A stretch of DNA of 32,000 nt, taken from the NCBI GenBank assembly GCA_019056805.1, contig DXJG01000002.1, positions 493,103 through 525,102 of the forward strand, in the 5' to 3' direction. The notes below the pieces were generated by a model. It saw only the letters and a list, made by a program, of their open reading frames with translations, made no database searches and was not told where the DNA came from. Numbering within the stretch: position 1 is the first letter of the stretch; each line of letters begins with the position of its first letter. Shown here one piece after another: positions 1 through 32,000 of this stretch. Origin of the DNA: Candidatus Baldrarchaeota archaeon. Its GTDB lineage: Archaea; Asgardarchaeota; Baldrarchaeia; Baldrarchaeales; DXJG01. Both the position numbers and the translations under genes were made by a program.

Positions 1-390
1 GTTATCTGGAAAGGAAAAAACGAACTTGAAGCAGATATAAGAGGAGCAAAATTAATTGTAAGAACAGTTGAAGAAGAGGAGAGGGGCCCGACAGCATCAG
101 AGTTACTATTAGCAGCGCTTGGAAGTAGTTTAGCAACAGAATTACTTAAAGAAGCTAGAAAAATGAGAGTCTCCATCAACAATGTAGAAATTAAAGTAAA
201 AGGAGTTCAAACAGGCAAGAAAATCCCAAGATTTACAGACATTAATGTACAAGTATCAACAACTACAGTTCAAGGTGAAGATACAAAGAAACTACAAGAA
301 TTAGTAAGGCGGTTAGAAAGAAACTCCATAGTAAGTAACACATTAAAAGAACAGACAAAAGTAAGGGTAAAAACAACCTTTGAAACATAG
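1..390 (+). CDS. OsmC/YhfA-like protein, 5'-partial; both family cysteines are Ser
   Basis: Frame 1 is open from base 1: VIWKGKNELEADIRG...GPTASELLLAALGSSLATEL...LERNSIVSNTL. This matches the OsmC pattern GPxPxELLLAALGxC...CxVSNTL with Ser at both Cys positions. The track start at 163 is internal. Confidence 0.75.
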   Translation, partial: VIWKGKNELEADIRGAKLIVRTVEEEERGPTASELLLAALGSSLATELLKEARKMRVSINNVEIKVKGVQTGKKIPRFTDINVQVSTTTVQGEDTKKLQELVRRLERNSIVSNTLKEQTKVRVKTTFET

Positions 391-424
391 AGAATTCTGA
401 AATCGAAATTACCAAGTGATATAC

Positions 425-955
425 ATGAGTGAAACTTCGAAAAAACATAAAGAAGAAGCTCCAAAAAAACTTACATTTGCAGTAATAACAGTAAGCTCAT
501 CAAGATACGAAAAACAAATGAAAGGAGAAAAAGCAGCAGACATTTCAGGCAATCTAATAATTAAATTATTAAAAAACGCTAACCACGACGTAAAATTATA
601 TAAAATAATTCCTGATGATATACTTGAAATAAGAAAAACATTAACAGACGCAATACATGAACATAAAATTGACGTTATAATATTTTCAGGTGGAACCGGA
701 GTTTCAAAGAAAGATGTAACAATAGAAGCTATCTTACCTCTACTTGAAAAAGATATTCCAGGATTCGGAGAAATATTTAGATTTTTATCATTTCAAGAAA
801 TAGGAACAGCAACCATCGTTACAAGAGCTATAGCCGGAATTTATAGAAATACCTTAATTTTTTGTATTCCAGGTTCACCGCAGGCAGCAAAACTAGCAGT
901 TGAAAAACTAATTTTACCGGAAGCACCTCACATAATAAAACACACAAAAGAATAA
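425..955 (+). CDS. moaB: Molybdenum/tungsten cofactor biosynthesis protein B (MoaB/MogA family)
   Basis: Motifs VITVSSSR, GGTGVSKKDVT, PGFGEIFR, PGSPQAA. ATG at 425 preferred over GTG at 416. Confidence 0.92.
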   Translation: MSETSKKHKEEAPKKLTFAVITVSSSRYEKQMKGEKAADISGNLIIKLLKNANHDVKLYKIIPDDILEIRKTLTDAIHEHKIDVIIFSGGTGVSKKDVTIEAILPLLEKDIPGFGEIFRFLSFQEIGTATIVTRAIAGIYRNTLIFCIPGSPQAAKLAVEKLILPEAPHIIKHTKE

Positions 956-991
956 AAGAATAAGAGATAAAGAGTGATAGCGAAGCTATTG

Positions 992-1168
992 CTATTCAAA
1001 TGATATGGCGTTGTTTGGACAAGCTGCTTCACATGCTTGGCACTCACTACATTCATCTGGGTTAGCTACGTATGCTTTGTCATCTTGAATCTCTAGAACA
1101 CCCATTGGACATGTATCGATACATGTTCCGCATCCAGTACATTTCTCTAAATCAATTTTCGGCGGCAT
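992..1168 (-). CDS. 2x[4Fe-4S] dicluster ferredoxin, 58 aa (not in ORF track)
   Basis: Manual translation MPPKIDLEKCTGCGTCIDTCPMGVLEIQDDKAYVANPDECSECQACEAACPNNAISFE gives two CxxCxxCxxxCP motifs. AGGTGA RBS upstream. Confidence 0.95.
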   Translation of the reverse strand: MPPKIDLEKCTGCGTCIDTCPMGVLEIQDDKAYVANPDECSECQACEAACPNNAISFE

Positions 1169-1459
1169 AGCTATTCACCTCAAAAACCTAACTTCAAATA
1201 CCAATATAAATTTTAGTACTCAAAATCGGGAAGATTAAGTTAAATCTAATCAAACCTAATACTATGGAAATACGTCTTTAACTTATAACTAAGTAAAAAC
1301 TGTTATATCCAAACGATTTACAAATAATTGCTAAATTATCACAAAGCATAATATTCCGTTTTTAAATTATAATTTACAGTAAAAAGATACTCAGGCTATA
1401 ATCGTTCAGAAATATATTAGCGTCTTTATAACGAGTTATGGTCCCATTGAGGTGTTTTT

Positions 1460-1894
1460 ATGAAGCTTCTAAGGATTAATGCTGGCGATAGAAGGGCAAA
1501 GGAGAAGGGAAAACTTCTCATACACGGCGAATGTATAAAAGATATGTGGCCACAATTTTTTGAAAAATTTTCGGAAGACCATTTTCCTGCTGCGGTGTGT
1601 TTAGAAGCAGAACACATGAATATGGTTGCCTTCAAATTAGCTACAATAATAAAAAACATAAAACCAAAAGAAGTAACAGTTCTAACGGTAGACGGTTCAC
1701 CGCATTGCGTTCAACTTCATATGATGGTAGAGGAAGTTAGAAAAATAGTAGAAAACTTAAGCCCCCATACAAATTACAAATATTATGTCGTAAATAAAGG
1801 AGAACTAATAGAAATACCTAGAGAATGCATAAAAACCAGTAGATACCTATCAAAAATAAAAAAATTAATTAAAACAAAACCAAAATACCAATAA
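1460..1894 (+). CDS. Conserved putative Fe-S-binding protein (stand-alone form of a domain usually fused to dicluster ferredoxins)
   Basis: HGEC...AVCLEAEH...KLATIIK...VTVLTVDGSPHC resembles the AADC...IGCPKLD...ITVVRMEVPCC pattern. GAGGTG RBS. Family assignment from memory. Confidence 0.55.
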   Translation: MKLLRINAGDRRAKEKGKLLIHGECIKDMWPQFFEKFSEDHFPAAVCLEAEHMNMVAFKLATIIKNIKPKEVTVLTVDGSPHCVQLHMMVEEVRKIVENLSPHTNYKYYVVNKGELIEIPRECIKTSRYLSKIKKLIKTKPKYQ

Positions 1895-1920
1895 CATTTA
1901 GAGTAGAGAGTGAATAAACC

Positions 1921-2607
1921 TTGAAAGTAGAACTCATAAGTTATACCCCGAATCCAGAACTACTTGTAGCCTCAGCTGCCAGAACATGCTACTCAAAAAA
2001 ACCAGCAAGCCAAATAATCAAAAAAATAACACACAAAAGAGCCAGCAAACTAATCAAAAAACTCGTAAAAATCGGGCACCACAGTATTTTAGAACACATA
2101 GCCTTCACCTTTAGCGTAGAAGGAATCTCGCGAGCATGCAGTCATCAGCTAATCCGGCATAGAATAGCGTCGTATAGTCAACAGAGCCAAAGATATGTAT
2201 CGCTTGAAAACACGGATTTTGTAATGCCTTCGACGATAAGAAAGAATGAAAAAGCGAAAGAACTATTCAATCGAATTGTGAAAGAAGCAAAGAACGCGTA
2301 TAAGAAATTGTTAGAGTTAGGAATACCAGAAGAGGATACAAGATATATTATTCCTCAAGCAGTGCAAACAAACATTGTAGTAACTATGAATGCAAGAGAA
2401 CTTCTTCACTTTTTTAACTTAAGATGTTGTATGAGAGCGCAGTGGGAAATAAGAGCATTAGCTTGGAGGATGCTAAGCATAGTTAAAAAAGTGGCACCAA
2501 CAATATTTGAGAACGCAGGACCACCATGTATATCAGAAGGAAGATGCCCAGAAGAAGATTTCCCATGCAAATTAAGAAAAATACTAGAAAAAGGTGGAAA
2601 AAAATGA
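1921..2607 (+). CDS. thyX: FAD-dependent thymidylate synthase
   Basis: ThyX signature SRACSHQLIRHRIASYSQQSQRY, plus GHHSILEH, MNAREL, AQWEIR. Confidence 0.97.
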   Translation: MKVELISYTPNPELLVASAARTCYSKKPASQIIKKITHKRASKLIKKLVKIGHHSILEHIAFTFSVEGISRACSHQLIRHRIASYSQQSQRYVSLENTDFVMPSTIRKNEKAKELFNRIVKEAKNAYKKLLELGIPEEDTRYIIPQAVQTNIVVTMNARELLHFFNLRCCMRAQWEIRALAWRMLSIVKKVAPTIFENAGPPCISEGRCPEEDFPCKLRKILEKGGKK

Positions 2608-3428
2608 AAATATCGACAAAACCAGTAATAGCCATAATAGGACATAAAAACTCAGGAAAAACACTACTAATAGAAAAACTAGTTAAAGAATTAGTAAAGA
2701 AAGGATACAAAGTGGCATCTGTCAAACACATAGGTAGAAAAGGACACGGATTCGACATGCCAAGAAAAGATACAACAAAACACCTAGAAGCAGGCGCAAA
2801 TCCAGTAATAGCAATAACAGAAGACCAAATAATAACAATAAAGAAAACTCATATCGAAAACCCCCTAGAAACTCTATGGGAAAATATCCCAGAAAAAATT
2901 AACATAGTGTTCTTGGAAGGGTTTTCAACCTGGACATTAAGTAATGAAAACATCCCCAAAATAATTTGCATTAGAAATAAAGAAGATCTAAAGGAATATC
3001 AAGAAAAAGCCAAAAATACGCTACTTTTTGGAAGTTTAAAAAGAATAGAAAATGAAAAAATACTACATATAATTGAAGACTTCCGTGAAATCTTAGAAAA
3101 AACCATATCATACATAAAAAATCAAGAGAAACTCATAGAGGTGTATAATCTTTTACCTAGATTAAATTGCGGGAAATGCCGATTCAAAACATGTTTTAAT
3201 CTAGCTAAAGCAATTCTAGATAATAAGGCTTCAAAAGAAGAATGTGTAGTGTTAACACAGAAAAAAGGAATTAAAATTTTAATTGATGGGAAAGAAATAC
3301 CAGTAACATCTTTTGTTGAAAAAATAGTGAAGACTACGATTTTATCTATGCTATCAACTCTAAAGGGAGTTAATATAGAGGATGAACAAAAGGCTAAGTT
3401 AAAAATAGAGGTAGAAACATCAAATTAG
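2604..3428 (+). CDS. mobB: Molybdopterin-guanine dinucleotide biosynthesis protein MobB with C-terminal Fe-S domain
   Basis: P-loop GHKNSGKT, VASVKH, DTTKHLEAGA, LEGF, and a C-terminal LNCGKCRFKTC...C motif. Start set at ATG 2604 (ATGA overlap with thyX stop). Confidence 0.9.
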   Translation: MKISTKPVIAIIGHKNSGKTLLIEKLVKELVKKGYKVASVKHIGRKGHGFDMPRKDTTKHLEAGANPVIAITEDQIITIKKTHIENPLETLWENIPEKINIVFLEGFSTWTLSNENIPKIICIRNKEDLKEYQEKAKNTLLFGSLKRIENEKILHIIEDFREILEKTISYIKNQEKLIEVYNLLPRLNCGKCRFKTCFNLAKAILDNKASKEECVVLTQKKGIKILIDGKEIPVTSFVEKIVKTTILSMLSTLKGVNIEDEQKAKLKIEVETSN

Positions 3429-3952
3429 ACTTTCAATCTAAACTTTATTTCTTCTTCTCCTCCAATCTTATCTCCTTTTCTAGCCCATAAAACCATAAAA
3501 TTACCATAAATATCCTTATTCATGTAGGTTTTTACATCTAAAATTTTAGTACCAGTTGGAAAACACCAATAAGCTTCACAATCATACTCTAAAGTTTCCT
3601 CCTCATAAATAGATCTATAAATGTTAACACCACGTCTAAATCTACCCTTAAAATTAATTATCCAAATGAAATAGGGAAGGGTACCACTACCTCGATGTTG
3701 AATATCCATAAAAATAACACGAGGTCTGACACGCACACCATTAATATAAAGCTCTCCCTCATCAAGAATTGACTGCATATTCGACCATAACTTGTCAACT
3801 TCACGAACAAATTCTTTCTCTTTATGAGTTAATTTACGATAATATTCCTCTTCATCATAATAATCGTAAATTAATGTCTGAAAAAACTCACCATTGTTGG
3901 AAACGAAGAAAAAACTCTCAGCGTGCAATGGAATAATTTTATCTTTTATCAT
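3425..3952 (-). CDS. Hypothetical protein (175 aa, aromatic/beta-rich)
   Basis: Long ORF filling the gap, protein-like composition, GGTGG RBS upstream. No motif recognised. Confidence 0.7.
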   Translation of the reverse strand: MIKDKIIPLHAESFFFVSNNGEFFQTLIYDYYDEEEYYRKLTHKEKEFVREVDKLWSNMQSILDEGELYINGVRVRPRVIFMDIQHRGSGTLPYFIWIINFKGRFRRGVNIYRSIYEEETLEYDCEAYWCFPTGTKILDVKTYMNKDIYGNFMVLWARKGDKIGGEEEIKFRLKV

Positions 3953-4069
3953 AAAACCACCACATTATATTGCAACAAAAGGAAATTTCGGTGTAAAACC
4001 TAAAATATGTTATGTTTGATGTTCTATCACTTAGCAGCCTAAAAATATTTATATTGTGCAGTTGAACTG

Positions 4070-4567
4070 TTAAGGTCTAAACCGACGTCGTGGAGGAGGT
4101 TTTATTCCACGTTTCTTCAATTGTCTTATCATGTATAGTCTAAAGAAGTACATGTAAACTGTGTAGAAGAACAACCCGTAAACCAGACCAAGAATAGCTA
4201 AAAATACAATACTAGAAGCAACTACGGATAATTGATAAGCTTCAATAAACGTAGCACTTCCAGTTACGGCATAGAGTAAAATATCACCTACAAACCTTGA
4301 TATAGGAAATAAAATAGCCCATGCCAATGCCATCTGTAAAAATGGAATTTTTACTCTTGAAATCAAAGGTGTCTTTAAATACACAATGTCAACAGGATAG
4401 CTAAAGACAGCTAATGAAACAAATGTTATAATAACCCATGTAATGGACATTGAAGTCATATAAAACCTAGTAATTAAATTCAATATACCAAGAAGTACAG
4501 CTGGTATTAAACTACACAAGACACCAAGCCATCTCATATAAATTAACTTAGGCGGCCTATGAAACAA
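4070..4567 (-). CDS. Hypothetical membrane protein (about 4 TM helices, basic C-tail)
   Basis: Alternating hydrophobic segments. TTG at 4567 after GGGGG preferred because the track start (4597) overlaps the upstream small gene. Confidence 0.7.
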   Translation of the reverse strand: MFHRPPKLIYMRWLGVLCSLIPAVLLGILNLITRFYMTSMSITWVIITFVSLAVFSYPVDIVYLKTPLISRVKIPFLQMALAWAILFPISRFVGDILLYAVTGSATFIEAYQLSVVASSIVFLAILGLVYGLFFYTVYMYFFRLYMIRQLKKRGIKPPPRRRFRP

Positions 4568-4583
4568 ATCTAAACCCCCAACT

Positions 4584-4760
4584 TTAACCAAACACATTTG
4601 AAATTATTAAGACTAAAATTATACCAGCAATACCTATGGCAATATACAATATGTTTATTTGTCTTTTCTTTCTTTGCCATTGCTCATATTCTTCCTTACA
4701 TTTCCTAGAACAAAATGTTTTCCCTTCAGCAGTTACCCGTCTACACCATAAACAATGCAT
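4584..4760 (-). CDS. DUF2116-like Zn-ribbon membrane protein (not in ORF track; true start may be upstream)
   Basis: Manual translation (VPPH)MHCLWCRRVTAEGKTFCSRKCKEEYEQWQRKKRQINILYIAIGIAGIILVLIISNVFG: HCxxC...FCSxxC, basic stretch, one C-terminal TM helix. Confidence 0.85.
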   Translation of the reverse strand: MHCLWCRRVTAEGKTFCSRKCKEEYEQWQRKKRQINILYIAIGIAGIILVLIISNVFG

Positions 4761-4891
4761 ATGAGGCGGTACACTTGTATATGTCTGTTTTTTCTTCGAA
4801 ATCCTTATCTCCCTCCAAAATTCTGAAATACAGATATCATTATGTCTTCATAATAGTAAACTAAAAAATAAAAAGTTGTTGAGAGTTATTT

Positions 4892-6358
4892 TTACTTGAA
4901 TTGCAGTGGCAGGTACATTACGAAGAAGACGTACCAGAAGATCAGTGTAGAAATCAGCAGGAAGATAAATGGAATCCACGTTGGCCTAACTTTCTCCTTA
5001 GCCGGGTGAATCTTTGGCAATAGGAACCAGTTCAAATACAGTAGCCCGACACAGTAAATGCACATTATTAACATGTTTCCGACACCGGTCAGAACAAGAA
5101 GCACTCCAGGTCTCTTTGCTATTACCTGATACATTGCTATTACTGTGAATATTGTAACTACAATGTAGTAAAGCTTTCTATATTCGATCTTCCTTGTCTG
5201 CGGGACGTTGGTATATATGTTACTTGCAACAGTCCTTGAAATACCGTCTAAACCAGTTAGATAAGTGTCAGCAAGGAAGAAGAATCCAAGTACATAGAAT
5301 ATATTTCTTCCAGCAGCTCCCCAGAGTTCAGCAAACCATTCGCCCTGAATTACAACTATATCGAAACCGGTGGGTATGAGGCCTTCTGGATGTAAAATAC
5401 CAAGAGAGAGCAGCGATGTCAAAACGATAGTTAGTGTATTTAATATAACTCCAAAAGCATTGTCGCACCATAGCCATTTAACCCAGGCTTTCCATTCATC
5501 TATATCTTTCTCTGTAAATGCAACTCCTACGCCTGGAATTGGTTCAGGTTTTCCTGTGATTGGGCTTGTTACTCTTCCGATTAGCGCAGACATTCCAGCG
5601 TTCTTGTCTCTAACCCAGAAGGAATAGTATAGGTTCCAGAAGCCACCAGCACCAGTGTAACAAATCAATGTAACAAGCTTACCTGTGTCTGCAGGATCCC
5701 AGTTTGGTGGTGTAAGTGGTATATGTGGTGTAAATAGAGCAGCAAAAAATTCACCAACAACTGCATGTACTGCTGGGGCAGCAATAACGATAACCAACAT
5801 TCCAAAGAAGCTTGCAATTGCTGCAATAGATTCTACAACTTCAACTATACGATATGCCACGGGACCTAACAAAAACAATATAAACACTATGATAAGACAT
5901 AGTTCCGCCCAGAAATGTGTTTGAGCTTTGTCCGACCATCCGGGTGGGAAGTTTGTAAGAGCTTTTAGCGCTGTGGCTCCAGCTGATATATATCCTCCTA
6001 TCCAGAAGGATACTATTATAACCATGACAAATATTAGCCATCCGAAGAGATGGTGTATTCTGTGAAATCCTTCATATATTGACTCTCCTGTCGCTATTGA
6101 ATATCTTGCTATCTCCAAGTTAACCCAGTATTGTAGTGATGCCCATATGAACATCCAGCCAAGGAAGTAGGTACCGTATTTTGCAACCATGTATGGCCAC
6201 CAAATTAACTCACCGCTACCTTGGGAAAGCCCTGCCCATACTAGTCCTGGTCCAAACATTGCTACCCATCCGGGCCACTTAGGCATATCTTTTACGTCCC
6301 ATGGTTCTTCAAGTTTGCCAGCAATTATTTCAGATGCAGATGGATTTTTTTCTGCCAT
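4892..6358 (-). CDS. Nramp/APC-superfamily secondary transporter (substrate unknown)
   Basis: FGPGLVWAGLSQGSGELIWWP...KYG N-terminal motif and about 11-12 hydrophobic segments. GGGG RBS. Confidence 0.8.
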   Translation of the reverse strand: MAEKNPSASEIIAGKLEEPWDVKDMPKWPGWVAMFGPGLVWAGLSQGSGELIWWPYMVAKYGTYFLGWMFIWASLQYWVNLEIARYSIATGESIYEGFHRIHHLFGWLIFVMVIIVSFWIGGYISAGATALKALTNFPPGWSDKAQTHFWAELCLIIVFILFLLGPVAYRIVEVVESIAAIASFFGMLVIVIAAPAVHAVVGEFFAALFTPHIPLTPPNWDPADTGKLVTLICYTGAGGFWNLYYSFWVRDKNAGMSALIGRVTSPITGKPEPIPGVGVAFTEKDIDEWKAWVKWLWCDNAFGVILNTLTIVLTSLLSLGILHPEGLIPTGFDIVVIQGEWFAELWGAAGRNIFYVLGFFFLADTYLTGLDGISRTVASNIYTNVPQTRKIEYRKLYYIVVTIFTVIAMYQVIAKRPGVLLVLTGVGNMLIMCIYCVGLLYLNWFLLPKIHPAKEKVRPTWIPFIFLLISTLIFWYVFFVMYLPLQFK

Positions 6359-6511
6359 TTCCCTCTACCCCTAACAATTTTTAATTTCACGTACCCTTTT
6401 CTCTACTATTATTGAACGGTCTTATATAATCTTTACGACCATGTTTAGGTACATTTTTACATATGAAAAGAACTCTGTAAAGTACTCGTGGAATACTCAT
6501 ACCAACTTATG

Positions 6512-6539
6512 TTTAATAATGCATATTTAATAATGCATA
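6512..6539. repeat. 14-bp perfect tandem direct repeat (TTTAATAATGCATA x2)
   Basis: Read directly: 6512-6525 and 6526-6539, centred between divergent genes. Each unit contains the palindrome ATGCAT. Confidence 0.85.
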
Positions 6540-6695
6540 ATTATCTTTATGTAAAAAATAAATTAAAAATTAAAGTTCTGTTCTTCCGATTTTTGACGTC
6601 GCTATATATCTGGTAAAAATAAATAACACACACTATTATTATGTACCATGATGTACCTTACCTAACCTAAGTAGTGTTAAAGGTGTAGATATGCG

Positions 6696-8072
6696 ATGAT
6701 TAAAAATTATTCAGAGCTAATTGAAAACGGCTTTACACCCAAGAATAGAGATGCAAGACGTATAATATTAGATTGTATTTTAGCTGCCTTAAATACTGTA
6801 GATCCCCCGAAAGCGATTTTCAACAATGTTAAACTTGAAAATAATACTTTATCAATTGGCCATTACAATTTTAATCTAGCAGACTATAAAAATATCTACG
6901 TTCTAGGTGGAGGAAAAGCAAGCGGCTTAATGGCTGAAACAATCGAAACAATATTACAAGACAGAATAAGCGAAGGAGTTGTAAATGTCCTAAAGGGAAC
7001 AGAAAAAAGAGTAAAAACAAAGAAAATCAAAATTAACGGTGCAACGCATCCAATACCAGGAGAAGAGGGGATGAATGGAGTAAAAAATATGCTTGAAATA
7101 GCCAAAAAAGCAGGTAAAAACGATTTAATTATTGTTTTAATTTCAGGAGGCGGTTCAGCTTTAATGCCATACCCAGCTGAACCTGTAACGTTAGAAGAGA
7201 AAAAGAAGGTTACAGACCTTCTCCTAAAATGTGGCGCTACAATAAATGAAATAAATGCTGTTCGAAAACACATATCAGCCTTTAAAGGAGGTCAACTTGC
7301 AAAAGCAGCTTACCCAGCGACAGTAATTAGCCTGATCATCTCTGATGTAGTCGGAGACCCCTTAGACGTTATAGCTTCCGGTCCAACTGTACCAGATACC
7401 TCTACATTCCAAGATGCCTATAAAGTCTTGAAAAAATACAATATATTAGATAAAGTTCCTAAAGCTGTAAGAGAAAGAATCGAGTTAGGACTATCAGGTG
7501 AAATCGAAGAAACTCCAAAGCCAGGCGACAAAGTTTTTGAAAAAGTATACAACGTGATCGTAGCCAGTAATAGAACAGCATGTCTAGCAGCGGTGAAAAA
7601 GGCAAAAGAACTAGGAGCGAATTCTATACTACTTTCAACCTATATCGAAGGAGAAGCAAGACATGTAGGCACGGTTCTTGCAGGAATAGCAAGAGAAATA
7701 CATGAATATGAAAATTTGATCAAAAAACCAGCAATTATCGTATGTGGCGGAGAAACAACTGTAACAGTTACTGGAAGCGGTAAAGGTGGTAGAAACCAAG
7801 AATTGGCACTAGGAGCAGCATTCAAAATCTCAGGTTTAGACGGTGTTGCTATTGGCTCAATTGGCACTGATGGTATTGATGGAATTTGTGATGCTGCAGG
7901 AGCTATTGTTGATGGTCAAACTCTAGAAAGATCGCAGAAATTAGGTCTTGACGCAATGGAATACTTATTGGATAACAATTCTTACGAGTTTTTCACAAAA
8001 CTTGGAGATGCAATTTTCACTGGTCCAACAGGAACAAATGTAAACGACTTGATGATTATTGCCGTTCTATAA
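6696..8072 (+). CDS. Glycerate 2-kinase (MOFRL/GckA family)
   Basis: GGGKAS, ISGGGSAL, ISDVVGD, IASGPT, GGETTV, GGRNQEL, TDGIDG, TGPTGTNVND. Confidence 0.93.
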   Translation: MIKNYSELIENGFTPKNRDARRIILDCILAALNTVDPPKAIFNNVKLENNTLSIGHYNFNLADYKNIYVLGGGKASGLMAETIETILQDRISEGVVNVLKGTEKRVKTKKIKINGATHPIPGEEGMNGVKNMLEIAKKAGKNDLIIVLISGGGSALMPYPAEPVTLEEKKKVTDLLLKCGATINEINAVRKHISAFKGGQLAKAAYPATVISLIISDVVGDPLDVIASGPTVPDTSTFQDAYKVLKKYNILDKVPKAVRERIELGLSGEIEETPKPGDKVFEKVYNVIVASNRTACLAAVKKAKELGANSILLSTYIEGEARHVGTVLAGIAREIHEYENLIKKPAIIVCGGETTVTVTGSGKGGRNQELALGAAFKISGLDGVAIGSIGTDGIDGICDAAGAIVDGQTLERSQKLGLDAMEYLLDNNSYEFFTKLGDAIFTGPTGTNVNDLMIIAVL

Positions 8073-8167
8073 TCCTATACGATCTTGTTAAATAAGATTG
8101 CAAAAGAAATATTATTTTAAATTTGGTTGGATTGTTTGATTAATGATTAAACTTGTTGGTGAATTTT

Positions 8168-9841
8168 ATGAATCTTAAAATCTTAAGAAGCCGAAACGTG
8201 ACAGAGGGAGTGGATCGCGCCCCTCATAGATCGCTTTTTAAGGCGTTAGGTCTTACAGATGAAGATTTATCTAAACCTCTTATAGCTGTAGCTAATTCGT
8301 GGAATGAAATAGTACCCGGACATGTACATTTAGAAAAAATCGCAGAAGCAGTTAAAAGGGGTATAAGAACTGCCGGCGGAACACCTTTTGAATTTAATAC
8401 AATAGCAATATGTGATGGCATAGCTATGGGACATGAAGGTATGAGAACGCCTCTTCCAAGCAGAGAAATAATAGCTGCATCAATAGAATTAATGATTCAA
8501 GCACACATGTTTGATGCCATGGTACTAATTGCATCCTGCGATAAAATAGTACCTGGAATGCTTATGGCCGCCTGCCGCCTAGATATCCCGTCAATAATGA
8601 TCACTGGTGGGTGTATGTTACCCGGTGTATATAAGGGCAAGGAAATAGCACTAAGCCAAGTTTTTGAAGCAGTGGCAAAAGTTAAATCAGGTGAAATGAG
8701 TGAAGAAGATCTTAAACTTTTGGAAGAATCTGCATGTCCAGGACCTGGATCTTGTGCAGGCATGTACACTGCTAATACAATGGCATGCCTTGTTGAAGCC
8801 CTTGGTATGTCATTACCAGGGTGTGGTGCGTGTCCCGCTGTCTATGCAGAAAAACTCCGTATTGCCGAAGAAAGCGGTAAACAAATTATAAAATTACTAG
8901 AAAGGGAAATTACCCCTTCAAAAATAATCACTGAAGAGTCTATGGAAAATGCGATTCGTGTTGATATGGCTTTAGGTGGATCAACTAATACAATTTTACA
9001 TTTAACCGCAGTTGCACATGAACTTGGAATAAATTTAACACTAGAAAAGTTTGATGAATTGGGACGAAGTACGCCTCACATATGTAATATGAATCCTTCT
9101 GGTCCACATTACCTAAAAGACCTTTACCTTGCGGGCGGGGTTCCTGCTGTTATGAAAGAATTGAAACCACTATTAAATCTTAATACTTTAACAGTAACTG
9201 GGAAAACGTTAAAGGAAAACCTAAAAAGCGTTCATGTCTTAAATAGAGAAGTTATTCGACCATTAAACAACCCATATCATAAAGAAGGCGGAATTGCTAT
9301 TCTATTCGGCTCGCTCGCACCAGAAGGCGCTGTAGTAAAACAATCTGCAATCGACCCAACTATGCAGAAATTCGAAGGAGAAGCTAGAGTTTTTGACAAA
9401 GAAGAGGATGCAGTAAATGCCATACTTAATAATGAGATAGAAAAAGGACAGATTATTGTTATAAGATATGAAGGACCCAAAGGTGGACCAGGAATGCGTG
9501 AAATGCTTTCTGCAACCTCCGCATTAGTTGGTGCTGGCTTAGATAAAAGTGTAGCACTTATTACGGATGGAAGATTTTCTGGAGCAACTAGAGGACCAGC
9601 AATAGGCCACGTTTCACCAGAAGCAATGGATGGAGGTCCAATAGCCATCGTGGAAGATGGAGATATTATCTCGATAAATATACCTGAGAGAAAATTGGAC
9701 TTAAAGATCTCTGAAGACATTGTTAAGGAAAGATCTTCAAAATGGAAACCACCAGAACCAAGAGTGAAAAAAGGGTACCTCTATTTATATTCAAAAATAA
9801 CAGAATCAGCAAGCAAAGGAGCAATTTGGAAAAAACTCTAA
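8168..9841 (+). CDS. ilvD: Dihydroxy-acid dehydratase / IlvD-Edd family dehydratase
   Basis: [60 protein letters not shown] 8168 follows GGTGA. Confidence 0.95.
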
Positions 9842-10037
9842 ACTATACACGAATCGCTTCACGCGAAATAGATAAAACTCTCTAACATTTCATCTCTGCA
9901 TTCAATTATTATCTTCTAATTTATCTGGGAGGCTTTAAATTAAGCGAAACTCTTACCAAAAATTTAATAGGAAAAATATTTTATGGCAAATGAATAAAAC
10001 GTTAAAAATGGCTAAATTACGATAGAGGTGCTTAAAC

Positions 10038-11441
10038 TTGAACATTAGCTGGGGAAATATTGCAAAGAAAATTTCAGAGATTGTAGGGGAAGAAAATATT
10101 ACCACATCACTAGTAGACCTAATAACTTATTCCTCAGATGCATCAATTGATTCAGGAATGCCAAATCTCGTAGTATGGCCAACCACACCAGAACAGATCT
10201 CAAAAATAGTGAAACTAGCTAATGAGTATCATTTTCCCATAATTCCTCGAGGGGCAGGCACAGGTTTAAGTGGTGGAGCAGTTCCCAAATATGGTGGAGT
10301 TATTTTAGATTTATCACGTATGAATAAAATACTCGAAATAAGTACACAAGATCTTCAAGTCCTTGTAGAAGCTGGAGTTGTAGCAGATGACTTAAATCAA
10401 GAACTTGCAAAACATGGATTATTTTTCCCACCAGATCCTGCAAGTAGTAGTGCAGCCACAATAGGCGGTATGTTGGCAGAAAATGCAGGAGGAATTCGAG
10501 CAGTCAAATATGGTACTACAAGAGAGTGGGTACTTGGTTTAGAGGTCGTTTTACCGACAGGCGAAGTGCTATGGGTTGGGCGGAGGGCAATGAAGTGGGT
10601 TGCCGGATACGATCTTGTAAGATTATTTATTGGAAGTGAAGGAACACTAGGAATCATTACAAAAGCTTTGCTAAAGGTTAGACCACTCCCAGAAACCGCA
10701 TTGTCAGCTTTTGCAATGTTTAGCAGCCTAGAACAAGCAGTTCATTGCGTATACAAAATTATTATAGAGGGACTAGAACCCTCAAAGGTTGAATTTCTTG
10801 ACCAAATAACACTAGATGCTATTAGCAAATATACTGGAACAAGTTTTCCTCCTGGAGAGGCTGCCATTATAATAGAACTTGATGGTGAAAAATTAAGCGT
10901 CGAAAAAAGGCTCGAAAGACTAATTGAAATATTTAAAGAAGAAAAAGCATTAAGCTATGATGTTGCTAGGACACCCGAAGAAAATATGAGAATATGGCAG
11001 GCTAGAAAGGCAGCTCTTCCGGCATTATCATCAGTAAAACCAACCGTAGTTATAGAAGACGTTACCGTACCCATTAGTAAACTCCCATATATGGTAAAAG
11101 TTGTTCAAGAAATTTCCAAGAAATTTAATATTCCCGTAGCTACCTTTGGCCACGTAGGTGATGGCAATTTTCACCCATGTATTCTGTTAGATATTAGAAA
11201 TCGCGATGAAGTTGAAAGAATGGAAAAATGTGCATTAGAAATTGCTAAGGCTGCAATAAAAGTTGGAGGTACAGTGAGCGGTGAACATGGAATTGGAACA
11301 TTAAAAATGAACATGTACAGACATGAAGCACCAACAGAACTAGTAAAATTGCTGTTAAAAATAAAGAGAGCGCTGGATCCCAATAACATTATGAACCCCG
11401 GAAAAATCTTCCCCAAAGAATATTTGGAGGGAAATGCATGA
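10038..11441 (+). CDS. FAD-linked 2-hydroxyacid oxidoreductase subunit (GlcD/D-lactate dehydrogenase-like)
   Basis: PRGAGTGLSGGA, FFPPDPAS, ATIGG, GSEGTLGII, EDVTVP, FGHVGDGNFH, SGEHGIG, LDPNNIMNPGK. Confidence 0.92.
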   Translation: MNISWGNIAKKISEIVGEENITTSLVDLITYSSDASIDSGMPNLVVWPTTPEQISKIVKLANEYHFPIIPRGAGTGLSGGAVPKYGGVILDLSRMNKILEISTQDLQVLVEAGVVADDLNQELAKHGLFFPPDPASSSAATIGGMLAENAGGIRAVKYGTTREWVLGLEVVLPTGEVLWVGRRAMKWVAGYDLVRLFIGSEGTLGIITKALLKVRPLPETALSAFAMFSSLEQAVHCVYKIIIEGLEPSKVEFLDQITLDAISKYTGTSFPPGEAAIIIELDGEKLSVEKRLERLIEIFKEEKALSYDVARTPEENMRIWQARKAALPALSSVKPTVVIEDVTVPISKLPYMVKVVQEISKKFNIPVATFGHVGDGNFHPCILLDIRNRDEVERMEKCALEIAKAAIKVGGTVSGEHGIGTLKMNMYRHEAPTELVKLLLKIKRALDPNNIMNPGKIFPKEYLEGNA

Positions 11442-12562
11442 AATTGCTTCCAGATGACTTTGAAACACAGTTGATTAAATGTTCTGAATGTGGATTTTGC
11501 AGGCCAGCTTGTCCAACTCTCGCAGTCAAGATGACTGAGTCTTGGGGTGCTCGAGGAAGGAACATGATTATAAAAGCTGTAATTGATGGGCGTCTCAAAG
11601 TTGATGAAGAAGTTTTGAAAAGACTTTACAGTTGCGCACTCTGTAAAGCGTGCGAAGTTGTATGTCCATCTAAAGTTAAAGTTGTGGACATAATGGAGAT
11701 AGTGAGAAGCAAACTTACAGAATTAGAACTAGCCCCCTTAAAAGAACATAAAGAAATGATAGATACCATGTTTACCACTGGAAATATTTTTGGAGAATCG
11801 TTAGAATTTGAAAAAACCATTATATCATCTCCAGTTGAAACTTTGCTATTTCCTGGCTGCATGGCTGTAGTAAAAAATCCTGAAATAAAAGATGCTTGCA
11901 TTAAGCTTCTCGAAAAGGCGGGAATAAACTTCACAGTTTTCGAGGATAAAAATCTATGTTGCAGCGGTTATGCGAAAATGCTTGGTGTCGAAAAGAAATT
12001 TGAGGAATATGTAGCTAAACAAGCAGAAAAAATATTTTCTCTCGGCATCAAGCAGATTGTTACCCCATGTCCCCTATGTTATACAACCCTTAAAGAAGAT
12101 TATCCTTTTGACGGCAAAATCAAGGTTATACATTTATCGGAACTATTAAGCGACCTACTAAAAAGTGCAAAAATAAATTTTACAAGAAAAGTCGACTCTG
12201 TTGTTGTTTTCAAAGATCCATGCCATCTAGGAAGATGGGAACAGATTTACGATCCGCCAAGATATGTTCTTTCTCAAATTCCCGGAATAAAAATAATTGA
12301 ATTTACAAAAAACCGCGAAAATGCTCAATGCTGCGGTGGAACAATAAGAATACCCTTTATGGACATGCGAACAGAAATGAGCAACAAATTAATAGAAGAC
12401 GCTGAAAATCTAGGGGCTGATCTAATAGTTACATCATGTCCATCATGCTTCTTCAACATAAGTTCATCAGCATACTTCTCAGATGTAAAAGTTGTCGATC
12501 TCAGCATTTTAGCAGCATATGCCGCAGAACTGATAGACGAACTGATAATTGGAGGAGAATAG
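11438..12562 (+). CDS. Fe-S/CCG-domain subunit (GlcF/HdrD-like)
   Basis: Two ferredoxin motifs (CSECGFCRPACP, CALCKACEVVCP) and two CCG-type domains (FPGC, CCSG, TPCPLC, DPCHLGR, CCGG, TSCPSC). ATGA overlap with the FAD subunit. Confidence 0.9.
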   Translation: MKLLPDDFETQLIKCSECGFCRPACPTLAVKMTESWGARGRNMIIKAVIDGRLKVDEEVLKRLYSCALCKACEVVCPSKVKVVDIMEIVRSKLTELELAPLKEHKEMIDTMFTTGNIFGESLEFEKTIISSPVETLLFPGCMAVVKNPEIKDACIKLLEKAGINFTVFEDKNLCCSGYAKMLGVEKKFEEYVAKQAEKIFSLGIKQIVTPCPLCYTTLKEDYPFDGKIKVIHLSELLSDLLKSAKINFTRKVDSVVVFKDPCHLGRWEQIYDPPRYVLSQIPGIKIIEFTKNRENAQCCGGTIRIPFMDMRTEMSNKLIEDAENLGADLIVTSCPSCFFNISSSAYFSDVKVVDLSILAAYAAELIDELIIGGE

Positions 12563-12795
12563 TATCTATCAAGCTAACTTAAAATCCACAAGACCTCCAT
12601 ATCCCTAGAACAGATGGCGGCACCGAAAATTCCACCAAAATACATAAAAAACCAGAACATTTTTTATACAGAAAAATTAAACCATGGTAATTCTCGTGAA
12701 AAACTTATTTTATTATAGCATACGTAAGCCGCTAGTAAAAGTATATATAGCTGAGAGTGTAGTGTAAATGTACGTTTAATCTCTAAAATGAGTCC

Positions 12796-13740
12796 GTGGT
12801 GAAAAATTTGGTTGAAGCAGGTAGTCAATCATTAAGGCCCTTAAGCGTCTCTGAAATTATTAGTAAAGGGTTATCTATTCTATTTAAACGATACTTTGCA
12901 TTTGTATTACCATTCTTTATCCTATCGTTAATTGAATGGCCAATATCTGTAATCTTTTCGGCTCTTTTATATATTCGGTCACAGCACCCAGCCTTAATGG
13001 GAATCCTTATATTCGGAGGGTTTGCTTCTTTCATCTTAACATTGATTTTCAACGCTTTAAGCACAGGTATAGTTACACAAATGGCAGCTGACGAGTTTCT
13101 AGGCCAAGAAACTGGTCTTAGAAAGAGTTTTGACGCAGCTTTAGGAGTTATTTTATCATTAATTGTCGCTGCAATCATAGTAGGTATAGTCATAGTAATA
13201 GGTTTGATGCTTTTCATTATTCCAGGAATAATATTTTGGGTATGGTTCTGCTTAACCTCAACAGTCATAGTTTTGGAGAGAAAGGGAGCATTTGAAGCTA
13301 TGGGTAGAAGTAAAGAACTCGTCAAGGGCAACTGGTTTCACGCATTCGTTGTGCTACTTGTTACCATAATAATAACCTTTATAGCCTCCCTAATTAGTGG
13401 GGTTATCAGTGGAATATTTGCTTGGCTACTACCACCTGTATTAGCTATCTTCGTCAGAAAACTTATTTCAAGCTTTATCTCCCCGATTTCAGCAGTAATA
13501 TTAACCGTCTTATACTTCGATCTTTCAGCTAGAAAAACCATAGCAGAAATTCCACCAATTCCTCCTCCAACCCCTGTCACTCCTCCACCACCGCCAACAC
13601 CTTACATTGAAACTCGAGAAGAAATTGAAGCCGAAAAACCTCCAACAATCACCTATAAATTCTGTCCCTATTGCGGAGCACAAATACCACCCGGCGCGAG
13701 ATTCTGTCCCAGATGCGGAGCATCGCTCGAAGCAAAGTAA
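12796..13740 (+). CDS. Multi-pass membrane protein with Pro-rich linker and C-terminal zinc ribbon
   Basis: About 6 TM segments resembling the GDPD-membrane-domain-like family, then IPPIPPPTPVTPPPPPTP, then FCPYCG...FCPRCG. Confidence 0.8.
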   Translation: MVKNLVEAGSQSLRPLSVSEIISKGLSILFKRYFAFVLPFFILSLIEWPISVIFSALLYIRSQHPALMGILIFGGFASFILTLIFNALSTGIVTQMAADEFLGQETGLRKSFDAALGVILSLIVAAIIVGIVIVIGLMLFIIPGIIFWVWFCLTSTVIVLERKGAFEAMGRSKELVKGNWFHAFVVLLVTIIITFIASLISGVISGIFAWLLPPVLAIFVRKLISSFISPISAVILTVLYFDLSARKTIAEIPPIPPPTPVTPPPPPTPYIETREEIEAEKPPTITYKFCPYCGAQIPPGARFCPRCGASLEAK

Positions 13741-13755
13741 CAAAGAGGGGTATCT

Positions 13756-14196
13756 GTGCCCCTAAAAATATATTTTTCAGCCCCCATTAAGGGAGATCGC
13801 TCCAATCTTGAAACAAACAAGTTTATTGTAGATTTTCTGAAAAAAGCCGGATATACTATTCTAACCGAACATGTAGTTTCTGAAAATCCAATTGAAGAGG
13901 GGCTAAGTCCTAAGCAAATATACTTAAGAGATATGAAGTGGCTTAAAGAAAGCAACGTTTTAATTGCAGAAGTTTCCTATCCTAGCTTGGGAGTTGGCTT
14001 TGAAATCGCAAAAGCTCTTTTTCTAGGTAAATCTGTAATATGCTTACTAAAAAAGGAACTGAAAGAAAGATGTTCCCTACTAATTAGAGGAATTCAAGAT
14101 CCCAAATTCAAGATCATTGAATACGCCGATCTCTCCGAATTAAAAGAAAAACTATTAAGAACTTTATCTATTGTAGAAACTCGAAATAGATCATAA
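13756..14196 (+). CDS. Nucleoside 2-deoxyribosyltransferase / Rcl(DNPH1)-like N-glycosidase
   Basis: KIYFSAPIKG, ILTEHV, IYLRDMKWL, AEVSYPSLGVGFEI. Confidence 0.88.
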   Translation: MPLKIYFSAPIKGDRSNLETNKFIVDFLKKAGYTILTEHVVSENPIEEGLSPKQIYLRDMKWLKESNVLIAEVSYPSLGVGFEIAKALFLGKSVICLLKKELKERCSLLIRGIQDPKFKIIEYADLSELKEKLLRTLSIVETRNRS

Positions 14197-14210
14197 AATC
14201 AAACCATTTT

Positions 14211-14795
14211 TTAGATTTCCCCTTCTGCCAGTTTTTTGAGAGCATTTTTTCCCTCTATAAAACCTCTTGCAATAATAATATCTCCAGCCTTTAATACAAA
14301 GTCACTCGGTGGATTATAAAACCATTTGTCCTCTCTCTTTAACGCTATTATTTTTACTCCGATTTTTTCTTCAAGTTTTGCTTCTCCTATCATTTTACCA
14401 TTTAATATAGAGTTTTCAGAAATTGTTGCTTGCATCACCATTTCTTCAGCTTCTTCCATCACCATTTTCAATATTGGATGAGGTTCAACACCTCTAAGAA
14501 CGATATCCGCTATCTCAGCAGCTGCATCAGCTAAGTTCTCTGTTGCCACACCCAGCCTTAGAAGACCTAGCAAGTTCTTTTCATCCTCTTTTCTTTTAAT
14601 TCCTATCTTTAAAACCTTTAGCTCAAATTTTGTATGCAATTTATCAACGTATTCTTCTAAATCCATAACTCTCTCTGCCAAGTCCTTGTCATCGAAGATC
14701 AGAGCGGAATATGCCAAATCTATCATAAACTCACATGTGTTTTTCAACTGTCTTATCATGTCTTCAATCATTATCCACTCTTCTTCACTTGTCAC
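14211..14795 (-). CDS. PhoU-domain + TrkA-C (RCK_C) protein
   Basis: MIDLAYSAL...ENLADAA PhoU helices and a C-terminal NGKMIGE...GVKIIALKR...NPP RCK_C domain. Confidence 0.85.
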   Translation of the reverse strand: MTSEEEWIMIEDMIRQLKNTCEFMIDLAYSALIFDDKDLAERVMDLEEYVDKLHTKFELKVLKIGIKRKEDEKNLLGLLRLGVATENLADAAAEIADIVLRGVEPHPILKMVMEEAEEMVMQATISENSILNGKMIGEAKLEEKIGVKIIALKREDKWFYNPPSDFVLKAGDIIIARGFIEGKNALKKLAEGEI

Positions 14796-15406
14796 TTAGC
14801 TACCTCCGGAAGCTTATTAACCTTACCTGAAGACAATTTATCAAGAAATTCTATACTTTCAACACTCCCCCTAGCAATTAAAATGTCTCCAACTTGTAGC
14901 TTAATTTTCTTGTTTGGATTTAAAATCCAGTCTTTCCCCCTTCTAAGAGCTATGACATCCACACCTATCCTTGTTTCTAACTCTAAATCTTCAAAAGTTT
15001 TATTTATTAATACGCTTTTTTCTCGTATTTTAATTCTTCCAATAATCTCTTCAGTCTTCTTGAAAGCTGAATGAATAGTTGGATGTACAGATATGTCGAG
15101 GAGTACGAGATTTGCTATATCTGCTGCTGCATCTGACATTTTATCAACTGCCGATGCAACTTTAAGTATTCCTGATACTTGTTCAGCATCTTCTCTATCA
15201 CGGGCTGCTAAAGCTGCCTGTATACCGAGAAGATAACCGAGATAATCTACTCTTTCCTCTAGTCTCATAACTTCCTCTGCAAGTTTTTTATGATCATATA
15301 GAAAAGCAGAATATGCCAAATCTATCATGAGAGACGAAAGATTTTTCATCTCTTTAAGAAGTTCTTTAACAGAAAGTGGTTTATACTGAACTTCTTGAGT
15401 TCCCAC
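14792..15406 (-). CDS. PhoU-domain + TrkA-C (RCK_C) protein, paralogue of the neighbour
   Basis: LMIDLAYSAF...DKMSDAAADIA and GVDVIALRRG...NP. GTGA overlap with the downstream paralogue. Confidence 0.85.
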   Translation of the reverse strand: MGTQEVQYKPLSVKELLKEMKNLSSLMIDLAYSAFLYDHKKLAEEVMRLEERVDYLGYLLGIQAALAARDREDAEQVSGILKVASAVDKMSDAAADIANLVLLDISVHPTIHSAFKKTEEIIGRIKIREKSVLINKTFEDLELETRIGVDVIALRRGKDWILNPNKKIKLQVGDILIARGSVESIEFLDKLSSGKVNKLPEVAK

Positions 15407-15744
15407 TTCTTATACTCCTCCAACTTCACCTATTCCATTTAAAATTTAAAACTTATTCCATAAATTCATGGTTCTTAGAAAAAATATTGTTTTCCTCTTA
15501 ATTGTTATTAATTGTTTCTCATAAGTATTTCTCTAATAATAGTTATTCATTTCATGGTATCCACTTTTTTAATATTAAAAGCACATGAAATCAAAAACAC
15601 ATATCTAGAATTTCTTAGTTCTTGAATTCTTAGAAAAGGATTCATAAATGTTTTCATCTTGTTTCGACCTTTTTTGTCGAGTATTATAAATAATAGTAAA
15701 ATATATTACCACATTAAGATGTAATATTTACTATAACATTTTTC

Positions 15745-16587
15745 ATGATGATCAAAATGAATACATCGCTCCAAAAAAAGCTACTTAAAATACTCGAAGA
15801 ATTAGGATTTACGCAAAATGAAGCCAAAATATACTTAGTTCTATTTTTCTCCGGCGCCCCGCTAAATGCATCCGAAATATCAAATTATTCAAATGTCCCC
15901 CGTCCCAATGTTTATGAAACAATAAATAAACTCATAGAAAAGGGTTTTGTTTTAAAAGAGGCCTCTAGTAGAGGAGGACGATATGTAGCTATTATACCTC
16001 AAGAAATGCTAGATATGCTACGTAAAAGATATGAACAACGCCTAAAACTAATCGATGAAACAATATTACAGTTTAAGGAAATGCTTAACAGGAGTTTAGG
16101 TGAATCTAAACTCTCAGCCATGAGTACAATAGAATTTATTAACGATGAAGAAAAAATCACTAGAATTATTGGAGAGGTCCTTGAATCTGCTCAATCCAAA
16201 CTAATTACAATCATCACCCCCGATGTCTTAGAGATCGAAGGGAAAAATATTGTTAGAATGCTTAGACGTTTGGCCAAAAGGAATGTGGATATTACCGTGG
16301 GAATAAAGACAAATGATGATTATAAGTACTATGTTCGTGAACTATCAAAAATCTCTACTTTATATCTCTGGACTTATGGCGAATTACCACTTGGTTGCTA
16401 TATTGCTGACGATACTAACTGCTTAGTTACATTAGTTGGGAAATGGTCACCAATTGTATCCTATAATGTTGGTATTTTTACCGGAAATCCACTATACACA
16501 AAATCCTTCGGATACTTCGCTCAAAAACTCCTAACATTGACGACACAAGAAATAGAGATAGTTAAAGAAATTCGTAGAAGAAGATAG
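15745..16587 (+). CDS. TrmB-family transcriptional regulator
   Basis: LEELGFTQNEAKIY...SEIS..SNVPRPNVYETINKLIEKGFV wHTH, followed by a TrmB-type effector domain. Confidence 0.9.
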   Translation: MMIKMNTSLQKKLLKILEELGFTQNEAKIYLVLFFSGAPLNASEISNYSNVPRPNVYETINKLIEKGFVLKEASSRGGRYVAIIPQEMLDMLRKRYEQRLKLIDETILQFKEMLNRSLGESKLSAMSTIEFINDEEKITRIIGEVLESAQSKLITIITPDVLEIEGKNIVRMLRRLAKRNVDITVGIKTNDDYKYYVRELSKISTLYLWTYGELPLGCYIADDTNCLVTLVGKWSPIVSYNVGIFTGNPLYTKSFGYFAQKLLTLTTQEIEIVKEIRRRR

Positions 16588-16608
16588 AGTACAAGGTTTA
16601 CATGAATG

Positions 16609-17199
16609 TTATCTTGTCTTTTTTATCTTCTGCAATCTCAACAATAGCTCTCTGGCTTGGGAGTTTTTTTCGAAGTATTCTCTTACAGGTTTCAAAAATT
16701 CTATTAGTGCCTCTGCCGCGGCATTTTTTAGATCCAATGGGTGAAGTTCACCCTTTAAATATATTTGTTCTAATTCGGGATAACTTTCAACAATTAAATC
16801 TCCACCATACTTTTCGGGTCTATGTATCTCTAATGTAAAATCATCTCGTGCAAATAATAAGTACTTATTTATTTCCATAATCGGATTAAATTCTATATCT
16901 TTTGGTGGACAATAAGCTTGTTTAATCTTTTTCCTTATATCTTCCGGTGTATCATGAACAAATATACATGTTTCAGGCAGACTTTTACTCATTTTCGTAT
17001 CTAAAAGAATTTCTTCTCTTGATTTTCCCGTAACATCCATCCTTCCTACCCCAGCCAAACCTGAGAGAAGAGGTGTATGAACAGCTACCGGCTTTCTTCT
17101 ACCAAGTTTCGGTGCAATATCCCTACATAACATGTGGACACTTCTTTGATCCATTCCACCATAAGCTACATCCACATCAAGAAGAAAAACATCTGCTGC
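16609..17199 (-). pseudogene. tyrS: 5'-truncated tyrosyl-tRNA synthetase (C-terminal ~196 codons intact; HIGH-motif half missing)
   Basis: AADVFLLDVDVAYGGMDQRSVHM...KMSKS...AYCP...LHPLDLK. An in-frame TAA (17200-17202) sits where the Gln of YPxMQAAD is expected, and I found no TyrRS similarity further upstream on the minus strand. Confidence 0.85.
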
Positions 17200-17214
17200 T
17201 TAGCGCGCGCTAAG
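17199..17214. repeat. Perfect 16-bp palindrome CTTAGCGCGCGCTAAG at the tyrS breakpoint
   Basis: Read directly and self-complementary. AACATC copies lie at 17188-17193 and 17215-17220. Confidence 0.9.
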
Positions 17215-17489
17215 AACATCAAAAATCTTACAGTTAAGTCCATTTATCCGCAATATTTTAAAATTCAGGTATTTTTCATATCTTGGGTGGAAGTGATGGT
17301 GCTTCAATGTCAAGAAGATTGCTTCAGAGAAAATATTCAGGACTTACGTAGATTCCTCTTCAGGGCTCTATATAGAAATTAAATTCTAATGTTATCGCGT
17401 GGATCTTAAAAATTCTTCTTCCTGATATTTCTATTGACCTTTTTGAGCGGAAGATTCCGAATATCACCTTCTGCTCTTAAAATTTAATG

Positions 17490-17510
17490 CAAGGGTTCTA
17501 GAGAACCTTG
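17490..17510. repeat. Near-perfect inverted repeat CAAGGGTTCTAGAGAACCTTG
   Basis: Arms CAAG(G)GTTC / GAACCTTG around TAGA, with one bulged base. Confidence 0.6.
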
Positions 17511-17669
17511 ATCTAACAGAAAGAAAACAAAAACTACGTTTCCCATAAGCTAGCCAGATAGTTCCTAGACTTCTATTATGCGAAAATGCTTTAAGTTAAA
17601 TTTTTCAAAGTTGTTAAATTAACATGATATTCAGAAAAATAAAAGTTCAATAGAAGGAGGAATATAGAC

Positions 17670-18743
17670 ATGGATGTAGAAGAAAGATTAAATTTGATTA
17701 AACGACCACCAACAGAAGAAATAATAACAGAAGAGGAGTTAAGAGAGCTTCTAGAAACCACTACCCATCCTAAGCATTACATAGGATTTGAAATTTCCGG
17801 TTTATTACACTTAGGAACTTTAATAATATGTGGTTATAAGATAAATGACTTAGCAGAAGCTGGTGTTGACGTTACAGTTTATCTTGCAGATTGGCATAGT
17901 TTTATCAATAAAAAGCTAGGTGGAAACTGGGAAAACATTCTAAAGGCTGCAAAGTATTATGAGAAAGCTTTTAAATTCTTTTGTCCCAAAGCAAAAATTG
18001 TTCTTGGATCAGAATTATATCATCATAACGATGAGTATTGGAAAGATGTTATAAGATTCTCTTCGCATATAACGTTGGCCAGGAATGTACGTTGCCTAAC
18101 AATAATGGGAAGAAGTGAAAAGGAAAAATTAAATTTTGCGCAATATATTTACCCGCCCATGCAAGCTGTGGATATAAAATATCTGGGTGAAGATATACCA
18201 CATGGTGGGATGGATCAAAGAAAGGTTCATGTTTTAGCAAGAGAAGTATTTCCAAAACTTGGTTGGAAAAAACCCGTAGCACTTCATCATCATTTGTTAA
18301 TGGGTTTGGCAGGACCACCGAGAATAAAAACTAAGGATAAATTAGAGAAAGTAATTGCAATGAAAATGAGTAAAAGCAAACCATGGACATGTATATTTAT
18401 TCATGACTCTGAAGAACAAATAAAGAAAAAACTATTAAAAGCATGGTGTCCCGAGAGGCAGGTTGAATTCAACCCTGTATTAGAATTGGTTAAATACATA
18501 ATTTTTCACGAAAAAAAGGAGTTCTTAGTTGAGAGGGAAAGTAAACATGGCGGAGATATAGTTTTTTCTTCTTATGAAGAGTTGGAAAAAGAATACATTA
18601 AAGGGAATCTCCATCCTTTAGATTTGAAACTATCTGTCGCGCGAGAAATCTCAAATATACTAGATCCCATCAGGAAGTATTTTGAAAGACCATCAAATAG
18701 GAAATTGTTAAACGTTTTTAAAGAAGTTAAAATTATAAGATAG
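17670..18743 (+). CDS. tyrS: Tyrosyl-tRNA synthetase, archaeal type, full length
   Basis: YIGFEISGLLHLGT (HIGH), LADWH, YPPMQAVD, GGMDQRK, KMSKS, LHPLDLK. GGAGG RBS. Confidence 0.96.
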   Translation: MDVEERLNLIKRPPTEEIITEEELRELLETTTHPKHYIGFEISGLLHLGTLIICGYKINDLAEAGVDVTVYLADWHSFINKKLGGNWENILKAAKYYEKAFKFFCPKAKIVLGSELYHHNDEYWKDVIRFSSHITLARNVRCLTIMGRSEKEKLNFAQYIYPPMQAVDIKYLGEDIPHGGMDQRKVHVLAREVFPKLGWKKPVALHHHLLMGLAGPPRIKTKDKLEKVIAMKMSKSKPWTCIFIHDSEEQIKKKLLKAWCPERQVEFNPVLELVKYIIFHEKKEFLVERESKHGGDIVFSSYEELEKEYIKGNLHPLDLKLSVAREISNILDPIRKYFERPSNRKLLNVFKEVKIIR

Positions 18744-20091
18744 AAACTATATTTTTGATGGTTTTTCCAAAGTCTGTTAATTCCCAACATTCTTGATTAT
18801 TTTTTCCGCTAACTCGTCTAACAATACCGCTTTTTTCCATCGATTTTAGAAGTCGCATAATAAAATAGCCGTTTCTTCTTATGGAATTTTGAAGCTCGAG
18901 CGTTGTAAACTTAGAATTCATAATGTTAAGGTAGCTTAGTACTCTATATTTTCGATGAGATTTTAAAGCATATGCGAGTATATTGAATTGTTTGGAATCC
19001 TTAGGAAAGATTTGCATAATTTCAATTAAGCTGCGCCAGTTCAAGTACGAGGTCAAGATGAAAAGGTTTCTTGCTTTAGATTTTTTAATTTTACCTTTAA
19101 TGTTCACATGACTCAGTATTTTTTCATAATCTTTTATGTACTGTTCATTGCTTTCAAAAATTTGTAATCTCACATTTAAAGAATTGTTTTTGTCTCTATA
19201 ACAATATACATTACCATCTCCAAGTAACAGTCCTTGTAAAAAGAATTTTAGTATGTCCTTATCAGGATTAGATTTTGTTAAATATCTTCTAATTTCATTC
19301 ATTGCATTATAGCAAAATTCCGCCAGTAAGGAATTTGTTACCCAAAGTTTAATTGTAAATTCTTTTACTCTTTCTATTTTTCTTGTGAAAATATTTTTGT
19401 TTGGAATTCCAAGTTTGATCAAAAATGACTTTACTTTTTTGACTTGATTAAACTTTGGATTTATTGAGATAGTCGCATTGAATAACGATATATCAATAAA
19501 AGTTTTAGATAGTTGAAGAAAGTCAGAAATGATTGTCAACGACTTATTAGTAAAGCTAAATTCCCTTCCCCTGCGCCGCTTTAGAATGGTTTTTCCCCCT
19601 TCCGCTTGTAGATAACCCAACAATTTTGCAAAACTCTTCGAAACGTATCTGTTAAACACTATTTCTTTAGGTCTACCTTTAGCTGGATACCACAAAAATA
19701 TATTATTTTTATAACACCTACAACATATAGGAAAACCTGACATAGTTTTTTGGATTAAAAAGTAAAGTAGATCTATAGAATTCCCATTTAACATTTTAGT
19801 TGGTTTCTGTGCAGCTTCCACTTTTTTAATATGCATAGTGATGATTTGACCTTTTTTTAGTTGGAGAGCTTCTCTACACTTTTTGGGAATAATGATTCTC
19901 CTTCCCTTGGTGAAATAAGTAACAAAAAATTTAGTTCCAATATTCGTAGTTATTCCTATCTCCAAAAATCCATTGTTTATCTTATTTTGTATTTGAGCTG
20001 GTACCCAAATACGATTACCTTTGTATACTAGTTTCAATTTCATACATATTTGTGGTTTTGAATTAATAAAAAGTCCACCATTTTGTATCAA
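18733..20091 (-). CDS. Free-standing double-LAGLIDADG endonuclease-like protein with N-terminal AbrB/SpoVT-like and C-terminal winged-helix-like regions
   Basis: LAGLIDADG-like helices AKLLGYLQAEGG and FFLQGLLLGDGN with acidic residues retained. KGRRIIIPKKCREALQLKKGQII is AbrB-like. FTTLELQ...LLKSMEKSGIV...WELTDFGK is wHTH-like. Start uncertain (TTG 20091 or ATG 20043). Confidence 0.75.
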   Translation of the reverse strand: MIQNGGLFINSKPQICMKLKLVYKGNRIWVPAQIQNKINNGFLEIGITTNIGTKFFVTYFTKGRRIIIPKKCREALQLKKGQIITMHIKKVEAAQKPTKMLNGNSIDLLYFLIQKTMSGFPICCRCYKNNIFLWYPAKGRPKEIVFNRYVSKSFAKLLGYLQAEGGKTILKRRRGREFSFTNKSLTIISDFLQLSKTFIDISLFNATISINPKFNQVKKVKSFLIKLGIPNKNIFTRKIERVKEFTIKLWVTNSLLAEFCYNAMNEIRRYLTKSNPDKDILKFFLQGLLLGDGNVYCYRDKNNSLNVRLQIFESNEQYIKDYEKILSHVNIKGKIKKSKARNLFILTSYLNWRSLIEIMQIFPKDSKQFNILAYALKSHRKYRVLSYLNIMNSKFTTLELQNSIRRNGYFIMRLLKSMEKSGIVRRVSGKNNQECWELTDFGKTIKNIVSIL

Positions 20092-20253
20092 TACTCGAAA
20101 TTTTTTAATTTATCAAAATCAAAGCTTGAACCTTATATTTATTTATAATCCCCCAGGAAGAGATAAAATTTTCAATACTTTTCGCTTTTCAGCAAGGAAA
20201 GTTTCGCTCTCCAAAAATATAAAAGAGAATATCTGTCTAATTTTTCTTACCTA

Positions 20254-20778
20254 TTATTTCTTCAATCTTTTCAATAATTGATGAATAAGATCTATTGCTG
20301 ATTCCAATAAGGAAAGTTCATACTCTATTTGTTTTTTCAATTGTTCCTTATATTCTTTACGAGTAATCGGATCTGATATTTGATTTATTTTCTCGAACCT
20401 ATTGACTAGCTTCCTAATCGATGGATATTTACTCAATATTTCCACATTTCTTTCCGTGTAGGGAGTTGATAATTGATGCACGTGTACACCCTTAGGTGAG
20501 ACTTCCAATAGAAGTGTTAGATTACGAGATATTTGAAAATATCTTCTAGGCGGCCCCCCTTCCACTGGCTTTATAAAAGAGTCAATTAGTCCACATCGAA
20601 GAAGTTTATCTATATATTTTTTAAGGACCCACCTATGCATATCCAGCTCTTCTATTAGTTGAGACCAATATTTTGGTTCATTAAGAGCTTGAAGTATTTT
20701 TAGACAGTTTCTACCCGAAAGAGCCTTTAACAGCTCTATTATGTCCTCTAATTCTTTTTCGGACTCTCTATTGGTCAT
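20254..20778 (-). CDS. ArsR-family wHTH regulator, Phr/HSR1-like heat-shock repressor candidate
   Basis: LLKALSG..CLKILQAL...LIEEL...KYIDKLLRCGLIDS...GGPPRRYFQI with a C-terminal coiled region. Divergent from Hsp20. Confidence 0.8.
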   Translation of the reverse strand: MTNRESEKELEDIIELLKALSGRNCLKILQALNEPKYWSQLIEELDMHRWVLKKYIDKLLRCGLIDSFIKPVEGGPPRRYFQISRNLTLLLEVSPKGVHVHQLSTPYTERNVEILSKYPSIRKLVNRFEKINQISDPITRKEYKEQLKKQIEYELSLLESAIDLIHQLLKRLKK

Positions 20779-20816
20779 TGCAGGGACCCTCTATGTTAGA
20801 TAATAGAATCGTTACC

Positions 20817-20882
20817 TTTATATATGTATCACCTATTAGTGACCATAGTCACCTAATAGTGACATTTCCTATTAGGAGGTGA
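20817..20882 (+). promoter_or_regulatory. Hsp20 promoter: TATA box, tandem operator and RBS
   Basis: TTTATATA at 20817-20824. TCACCTA(T/A)TAGTGAC at 20829-20843 and 20849-20863 (20-bp period, each TCAC-N6-GTGA). GGAGGTGA at 20875-20882. Confidence 0.75.
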
Positions 20883-20888
20883 ATTCAA

Positions 20889-21368
20889 GTGGCAGACTGG
20901 GAAGATCCCCTAGAAAAAGAAATAAGAAAAATACTTGAAAAAATGATAAAAAACTTCACGATAATTTCAGAAATCGATCCAGGAGAGGCCCAATTTTTCG
21001 GTTATGAACGAATAGAAATTACACTACCCAACGGTAAAAAGATAATTAAAGAACGAAGAACGCCCTCAATCAACAACCATCCAATACTGAATGTAATTAA
21101 AGAAAGCCAACCGGAACAAGATGTCTCAAGCTTTCTAAGCGATGTAATCCGAACACCAAACGAAGTTATAGTCATCGCCGAAGTACCTACACTTGACGAA
21201 AGAGACGTAAATTTTGAAATCAAAGATGGAGCCGTTAGAATTTTCTGCAATGGTGAAATGATCCACGAAATTAAGATAGAAAACGATGTTGATCCTACCT
21301 CCATCAAAAAAGAATTCAAAAACAGAATCTTAGAGCTCAAAATACCCTTAAAAAAGAAATCCAAATAA
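20889..21368 (+). CDS. Small heat-shock protein (Hsp20/alpha-crystallin)
   Basis: DVIRTPNEVIVIAEVP...DVDPTSIKKEFKNRILELKIP resembles the alpha-crystallin domain of archaeal Hsp20. Confidence 0.82.
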   Translation: MADWEDPLEKEIRKILEKMIKNFTIISEIDPGEAQFFGYERIEITLPNGKKIIKERRTPSINNHPILNVIKESQPEQDVSSFLSDVIRTPNEVIVIAEVPTLDERDVNFEIKDGAVRIFCNGEMIHEIKIENDVDPTSIKKEFKNRILELKIPLKKKSK

Positions 21369-21580
21369 CATCATTACTACATACAAAATTCACATTATTT
21401 TTAAACCGTAAGTTATCCAAACTTACAAAATTGAAAACTTATACCATTATATTTTTTAATCAAAATTAGTGTAACGTATTTTTCATATATTTTAATTTTG
21501 AGATGTAGTAAATTTTAATATGCAAAAACGGAAAGGTATCTTGTACTGTTCAAAGAATTTTAAAAAGAAAAGTGGTAGCC

Positions 21581-22987
21581 ATGAACAATGAAAAACAGGT
21601 ATCTGACCTTGACAAATTCTTTAAAGCTAAATCTGTAGCTGTTATAGGAGCCTCCGCAACACCTGGTAAAATCGGATATGAGGTCCTTCGCAATCTTGCT
21701 TGTTTTGAATATAAAGGCAAGATTTTTCCCGTTAATCCTAGAAGAAGCGAAATCCTAGGCCTAAAATGTTATCCATCAGTTCTCAACATACCTGAAAATA
21801 TCGACCTAGCTGTCCTAGTTGTATCCGCAGAACTTACACCCAAGACTGTTGAAGAATGCGGAAAAAAAGGCATAAAAAACATCGTAATAATTTCCGGTGG
21901 TTTTAAAGAACTTGGAGAACGCGGAAAAGAACTAGAAGAAAAAACAGCAGAAATCGCCAAAAAATATGGAATTAGAATCATCGGACCAAACTGCATAGGA
22001 GTTTTTGATTCAAAAACAAGACTTGACACGTTCTTTCAAAGCAGAGAACGTATGATTAGACCTCCTCCAGGCCCTATAGCTTTTCTCACCCAAAGCGGCA
22101 CTTATGGATGCGCTTTTCTTGAATGGGCCGCTGAAGAAGGCATAGGCATTAGTAAGTTCGTTAGCTACGGTAACAGAATCGATGTTGATGAAGCAGACCT
22201 ATTACACTACTTAGCAATGGACGAGGACACAAAGGTAATTGCTATTTACATAGAAGGCTTAGGTGATGGTAGAAAATTTATTGAAGCCGCAAAATACGTT
22301 GCTAAGAAAAAACCCATAATTGTTCTTAAAGGAGGCAGAACTAAGGAGGGCGCTAAAGCAGCTCAAAGCCACACAGGCTGGCTTGGCGGTGAAGACCGTG
22401 TTTACAGAGGAGCTTTCAAACAAGCAGGCATAATTTGGGCAGACACATTTGAAGAACTTTTCGATATGGCCAAAGCCTTAGCTATGCAACTTCCAGCCCA
22501 AGGTCCAAACGTTGCAATGGTAAGTAATGGAGCTGGACCCATGGTTCAAGCAGTTGACGCATGCGTCGAAAAAAATCTAAAAATAGCTAAACTTACCGAA
22601 AAAACAATAAATATCCTTAAAGAAAAACTCCCTCCCTACTATATCGTTAATAATCCCGTTGACGTAACTGGTAGCGCTAATAGTAAAGATTACAAAATTG
22701 TTCTTGAAACTCTTCTAGAAGATCCTAACGTACATATTTTGATGCCTTTCTTCGTCTTCCAAGATACACCTCTAGATGAAGGTATTCTCGATGTTATGAA
22801 AGAAATAAATGAAAAATCCAACAAACCCATCGTTGTTGGCGCTGCTGGTGGACCTTACACAAGAAAAATGTCAAAAGAATTAGAGAAAATAGGAGTTCCC
22901 GTTTATCCTATACCTGAAAGGACCGTAGCGGCGGCATACGCCCTATATACTTATGGAAACATCAAAAAACGATCAAAATCTGAATAA
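21581..22987 (+). CDS. acdA: ADP-forming acetyl/acyl-CoA synthetase, alpha subunit
   Basis: SVAVIGAS, FPVNP, IIGPNCIG, TQSG, FVSYGN, AAQSHTG (phospho-His), NPVDVTG. ATG 21581 preferred. Confidence 0.92.
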   Translation: MNNEKQVSDLDKFFKAKSVAVIGASATPGKIGYEVLRNLACFEYKGKIFPVNPRRSEILGLKCYPSVLNIPENIDLAVLVVSAELTPKTVEECGKKGIKNIVIISGGFKELGERGKELEEKTAEIAKKYGIRIIGPNCIGVFDSKTRLDTFFQSRERMIRPPPGPIAFLTQSGTYGCAFLEWAAEEGIGISKFVSYGNRIDVDEADLLHYLAMDEDTKVIAIYIEGLGDGRKFIEAAKYVAKKKPIIVLKGGRTKEGAKAAQSHTGWLGGEDRVYRGAFKQAGIIWADTFEELFDMAKALAMQLPAQGPNVAMVSNGAGPMVQAVDACVEKNLKIAKLTEKTINILKEKLPPYYIVNNPVDVTGSANSKDYKIVLETLLEDPNVHILMPFFVFQDTPLDEGILDVMKEINEKSNKPIVVGAAGGPYTRKMSKELEKIGVPVYPIPERTVAAAYALYTYGNIKKRSKSE

Positions 22988-23036
22988 GTTGAAATCTGCC
23001 GATGTAAAGAAATATACGTGGGGTGGTAGTTTTTCG

Positions 23037-23333
23037 TTATTCAAACCCGAATTTTTTCCTTAGTTCTTTAGACATCATACTTGGATTCCATGGCGGATCA
23101 AAAGTTAACTCTACCTCAACTTCTTTAGCTCCAAGTTTCTTCACTGCATCCTCTACCTGTCTTGGTATCACTAAGGCTAAAGGACAGCCAACCGTTGTTA
23201 AAGTCATTTTAACATAGACCTTTTCATCTTCAACCTTGACATCATATATTAAGCCTAAATCAACTACGCTTACACCTAATTCCGGGTCATATACATTTTT
23301 TAATGCTTCCATTACCTGCTCTTTTGTAAGCAT
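23037..23333 (-). CDS. DUF59/SufT/PaaD-like metal-sulfur cluster assembly factor
   Basis: VYDPELGVSVVDLGLIY, MTLTTVGCPL, FDPPW. ATG 23333 after GGTGG. Confidence 0.93.
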   Translation of the reverse strand: MLTKEQVMEALKNVYDPELGVSVVDLGLIYDVKVEDEKVYVKMTLTTVGCPLALVIPRQVEDAVKKLGAKEVEVELTFDPPWNPSMMSKELRKKFGFE

Positions 23334-23625
23334 CAAAACCACCTTTAAAATGGAAACTTACGGAAAATAGATAAACTTTTCTATGACCACTTTGAAAAGA
23401 AATAACATTCTCCGAAATTAAACGTGTTTTCAATTTAACATTGAACTTATCTAACGATTTCTTATGATGTTTGTACAGGTTTAATTGAATTGATCTTTCG
23501 TAAGATGTATATTTGCGGCTTGGCAATATAATTTTGAATAACTAATTGTTCATTTAAAGATAAAGTCAGCTATAAAAAGGAGGCATAGTAGTAGTTATAA
23601 ATTTGATATTTGGGAGGTGGAATAA

Positions 23626-24135
23626 ATGCTTATCGGCATTATTTCTGACACTCATGATCACCTAAATGCAATGGCAAAAGCTGTTAGTAAACTCAACGAA
23701 TTGAAAGTCGAGTTAGTTATTCATTGTGGAGATTTTATTTCTCCTTTTGTTATAAGAGAGCTTGGAAAATTAAATTGCAAATTAATCGGTGTTTTTGGAA
23801 ACAATGACGGAGATAAATATACTCTTACTGAAAAGTTTTCTGGTCTTGGCTTTGAACTTCATGATGGACCACATACCCTTGAAATCGAAGGACTAAGATT
23901 TCTAGTTTTTCATGGCTACCGTTCTCCAGATATGACCATTAACATTGCTTACAAGCTTGCTGAAACTGGTAAATATGATGTAGTTGCCTACGGTCATACT
24001 CACAAAGTTGATCAACAGAAAATTGGAGAAACCCTTGTTCTAAATCCGGGTGAAGTTTGCGGCTATCTATCACATGTTTCCACCATAATGATTTTAGACA
24101 CTAGAAGAATGGAAGTAAGAAAAATTACACTATAA
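23626..24135 (+). CDS. Metallophosphoesterase, YfcE/MJ0936 family
   Basis: ISDTHD, HCGDF, VFGNND, VFHG, YGHTH, NPGE. Confidence 0.93.
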   Translation: MLIGIISDTHDHLNAMAKAVSKLNELKVELVIHCGDFISPFVIRELGKLNCKLIGVFGNNDGDKYTLTEKFSGLGFELHDGPHTLEIEGLRFLVFHGYRSPDMTINIAYKLAETGKYDVVAYGHTHKVDQQKIGETLVLNPGEVCGYLSHVSTIMILDTRRMEVRKITL

Positions 24136-24198
24136 AATAGAAAGAATTATTAACGAATTATAACTGTTAAATGAGAAATATGATGGAGAGCGATAATA

Positions 24199-25101
24199 GT
24201 GATCGTTGCAGTTCATGGCGATGATTGCGACGGTATATGTTCAGCAGCTCTTATTCTCTTAAAATTTCCAAACGCCAAAATAAAATTTCTGAATCCTAGA
24301 AGCATCTTTAAAGTCGATAAAGAATTCGATCTAGTTGTGGATCTCCCTAAACCAAAAAAGTGCAAAATAAACATAGATCACCACAAAAGCAACCTAGAAA
24401 GGCTAAAAAACGAAGGCTCGCTCACTTCACAAGATATAATTGACCCCGAAGCTCCTGCCGCAGCCCTTCTACTCATGAAATATCTAAACTTAGAGAAAAA
24501 TGAAAAAGCCAAGGAAATCGTTGAAATAGCCGTCGCCGCCGACACTGCTAGACACACCGAAGAAACTCTAATTTTAGATAAAATCATTAAAGCATCTGAA
24601 AATAACGAGGAAAATCTCTTAAGAATTGCTAAAATCCTTGCCGAAAAAGGCAAAGACTTTTTAAGCGATGAGTGGCTGAAGGAAAAACAGAAAGAAATTG
24701 AAACAGAACTTCAAAAGATTAGAGCTTCCCTGGAGAATTTTGTCAATTCTCTAAGCGTCAATAGCGGATTTGTTATAGTTGACGAAATTGACGCAATTCC
24801 TTATCATTCAGCCAAAGATATTGCACATATGCTTTTAGATCGTGGTTGTGATGCTGTTGCTGTTCTCTATAGAGATATAACTGAACCTTCAAAAATTAGA
24901 ATTTCCATTAGAGTTAGACGCGATAGCGAGGCATTAGATGCAGAAGAAGTTACCAAAAAGCTAGGCGGTGGAGGGCATAAAAAAGCAGCCGGAGCAATAA
25001 CTACAAAGGTTGAAGAAGTGGTCTTTACACTTTTAAACGAGTTTTCTGAAAGATCTCCTACGAGATCGGTAGTATTTGTAAAGCTTCCTAAAATTCCATA
25101 A
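24199..25101 (+). CDS. DHH/DHHA1 family phosphoesterase
   Basis: HGDDCDGICSAA, VVDLP, IDHH, ISIR, GGGGHKKAAG. Confidence 0.88.
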   Translation: MIVAVHGDDCDGICSAALILLKFPNAKIKFLNPRSIFKVDKEFDLVVDLPKPKKCKINIDHHKSNLERLKNEGSLTSQDIIDPEAPAAALLLMKYLNLEKNEKAKEIVEIAVAADTARHTEETLILDKIIKASENNEENLLRIAKILAEKGKDFLSDEWLKEKQKEIETELQKIRASLENFVNSLSVNSGFVIVDEIDAIPYHSAKDIAHMLLDRGCDAVAVLYRDITEPSKIRISIRVRRDSEALDAEEVTKKLGGGGHKKAAGAITTKVEEVVFTLLNEFSERSPTRSVVFVKLPKIP

Positions 25102-25308
25102 TTAAATTATTATATTAATGGTCATATATTTGGTAATTGGTCTTAATTTCAAAAAGTATTCTAACTATTTTATTTTCCTAAACTAATTATATGGAAAGAT
25201 ATTTATGGTATTGTGTTAACGTTTACTTGTATCTTAAGGGGGAGAAAAAATTATATCATCGTAACTATCAAAAACTACTATTCAAATAAATCAAGTTGGG
25301 GTTCAGGG

Positions 25309-25533
25309 ATGAAAAGCGAAATAAAGAAAATACTAAGTAAATTAAAGCTTAAAGGGATCTCGGTAGCACTTTTATTTATAGCTACAGGTATTTTCCTAGG
25401 TAGCTTGTTCGTTATAGCTGGAATTTTAAAGGTAGCACCCCTTCAAAAAACATTCACCTTGGTCTCAGCCTTCATAGTTTTCATCGTTTCCGCTATATTT
25501 GCATGGGTTGGAGACATTATTGAAGAATCTTAA
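25309..25533 (+). CDS. Small two-TM membrane protein
   Basis: Two hydrophobic helices. ATG 25309 after a G-rich RBS-like run is preferred over 25213. Confidence 0.65.
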   Translation: MKSEIKKILSKLKLKGISVALLFIATGIFLGSLFVIAGILKVAPLQKTFTLVSAFIVFIVSAIFAWVGDIIEES

Positions 25534-25546
25534 GTGAGGTATATTT

Positions 25547-26041
25547 ATGAGTGTAAAAAGATTTTTTGCAAAGCATGGTTTTATCACAAACGGTATGCGT
25601 GTTAATCTCATAGGAGAAAAATTTTATACATTAATGGTAGGTATAGCCGACCTACTTAAAGAGAACTTTGGAGAGAAGGGTGAGCAACTACTTATCGATC
25701 TTCTAAGAAAATTTGGAGAAGAAGATGGAAAAAGATTAAAAGAAGAGCTAAAGCTCGGCAACGATATAAACGATGCCGCTGATGCATGGATTATTATGGG
25801 TAACATTTTCAAAGTCAAAATGTTTACCCGCAAAACTAGCGATAAGGAAATAGAGTTTTACCATCCAAATTGCCCTATGTGGAACTTTTTTAAATCCAAA
25901 GGAAAAATATACTGCGAAACTCTATGCTTACCCTATGTTGAGTCAGTTGTTAAAGCCATTGCCCCAAATATCGATATGGAGATTGTTCATCCACCTACAA
26001 TTGAACGTACCTGCGTCAAAAAACTAGTCGTCAAAAGTTAG
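25547..26041 (+). CDS. V4R/ATC-hydrolase-like small-ligand-binding protein
   Basis: FGEEDG...AADAW...NCPMW...CETLC...TC Cys pattern typical of L-2-amino-thiazoline-4-carboxylate hydrolase-like/V4R folds. GAGGT RBS. Confidence 0.6.
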   Translation: MSVKRFFAKHGFITNGMRVNLIGEKFYTLMVGIADLLKENFGEKGEQLLIDLLRKFGEEDGKRLKEELKLGNDINDAADAWIIMGNIFKVKMFTRKTSDKEIEFYHPNCPMWNFFKSKGKIYCETLCLPYVESVVKAIAPNIDMEIVHPPTIERTCVKKLVVKS

Positions 26042-26575
26042 CTTCGGATATCTACCAAACTTTTTTCTAAATTCCTCCACATAGTATTGCAAGGTACGAG
26101 CTGAAAAACGACTTCTATCTATTTTCAATTTTTGTATAATATCCTCTATATCTTCTTTATTTCCCTCTACCTCAATAAAGGACCCTATCTCTGGAAAAAT
26201 ATCCAACATTATTTTTACTTTTTTATCTTTAAACTCGTATATTTCCCTGATTCTATCCACTCTGAACACTTGTTTAAAACCAAGATGTTCAAAAATCTTA
26301 ATCGCGTTAAAACCATCACTAACATGAACTTCAACTTCTTCTCTAACCTTGTATTTTTTATCGGCTATTCTAGGACCTTTAAAAGTTATCATACCCTCGC
26401 CATTCTCAAAAACCCGTATTCTAAAAACGTAATCTTTCCTTTGAAACTCTCTATTTCCATAGTCAAAACTAAAATCCCTAATCAAATTTTTAAAAACCAA
26501 TTTCCCACCAATAGTCCTTATCTTTTTCCGCACTTCTTCTACATCGTCAACTTTCGCTTTAACTTCAATTTCCAT
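26024..26575 (-). CDS. cyaB: CYTH-domain protein (class IV adenylate cyclase / triphosphate tunnel enzyme)
   Basis: EIEVK (ExExK), FRIR, ITFKGP, REEVE, RIREIY, LDIFPEIGSFIEVE. ATG 26575. Confidence 0.88.
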   Translation of the reverse strand: MEIEVKAKVDDVEEVRKKIRTIGGKLVFKNLIRDFSFDYGNREFQRKDYVFRIRVFENGEGMITFKGPRIADKKYKVREEVEVHVSDGFNAIKIFEHLGFKQVFRVDRIREIYEFKDKKVKIMLDIFPEIGSFIEVEGNKEDIEDIIQKLKIDRSRFSARTLQYYVEEFRKKFGRYPKLTFDD

Positions 26576-26658
26576 ATTATTGTAAAAACCATCACCAAAC
26601 ATTTTAACTTTCTCTTATCAACTACTCACATTACTATCCAAAATACGACTTCGCAAGC

Positions 26659-27237
26659 TTACACTGACTGATATTTCCTGATTGCGTATATTAATAATTG
26701 TGCTAATTCCTGAAATGCTGGCTGTACATTTTCACCGGTTTTGGCGGAAGTCTCTATAAAAACTATCGGAACGTCAAATTTTTCCTCTAAATATCTTTTT
26801 AGTATTTGTCCTTCCTCGTTGCTGACCCAGTCACGGCTTGGATCTGGTGGTGTATCTATCTTAGGTCTAAGATCTATTTTATTTCCAACTAAAACTACTG
26901 GTACTTTTCCAGTATTTTTCACTAACTCTTCCATCCAAAAGACTGTATTCTTAAAGGTACTTCTTCTCATTACATCATAAACAAGTAATGCTCCACTTGT
27001 GCCTCTATAAAAGGATTCTCTTACTGCTTTGAAGTGTGGTTGTCCAGCTAAGTCCCATATTTGAAACTTAACCTGAACCTCATCAGATAACTTGATATCC
27101 ATCACTGCAAAGTCAGCACCAATAGTCATTATATATGCACTGTCGAAACCTTCGCCCATAAATTTTCGTCTAAGTGCCGTTTTTCCGACACCACCATCGC
27201 CAATTAAGACAACTTTGAAAAGATAACTGTTTTTCAT
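26659..27237 (-). CDS. Rab-like small GTPase, paralogue 1
   Basis: G1 GDGGVGKT, G2 TIGADF, G3 WDLAGQ, G4 NKID, G5 ETSAK. No C-terminal Cys. Confidence 0.95.
   Translation of the reverse strand: MKNSYLFKVVLIGDGGVGKTALRRKFMGEGFDSAYIMTIGADFAVMDIKLSDEVQVKFQIWDLAGQPHFKAVRESFYRGTSGALLVYDVMRRSTFKNTVFWMEELVKNTGKVPVVLVGNKIDLRPKIDTPPDPSRDWVSNEEGQILKRYLEEKFDVPIVFIETSAKTGENVQPAFQELAQLLIYAIRKYQSV
27017..27076. repeat. 60-bp exact repeat, copy 1 (inside GTPase paralogue 1)
   Basis: TCTCTTACTGCTTTGAAGTGTGGTTGTCCAGCTAAGTCCCATATTTGAAACTTAACCTGA, identical to 27751-27810. Confidence 0.95.
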
Positions 27238-27422
27238 GACCTATACCTCGCACCCCGTCCTCCAGTAAGGTTGGGGTTAATAAAGTTATTACGATAAAGA
27301 TTATAAATTTTTTGATAACGTAAAGCCTCATTTAAACGTAAAATTTGAGGAAATCTAAAAAATAGAACCGTTATTTTGCGAGAGGTTCAATGTTTAAATA
27401 AAGACAAAATAAATTAAATAAA

Positions 27423-27965
27423 TCATTCTTTAGACATATTTAAAATCAAATCAGCAAGTGTTATGAACGCAGTATTCACATTTTCCCCAGTTTTTGCAGA
27501 AGTTTCTATAAAATGCACCTTAACTCCAAACTTTTCCTCTATAATCTGTTTTTTCTTAAGGCCTTCCTCAGTAGTAATATGGTTTCCACCTGGAACACGC
27601 AAATCTATCTTATTACCAACCAAAACTATAGGCACTTTCGTTCCTGCATTCTCAAGAAGTTCAGTTACCCAAAGCTCAACATGATCATAAGTTTCCCTTC
27701 TAGTCACATCATATACCAGAAGAGCACCTCGCGATCCTCTGTAGAATCCCTCTCTTACTGCTTTGAAGTGTGGTTGTCCAGCTAAGTCCCATATTTGAAA
27801 CTTAACCTGAGTCCCGTCAGATGTCTCAACATTTTTTACAGCAAAGTCAGCACCAATAGTAACTAAATATGATGCTGTAAAACCTTCGCCCATAAAACGT
27901 CGTCTCAAGGTTGTTTTTCCGACACCGCCATCGCCAATTAACACAATCTTAAAGAGATAGACCAT
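27423..27965 (-). CDS. Rab-like small GTPase, paralogue 2
   Basis: Same five G boxes and no C-terminal Cys. ATG 27965 after GAGG preferred over TTG 27980. Confidence 0.95.
   Translation of the reverse strand: MVYLFKIVLIGDGGVGKTTLRRRFMGEGFTASYLVTIGADFAVKNVETSDGTQVKFQIWDLAGQPHFKAVREGFYRGSRGALLVYDVTRRETYDHVELWVTELLENAGTKVPIVLVGNKIDLRVPGGNHITTEEGLKKKQIIEEKFGVKVHFIETSAKTGENVNTAFITLADLILNMSKE
27751..27810. repeat. 60-bp exact repeat, copy 2 (inside GTPase paralogue 2)
   Basis: Identical to 27017-27076, compared base by base. Confidence 0.95.
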
Positions 27966-28306
27966 CGCACTCAACCTCAAATGTAGGATTTAATATTGAG
28001 TTATTGAATCTAGTGTTTCTTAACTCTTACGGTTAAGATTACGTAGGAAAATATAATATTAAATTTTAGGTTCACTTGCCATAGATTGAAGAGCTTAACT
28101 TTACGCAATGTTGAAAGATGATCCGTGTACAAACTAATAATATGTAGTGTTCTTCTGGTTAAATAAACTTTAAAGCATAAAATTAACATGTGAGAAGAGA
28201 AGTACAACAAAGTTAAATGTAATCTTATCTACTGCTTTAGATAATTTAAATCAAAATTATAAATGAATTTAATACTTTAAGCTTTAAATAAAGAGGGAGA
28301 AGAATC

Positions 28307-29419
28307 ATGTCACTTGTAGAAGGCGGCGAAGTTAAGAAAATTACAGATTATGATAAGCTCATAGAATATTTTGGCGTATCCAGAATAGATCCTATTTTAG
28401 ATAGATTTAAAGATCCTCATAGACTTTTAAGACGAAAAATAGTCTTTGCACATAGAGACTTTGACAAAATACTAGATGAAGTTGATAAAGGCAACATTTT
28501 CGCCGTTTTAAGCGGACGAGGCCCATCAGATAAAATACATTTAGGTCATCTAATTCTCTTCGAACTTAATCTCTATCTTCAAAAAAAGATGGGTGCCAAT
28601 GTTTATATCCCTTTATCTGACGATGAAAAATACGTTTTCAAAAAAGTAGAGAGCTTAGAAAAAGCAAAATATTTTGCCTTAGACAACGCCTTAGATATCG
28701 TAGCTCTTGGTTACGATCCTAACAAGACAGAACTTTTTATTTCTACGGAACTTCCATGGGTATATAAAACTGCAATAAAACTATCACGACACTTAACATA
28801 TAGTACTGTAAAGGCTGTTTTCGGATTCAAAGGAGAAAATAACCCAGGAGAAATCTTCTATTCATGCCTTCAAATGGCGCACATACTTTATCCCATCTTG
28901 GTACATAAATTACCCACCGTGGTTCCAGTTGCTATTGATCAAGATCCTTACATAAGAATTAGTAGAGATGTAGCGGATAAAATTAGAGTATTTAAACCCG
29001 CTGGTCTATATCTTAAGTATCTCAAAGGGTTAACCGGAGAGCCCATGAGTGCAAGTCAACCAGAAACATGTATATTCGCAACAGACAGTCCTGAAGAAGC
29101 AAGGAAAAAAATCTGGGAGGCATTTACAGGAGGTCAACCAACAATTAAGGAACAGCGAGAGAAAGGCGGAAACCCGGATATATGCGTAGTTTATGAAATG
29201 TTAAACGTATACTTTGTTGAAGATGACAAAGAAATGGAGAAACTGAGAAACGATTGTATTAGCGGAAATATTCTATGTGGTGAGTGTAAACAAAAATTAA
29301 CAAATTATGTAATTAATTTCCTAGAAAAACACAAAAAGGCAAGAGAAAAATACAGATACAAACTAAAAGACTTCTTCATACATGAAATAGATGAAGATAT
29401 ACTGGCGAAGATTCCATAA
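28307..29419 (+). CDS. trpS: Tryptophanyl-tRNA synthetase, archaeal/eukaryal type
   Basis: GRGPSDKIHLGH, SDDEK, PVAIDQDPY, MSAS, AFTGGQ, GGNPDIC, ILCGECK. Confidence 0.96.
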   Translation: MSLVEGGEVKKITDYDKLIEYFGVSRIDPILDRFKDPHRLLRRKIVFAHRDFDKILDEVDKGNIFAVLSGRGPSDKIHLGHLILFELNLYLQKKMGANVYIPLSDDEKYVFKKVESLEKAKYFALDNALDIVALGYDPNKTELFISTELPWVYKTAIKLSRHLTYSTVKAVFGFKGENNPGEIFYSCLQMAHILYPILVHKLPTVVPVAIDQDPYIRISRDVADKIRVFKPAGLYLKYLKGLTGEPMSASQPETCIFATDSPEEARKKIWEAFTGGQPTIKEQREKGGNPDICVVYEMLNVYFVEDDKEMEKLRNDCISGNILCGECKQKLTNYVINFLEKHKKAREKYRYKLKDFFIHEIDEDILAKIP

Positions 29420-29477
29420 AATCGTTACCTGCATTAAAATGGGAATTAGAGAGATCTCACTGCTTGTAGCTATTTTA

Positions 29478-30212
29478 TTACTTTGATGAAGCTGTTTTTG
29501 ATGTACTTTCCAAAAGGGCTTTCATTAACAATTTTTTTAGGTCTTTTTCTATCTCTGAGAGATCTTTTATAGTATCTATTGCTCTCCAAAATCCTCTAGA
29601 CTTGTATGAACCCAATAATCCCTTTTCTGCAAGAATCGGGAAGGTTTCTTTTTCTATATCTCCTTTTTCCGGTAAAAATTCTTCAACTTGTCTCCGTAGT
29701 ACATATACTCCTCCATTAATCCAATAAGGTAGCTCTGGTTTTTCTCTAAATCCTCTTATCCTATTGGTTTCATCTACATCAACAATTCCATAGGGACTTT
29801 TGAAAGGTACCAAAAGTATTGTAGCCATGAAGTTAGATTGTTTATGATATTCAAACATTGGTCTCAAATCTATTGTTGTAATTATATCGCCATTAGTTAC
29901 CACAATATCGTTCTCGTTGTCATCAATATACTTTAAGGCTTGTTTTATACCTCCTCCAGTTCCAAGTTTTTCTTTTTCAATTGAATATTGTATGTTCACA
30001 TCAAATTTTTCCCCATTTCCAAAATAATCCATTATTTTTTCATGTTTATACCCGCATGCAATAATAAAATTCCTGATTCCCTGAGATTTTAACCACTCTA
30101 TTTGATATTCTAAAATAGGCTTTCTCAAGATTTCAACCATCGGTTTCGGTTTCCGGTTGGTTAGAGGCCTTAAACGGAGACCCAACCCCCCGGCCAATAT
30201 AATCGCATACAT
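29478..30212 (-). CDS. Sugar-phosphate nucleotidyltransferase (NTP_transferase; GMPP/RmlA-like)
   Basis: ILAGGLGLRLRPLT, PKPM, EKLGTGGG, NGDI, FREKP, INGGVY, WRAID. Confidence 0.9.
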   Translation of the reverse strand: MYAIILAGGLGLRLRPLTNRKPKPMVEILRKPILEYQIEWLKSQGIRNFIIACGYKHEKIMDYFGNGEKFDVNIQYSIEKEKLGTGGGIKQALKYIDDNENDIVVTNGDIITTIDLRPMFEYHKQSNFMATILLVPFKSPYGIVDVDETNRIRGFREKPELPYWINGGVYVLRRQVEEFLPEKGDIEKETFPILAEKGLLGSYKSRGFWRAIDTIKDLSEIEKDLKKLLMKALLESTSKTASSK

Positions 30213-30346
30213 AGAATCATACTCCCTTCAAATTTTAGTACACTATCAATTTAATTTTCAACTTAGTTAAATTTTACTCCTAAAAATATAAGCTGTTAAT
30301 CAATGAGCCTCTGCTTTTCGAAGTATTCTCGTAATTTCTTTAGTTA

Positions 30347-30682
30347 CTACTGAAGAATTCTAACAACATTTTTAAATAATTTAATAATTTCCTTACGAAT
30401 TAAATACAGTTTTTCACGCAACCCTGAATCTTCCCTAGAAAAAACAACCACAGATTGAATACTATTTTTCTTAACTAACAATTCTTTCCCTCTAACACTT
30501 ATCTTTACAGCGTCTTCACCGCTCTTTAACTTAACATTCAAATCAACTATTGTACCCACCACCGACGATAAAGGTTCTACTTCCCCATATATTATTCCAA
30601 TTACCCTATTTTTGTTATGTGAAAGAACTTCATCAAAACTTTCCTCAAATCGAGTTCTAAAATAAACATTAAGCTCCAACAT
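30347..30682 (-). CDS. Hypothetical protein (~111 aa)
   Basis: ORF fills the gap. ATG 30682 follows GGGGTGA. No motif recognised. Confidence 0.65.
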   Translation of the reverse strand: MLELNVYFRTRFEESFDEVLSHNKNRVIGIIYGEVEPLSSVVGTIVDLNVKLKSGEDAVKISVRGKELLVKKNSIQSVVVFSREDSGLREKLYLIRKEIIKLFKNVVRILQ

Positions 30683-30721
30683 CTTTCTCACCCCAAATAT
30701 GCTCAAGTAAATTAATAACGG

Positions 30722-32000
30722 TCAAATTTTTCCAGTTTTGGCAACAGTTATACTTGTTATTGCTTTTTCAATAGCCTTAGTCATTCTCTCTGGTGATAAA
30801 GTTGTTTTAAACAATCCAGTTTTAAAACCATAGTATCTTCCTCGAGTAACTTGCGCTATCCATATTAAGAGGTGTGTGGGAGATATTATGAGTTTTGCAT
30901 CCCACTTATCAATATGAACCGGATTAACAACTATAACTGGGATATTTTTCCTTGCCAAAATTTGAGTTGCAGCTATTACATCAGCCTGCGCTGGTGCTGG
31001 AATTTTTTCTCTCAATGATATGTTTAACGGCTGCTTTAATGGTACATTTGCCAAACCATCACTAACTAATACAACTATTGGAATCGTATCAGGATTTCTT
31101 CTTAACTCCTGCGTTAATACCTGTGTAGCTTTTAACAATCCATCAGCTAGAGGTGTACTACCCCCAGCCCTTAACTTGATAATTTTCCTTGCAACTATGT
31201 TAATATTCGTAGTTGGATGAAACACAATTCTAGCTCGTTCCCCTTGTAGAACAATTAAACCTACTTTATCTCTATAACGATAGGCCTTCCTATGCAAAGA
31301 AAAAACAGCTTCAGCAATTGTTTGAAGATGATATACCATACTTTCACTTAAATCCAAAACCAGTAGTATCGTAATTGGAGTCTTATACATCCTAACATTT
31401 GTTCTTAAATCCTGAAGTTCGACCTGGATAGCTAGTTGTTCTGCTAACCGCATTTGACGTAGCGCCGCAACTCTTATCGTTGGTCCAAAAGCTATATCAA
31501 TTGTAGGGCTCTTAGGAATCTCATATCCTACAATTCGACCCTTATGAACAGATGTTACCGCCAAAGCCCTTTTACCAGAAAGATACCTCCTCTTCCTAGC
31601 TTTAACTTTTACATCAAAACCAAATTCAAACCTTTCTTTATGTGACTTAAGTTCTTTAAGCACAGTTTTACCGGGAGCAAAAGGCACTTTCCTAGAGACA
31701 TCTATTGCTGAAAAATCCATCGGAGCGATTTCTACCATAACTTTTGCTTCGTCCCTTTCTTTCTCTTGCCTCCCTCTCAGTATATAATCTTTGGATATTG
31801 TCCGTTTCCAAAGAGCCTTTAACTTTCTAGTAACCCTATTGAAACGACTTGCCTTCGTTTCCTTAAAAATGGAAAGATAAGTTCCTCTCCTAAAAATTTT
31901 CGGCAATTTTTCTTTTTCTACAGCCATCAAAGGAACCAGTGAAAAAATTCTTTGAAATGTAGGCTGCTTATCCGTTGAAATTCCTCGTCTACCTTCTACC
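30722..32000 (-). CDS. VWA-domain protein, ChlD/Mg-chelatase subunit D-like, 5'-partial
   Basis: MIDAS elements LLVLDLSESM, GGSTPLADGL, VLVSDGLANV. The frame stays open from the track start (31930) to the window end. Confidence 0.85.
   Translation of the reverse strand, partial: VEGRRGISTDKQPTFQRIFSLVPLMAVEKEKLPKIFRRGTYLSIFKETKASRFNRVTRKLKALWKRTISKDYILRGRQEKERDEAKVMVEIAPMDFSAIDVSRKVPFAPGKTVLKELKSHKERFEFGFDVKVKARKRRYLSGKRALAVTSVHKGRIVGYEIPKSPTIDIAFGPTIRVAALRQMRLAEQLAIQVELQDLRTNVRMYKTPITILLVLDLSESMVYHLQTIAEAVFSLHRKAYRYRDKVGLIVLQGERARIVFHPTTNINIVARKIIKLRAGGSTPLADGLLKATQVLTQELRRNPDTIPIVVLVSDGLANVPLKQPLNISLREKIPAPAQADVIAATQILARKNIPVIVVNPVHIDKWDAKLIISPTHLLIWIAQVTRGRYYGFKTGLFKTTLSPERMTKAIEKAITSITVAKTGKI

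What the first reader, a model, noticed from the sequence alone, without database searches (positions are those of the whole stretch)
16609..18743. Tyrosyl-tRNA synthetase replacement apparently caught in progress
Seen: a C-terminal TyrRS half with no internal stop or frameshift lies back-to-back with an intact TyrRS. The two differ widely (VDVAYGGMDQRSVHML vs EDIPHGGMDQRKVHVL), so this is not a recent duplication. From memory, the intact copy's N-terminus (RPPTEEII, HYIGFEISGLLHLGT) resembles thaumarchaeal-like TyrRS. Inference: xenologous displacement at the same locus, with recent loss of the resident 5' half. Alternative: the fragment is translated from GTG 17175 as a stand-alone KMSKS/anticodon-binding subunit.
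Basis: partly seen in the sequence, partly recalled or inferred. Interest (0 to 1): 0.72.

Follow-up and report, generated by a model that had tools for sequence, protein, structure and literature searches.

The report
Endonuclease cassette replacing native tyrS
An archaeon's own tyrosyl-tRNA synthetase gene was cut down to its back half by a 3-kb imported cassette carrying a foreign, intact copy of the gene plus a homing-endonuclease gene, which suggests that a selfish nuclease can drive the replacement of an essential translation gene.

Summary
16609-17199(-) is the last 196 codons of a TyrRS. 17670-18743(+) is a complete 357-aa TyrRS, 48% identical to it.

The fragment is the resident gene: 85% identical to the full-length TyrRS at the same locus in a same-genus genome. 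The intact copy is foreign (Bathyarchaeia/Nitrososphaeria-type; at most 51% to 40 relatives; AU test p 3e-10).

Window 17200-20233 is a 3.0-kb insertion. It holds the xenolog and, overlapping its 3' end, an intact I-DmoI-like double-LAGLIDADG gene (18733-20043, -).

Sister strains carry the same cassette but keep native codons 44-364, so this genome suffered a further 612-bp deletion.

The ancestral junction lies within 1-2 nt of the site where tyrS carries a tRNA-type mini-intron in other archaea. All ten close relatives of the nuclease sit beside a tyrS, either intron-bearing or xenolog-type, twice with leftovers of a displaced tyrS.

The two cassette copies diverged less (dS 0.45) than the left flank (dS 1.1-1.6).

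Best reading: nuclease-driven homing into tyrS with a linked immune allele. Displacement is near-certain; nuclease causation is inferred, about 0.6. Other notes in this scan had already flagged the tyrS intron on other DNA and the cut-and-rescue idea here.

The parts
16609..17199 (-). Remnant of the resident (vertically inherited) tyrS: codons 169-364 plus the stop. KMSKS is present; the HIGH half and the promoter are gone.
   Evidence: 85% aa identity to full-length G001 TyrRS and 67% to same-order G004. Nucleotide synteny with G001 ends exactly at 17199. Clade support 100/96.
17200..17227 (.). 28-nt junction filler. It contains the perfect palindrome TTAGCGCGCGCTAA (17200-17213), which supplies the TAA that ends the homology. 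It stands in place of 612 nt present in sister strains.
   Evidence: Window 17200-17227 corresponds to L034 6953-7564, which is native codons 44-168 plus 236 nt of cassette end. The 14-mer is unique in the genome.
17228..17669 (+). Non-coding left arm of the cassette, upstream of the xenolog (presumed promoter; GGAGG lies 8 nt before the ATG).
   Evidence: Colinear with L034 7565-8000 at 75-89% nt identity. No counterpart in G001 or in the loci holding the closest xenolog relatives. No TyrRS or nuclease remnant detected.
17670..18743 (+). Intact xenologous tyrS, 357 aa (motifs HLGT and KMSKS). It is the only complete TyrRS found in the assembly.
   Evidence: PF00579 over the full profile. 96% identical to the sister-strain cassette copy and 83% to three MAGs labelled Nitrososphaerota/Brockarchaeota; 61-70% to many Bathyarchaeia; at most 51% to 40 relatives of the host. 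G000 vs L034 dN/dS 0.04.
18733..20043 (-). Free-standing homing-endonuclease-like gene, 436 aa: an AbrB-like N-terminal domain, a monomeric double-LAGLIDADG core and a winged-helix-like tail. It is convergent with the xenolog, with an 11-nt overlap.
   Evidence: PF14528. The acidic residues ending both LAGLIDADG helices (E148, D276) are invariant in 11 homologues. AF2 model pLDDT 88.8 and pTM 0.85. Foldseek top hits are I-DmoI, I-AniI, E-DreI and mMsoI at probability 1.0, with TM by target 0.6-0.65 for I-DmoI. dN/dS 0.20 against L031.
20044..20233 (.). Right end of the cassette. Homology to the cassette-free relative G001 resumes at 20234. The sister strain has 282 nt more here, including a decayed TyrRS-like piece.
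20254..21368 (.). Flank probably imported together with the cassette: a wHTH gene (20254-20778, -) and a 159-aa gene (20889-21368, +).
   Evidence: G000 vs L034: dS 0.6-0.8 and 80-82% aa identity. Both are only 58-70% identical to G001, whereas genes further right are 85-91% identical between G000 and G001.

Best explanation
A mobile two-gene cassette invaded the resident tyrS of this archaeon's lineage. The cassette carries a LAGLIDADG homing-endonuclease gene plus a linked tyrS allele from the Bathyarchaeia/Nitrososphaeria-type clade that the nuclease presumably cannot cut.

Shown:
- The cassette replaces the native promoter and the 5' part of the gene.
- In sister strains the native gene is cut between codons 43 and 44, directly before the HIGH motif. 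In this genome a second deletion of 612 bp, sealed by a 28-nt palindromic filler, removed codons 44-168 and the cassette's end. This left the 196-codon remnant at 16609-17199.
- The foreign tyrS is the only complete TyrRS gene found in the assembly.

Inferred:
- The nuclease recognises the conserved coding sequence at ..EPSG|xxHxG.. of tyrS and cleaves alleles that lack the cassette.
- Repair from a cassette-bearing donor copies in nuclease, immune tyrS and adjacent flank. This is intronless homing with co-conversion.
- The cell survives because the cassette brings its own TyrRS, a natural analogue of a cleave-and-rescue element.
- In other archaea the same nuclease subfamily is instead partnered with a tRNA-type (BHB) mini-intron at that same site, which would give immunity by splitting the target ('collaborative homing').
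For: 1. Resident versus foreign. The fragment is 85% and 67% identical to the same-genus and same-order TyrRS. The intact copy is at most 51% identical to 40 relatives. Tree placement is, and monophyly is rejected at p 2.8e-10.

2. An insertion, not a duplication. Window 17200-20233 (3034 nt) stands where G001 has 573 nt, namely the intergenic spacer plus codons 1-168.

3. An earlier stage is preserved. Four metagenome contigs (L034-L037) carry the same flanks and cassette (xenolog 96% identical) but keep native codons 44-364.

4. Site coincidence. The L034 junction lies at GGT|CTT. BHB-type inserts of 21-31 nt sit one nucleotide downstream of the homologous position in L025, L026, L123, G039 and G030, and all six genomes of family f18 carry the insert. 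Cutting after the second bulge nucleotide, the rule given in PMC2738675, restores ..EPSGxxH.G.. in frame in all five sequences analysed. The central helix covaries with the Ser codon (GUGG/CCAC, GCGG/CGC, CUGG/CCAG). By my own estimate, the chance that a random breakpoint falls within 1 nt is about 3/1092.

5. Linkage. Every locus fetched, covering eight of the ten close nuclease homologues, has the nuclease directly beside a tyrS. In some it is convergent with an uninterrupted 'EISG' xenolog-type gene; in others it is divergent from an intron-bearing 'EPSG' gene. P0124 and P0125 were not looked up.

6. A second, independent displacement. The L028/L125 group has a 44-45-codon C-terminal leftover of an EPSG-type tyrS next to the nuclease plus an EISG-type tyrS.

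7. The nuclease looks active. Catalytic acidic residues are invariant, the fold is I-DmoI-like, and dN/dS is 0.20.

8. Horizontal spread. dS is 0.45 for the cassette tyrS and 0.47 for the nuclease, against 1.1-1.6 in left-flank genes. In the left flank the sister strain is closer to cassette-free G001 than to G000. The right flank is co-diverged with the cassette.

9. Rarity. The nuclease was found in 1 of 400 genomes of the phylum.
Against: - No cleavage assay exists, so the target site is inferred from junction positions only.
- The intact gene and the remnant are head-to-head. The primary integration from a distant donor therefore cannot have been simple homologous replacement of tyrS by tyrS, and its mechanism is unknown.
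- None of the 80 representative-genome loci holding xenolog-type tyrS carries the nuclease within 5 kb. Most spread of this tyrS type needs no nuclease.
- The nuclease is frameshifted in L034-L037 and hit by an IS element in L031.
- dS values above 1 are saturated, and the flank genes are short (about 100-300 synonymous sites).
- The AbrB and wHTH domains would also fit a DNA-binding regulator.
- Earlier notes in this scan report the same intron in some Bathyarchaeia tyrS. The xenolog type is therefore not intrinsically exempt from invasion at this site.
Confidence: 0.6

Rival explanations
1. Ordinary horizontal acquisition of a foreign tyrS, followed by neutral decay of the now redundant resident gene. 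The LAGLIDADG gene is a passenger, or a domesticated DNA-binding regulator, with no causal role.
For: - Xenologous replacement of aaRS genes is common (PMC5388404, listed).
- 80 of 80 representative loci with this tyrS type lack the nuclease.
- The nuclease is already broken in sister strains.
- The protein has AbrB-like and wHTH-like DNA-binding domains.
Against: - It does not explain why the breakpoint coincides within 1-2 nt with the tyrS intron insertion site.
- It does not explain why every locus fetched for the close nuclease subfamily has it next to a tyrS in unrelated genomic contexts.
- It does not explain why displaced tyrS leftovers recur.
- It does not explain why both catalytic acidic residues are invariant and the gene is under purifying selection.
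Confidence: 0.3
2. The 196-codon fragment is still a working gene. It would be translated from GTG 17175 as a stand-alone KMSKS/anticodon-binding protein, for example a trans-acting domain or regulator.
For: - The frame is open with an intact KMSKS motif.
- Pairwise dN/dS is 0.06.
- The G000 branch shows 33 synonymous to 7 non-synonymous unique codon changes, much like the intact G001 gene at 20 to 4.
Against: - Most of that divergence predates the insertion. The cassette copies differ by dS 0.45 but the remnants by dS 1.6, so low dN/dS says nothing about present function.
- Sister strains keep a different extent (codons 44-364), so no defined truncated product is conserved.
- The promoter and 5' end are replaced.
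- The homology is cut by a stop codon created by the filler DNA.
Confidence: 0.05
3. An assembly or binning chimera joins a Bathyarchaeia-like contig piece to this genome.
For: The genome is a metagenome-assembled draft with 3.6% estimated contamination.
Against: - One 21-kb contig spans the whole stretch in X1, and an independent sample's contig bridges 17200 without differences.
- Four further assemblies (L034-L037) show the same gene order.
- The cassette's G+C matches its surroundings.
Confidence: 0.02

Closest known systems
Intronless homing and marker exclusion by free-standing homing endonucleases of T4-like phages (SegF, SegG, MobE; review PMC2988022; definition in PMC6083498)
   Same: The nuclease gene lies between or next to conserved genes. 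It is presumed to cut the neighbouring conserved gene in genomes that lack it. Repair copies the nuclease gene plus the donor's flanking allele, which differs at the target.
   Different: Here the host is a cellular archaeon and the enzyme is a LAGLIDADG type, not GIY-YIG or HNH. The target is an aminoacyl-tRNA synthetase. The linked 'immune allele' is a whole xenologous gene from another lineage, about 48% identical, rather than a polymorphic homologue. The resident gene is left as a truncated remnant.
Collaborative homing: F-CphI next to the intron-containing psbA of cyanophage S-PM2 (Zeng, Bonocora and Shub 2009, as described in PMC6083498)
   Same: In L025, L026 and L123 a free-standing nuclease gene lies beside a gene whose presumed target site is split by an intron without an ORF.
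   Different: The intron is an archaeal BHB mini-intron of 21-31 nt, presumably removed by the tRNA-splicing endonuclease, not a group I ribozyme. In the window itself there is no intron, and a xenolog takes the immune role.
Synthetic Cleave and Rescue (ClvR) elements (PMC6442612)
   Same: The architecture matches: a sequence-specific nuclease against an essential gene, tightly linked to an uncleavable version of that gene.
   Different: This one is natural. It uses a protein-guided nuclease, sits in a haploid prokaryote and is inserted in the target locus itself. Killing of non-carriers has not been shown.
I-DmoI and related archaeal intron-encoded monomeric LAGLIDADG endonucleases
   Same: It has the best structural matches and the two-motif monomeric core with acidic residues.
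   Different: It is free-standing rather than intron-encoded, has extra AbrB-like N-terminal and winged-helix C-terminal domains, and its putative target is a protein gene rather than rRNA.
Xenologous displacement ('homeoalleles') of aminoacyl-tRNA synthetases (general survey PMC5388404)
   Same: A divergent aaRS of foreign origin replaces the resident one.
   Different: The event is caught mid-way, with the remnant in place. Stages are preserved in sister strains, and a candidate molecular driver is physically linked.

Membership tests
Class Ic tyrosyl-tRNA synthetase (PF00579) | Full Rossmann-fold catalytic domain with a HIGH-type and a KMSKS motif | tested here: met
   Xenolog 17670-18743: PF00579 profile positions 4-291 of 292 (E 4.8e-40); motifs HLGT and KMSKS are seen in the translation. 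The fragment covers only profile positions 152-292; it keeps KMSKS but has no HIGH half.
LAGLIDADG homing endonuclease (monomeric, two-motif) | Two LAGLIDADG helices, each ending in a catalytic acidic residue | tested here: met
   The motifs LGYLQAEGG (E148) and GLLLGDG (D276) are invariant in 11 homologues. PF14528 hit at E 1e-5.
LAGLIDADG homing endonuclease (monomeric, two-motif) | Alpha-beta-beta-alpha-beta-beta-alpha fold duplicated in one chain | tested here: met
   AF2 model pLDDT 88.8. Foldseek hits I-DmoI, I-AniI, E-DreI and mMsoI at probability 1.0, with TM by target 0.6-0.65 for I-DmoI.
LAGLIDADG homing endonuclease (monomeric, two-motif) | Site-specific double-strand cleavage of an allele lacking the element | not testable with these tools
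   Inferred only, from the coincidence of the junction with the intron site.
Homing element (mobile by presence/absence at one locus) | Occupied and empty alleles of the same locus in close relatives, with the element's history discordant with the host's | tested here: met
   G001 has the empty site; G000 and L034-L037 are occupied. Cassette dS is 0.45-0.47 against 1.1-1.6 for the left flank. The dS values above 1 are saturated.
Collaborative or intronless homing | The carrier's own copy of the target is protected (split by an intron, or divergent at the site) | tested here: inconclusive
   The intron splits the site in L025, L026 and L123. In the window the xenolog reads GAAATTTCCGGTTTATTACAC where the native gene has GAACCAAGTGGTCTTGTTCAT. 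Resistance itself is untested.
Archaeal BHB (tRNA-type) intron in an mRNA (related loci, not the window) | A 4-bp central helix flanked by two bulges; cleavage after the second bulge nucleotide restores the frame | tested here: met
   Five sequences of 21, 29, 30, 31 and 31 nt all restore EPSGxxH.G in frame. The central helix shows compensatory changes. Both exons stay open although the genes are only 58% identical in amino acids (rule from PMC2738675). The 3' bulge is 2-3 nt and the outer helix is weak in some. Splicing has not been shown experimentally.
Xenologous gene displacement | Phylogenetic discordance of the surviving copy, with the resident copy lost or decaying at the same locus | tested here: met
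   Trees; AU p 2.8e-10 (the group was named after seeing the first tree); synteny.

The most novel reading that the evidence does not exclude
A family of free-standing archaeal LAGLIDADG endonucleases is specialised on the HIGH-motif coding site of tyrS. It spreads across phyla by carrying its own immunity in one of two forms: a tRNA-type mini-intron that splits the site, or a whole cleavage-resistant tyrS xenolog. The second form is a natural cleave-and-rescue element that forces replacement of an essential aminoacyl-tRNA synthetase. It would give a mechanistic cause both for part of the notorious horizontal transfer of aaRS genes and for the origin of protein-gene BHB introns.
Probability: 0.5. 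Interest if true: 0.88.

Novelty: new variant of a known kind. Interest (0 to 1): 0.78.

Why it matters
Aminoacyl-tRNA synthetases are textbook examples of essential genes that are nonetheless exchanged between distant lineages, and the driver is usually left as 'selection or chance'. This locus preserves several stages of such a replacement:

- an empty site (G001);
- the cassette with the native gene cut at codon 44;
- the cassette with the native gene cut back to codon 169;
- a nuclease later broken by a frameshift or an IS element.

It also physically links the incoming gene to a homing-type nuclease whose relatives are all tyrS-associated. If the nuclease cuts the resident gene, this is a natural counterpart of engineered cleave-and-rescue drives. 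It would also be the first such system proposed for cellular archaea, here probably an Asgard-like host.

The locus further ties the recently noticed tyrS mini-introns to a candidate mobility enzyme. The origin of archaeal protein-gene introns then becomes testable with one protein and three short DNA substrates.

Tried and rejected
- **Missing N-terminal half.** tblastn of the xenolog N-half against the spacer, and of the whole protein against all 18 contigs, found nothing.
- **TyrRS or nuclease relics in the 442-nt left arm.** None found.
- **Nuclease in relatives.** Absent from 399 other genomes of the phylum searched. Absent from the 5-kb flanks of 80 representative-genome loci with xenolog-type tyrS.
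- **Other TyrRS copies in the L025 and L026 genomes.** The records are not held (error), so it is unknown whether those genomes have a second tyrS.
- **Expression.** No RNA holder is listed among the public runs, so nothing can be said about transcription of the fragment, xenolog or nuclease.
- **Naming the organism.** Cluster look-ups returned no names. 'Asgard-like' rests on two Ras-family GTPases in the window, closed 1.4-Mb relatives in the phylum, and earlier notes.
- **Alternative readings of the 21-31-nt inserts.** I rejected translational bypass (no matching take-off and landing codons), a split gene (the HIGH motif would fall in neither ORF) and a pseudogene scar (both exons stay open at 58% aa identity with saturated pS).
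- **My first BHB drawing** had the bulges on the wrong side of the central helix. I corrected it against the pre-tRNA layout and PMC2738675.
- **In-frame stops in G028 and G058 tyrS.** They are not at the intron site.
- **Global alignment of the far right flank with L034.** It failed because synteny ends after the 159-aa gene.
- **A first dN/dS for the nuclease** was wrong because an upstream in-frame stop shifted the alignment. It was redone from the ATG.
Full report
**Observation.**
The window holds two TyrRS reading frames, head-to-head and 470 nt apart. One is a 188-aa ORF at 16609..17175 on the minus strand. The other is a 357-aa ORF at 17670..18743 on the plus strand. Both match Pfam PF00579: the short one only over profile positions 152-292, the long one over the whole profile. 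They are 48% identical (E 4e-60).

Homology of the short frame continues eight codons upstream of its GTG, to 17199, and is then cut by TAA at 17200-17202. No N-terminal half was found in the spacer or elsewhere in the 1.92-Mb assembly, which is 91% complete.

The junction is real. A 21-kb contig of the probable source run spans the stretch. A contig from a second sample bridges 16895-17971 without a difference. Two further studies hold identical pieces, though none of their listed pieces bridges 17200 itself.

**Which copy is resident.**
Against 40 relatives, the fragment is 85% identical to a full-length 363-aa TyrRS of a same-genus genome (G001) and 67% to a same-order genome. The intact copy reaches at most 51% against any of them, G001 included.

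In a 102-row tree and a careful 43-row tree, the fragment, G001 and a sister-strain remnant form a clade (100/96) with the same-order sequence, inside a group of same-phylum sequences. The intact copy sits in a large clade of Bathyarchaeia and Nitrososphaerota sequences. It is nearest (83%) to three MAGs labelled Thaumarchaeota, Nitrososphaera and Brockarchaeota. A tree forcing the two copies together is worse by 243 log-likelihood units (p-AU 2.8e-10). I named that group after seeing the first tree.

**Anatomy of the insertion.**
The G001 contig is colinear with the window. Nucleotide homology runs up to window 17199 on one side and resumes at 20234 on the other. The 3034 nt between them replace 573 nt of G001, namely the spacer after a wHTH gene plus the first 168 codons of tyrS.

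The inserted block has four parts:
- a 442-nt non-coding arm;
- the xenolog;
- a 436-aa gene (18733-20043, minus strand), convergent with the xenolog and overlapping its end by 11 nt;
- about 190 nt more.

**The neighbouring gene is a homing-endonuclease-type gene.**
It has a PF14528 hit. It carries two LAGLIDADG helices whose terminal acidic residues (E148, D276) are invariant in all 11 homologues. A confident model (pLDDT 88.8, pTM 0.85) finds as best structural matches the monomeric archaeal intron enzyme I-DmoI and other LAGLIDADG nucleases (probability 1.0; TM by target 0.6-0.65 for I-DmoI). An AbrB-like domain precedes the core and a winged-helix-like domain follows it.

The family is tiny: 12 proteins in 5.8 billion clusters. 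It is absent from the 399 other genomes of the phylum searched.

**An earlier stage survives in sister strains.**
Four metagenome contigs (L034-L037) show the same neighbourhood and cassette, with the xenolog 96% identical. There the native gene still spans codons 44-364.

Compared with them, the window has 28 nt (17200-17227) in place of 612 nt. The missing 612 nt are native codons 44-168 plus 236 nt of cassette end. The 28 nt include the perfect palindrome TTAGCGCGCGCTAA.

Truncation therefore happened in two steps. First, the insertion removed the promoter and 43 codons. Second, a later deletion occurred in this lineage.

The nuclease gene is intact here. It is frameshifted in L034-L037, and in L031 it is interrupted near its 3' end by an IS607-like element. 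This matches the usual decay phase of homing genes.

**The breakpoint is a special site.**
In L034 the native sequence starts at CTT ATT CAT ATT GG, i.e. directly after the Gly codon of ..EPSG and two codons before the HIGH-type histidine.

In several loci tyrS is interrupted one nucleotide downstream of the homologous position by a short insert:

| Locus | Insert length |
|---|---|
| L026 | 21 nt |
| L025 | 29 nt |
| G039 (family f18) | 30 nt |
| L123 | 31 nt |
| G030 (family f18) | 31 nt |

L025, L026 and L123 are the Aenigmarchaeota-like loci that carry close homologues of the nuclease. Family f18 belongs to the host's own phylum, and all six of its genomes carry the insert.

Each of the five inserts analysed folds as helix, 3-nt bulge, 4-bp helix, bulge. 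Cutting after the second bulge nucleotide is the rule documented for the cbf5 mRNA intron (PMC2738675). In all five sequences it restores ..EPSG-x-x-H-x-G.. in frame.

The central helix changes in step with the Ser codon (GUGG/CCAC, GCGG/CGC, CUGG/CCAG). L025 and L026 tyrS are only 58% identical with saturated synonymous sites, yet both exons are open. These are functional genes with an intron, not scars.

Other notes in this scan had flagged the same tyrS intron independently in Bathyarchaeia, Asgard and Aenigmarchaeota genomes.

A random breakpoint would fall within 1 nt of this site with probability of about 3/1092. This figure is my own estimate.

**Linkage.**
Every locus fetched for the close nuclease subfamily has the nuclease directly next to a tyrS; these loci cover eight of the ten members (P0124 and P0125 were not looked up). 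Two layouts occur.
- Divergent from an intron-bearing EPSG-type tyrS: L025, L026/L027, L123/L124.
- Convergent with an uninterrupted EISG-type tyrS, overlapping or separated by a few nt: the window, L034-L037, L031, L028-L030, L125/L126, L032/L033.

The L028/L125 group also keeps a 44-45-codon C-terminal leftover of an EPSG-type TyrRS on the other side of the nuclease gene. This is a second, independent displacement. L026 keeps a 27-codon N-terminal leftover. L034 has a decayed KMSKS-region relic beyond the nuclease gene (E 4e-5; weak evidence).

Two distant homologues (26% identity) sit instead at the end of the ribosomal P1-L10-L1 operon.

**History.**

| Comparison | dS | dN/dS or aa identity |
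|---|---|---|
| Xenolog, G000 vs L034 | 0.45 | dN/dS 0.04 |
| Nuclease, G000 vs L031 | 0.47 | dN/dS 0.20 (core 0.15) |
| Five left-flank genes and the native remnant, G000 vs L034 | 1.1-1.6 | – |
| Two right-flank genes, G000 vs L034 | 0.6-0.8 | 80-82% aa |

In the left flank the sister strain is closer to cassette-free G001 than to G000. The two right-flank genes are only 58-70% identical to G001, whereas genes further right are 85-91% identical between G000 and G001.

The cassette, with about 1.1 kb of right flank, therefore has a younger common ancestor than the surrounding genomes. This is what homing with one-sided co-conversion predicts. dS values above 1 are saturated and the genes are short, so I take only the direction of the contrast as shown.

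The remnants show dN/dS of 0.06 and no excess of replacements on the truncated branches (33:7, 22:4 and 20:4 synonymous to non-synonymous). This fits recent truncation and gives no evidence for or against residual function.

**Interpretation.**
Displacement of the resident tyrS by a xenolog at the same locus is, in my view, established. That the linked LAGLIDADG enzyme drives it is inference. The proposed steps are that it cuts tyrS at the EPSG|xxHxG site while the carrier is protected by an intron or by a divergent allele. I put this at about 0.6.

The closest precedents are:
- intronless homing and marker exclusion in T4-type phages (PMC2988022);
- collaborative homing of F-CphI with the psbA intron (as described in PMC6083498);
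- in architecture, synthetic Cleave-and-Rescue elements (PMC6442612).

The searches I ran found no report of a tyrS intron or of a nuclease-linked aaRS cassette in archaea. This is a limited library, not proof of absence.

Open points:
- how the first integration from a distant donor occurred, given the head-to-head orientation;
- whether the nuclease is active;
- whether the palindromic filler reflects hairpin-mediated repair.

Noticed in passing
L100:3831-6125 (Aenigmatarchaeota MAG DRTY-1_201808_bins_47): Two full-length TyrRS genes lie head-to-head 72 nt apart and belong to different clades of the tree. This may be another displacement caught earlier, with no nuclease gene nearby.
   Followed up: partly
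window 17200-17213; genome C9:136039, C11:15336, C18:35730, C18:38888: The palindromic core AGCGCGCGCT occurs 5 times in a 35% G+C genome, against roughly 0.4 expected by my own estimate, mostly as TAGCGCGCGCTA. One copy seals the deletion junction. Its meaning is unknown.
   Followed up: partly
L119:4001-5338, L121:4001-5143: Distant homologues of the nuclease (26% identity; P0131 is seen on many contigs) sit convergent to the ribosomal P1 (Ribosomal_60s)-L10-L1 operon in two different contexts. This may be a sister lineage with another conserved target, or a domesticated form.
   Followed up: no
L031:1978-3888: An IS607-like element (serine-recombinase/MerR-type gene plus a TnpB/Cas12f-like gene) is inserted in the 3' end of the nuclease gene of an L034-like cassette. 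The two cassettes are 97.6% identical in nucleotides.
   Followed up: partly
window 8153-12562: About 4.4 kb is present in this genome but absent between the DUF4147 and DUF7847 genes of G001 and L034. It encodes an IlvD/Edd-type dehydratase, an FAD-linked oxidase and a CCG/4Fe-4S protein.
   Followed up: no
L034:10437-10598 (+); window about 20100-20180: A decayed TyrRS-like piece of the KMSKS region (..LFIHD..EEIK..NPV.., two stops, E 4e-5) lies beyond the nuclease gene's start, in the same orientation as the xenolog. It may be a relic of a previous host's tyrS carried along by the cassette.
   Followed up: partly
L025:1-2382: An 1811-aa topoisomerase-type gene (Toprim, Topoisom_bac) carries two intein/LAGLIDADG insertions 3.6 kb from the tyrS-nuclease pair in the Aenigmarchaeota MAG GCA_016214795.1.
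   Followed up: no
L130 (G058:C55:4400-5650): The tyrS of this same-phylum genome has TGA at the conserved Trp of ..LADWHSW... This could be a sequencing error, a recent mutation or recoding.
   Followed up: no
window 26024-27980: Two Ras-family small GTPases (E 1e-44 and 7e-48) lie next to a CYTH-domain gene. This fits an Asgard-type host.
   Followed up: partly

What the first reader, a model, noticed from the sequence alone, without database searches (positions are those of the whole stretch)
17199..20253. Candidate 'cut-and-rescue' selfish cassette: nuclease plus a resistant copy of the essential gene
Seen: the order is broken tyrS, palindrome, foreign-looking intact tyrS, then the convergent nuclease-like gene overlapping the tyrS end by 11 bp. 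Established: free-standing homing endonucleases in phages spread by cutting a neighbouring gene's allele while carrying a cleavage-resistant version. Inference: the same logic acting on an essential chromosomal aaRS gene in an archaeon would lock the cassette in, like a gene drive. This is the best candidate for an undescribed system here, but it rests on a single locus.
Basis: inference. Interest (0 to 1): 0.78.

Follow-up and report, generated by a model that had tools for sequence, protein, structure and literature searches.

The report
Mobile nuclease-plus-tyrS cassette replaced native tyrS
In this Asgard (Baldrarchaeia) archaeon a foreign tyrosyl-tRNA synthetase gene, travelling with a free-standing homing-endonuclease-like gene, was inserted into and broke the native tyrS gene; relatives of that nuclease in other archaea almost always sit beside tyrS, often next to leftover tyrS fragments.

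Summary
Window 16612-17199(-) holds the last 196 codons of the native tyrS (85% aa identity to a congener). Window 17670-18743(+) is an intact tyrS that is only about 48% identical to it. Window 18733-20043(-) encodes an I-DmoI-like double-LAGLIDADG protein overlapping that tyrS by 11 bp.

A congener (G001) has the empty site. There, about 600 bp of intact tyrS 5' half and promoter stand where the window has 3.05 kb.

A second congeneric lineage (L081/L053) carries the same cassette with a longer remnant, from codon 44. So the palindrome junction at 17199/17200 is a secondary deletion.

The nuclease family is next to tyrS in 33 of 34 informative loci, mostly DPANN archaea. Its tree disagrees with the tyrS tree. 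It was found in 1 of 51 related Aenigmatarchaeota genomes. Old tyrS heads or tails flank it. Some neighbouring tyrS genes carry a 20-31 nt bulge-helix-bulge mini-intron at the HIGH motif.

This supports a tyrS-targeting mobile nuclease whose cassette displaced an essential gene. Cleavage itself is untested, and the route of the first insertion is unresolved. First-stage notes of this scan had already flagged this same ORF in this genome.

The parts
15745..16587 (+). Host flank: TrmB-family regulator. It is the conserved left neighbour of tyrS in this genus and order.
   Evidence: Pfam TrmB 1.7e-17. Syntenic in G001 and G004.
16609..17199 (-). Remnant of the resident (vertically inherited) tyrS: codons 169-364 plus the stop, with no internal stop codon.
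   Evidence: 85% aa identity to G001 tyrS and 67% to G004. DNA homology to G001 ends exactly at 17199. dN/dS is 0.059.
17199..17227 (.). Junction filler of about 25-28 nt with a perfect 16-nt palindrome (17199-17214). Relative to the L081/L053 state it stands in place of 612 bp.
   Evidence: The palindrome is unique in the genome.
17228..17669 (+). Cassette spacer upstream of the foreign tyrS. No recognisable coding remnant.
   Evidence: About 86% nt identity to L053 4485-4920. No TyrRS or nuclease profile signal.
17670..18743 (+). Intact xenologous tyrS ('tyrX', 357 aa). It is the only intact tyrS in the genome.
   Evidence: Pfam 4.8e-40. Single intact copy. At most 51% identical to tyrS of 40 same-phylum genomes. 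Groups with nuclease-linked tyrS of L034, L058, L030 and L036.
18733..20043 (-). Free-standing double-LAGLIDADG endonuclease-like gene (436 aa from the ATG; the ORF runs to 20091). It has an AbrB/MazE-like N-terminal region and a winged-helix C-terminus.
   Evidence: LAGLIDADG_3. Invariant E164 and D292. AlphaFold pLDDT 87.8. Best PDB match is I-DmoI. Weak MazE and wHTH hits.
20044..20253 (.). Cassette right spacer and right junction. Homology to G001 resumes about 20 nt past the stop of the ArsR-like gene.
   Evidence: L053 has 282 extra bp here.
20254..20778 (-). Host flank: ArsR-like wHTH gene. It is the right neighbour of tyrS in G001.
   Evidence: 70% aa identity to G001. Weak HTH_5/HTH_20 hits.

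Best explanation
Window 17200-20253 is a mobile two-gene cassette. It holds a functional foreign tyrS (tyrX) and a convergent, 11-bp-overlapping, free-standing I-DmoI-like LAGLIDADG homing endonuclease gene.

The nuclease belongs to a family that specifically colonises tyrS. In DPANN archaea its members insert at one of two conserved coding sites. One is the HIGH motif around codon 44. The other is the HPLDLKN motif around codon 314. Each member carries a replacement head or tail of the gene, and the old head or tail is left behind.

In Baldrarchaeia the whole tyrX came along. The cassette replaced the promoter and first 43 codons of the native tyrS. That state is preserved in L081/L053. In the window lineage a further 612 bp were later deleted, leaving the palindromic filler. 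The native gene is dead, tyrX is the only tyrS, and so the cassette cannot be lost.

Shown here: the anatomy, the empty site, the xenology, the family-wide linkage to tyrS, the remnants, the discordant trees and the young age of the truncations.

Inferred: that the nuclease is active, that a nuclease-made break in the resident tyrS started the insertion, and that tyrX is resistant.
For: 1. Empty site. G001 has ArsR-like > tyrS > < TrmB with an intact tyrS. Homology to the window stops at 17199 and resumes near 20237.

2. Xenology. The remnant is 85% identical to G001 tyrS. tyrX is 48% identical to it.

3. A second lineage (L053, L081-83) has the same cassette at the same locus. Its remnant runs from codon 44 to 364.

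4. Unequal divergence. The cassette copies differ by dS 0.43-0.45. The left flank differs by dS 1.1-1.6 and groups L081 with the cassette-free G001. The right flank has dS 0.6-0.8 and groups the window with L081. This puts a recombination breakpoint at the cassette edge.

5. Young truncations. The remnants have dN/dS 0.05-0.06 and no stop codons. After 0.22 neutral substitutions per site, a stop-free remnant arose in 0 of 2000 simulations (L081-type) and in 0.2% (window). The truncations are therefore much younger than the split of the two cassette copies.

6. Family linkage. tyrS is adjacent in 33 of 34 informative loci, in convergent, divergent and tandem layouts.

7. Mobility. Sister nucleases sit next to different TyrRS types: L049/L074, L067/L068, L042/L046 and L044/L064. 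The nuclease was found in 1 of 51 Aenigmatarchaeota genomes, while tyrS was found in 48 of 51.

8. Remnants. Old tyrS tails starting at (L)HPLDLKN lie just upstream of the nuclease gene (5-18 nt from its start in four loci, about 250 nt in L052) in nine convergent loci. In L030, L036 and L058 the tail is of a different TyrRS type from the intact neighbour. An old head (codons 1-39) lies beyond the nuclease in L076/L048.

9. Mini-introns. Eight tyrS genes carry a 20-31 nt bulge-helix-bulge insert right after FEPSG. Canonical cuts restore the frame in all seven complete cases, and the central helix covaries with the exon. This position is within 2 nt of the L081 junction.

10. Nuclease features. 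Both LAGLIDADG acids are invariant. The fold matches I-DmoI.

11. Decay typical of homing endonuclease genes. The L081 lineage has a shared frameshift at codon 76/77, nuclease dN/dS is 0.23 against 0.037 for tyrX, and L026 carries an IS607-like insertion.
Against: - No biochemical evidence of cleavage or of target sites exists.
- The insertion is not a canonical product of either family class. The cassette is inverted relative to the remnant, and no old tail lies next to the nuclease start.
- The window nuclease has the convergent layout. Its relatives with that layout join old tails at codon ~314, yet that sequence is intact in the window remnant. If that were its target, it should be cut or mutated.
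- The match between the codon-44 junction and the mini-intron site was noticed after the fact.
- GC and GC3 of the cassette do not differ from the host.
- tyrX-type genes 83% identical occur in Thermoproteota MAGs with no nuclease gene nearby. tyrX can therefore also spread or persist alone.
- Which flank reflects the species tree is unknown.
Confidence: 0.65

Rival explanations
1. Passive xenologous displacement. The tyrX-plus-nuclease segment arrived by ordinary horizontal transfer and illegitimate recombination. The native tyrS became redundant and decayed by deletions. The nuclease gene is a hitch-hiker that played no part in breaking the resident gene.
For: - The insertion is non-canonical and inverted.
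- The putative codon-314 site survives in the remnant.
- tyrX-type genes occur without a nuclease gene in other phyla.
- Horizontal transfer of aaRS genes is common (my own knowledge).
Against: - A random insertion would hit the roughly 1.1 kb tyrS in a 1.9 Mb genome about once in 2000 tries.
- The same gene is occupied in two lineages whose cassettes are older than the truncations.
- Remnants recur next to family members elsewhere.
- The junction coincides with the mini-intron site.
Confidence: 0.2
2. Domesticated LAGLIDADG protein. The AbrB-like / LAGLIDADG / winged-helix protein is a DNA-binding regulator or partner of tyrS. It is co-inherited and co-transferred with tyrS as a functional module, not as a selfish nuclease.
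For: - It has extra DNA-binding-like domains (a JGI annotation calls a homologue an AbrB-family protein).
- It is tightly adjacent to tyrS with a conserved 11-bp overlap in several loci.
- Earlier first-stage notes proposed domestication.
Against: - Both catalytic acids are invariant across members that are 28-41% identical.
- It was found in 1 of 51 related genomes although tyrS is nearly universal.
- The nuclease tree conflicts with the TyrRS tree.
- It occurs in three different orientations relative to tyrS.
- The gene is frameshifted or separated by an IS element in L081-type genomes where tyrX stays under strong constraint.
- Distant paralogues sit in the same way next to rtcB and a radical-SAM gene.
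Confidence: 0.1
3. Assembly or binning artefact: the two tyrS genes come from different organisms joined in one contig.
For: The genome is a MAG with 3.6% estimated contamination.
Against: - The contig is syntenic with G001 on both sides.
- Four independent contigs from other samples show the same cassette at the same locus.
- A contig from another run bridges 16895-17971, and identical pieces occur in three marine metagenome runs.
Confidence: 0.02

Closest known systems
I-DmoI (monomeric double-LAGLIDADG homing endonuclease of an archaeal 23S rRNA bulge-helix-bulge intron)
   Same: It is the best structural match (Foldseek probability 1.0, TM 0.58-0.70 normalised to the target). Both have two LAGLIDADG motifs in one chain with an acidic residue in each (E164 and D292 here). 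Both are archaeal.
   Different: The window protein is free-standing, not intron-encoded. It is about 250 aa longer, with an AbrB/MazE-like N-terminal region and a C-terminal winged helix. It is associated with a protein-coding gene rather than rDNA. Sequence identity is only about 18-20%.
Phage T4-type MobA element in the topoisomerase gene (gene 39/60) with its 50-nt bypass insert
   Same: A free-standing endonuclease gene always sits in one essential gene. The element carries a replacement copy of the target region. A short insert about 45 codons into the downstream gene blocks self-cleavage. The endonuclease is often pseudogenised or lost (10.1101/2022.08.31.505936). The divergent-type tyrS loci mirror this.
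   Different: MobA is an HNH nickase in phages, and ribosomal bypass removes its insert. Here the enzyme is LAGLIDADG-type in cellular archaeal chromosomes, and the insert looks like a splicing-endonuclease substrate. In the window a whole xenologous gene, not a short homologous region, provides the rescue.
Collaborative homing: F-CphI next to the intron-containing psbA of cyanophage S-PM2
   Same: A free-standing endonuclease lies adjacent to a gene whose endonuclease-less intron interrupts the enzyme's target (PMC6083498). Aenigmatarchaeota tyrS genes with a mini-intron beside the nuclease gene fit this pattern. Intron-only alleles also exist.
   Different: That case involves a group I intron and an Endo VII-like enzyme in a phage. 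The window's own tyrX has no intron.
Cleave and Rescue (ClvR), a synthetic gene drive
   Same: The logic is the same: a nuclease against an essential gene plus a tightly linked, uncleavable rescue copy, so carriers become dependent on the element (PMC6442612).
   Different: ClvR is engineered with Cas9 and guide RNAs in sexual eukaryotes and acts in trans on a distant locus. Here the element sits inside the gene it replaces. Spread would need DNA transfer between cells. Cleavage is not demonstrated.
Archaeal pre-mRNA bulge-helix-bulge intron in cbf5
   Same: A short insert in a protein-coding gene has a relaxed bulge-helix-bulge motif. Cuts between bulge nucleotides 2 and 3 restore the frame (PMC2738675).
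   Different: The gene (tyrS), the lineage (Aenigmatarchaeota) and the link to a neighbouring endonuclease gene all differ. There is no RNA evidence here.

Membership tests
LAGLIDADG homing endonuclease (monomeric, I-DmoI-like) | Two LAGLIDADG helices, each ending in a catalytic acidic residue | tested here: met
   The motifs are LLGYLQAEG and LQGLLLGDG. E164 and G291-D292-G293 are invariant in 20 members that are 28-41% identical. Pfam LAGLIDADG_3 scores 26.2 bits against a cutoff of 22.5.
LAGLIDADG homing endonuclease (monomeric, I-DmoI-like) | Pseudo-dimeric alpha-beta-beta-alpha-beta-beta-alpha fold | tested here: met
   The model has pLDDT 87.8. The top 19 PDB matches are I-DmoI chains, at probability 1.0.
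LAGLIDADG homing endonuclease (monomeric, I-DmoI-like) | Site-specific double-strand cleavage of a long target | not testable with these tools
   This needs an in vitro cleavage assay.
LAGLIDADG homing endonuclease (monomeric, I-DmoI-like) | Mobility: patchy presence, the same target in unrelated hosts, and decay after fixation | tested here: met
   The gene was not found in 40 same-phylum genomes. It was found in 1 of 51 Aenigmatarchaeota genomes. Its tree is discordant with the TyrRS tree. Frameshifted copies exist.
Free-standing endonuclease element with a replacement of its target region (MobA-like or intronless homing) | The endonuclease gene always lies beside one particular gene | tested here: met
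   tyrS is adjacent in 33 of 34 informative distinct loci. The exception is L059/L060.
Free-standing endonuclease element with a replacement of its target region (MobA-like or intronless homing) | The element supplies a new copy of the interrupted gene segment and the old segment is left behind | tested here: met
   Old tails are present in nine convergent loci and an old head in L076/L048. In the window the whole gene is supplied and the old 3' part remains.
Free-standing endonuclease element with a replacement of its target region (MobA-like or intronless homing) | The enzyme cuts the element-free allele at or near the insertion point | not testable with these tools
   This is only inferred from recurring junctions at codons ~44 and ~314.
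Collaborative homing (endonuclease plus protective intron) | The neighbouring target gene carries an intron at the target site | tested here: not met
   The window tyrX is uninterrupted (GFEISGLLHLG). The feature is met only in relatives: L027, L028, L038, L045, L062 and L076.
Cleave-and-rescue type selfish element | The rescue copy is tightly linked to the nuclease gene and is the cell's only functional copy | tested here: met
   The two genes overlap by 11 bp. The genome, 91% complete, has one intact tyrS.
Cleave-and-rescue type selfish element | The nuclease destroys the resident allele while the rescue allele is resistant | not testable with these tools
   The two alleles differ at both candidate sites. 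No cleavage data exist.
Domesticated LAGLIDADG regulator (WhiA-like) | Loss of catalytic residues and vertical, near-universal inheritance within a clade | tested here: not met
   The catalytic acids are invariant. The distribution is patchy.
Archaeal bulge-helix-bulge intron (in related loci, not in the window) | A 4-bp central helix flanked by two 3-nt bulges, with removal restoring the reading frame | tested here: met
   Seven complete cases have 3-4 of 4 central pairs, 3-nt bulges, an inner stem of 3-6 bp, a restored frame and a restored FEPSG-x-AHL motif. U:A to C:G covariation follows the Ser codon. The outer helix is weak, so the motif is relaxed. Splicing has not been observed.

The most novel reading that the evidence does not exclude
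This archaeal LAGLIDADG superfamily may be a natural cleave-and-replace drive for essential genes. Members would cut conserved coding motifs of tyrS, with paralogues cutting rtcB and possibly other genes. They would carry a resistant replacement: a gene end, a mini-intron-protected end, or a whole xenologous gene. By doing so they would actively cause the xenologous displacement of aminoacyl-tRNA synthetase genes across DPANN, TACK and Asgard archaea.
Probability: 0.4. Interest if true: 0.9.

Novelty: new variant of a known kind. Interest (0 to 1): 0.8.

Why it matters
Aminoacyl-tRNA synthetase genes are among the most often horizontally replaced informational genes. The usual explanations are neutral drift or antibiotic selection.

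A nuclease that targets the resident gene and arrives with its own replacement would be an active, selfish cause. It would be a natural counterpart of engineered cleave-and-rescue drives, and here it sits in the chromosome of an Asgard archaeon.

The family also provides three further things:
- a set of candidate long-target endonucleases with inferable sites;
- a caution for phylogenies that use TyrRS.

Tried and rejected
- No RNA run was listed as holding the stretch, so expression is unknown. Read laying returned only contigs, with no joints or variants.
- An old tyrS tail upstream of the window or L053 nuclease start was sought with a tail profile. None was found (E > 2).
- The spacers at 17200-17669, L081 7328-8000 and L053 1675-2111 gave no TyrRS or nuclease profile signal.
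- A CGGAGGAAGTT match between the L053 spacer and G001 codons 13-20 scores within the range of shuffled controls (28 against a maximum of 32). I did not use it.
- GC and GC3 do not mark the cassette as foreign.
- I tested whether tyrS tails follow the nuclease tree rather than the tyrS body. The result was inconclusive because the tails are short.
- Contigs of congeners G002 and G003 end at this locus, so their state is unknown.
- No nuclease remnant was found next to the 83%-identical tyrX genes of Thermoproteota MAGs, or next to the intron-bearing tyrS of G064 and G071.
- Ribosomal bypass as an alternative to splicing was rejected for the mini-inserts: L028, the one sequence checked, has no matching landing GGA codon downstream.
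- No paper linking LAGLIDADG genes to archaeal tyrS was found.


Full report
**Anatomy.**
- Window 16609-17175(-) is a tRNA-synt_1b C-terminal half. Its frame stays open up to 17199.
- A TAA inside a perfect 16-nt palindrome (17199-17214) closes that frame.
- Window 17670-18743(+) is a complete 357-aa TyrRS with HIGH-like and KMSKS motifs.
- Window 18733-20091(-) is a LAGLIDADG_3 protein that overlaps tyrS by 11 bp. Homologues and the database gene call indicate that it starts at the ATG at 20043, giving 436 aa.
- The two TyrRS sequences are 48% identical.
- The genome (1.92 Mb, 91% complete) has no other intact tyrS and a single copy of the nuclease gene.

**Which copy is native.**
Names attached to the cluster that holds the G001 TyrRS place the genus in Baldrarchaeia, within the Asgard archaea.
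- The fragment is 85% identical to the TyrRS of congener G001 and 67% to that of a same-order genome.
- The intact copy is at most 51% identical to the TyrRS of any of 40 genomes of the phylum.
- Gene order is collinear with G001 on both sides. G001 reads ArsR-like > tyrS > < TrmB.
- DNA homology stops exactly at 17199 and resumes about 20 nt beyond the ArsR-like stop.
- So 17200 to about 20253 (3.05 kb) stands where G001 has about 600 bp, made up of the intergenic region and the first 168 codons. G001 is the empty site.

**A second lineage shows the earlier state.**
Contigs L053 and L081-L083, from four samples, carry the same cassette at the same locus.
- tyrX is 96% identical and the nuclease 82% identical to the window's copies.
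- The resident remnant there runs from codon 44 to 364, with 321 codons, no stop codon and 91% identity to G001. A 236-bp spacer precedes it.
- The window and L053 share the cassette edge (…CTTAACTGTAA). After that the window has a 25-28 nt filler containing the palindrome, joined to codon 169.
- The palindrome junction is therefore a later 612-bp deletion.
- The primary junction lies between the second and third base of the Gly43 codon, inside the class I HIGH motif (EPSG|LVHLG).

**Divergence pattern.**

| Comparison | Result |
|---|---|
| Cassette genes, window vs L081 | dS 0.43-0.45 |
| Left flank (two PhoU genes, TrmB, remnant) | dS 1.1-1.6; by dN, L081 is closer to cassette-free G001 than to the window |
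| Right flank (ArsR-like, 159-aa gene) | dS 0.6-0.8; groups window with L081 |
| Remnants | dN/dS 0.05-0.06 |

- A recombination breakpoint therefore sits at the cassette's left edge.
- In simulations, 0.22 neutral substitutions per site left a stop-free L081-type remnant in 0 of 2000 trials. A stop-free window-type remnant arose in 0.2% of trials.
- So both truncations are much younger than the split of the two cassette copies.
- My inference is that the cassette has entered tyrS of distinct Baldrarchaeia lineages recently. It probably did so by recombination through the remnant on one side and the ArsR flank on the other. Continued selection on two different truncated remnants is the less likely alternative.

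**The nuclease.**
- A 20-member alignment (28-41% identity) keeps E164 and G291-D292-G293 invariant, that is, both LAGLIDADG acids.
- The AlphaFold model (pLDDT 87.8) matches I-DmoI best.
- The N-terminus is weakly MazE/AbrB-like and the C-terminus is weakly winged-helix.

**The family is tied to tyrS.**
- Searches found about 105 clusters of homologues at 50% identity. They yielded about 50 loci, mostly from Aenigmatarchaeota, Nanoarchaeota and Woesearchaeota.
- In 33 of 34 informative distinct loci the gene is immediately next to tyrS. It lies convergent in most (several with the same 11-bp overlap), divergent in some, and in tandem in others. The exception is L059/L060.
- The nuclease tree conflicts with the TyrRS tree. 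Well-supported sister nucleases (L049/L074, L067/L068, L042/L046, L044/L064) sit next to TyrRS of different deep types.
- Among 51 Aenigmatarchaeota genomes related to G041, one has the nuclease gene and 48 have tyrS.
- This pattern fits a mobile element that homes to tyrS. It does not fit a conserved partner of the enzyme.

**Footprints of earlier invasions.**
- In nine convergent loci an old tyrS tail lies upstream of the nuclease gene, in the orientation of the intact tyrS. In L036 and L049 it ends 5 nt from the nuclease start, in L030 and L058 about 17-18 nt, and in L052 about 250 nt away.
- Where the start of that tail is visible it begins at (L)HPLDLKN, around codon 314.
- In L030, L036 and L058 the intact gene is tyrX-type but the old tail is of the FEPSG type. 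These are further whole-gene displacements.
- In the divergent locus L076/L048 an old head (codons 1-39) lies beyond the nuclease gene's 3' end.
- A distant paralogue in a Nanoarchaeota genome overlaps rtcB convergently. A 24-residue rtcB tail remnant lies upstream of it (E 0.009, in the expected place). Another paralogue overlaps a radical-SAM gene.

**Mini-introns.**
- In the divergent loci L027, L028, L038, L045, L062 and L076, tyrS is interrupted right after FEPSG by 20-31 nt containing stops or a frameshift. The same is true in two genomes without a detected nuclease gene, G064 and G071.
- Each insert folds as a 4-bp helix between two 3-nt bulges with an inner stem.
- Cutting between bulge nucleotides 2 and 3 is the rule reported for cbf5 (PMC2738675). 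Applied here, it restores the frame and the FEPSG-(I/M/L)-AHL motif in all seven complete cases.
- The helix covaries with the synonymous Ser codon.
- The insert position is within 2 nt of the L081 junction.
- Close relatives are intron-less.
- This mirrors collaborative homing (PMC6083498) and the MobA/gene 60 element (10.1101/2022.08.31.505936).

**What remains open.**
- The Baldrarchaeia insertion is not a canonical product of either class. The cassette is inverted, no old tail lies next to the nuclease gene, and the codon-314 sequence is intact in the remnant.
- Whether the window enzyme cuts at the HIGH site, at the HPLDLKN site or at neither is unknown.
- Base composition gives no help.
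- tyrX-type genes that are 83% identical occur without a nuclease gene in Thermoproteota MAGs.
- In the L081 lineage the nuclease gene is frameshifted. In L026 an IS607-like element separates it from tyrX. tyrX meanwhile stays under strong constraint (dN/dS 0.037 against 0.23 for the nuclease). This is the usual decay of a homing endonuclease gene after fixation.

**Verdict.**
The cut-and-rescue reading is strongly supported by comparative evidence as to mobility, tyrS specificity and displacement of the essential gene. The cutting step itself is unproven. In kind it is a new archaeal, chromosomal variant of free-standing homing endonuclease elements that were previously worked out in phages.

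Noticed in passing
L027 7745-7820, L028 7665-7730, L038 7760-7830, L045 150-225, L062 1-80, L076 7480-7560, L106, L118: tyrS genes of Aenigmatarchaeota carry 20-31 nt bulge-helix-bulge-like mini-introns at the HIGH motif. Gene callers split these genes into a piece of about 45 aa and a piece of about 300 aa. As of the 2009 paper read here, cbf5 was the only archaeal protein-coding gene with confirmed splicing of this kind.
   Followed up: yes
L098 3609-6513: A distant paralogue of the nuclease (451 aa) overlaps rtcB (tRNA-splicing ligase) convergently by 23 bp. A short rtcB C-terminal remnant lies upstream of the paralogue. In L099 another paralogue overlaps a radical-SAM gene by 24 bp.
   Followed up: partly
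L026 1978-3888: An IS607-like pair (a serine-recombinase/MerR-HTH gene plus TnpB) is inserted between the nuclease gene and tyrX. The contig is otherwise 98.8% identical to L081.
   Followed up: partly
L078-L086 (tyrS at 6001-7074): Thermoproteota MAGs carry a tyrX-type tyrS that is 82-83% identical to the window's. No nuclease gene is present, and an uncalled gap of 390-780 bp lies downstream. tyrX-type genes are also labelled Aenigmarchaeota, Micrarchaeaceae, Bathyarchaeota and even Geobacterales, which suggests wide horizontal spread of this TyrRS type.
   Followed up: partly
G002:C19 end, G003:C135 end, G002:C21 start: In two other congeners the assemblies break on both sides of the tyrS locus. 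This would fit strain heterogeneity there.
   Followed up: no
G048, G054, G093: Three Aenigmatarchaeota genomes show two separate tyrS matches each. These could be further displacements in progress.
   Followed up: no
L059 / L060 1035-2159: This nuclease homologue lacks the C-terminal winged helix and has no tyrS nearby. It lies next to a small membrane protein and a possible Cas4-like gene (identified by eye only), so it may sit on another mobile element.
   Followed up: no
L027 1-4382: An 1811-aa Toprim/topoisomerase gene with two intein insertions, both with LAGLIDADG domains, lies a few kb from the tyrS-nuclease pair in the same Aenigmatarchaeota contig.
   Followed up: no

What the first reader, a model, noticed from the sequence alone, without database searches (positions are those of the whole stretch)
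18733..20091. Free-standing AbrB-like / double-LAGLIDADG / winged-helix protein
Seen: two LAGLIDADG-like helices with acidic residues (QAEG, LGDG) about 128 residues apart. One clear and one possible AbrB/SpoVT-like repeat lie before them and a wHTH-like tail follows. There are no intein splicing motifs and no host RNA gene. Established: LAGLIDADG nucleases normally sit in introns or inteins, and WhiA is a domesticated LAGLIDADG+HTH regulator. Inference: either an active free-standing homing nuclease with extra DNA-binding or autoregulatory modules, or a new domesticated regulator. I do not recognise this three-part architecture from any characterised protein.
Basis: partly seen in the sequence, partly recalled or inferred. 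Interest (0 to 1): 0.8.

Follow-up and report, generated by a model that had tools for sequence, protein, structure and literature searches.

The report
Nuclease-plus-tyrS cassette replacing native tyrS
This gene encodes an uncharacterised free-standing LAGLIDADG endonuclease carrying two extra DNA-binding domains; it travels with a foreign tyrosyl-tRNA synthetase gene, and in this archaeon the pair has landed in the native synthetase gene and destroyed it, which looks like a natural cut-and-rescue selfish element.

Summary
The ORF at 18733..20091(-), whose real start is probably the ATG at 20043 (436 aa), folds with high confidence (pLDDT 93). It has three domains: a single-chain AbrB-like barrel, an I-DmoI-like double-LAGLIDADG core and a MarR-like winged helix. 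There is no intein, intron or RNA gene.

Unlike WhiA, the metal-binding acids E164 and D292 are invariant in 40 diverse homologues, and K167 is kept in 39 of 40. The family has about 105 clusters at 50% identity. It is unannotated, mostly from DPANN archaea, rare and patchy, and some copies are broken.

The clade nearest the window's protein always lies beside tyrS, in three different orientations. In this Asgard-like genome a 3.0-kb cassette (17202..~20227) holds a foreign tyrS and the nuclease gene. It replaces the promoter and 5' half of the native tyrS. The remnant (16609..17199) is 91% identical to the intact gene at the empty site of a sister lineage. A more distant lineage has the same cassette at the same site, and the cassette is far less diverged than the hosts.

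My best reading (0.6) is an active homing endonuclease with a linked immune tyrS. Cleavage has not been shown. First readers of this scan noted the same reading on this same stretch, not on other DNA.

The parts
18733..20043 (-). Gene for the AbrB-like / double-LAGLIDADG / winged-helix protein (436 aa from the ATG at 20043; the ORF is open up to a TTG at 20091). Its 3' end overlaps the 3' end of the foreign tyrS by 11 bp.
   Evidence: the same 11-bp tail-to-tail overlap occurs in L100 and L036
19804..20043 (-). N-terminal single-chain AbrB-like swapped-hairpin barrel made of two repeats (ORF residues 17-96)
   Evidence: VIA Z 11.6, rmsd 2.6, 80 residues aligned to PhS018 2glw. Sequence hits are weak: TIGR01439 at 19.5 bits and PF04014 at 15.1 bits, both below cut-off
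19651..19803 (-). Conserved beta-rich linker or N-terminal extension of the nuclease core (residues 97-147; D107, L109 and G139 are invariant and W134 nearly so among the 12 close homologues)
   Evidence: Some intein homing endonucleases, I-Tsp061I and WhiA align from about model residue 83-89
18997..19650 (-). Double-LAGLIDADG core (residues 148-365). Helix 1 ends at E164 (19600-19602), with K167 at 19591-19593. Helix 2 ends at D292 (19216-19218).
   Evidence: Pfam LAGLIDADG_3 above the gathering score; I-DmoI Z 12.8; Foldseek E 7e-7; E164 and D292 kept in 40/40 and K167 in 39/40
18736..18996 (-). C-terminal MarR-like winged helix-turn-helix (residues 365-452)
   Evidence: VIA Z 10.7, rmsd 1.6 to MarR 5h3r, plus many other wHTH chains; weak Pfam EarA hit
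17670..18743 (+). Foreign (xenologous) full-length tyrS of 357 aa. It is the only intact tyrS found in the genome.
   Evidence: NF006330 TyrRS at 434 bits. It is 48-49% identical to the TyrRS of same-genus lineages. In the tree it sits in a tight clade (100% SH-aLRT) of sequences from MAGs labelled Thermoproteota, Bathyarchaeia, Aenigmarchaeota and Micrarchaeaceae
16609..17199 (-). Remnant of the native tyrS (C-terminal 196 codons, no internal stop)
   Evidence: It is 85% identical to the same-genus G001 TyrRS and 91% to P0249, the intact gene at the empty site L089. It groups with G001 and G004 in the tree
17202..20227 (.). The inserted cassette: a 468-bp leader, the foreign tyrS, the nuclease gene and its upstream region. 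It replaces about 0.57 kb of the ancestral locus, namely native tyrS codons 1-167 plus 40-70 bp of upstream DNA.
   Evidence: Homology to the empty-site contig L089 (87-89% nt) stops at 17201 and resumes at about 20215-20228. Homology to G001 breaks in the same place. Contigs from a second sample bridge both junctions
17199..17214 (.). Perfect 16-nt palindrome CTTAGCGCGCGCTAAG lying exactly on the left junction. It holds the only GCGCGC in the window.
   Evidence: there is one near-copy with a single mismatch elsewhere in the genome

Best explanation
The protein is a catalytically competent, free-standing, monomeric double-LAGLIDADG homing endonuclease. An N-terminal AbrB-like barrel and a C-terminal winged helix probably extend or anchor its DNA recognition, and may also repress its own gene.

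The endonuclease gene and a tyrS gene form a mobile two-gene module. I infer that the nuclease cuts tyrS alleles that lack the module, possibly at the DNA encoding the HIGH motif. Survivors would be cells that repair the break by taking up the module. The module's own tyrS differs at that site and supplies the essential function. The result is a homing or cut-and-rescue element that displaces the resident tyrS.

Shown here:
- the fold
- conserved catalytic residues
- linkage to tyrS
- destruction of the native tyrS by the cassette
- empty and filled sites
- lateral spread of the cassette

Inferred, not shown:
- cleavage activity
- the target site
- immunity of the linked tyrS
For: (1) Fold. 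[quoted passage not shown]

(2) Catalytic residues. E164 and D292 are kept in 40 of 40 homologues down to 19% identity, and K167 in 39 of 40. They align with I-DmoI E117, D21 and K120. WhiA has lost these residues (PMC3384342).

(3) Linkage. tyrS is adjacent in the window and in L002, L003/4, L009-L014, L016, L017, L036-38, L043, L100 and the P0014 contig. The arrangement is convergent, divergent or tandem.

(4) Displacement.
- The native tyrS survives only as a 3' remnant, and the foreign tyrS is the sole intact copy.
- The sister-lineage contig L089 and G001 keep the intact native tyrS at the same syntenic site without the cassette.

(5) Lateral spread.
- Between the window and L036, cassette dS is 0.45, while the host genes on the left flank have dS 1.1-1.6.
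- The window's closest relative, L089, has an empty site. Flank dS between the window and L089 is mostly 0.33-0.75.
- The right junction in L036 lies within about 7 bp of the window's.

(6) Recent event. Against the intact L089 gene, the remnant has dN/dS 0.075 and no stops. It was therefore inactivated only lately.

(7) Junction position. In L036 the native remnant begins at the codons of the HIGH motif.

(8) Hallmarks of a selfish element.
- The family was found in 1 of 301 genomes of the host phylum, 21 of 201 in one DPANN phylum and 9 of 201 in another.
- Some copies carry stops, some genomes hold up to three matches (two are adjacent halves of one gene), and L036-38 have a frameshift.
- Between the window and L036, the nuclease gene has dN/dS 0.21, so it has been under selection.
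Against: - No cleavage assay has been done, and no target site has been identified.
- AbrB and winged-helix domains are typical of transcription factors.
- In the DPANN genomes checked, the linked tyrS is the only tyrS and no remnant is present. That also fits a vertically inherited regulator-target pair.
- Five sampled close relatives of the foreign tyrS have no nuclease gene nearby.
- The foreign and native tyrS lie in opposite orientations, so the insertion was not a simple gene conversion.
- The junction at the HIGH motif is a single observation.
Confidence: 0.6

Rival explanations
1. The protein is a domesticated LAGLIDADG scaffold that acts as a sequence-specific DNA-binding regulator of the adjacent tyrS, or of other neighbouring translation genes, in the manner of WhiA. 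On this reading the cassette is simply an operon-like regulator-target pair acquired by ordinary horizontal transfer.
For: - The protein has two classical transcription-factor domains, an AbrB-like barrel and a MarR-like winged helix.
- Adjacency to tyrS is conserved.
- The divergent arrangement in L002, L003 and L012 is typical of a regulator and its target.
- dN/dS of 0.21 shows selection on the protein.
- WhiA is a precedent.
Against: - The metal-binding acids and the lysine are invariant across the whole family, whereas WhiA lost them.
- Most of the tyrS-linked copies are convergent with tyrS, an odd layout for a local regulator.
- The gene occurs in only 4-10% of the DPANN genomes sampled and in 1 of 301 genomes of the host phylum.
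- Several copies carry stops or frameshifts.
- The pair landed exactly in the native tyrS, and did so in two non-sister lineages. A regulator gives no reason for that.
Confidence: 0.2
2. The protein is an active homing endonuclease, but its target is not tyrS. It might be an intergenic site or another locus. The foreign tyrS merely hitch-hiked, and the native tyrS was lost afterwards because it had become redundant.
For: - The nuclease's identity to the window's copy stays at 32-41% while the linked TyrRS ranges from 33% to 72%. Nuclease and tyrS are therefore not strictly co-inherited.
- L011 seems to carry the nuclease next to a tyrS typical of its own phylum.
- The right junction lies in intergenic DNA.
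Against: - The link to tyrS holds in every orientation and across several phyla.
- The cassette's left junction lies inside the native tyrS and removes its promoter and 5' end in a single step. No intact duplicate stage is seen.
- The remnant shows almost no neutral decay, so loss of the native gene coincided with the insertion.
Confidence: 0.15

Closest known systems
I-DmoI and other monomeric archaeal LAGLIDADG homing endonucleases (I-Tsp061I, PI-PfuI, the endonuclease domain of the TliVMA intein)
   Same: [quoted passage not shown] The acids at the ends of the two LAGLIDADG helices align with I-DmoI D21 and E117, and K167 aligns with K120.
   Different: This protein is not encoded in an intron or intein. 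It has an extra N-terminal AbrB-like barrel and a C-terminal winged helix. The order of the motif types is swapped: the 'AEGxK' motif comes first and the 'GDG' motif second. Sequence similarity is marginal (E 0.02).
WhiA/DUF199 (domesticated LAGLIDADG plus HTH regulator of Gram-positive bacteria)
   Same: [quoted passage not shown] The structural match to 3hyi is Z 11.
   Different: WhiA lacks the catalytic acids and lysines (PMC3384342), whereas here they are invariant. Pfam LAGLIDADG_WhiA scores only 10.8 bits against a cut-off of 23.2. WhiA has no AbrB domain. The C-terminal domain here matches MarR-type winged helices. This family is archaeal, rare and patchy rather than universal.
Free-standing homing endonucleases of T-even phages (Seg and Mob proteins; 'intronless homing') and yeast HO
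   Same: In both cases a free-standing nuclease gene sits beside a conserved essential gene. It spreads together with flanking sequence that carries an immune variant of the target. Extra DNA-binding domains are appended, as in HO, which is a free-standing LAGLIDADG protein. The phage details and HO's appended DNA-binding domain are from my own knowledge.
   Different: The phage enzymes are of the GIY-YIG or HNH type and act between phage genomes. Here a LAGLIDADG enzyme sits in cellular archaeal chromosomes, carries a whole replacement gene, and has crossed between distant archaeal lineages.
Synthetic cleave-and-rescue (ClvR) and home-and-rescue gene drives
   Same: The logic is the same: a nuclease directed at an essential gene, tightly linked to a recoded, resistant copy of that gene (for example PMC7968924, listed). 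The codons at the HIGH motif differ at many synonymous positions between the native and the cassette tyrS.
   Different: Those systems are engineered Cas9 constructs in insects. This would be a natural, protein-guided, prokaryotic counterpart. Its cleavage and immunity are inferred, not shown.

Membership tests
LAGLIDADG homing endonuclease (monomeric, two-motif) | [quoted passage not shown] | tested here: met
   AF2 model with pLDDT 92.9; I-DmoI VIA Z 12.8, rmsd 3.1 over 168 residues; Foldseek E 7e-7; Pfam PF14528 at 26.2 bits against GA 22.5
LAGLIDADG homing endonuclease (monomeric, two-motif) | A conserved acidic residue at the C-terminal end of each LAGLIDADG helix, plus a nearby catalytic lysine | tested here: met
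   E164 and D292 kept in 40/40, K167 in 39/40, K183 in 25/40; they align with I-DmoI E117, D21 and K120
LAGLIDADG homing endonuclease (monomeric, two-motif) | Site-specific double-strand cleavage of a long asymmetric target | not testable with these tools
   This needs an in vitro or in vivo cleavage assay
LAGLIDADG homing endonuclease (monomeric, two-motif) | Mobility: filled and empty alleles of one site, with lateral spread | tested here: met
   Empty sites are in L089 and G001; filled sites are in the window and L036-38. Cassette dS is 0.45 against host dS of 1.1-1.6
LAGLIDADG homing endonuclease (monomeric, two-motif) | Encoded inside a self-splicing intron or an intein (the usual, but not obligatory, setting) | tested here: not met
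   No Pfam intein or Hint family matched the protein. No Rfam family or tRNA was found in the window. The gene is free-standing
WhiA/DUF199 | A LAGLIDADG core that has lost the catalytic acids and lysines | tested here: not met
   The acids and the lysine are invariant here; WhiA lacks them
WhiA/DUF199 | A match to the WhiA-specific profile (PF14527) | tested here: not met
   10.8 bits against a cut-off of 23.2, E 0.56
AbrB/SpoVT/MazE swapped-hairpin barrel | A swapped-hairpin beta-barrel built from two AbrB-type half-units | tested here: met
   VIA Z 11.6, rmsd 2.6, 80 residues aligned to the single-chain barrel PhS018 2glw
AbrB/SpoVT/MazE swapped-hairpin barrel | A sequence-profile match above the curated cut-off | tested here: not met
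   TIGR01439 scores 19.5 against 28.3; PF04014 scores 15.1 against 24.7
MarR-type winged helix-turn-helix | Winged-helix fold | tested here: met
   VIA Z 10.7, rmsd 1.6 to MarR 5h3r, plus dozens of other wHTH chains at Z 9-10. No Pfam family passes its cut-off

The most novel reading that the evidence does not exclude
This is a natural cleave-and-rescue element. A family of archaeal AbrB-LAGLIDADG-wHTH nucleases would each cut one essential information-processing gene and travel with, or next to, an immune copy of it. The tyrS-linked clade is seen here, and other clades lie beside rpl12/rplP0, alaS, taw1, tfb, the aIF5B gene and gatD. Such elements would drive the displacement of aminoacyl-tRNA synthetase genes and other core genes by foreign copies across archaeal phyla, here from a TACK/DPANN-type donor into an Asgard-like host.
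Probability: 0.4. Interest if true: 0.9.

Novelty: new variant of a known kind. Interest (0 to 1): 0.8.

Why it matters
Aminoacyl-tRNA synthetase genes are well known for being replaced by foreign copies, but no mechanism has been tied to that pattern. Here one such replacement is caught at a very early stage. The native tyrS remnant is still free of stops, and the incoming gene is welded to a nuclease gene whose active-site residues are conserved. If the nuclease cuts resident tyrS alleles, this is a natural, protein-guided counterpart of synthetic cleave-and-rescue gene drives, and it would explain how an essential single-copy gene can be displaced. It would also define a new architecture of free-standing LAGLIDADG enzymes with two accessory DNA-binding domains, which could be of use as long-target meganuclease scaffolds. 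Finally, it documents gene flow from a TACK/DPANN-type gene pool into an Asgard-like archaeon.

Tried and rejected
- **Intein or intron setting:** no Pfam intein or Hint family matched the protein, and no Rfam family or tRNA was found in the window.
- **Maturase role, by analogy with I-AniI, bI3 and CYT-18:** rejected, because no structured RNA was found nearby.
- **WhiA membership:** rejected.
- **The search for related loci with the wide alignment A2:** failed for lack of a conserved block. A1 was used instead.
- **Co-conversion of the right flank:** I first read the lower divergence of the Phr-like and Hsp20 genes between the window and L036 as co-conversion. I dropped this once L089 showed that G001's right flank is simply an outlier.
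- **The idea that the tight clade of the foreign TyrRS always carries the nuclease:** rejected, since five sampled members lack it.
- **Non-coding parts of the cassette:** they match none of the other fetched loci by blastn or tblastx.
- **Naming the host from protein clusters:** this gave no names. The host label rests on the nearest named native-type TyrRS, Ca. Baldrarchaeia at 72%.
- **Expression:** no RNA holder is listed for this stretch.
- **Read laying:** X3 and X4 hold identical fragments of the cassette, but none of their contigs bridges the left junction.
Full report
**1. The observation**

The ORF at 18733..20091 on the minus strand is real. The homologues, and the copy of this protein in the database (P0002, 436 aa), begin at the ATG at 20043 (residue 17 of the ORF). 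I therefore take 18733..20043 as the gene.

- Pfam LAGLIDADG_3 matches above its gathering score, 26.2 against 22.5 bits.
- The AbrB/MazE and winged-helix (EarA) hits are weak. LAGLIDADG_WhiA is far below its cut-off.
- By sequence, the best solved relative is I-DmoI (E 0.02). The 'LLGDGNVY' motif aligns with I-DmoI D21, and 'LQAEGGKT' aligns with I-DmoI 'VAEGDKT' (E117, K120).
- No tRNA and no Rfam family lies in the window.

**2. Structure**

AlphaFold2 on a 40-sequence alignment gave mean pLDDT 92.9 and pTM 0.89. A search of 48,161 representative PDB chains, run without Foldseek pre-filtering, matched three separate parts of the model:

| Model residues | Best match | Z | rmsd |
|---|---|---|---|
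| 1-80 | PhS018 (2glw), a single-chain AbrB-like swapped-hairpin barrel | 11.6 | 2.6 |
| 132-349 | I-DmoI (also PI-PfuI and the TliVMA intein endonuclease at Z 12.5-13.5, WhiA at Z 11) | 12.8 | 3.1 |
| 349-436 | MarR-type winged helices | 10.7 | 1.6 |

Foldseek also ranks I-DmoI first, at E 7e-7.

**3. The family**

An exhaustive HMMER search found 105 cluster representatives at 50% identity. Most are 380-510 aa long and match over most of their length. Where they carry a name at all, it is 'hypothetical' or 'AbrB family'. Named genomes belong to Aenigmatarchaeota, Woesearchaeota, Pacearchaeota and Nanoarchaeota, plus one MAG labelled Methanosarcinales.

Conservation across 40 members down to 19% identity:
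- E164, D292, G159, F180 and N182 are invariant.
- K167 is kept in 39 of 40.

These are the counterparts of the metal-binding acids and the lysine of I-DmoI. WhiA, the known domesticated LAGLIDADG regulator, has lost them (PMC3384342).

The family is rare and patchy:

| Group sampled | Genomes with a match |
|---|---|
| Window's own phylum | 1 of 301 (the window's genome itself) |
| Phylum of an Aenigmatarchaeota member | 21 of 201 |
| Phylum of a Woesearchaeota member | 9 of 201 |

Several copies carry in-frame stops. Two genomes gave three matches each, although two of the three in G478 are adjacent halves of one gene.

**4. Linkage to tyrS**

Every member of the clade closest to the window's protein (32-41% identity) that has enough flanking DNA lies next to a tyrS gene.
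- Convergent: the window, L009, L010, L013, L014, L016, L017, L043 and L100.
- Divergent: L002, L003/4 and L012.
- Tandem: L011.

In the window, L036 and L100 the two genes overlap tail-to-tail by 11 bp. The P0014 gene is flanked by two class-Ib synthetase genes.

More distant clades lie beside other core genes:
- rpl12/rplP0 at five or more loci
- alaS
- taw1, twice
- tfb, twice
- the aIF5B gene
- gatD
- an intein-bearing rtcB

DPANN genomes are rich in such genes, so only the recurrent pairs carry weight.

**5. What happened in this genome**

The genome has two tyrS matches.
- The 196-codon ORF at 16609..17199(-) covers only the C-terminal half. It is 85% identical to the TyrRS of a same-genus genome (G001) and 67% to that of a same-order genome.
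- The full-length gene at 17670..18743(+), next to the nuclease gene, is only 46-49% identical to those.

A TyrRS tree confirms the split.
- The remnant groups with G001 and G004; a well-supported clade (99% SH-aLRT) holds these three plus G012.
- The full-length copy sits in a tight clade (100% SH-aLRT). Its other members come from MAGs labelled Thermoproteota, Brockarchaeota, Bathyarchaeia, Aenigmarchaeota and Micrarchaeaceae, at 65-84% identity.

The nearest named native-type TyrRS is from Ca. Baldrarchaeia, at 72%. The host is therefore probably an Asgard archaeon.

A metagenomic contig from the window's sister lineage (L089) is syntenic over 14 kb, at 87-89% nucleotide identity. It carries an intact 364-aa native tyrS between the Phr-like and TrmB genes. 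Its TyrRS is 91% identical to the window's remnant. Compared with it, window 17202..~20227 (3.0 kb) replaces about 0.57 kb. That 0.57 kb is native tyrS codons 1-167 plus 40-70 bp of upstream DNA. G001 shows the same empty site. Contigs from a second sample bridge both junctions with no differences.

**6. Spread**

Three independent assemblies of a more distant lineage (L036-38) carry the same cassette at the same site.
- The right junction is within about 7 bp of the window's.
- The native remnant is longer and starts at the codons of the HIGH motif. Homology to the empty site begins at 'TCTT(G/A)TTCAT', which encodes L-V/I-H.

These points rest.

Synonymous divergence (dS) between the window and L036:

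| Region | dS |
|---|---|
| Cassette genes | 0.44-0.45 |
| Left-flank host genes and the native remnant | 1.1-1.6 |

The window's closest relative, L089, has no cassette; flank dS between the two is mostly 0.33-0.75. The cassette therefore reached the two lineages laterally and at the same site.

Against the intact L089 gene, the window's remnant has dN 0.039 and dS 0.52 (dN/dS 0.075) and no stops. It was inactivated only recently.

Between the window and L036, the nuclease gene has dN/dS 0.21, which shows selection. L036-38 nevertheless carry a -1 frameshift at codon 60/61, and P0003 has an altered C-terminus. This pattern fits the invasion, fixation and decay cycle of homing endonuclease genes.

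Relative to L036, the window has lost a further 613 bp. The perfect palindrome CTTAGCGCGCGCTAAG now lies exactly on that junction.

**7. Interpretation**

The best-supported reading is an active free-standing LAGLIDADG homing endonuclease whose mobile unit includes a tyrS gene. The fold, the conserved catalytic residues, the linkage, the displacement of the native gene, the empty and filled sites and the lateral spread are all shown. Cleavage of resident tyrS, the location of the target (possibly the HIGH-motif DNA) and the immunity of the linked tyrS are inferred.

At the HIGH motif the native and cassette genes differ at many synonymous positions. A recoded rescue copy would need exactly such differences.

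Points against, or left open:
- The two accessory domains are typical of transcription factors.
- In the DPANN genomes checked, the linked tyrS is the only tyrS and no remnant is present.
- Close relatives of the foreign tyrS often lack the nuclease gene.
- The nuclease and tyrS are not strictly co-inherited.

**8. Comparison and novelty**

The core belongs to the LAGLIDADG homing endonuclease fold and keeps its catalytic signature. The protein is not a WhiA.

The three-domain architecture has no characterised representative. The PDB sequence and fold searches found no solved chain covering all three domains, and no paper in the library mentions both LAGLIDADG and AbrB. The ESM Atlas holds only unannotated archaeal clusters with partial versions of the architecture.

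In function it resembles the free-standing homing endonucleases of T-even phages and, in logic, synthetic cleave-and-rescue drives. I rate it a new variant of a known kind, and of high interest. It offers a testable mechanism for the displacement of an essential aminoacyl-tRNA synthetase gene by a foreign copy.

Noticed in passing
window 17199-17214: A perfect 16-nt GC-rich palindrome, CTTAGCGCGCGCTAAG, lies exactly where homology to the native tyrS stops. It holds the only GCGCGC in the 32-kb window and is absent from L036-38 and from G001. It marks a secondary 613-bp deletion relative to L036. The genome has one near-copy with a single mismatch (C9:136037).
   Followed up: partly
window 20254-21368 (Phr-like regulator and Hsp20): Between the window and L089 these two genes have unusually low dS (0.10-0.16, against 0.33-0.75 for their neighbours). 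Against G001 they are unusually divergent (59-69% aa, against about 85% for neighbours). This suggests separate recombination or allele replacement right beside the cassette.
   Followed up: partly
L036:7064-8373, L037, L038: In the sister-lineage cassette the nuclease gene carries a -1 frameshift at codon 60/61 in three independent assemblies. The variant P0003 has a changed C-terminus. The linked tyrS, by contrast, is 96% conserved.
   Followed up: partly
Logan contig of P0014 (SRR13394437, no DNA served): The closest homologue outside the window's own lineage (41%) is flanked on both sides by class-Ib synthetase genes of 373 aa and 478 aa. This may be a second case in which two tyrS-type genes lie beside the nuclease gene.
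   Followed up: no
L005-L008, L018-L021; L074-L088: Distant clades of the same three-domain family recur beside rpl12/rplP0, often with an XPD-like helicase on the other side. Other copies lie beside alaS, taw1 (twice), tfb (twice), the aIF5B gene, gatD, an rtcB with two inteins, and a DHH protein with an intein next to fibrillarin.
   Followed up: partly
L002:1-2382: In the Aenigmarchaeota contig a topoisomerase gene of 1811 aa, carrying two LAGLIDADG-bearing inteins, lies 3.6 kb from the tyrS-nuclease pair.
   Followed up: no
window 26024-27237 and L089:1-518: Arf/Ras/Roc-type small GTPase genes lie next to a CYTH gene. Together with the Baldrarchaeia-like native TyrRS, this fits an Asgard host.
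   Followed up: no
L039-L041, L068-L071: The 357-aa TyrRS type carried by the cassette is 65-84% identical across MAGs labelled as several archaeal phyla, and in one case as a Geobacterales bacterium. That is far more similar than native TyrRS sequences are within one phylum. This tyrS allele may therefore be widely transferred even where no nuclease gene is present now.
   Followed up: partly
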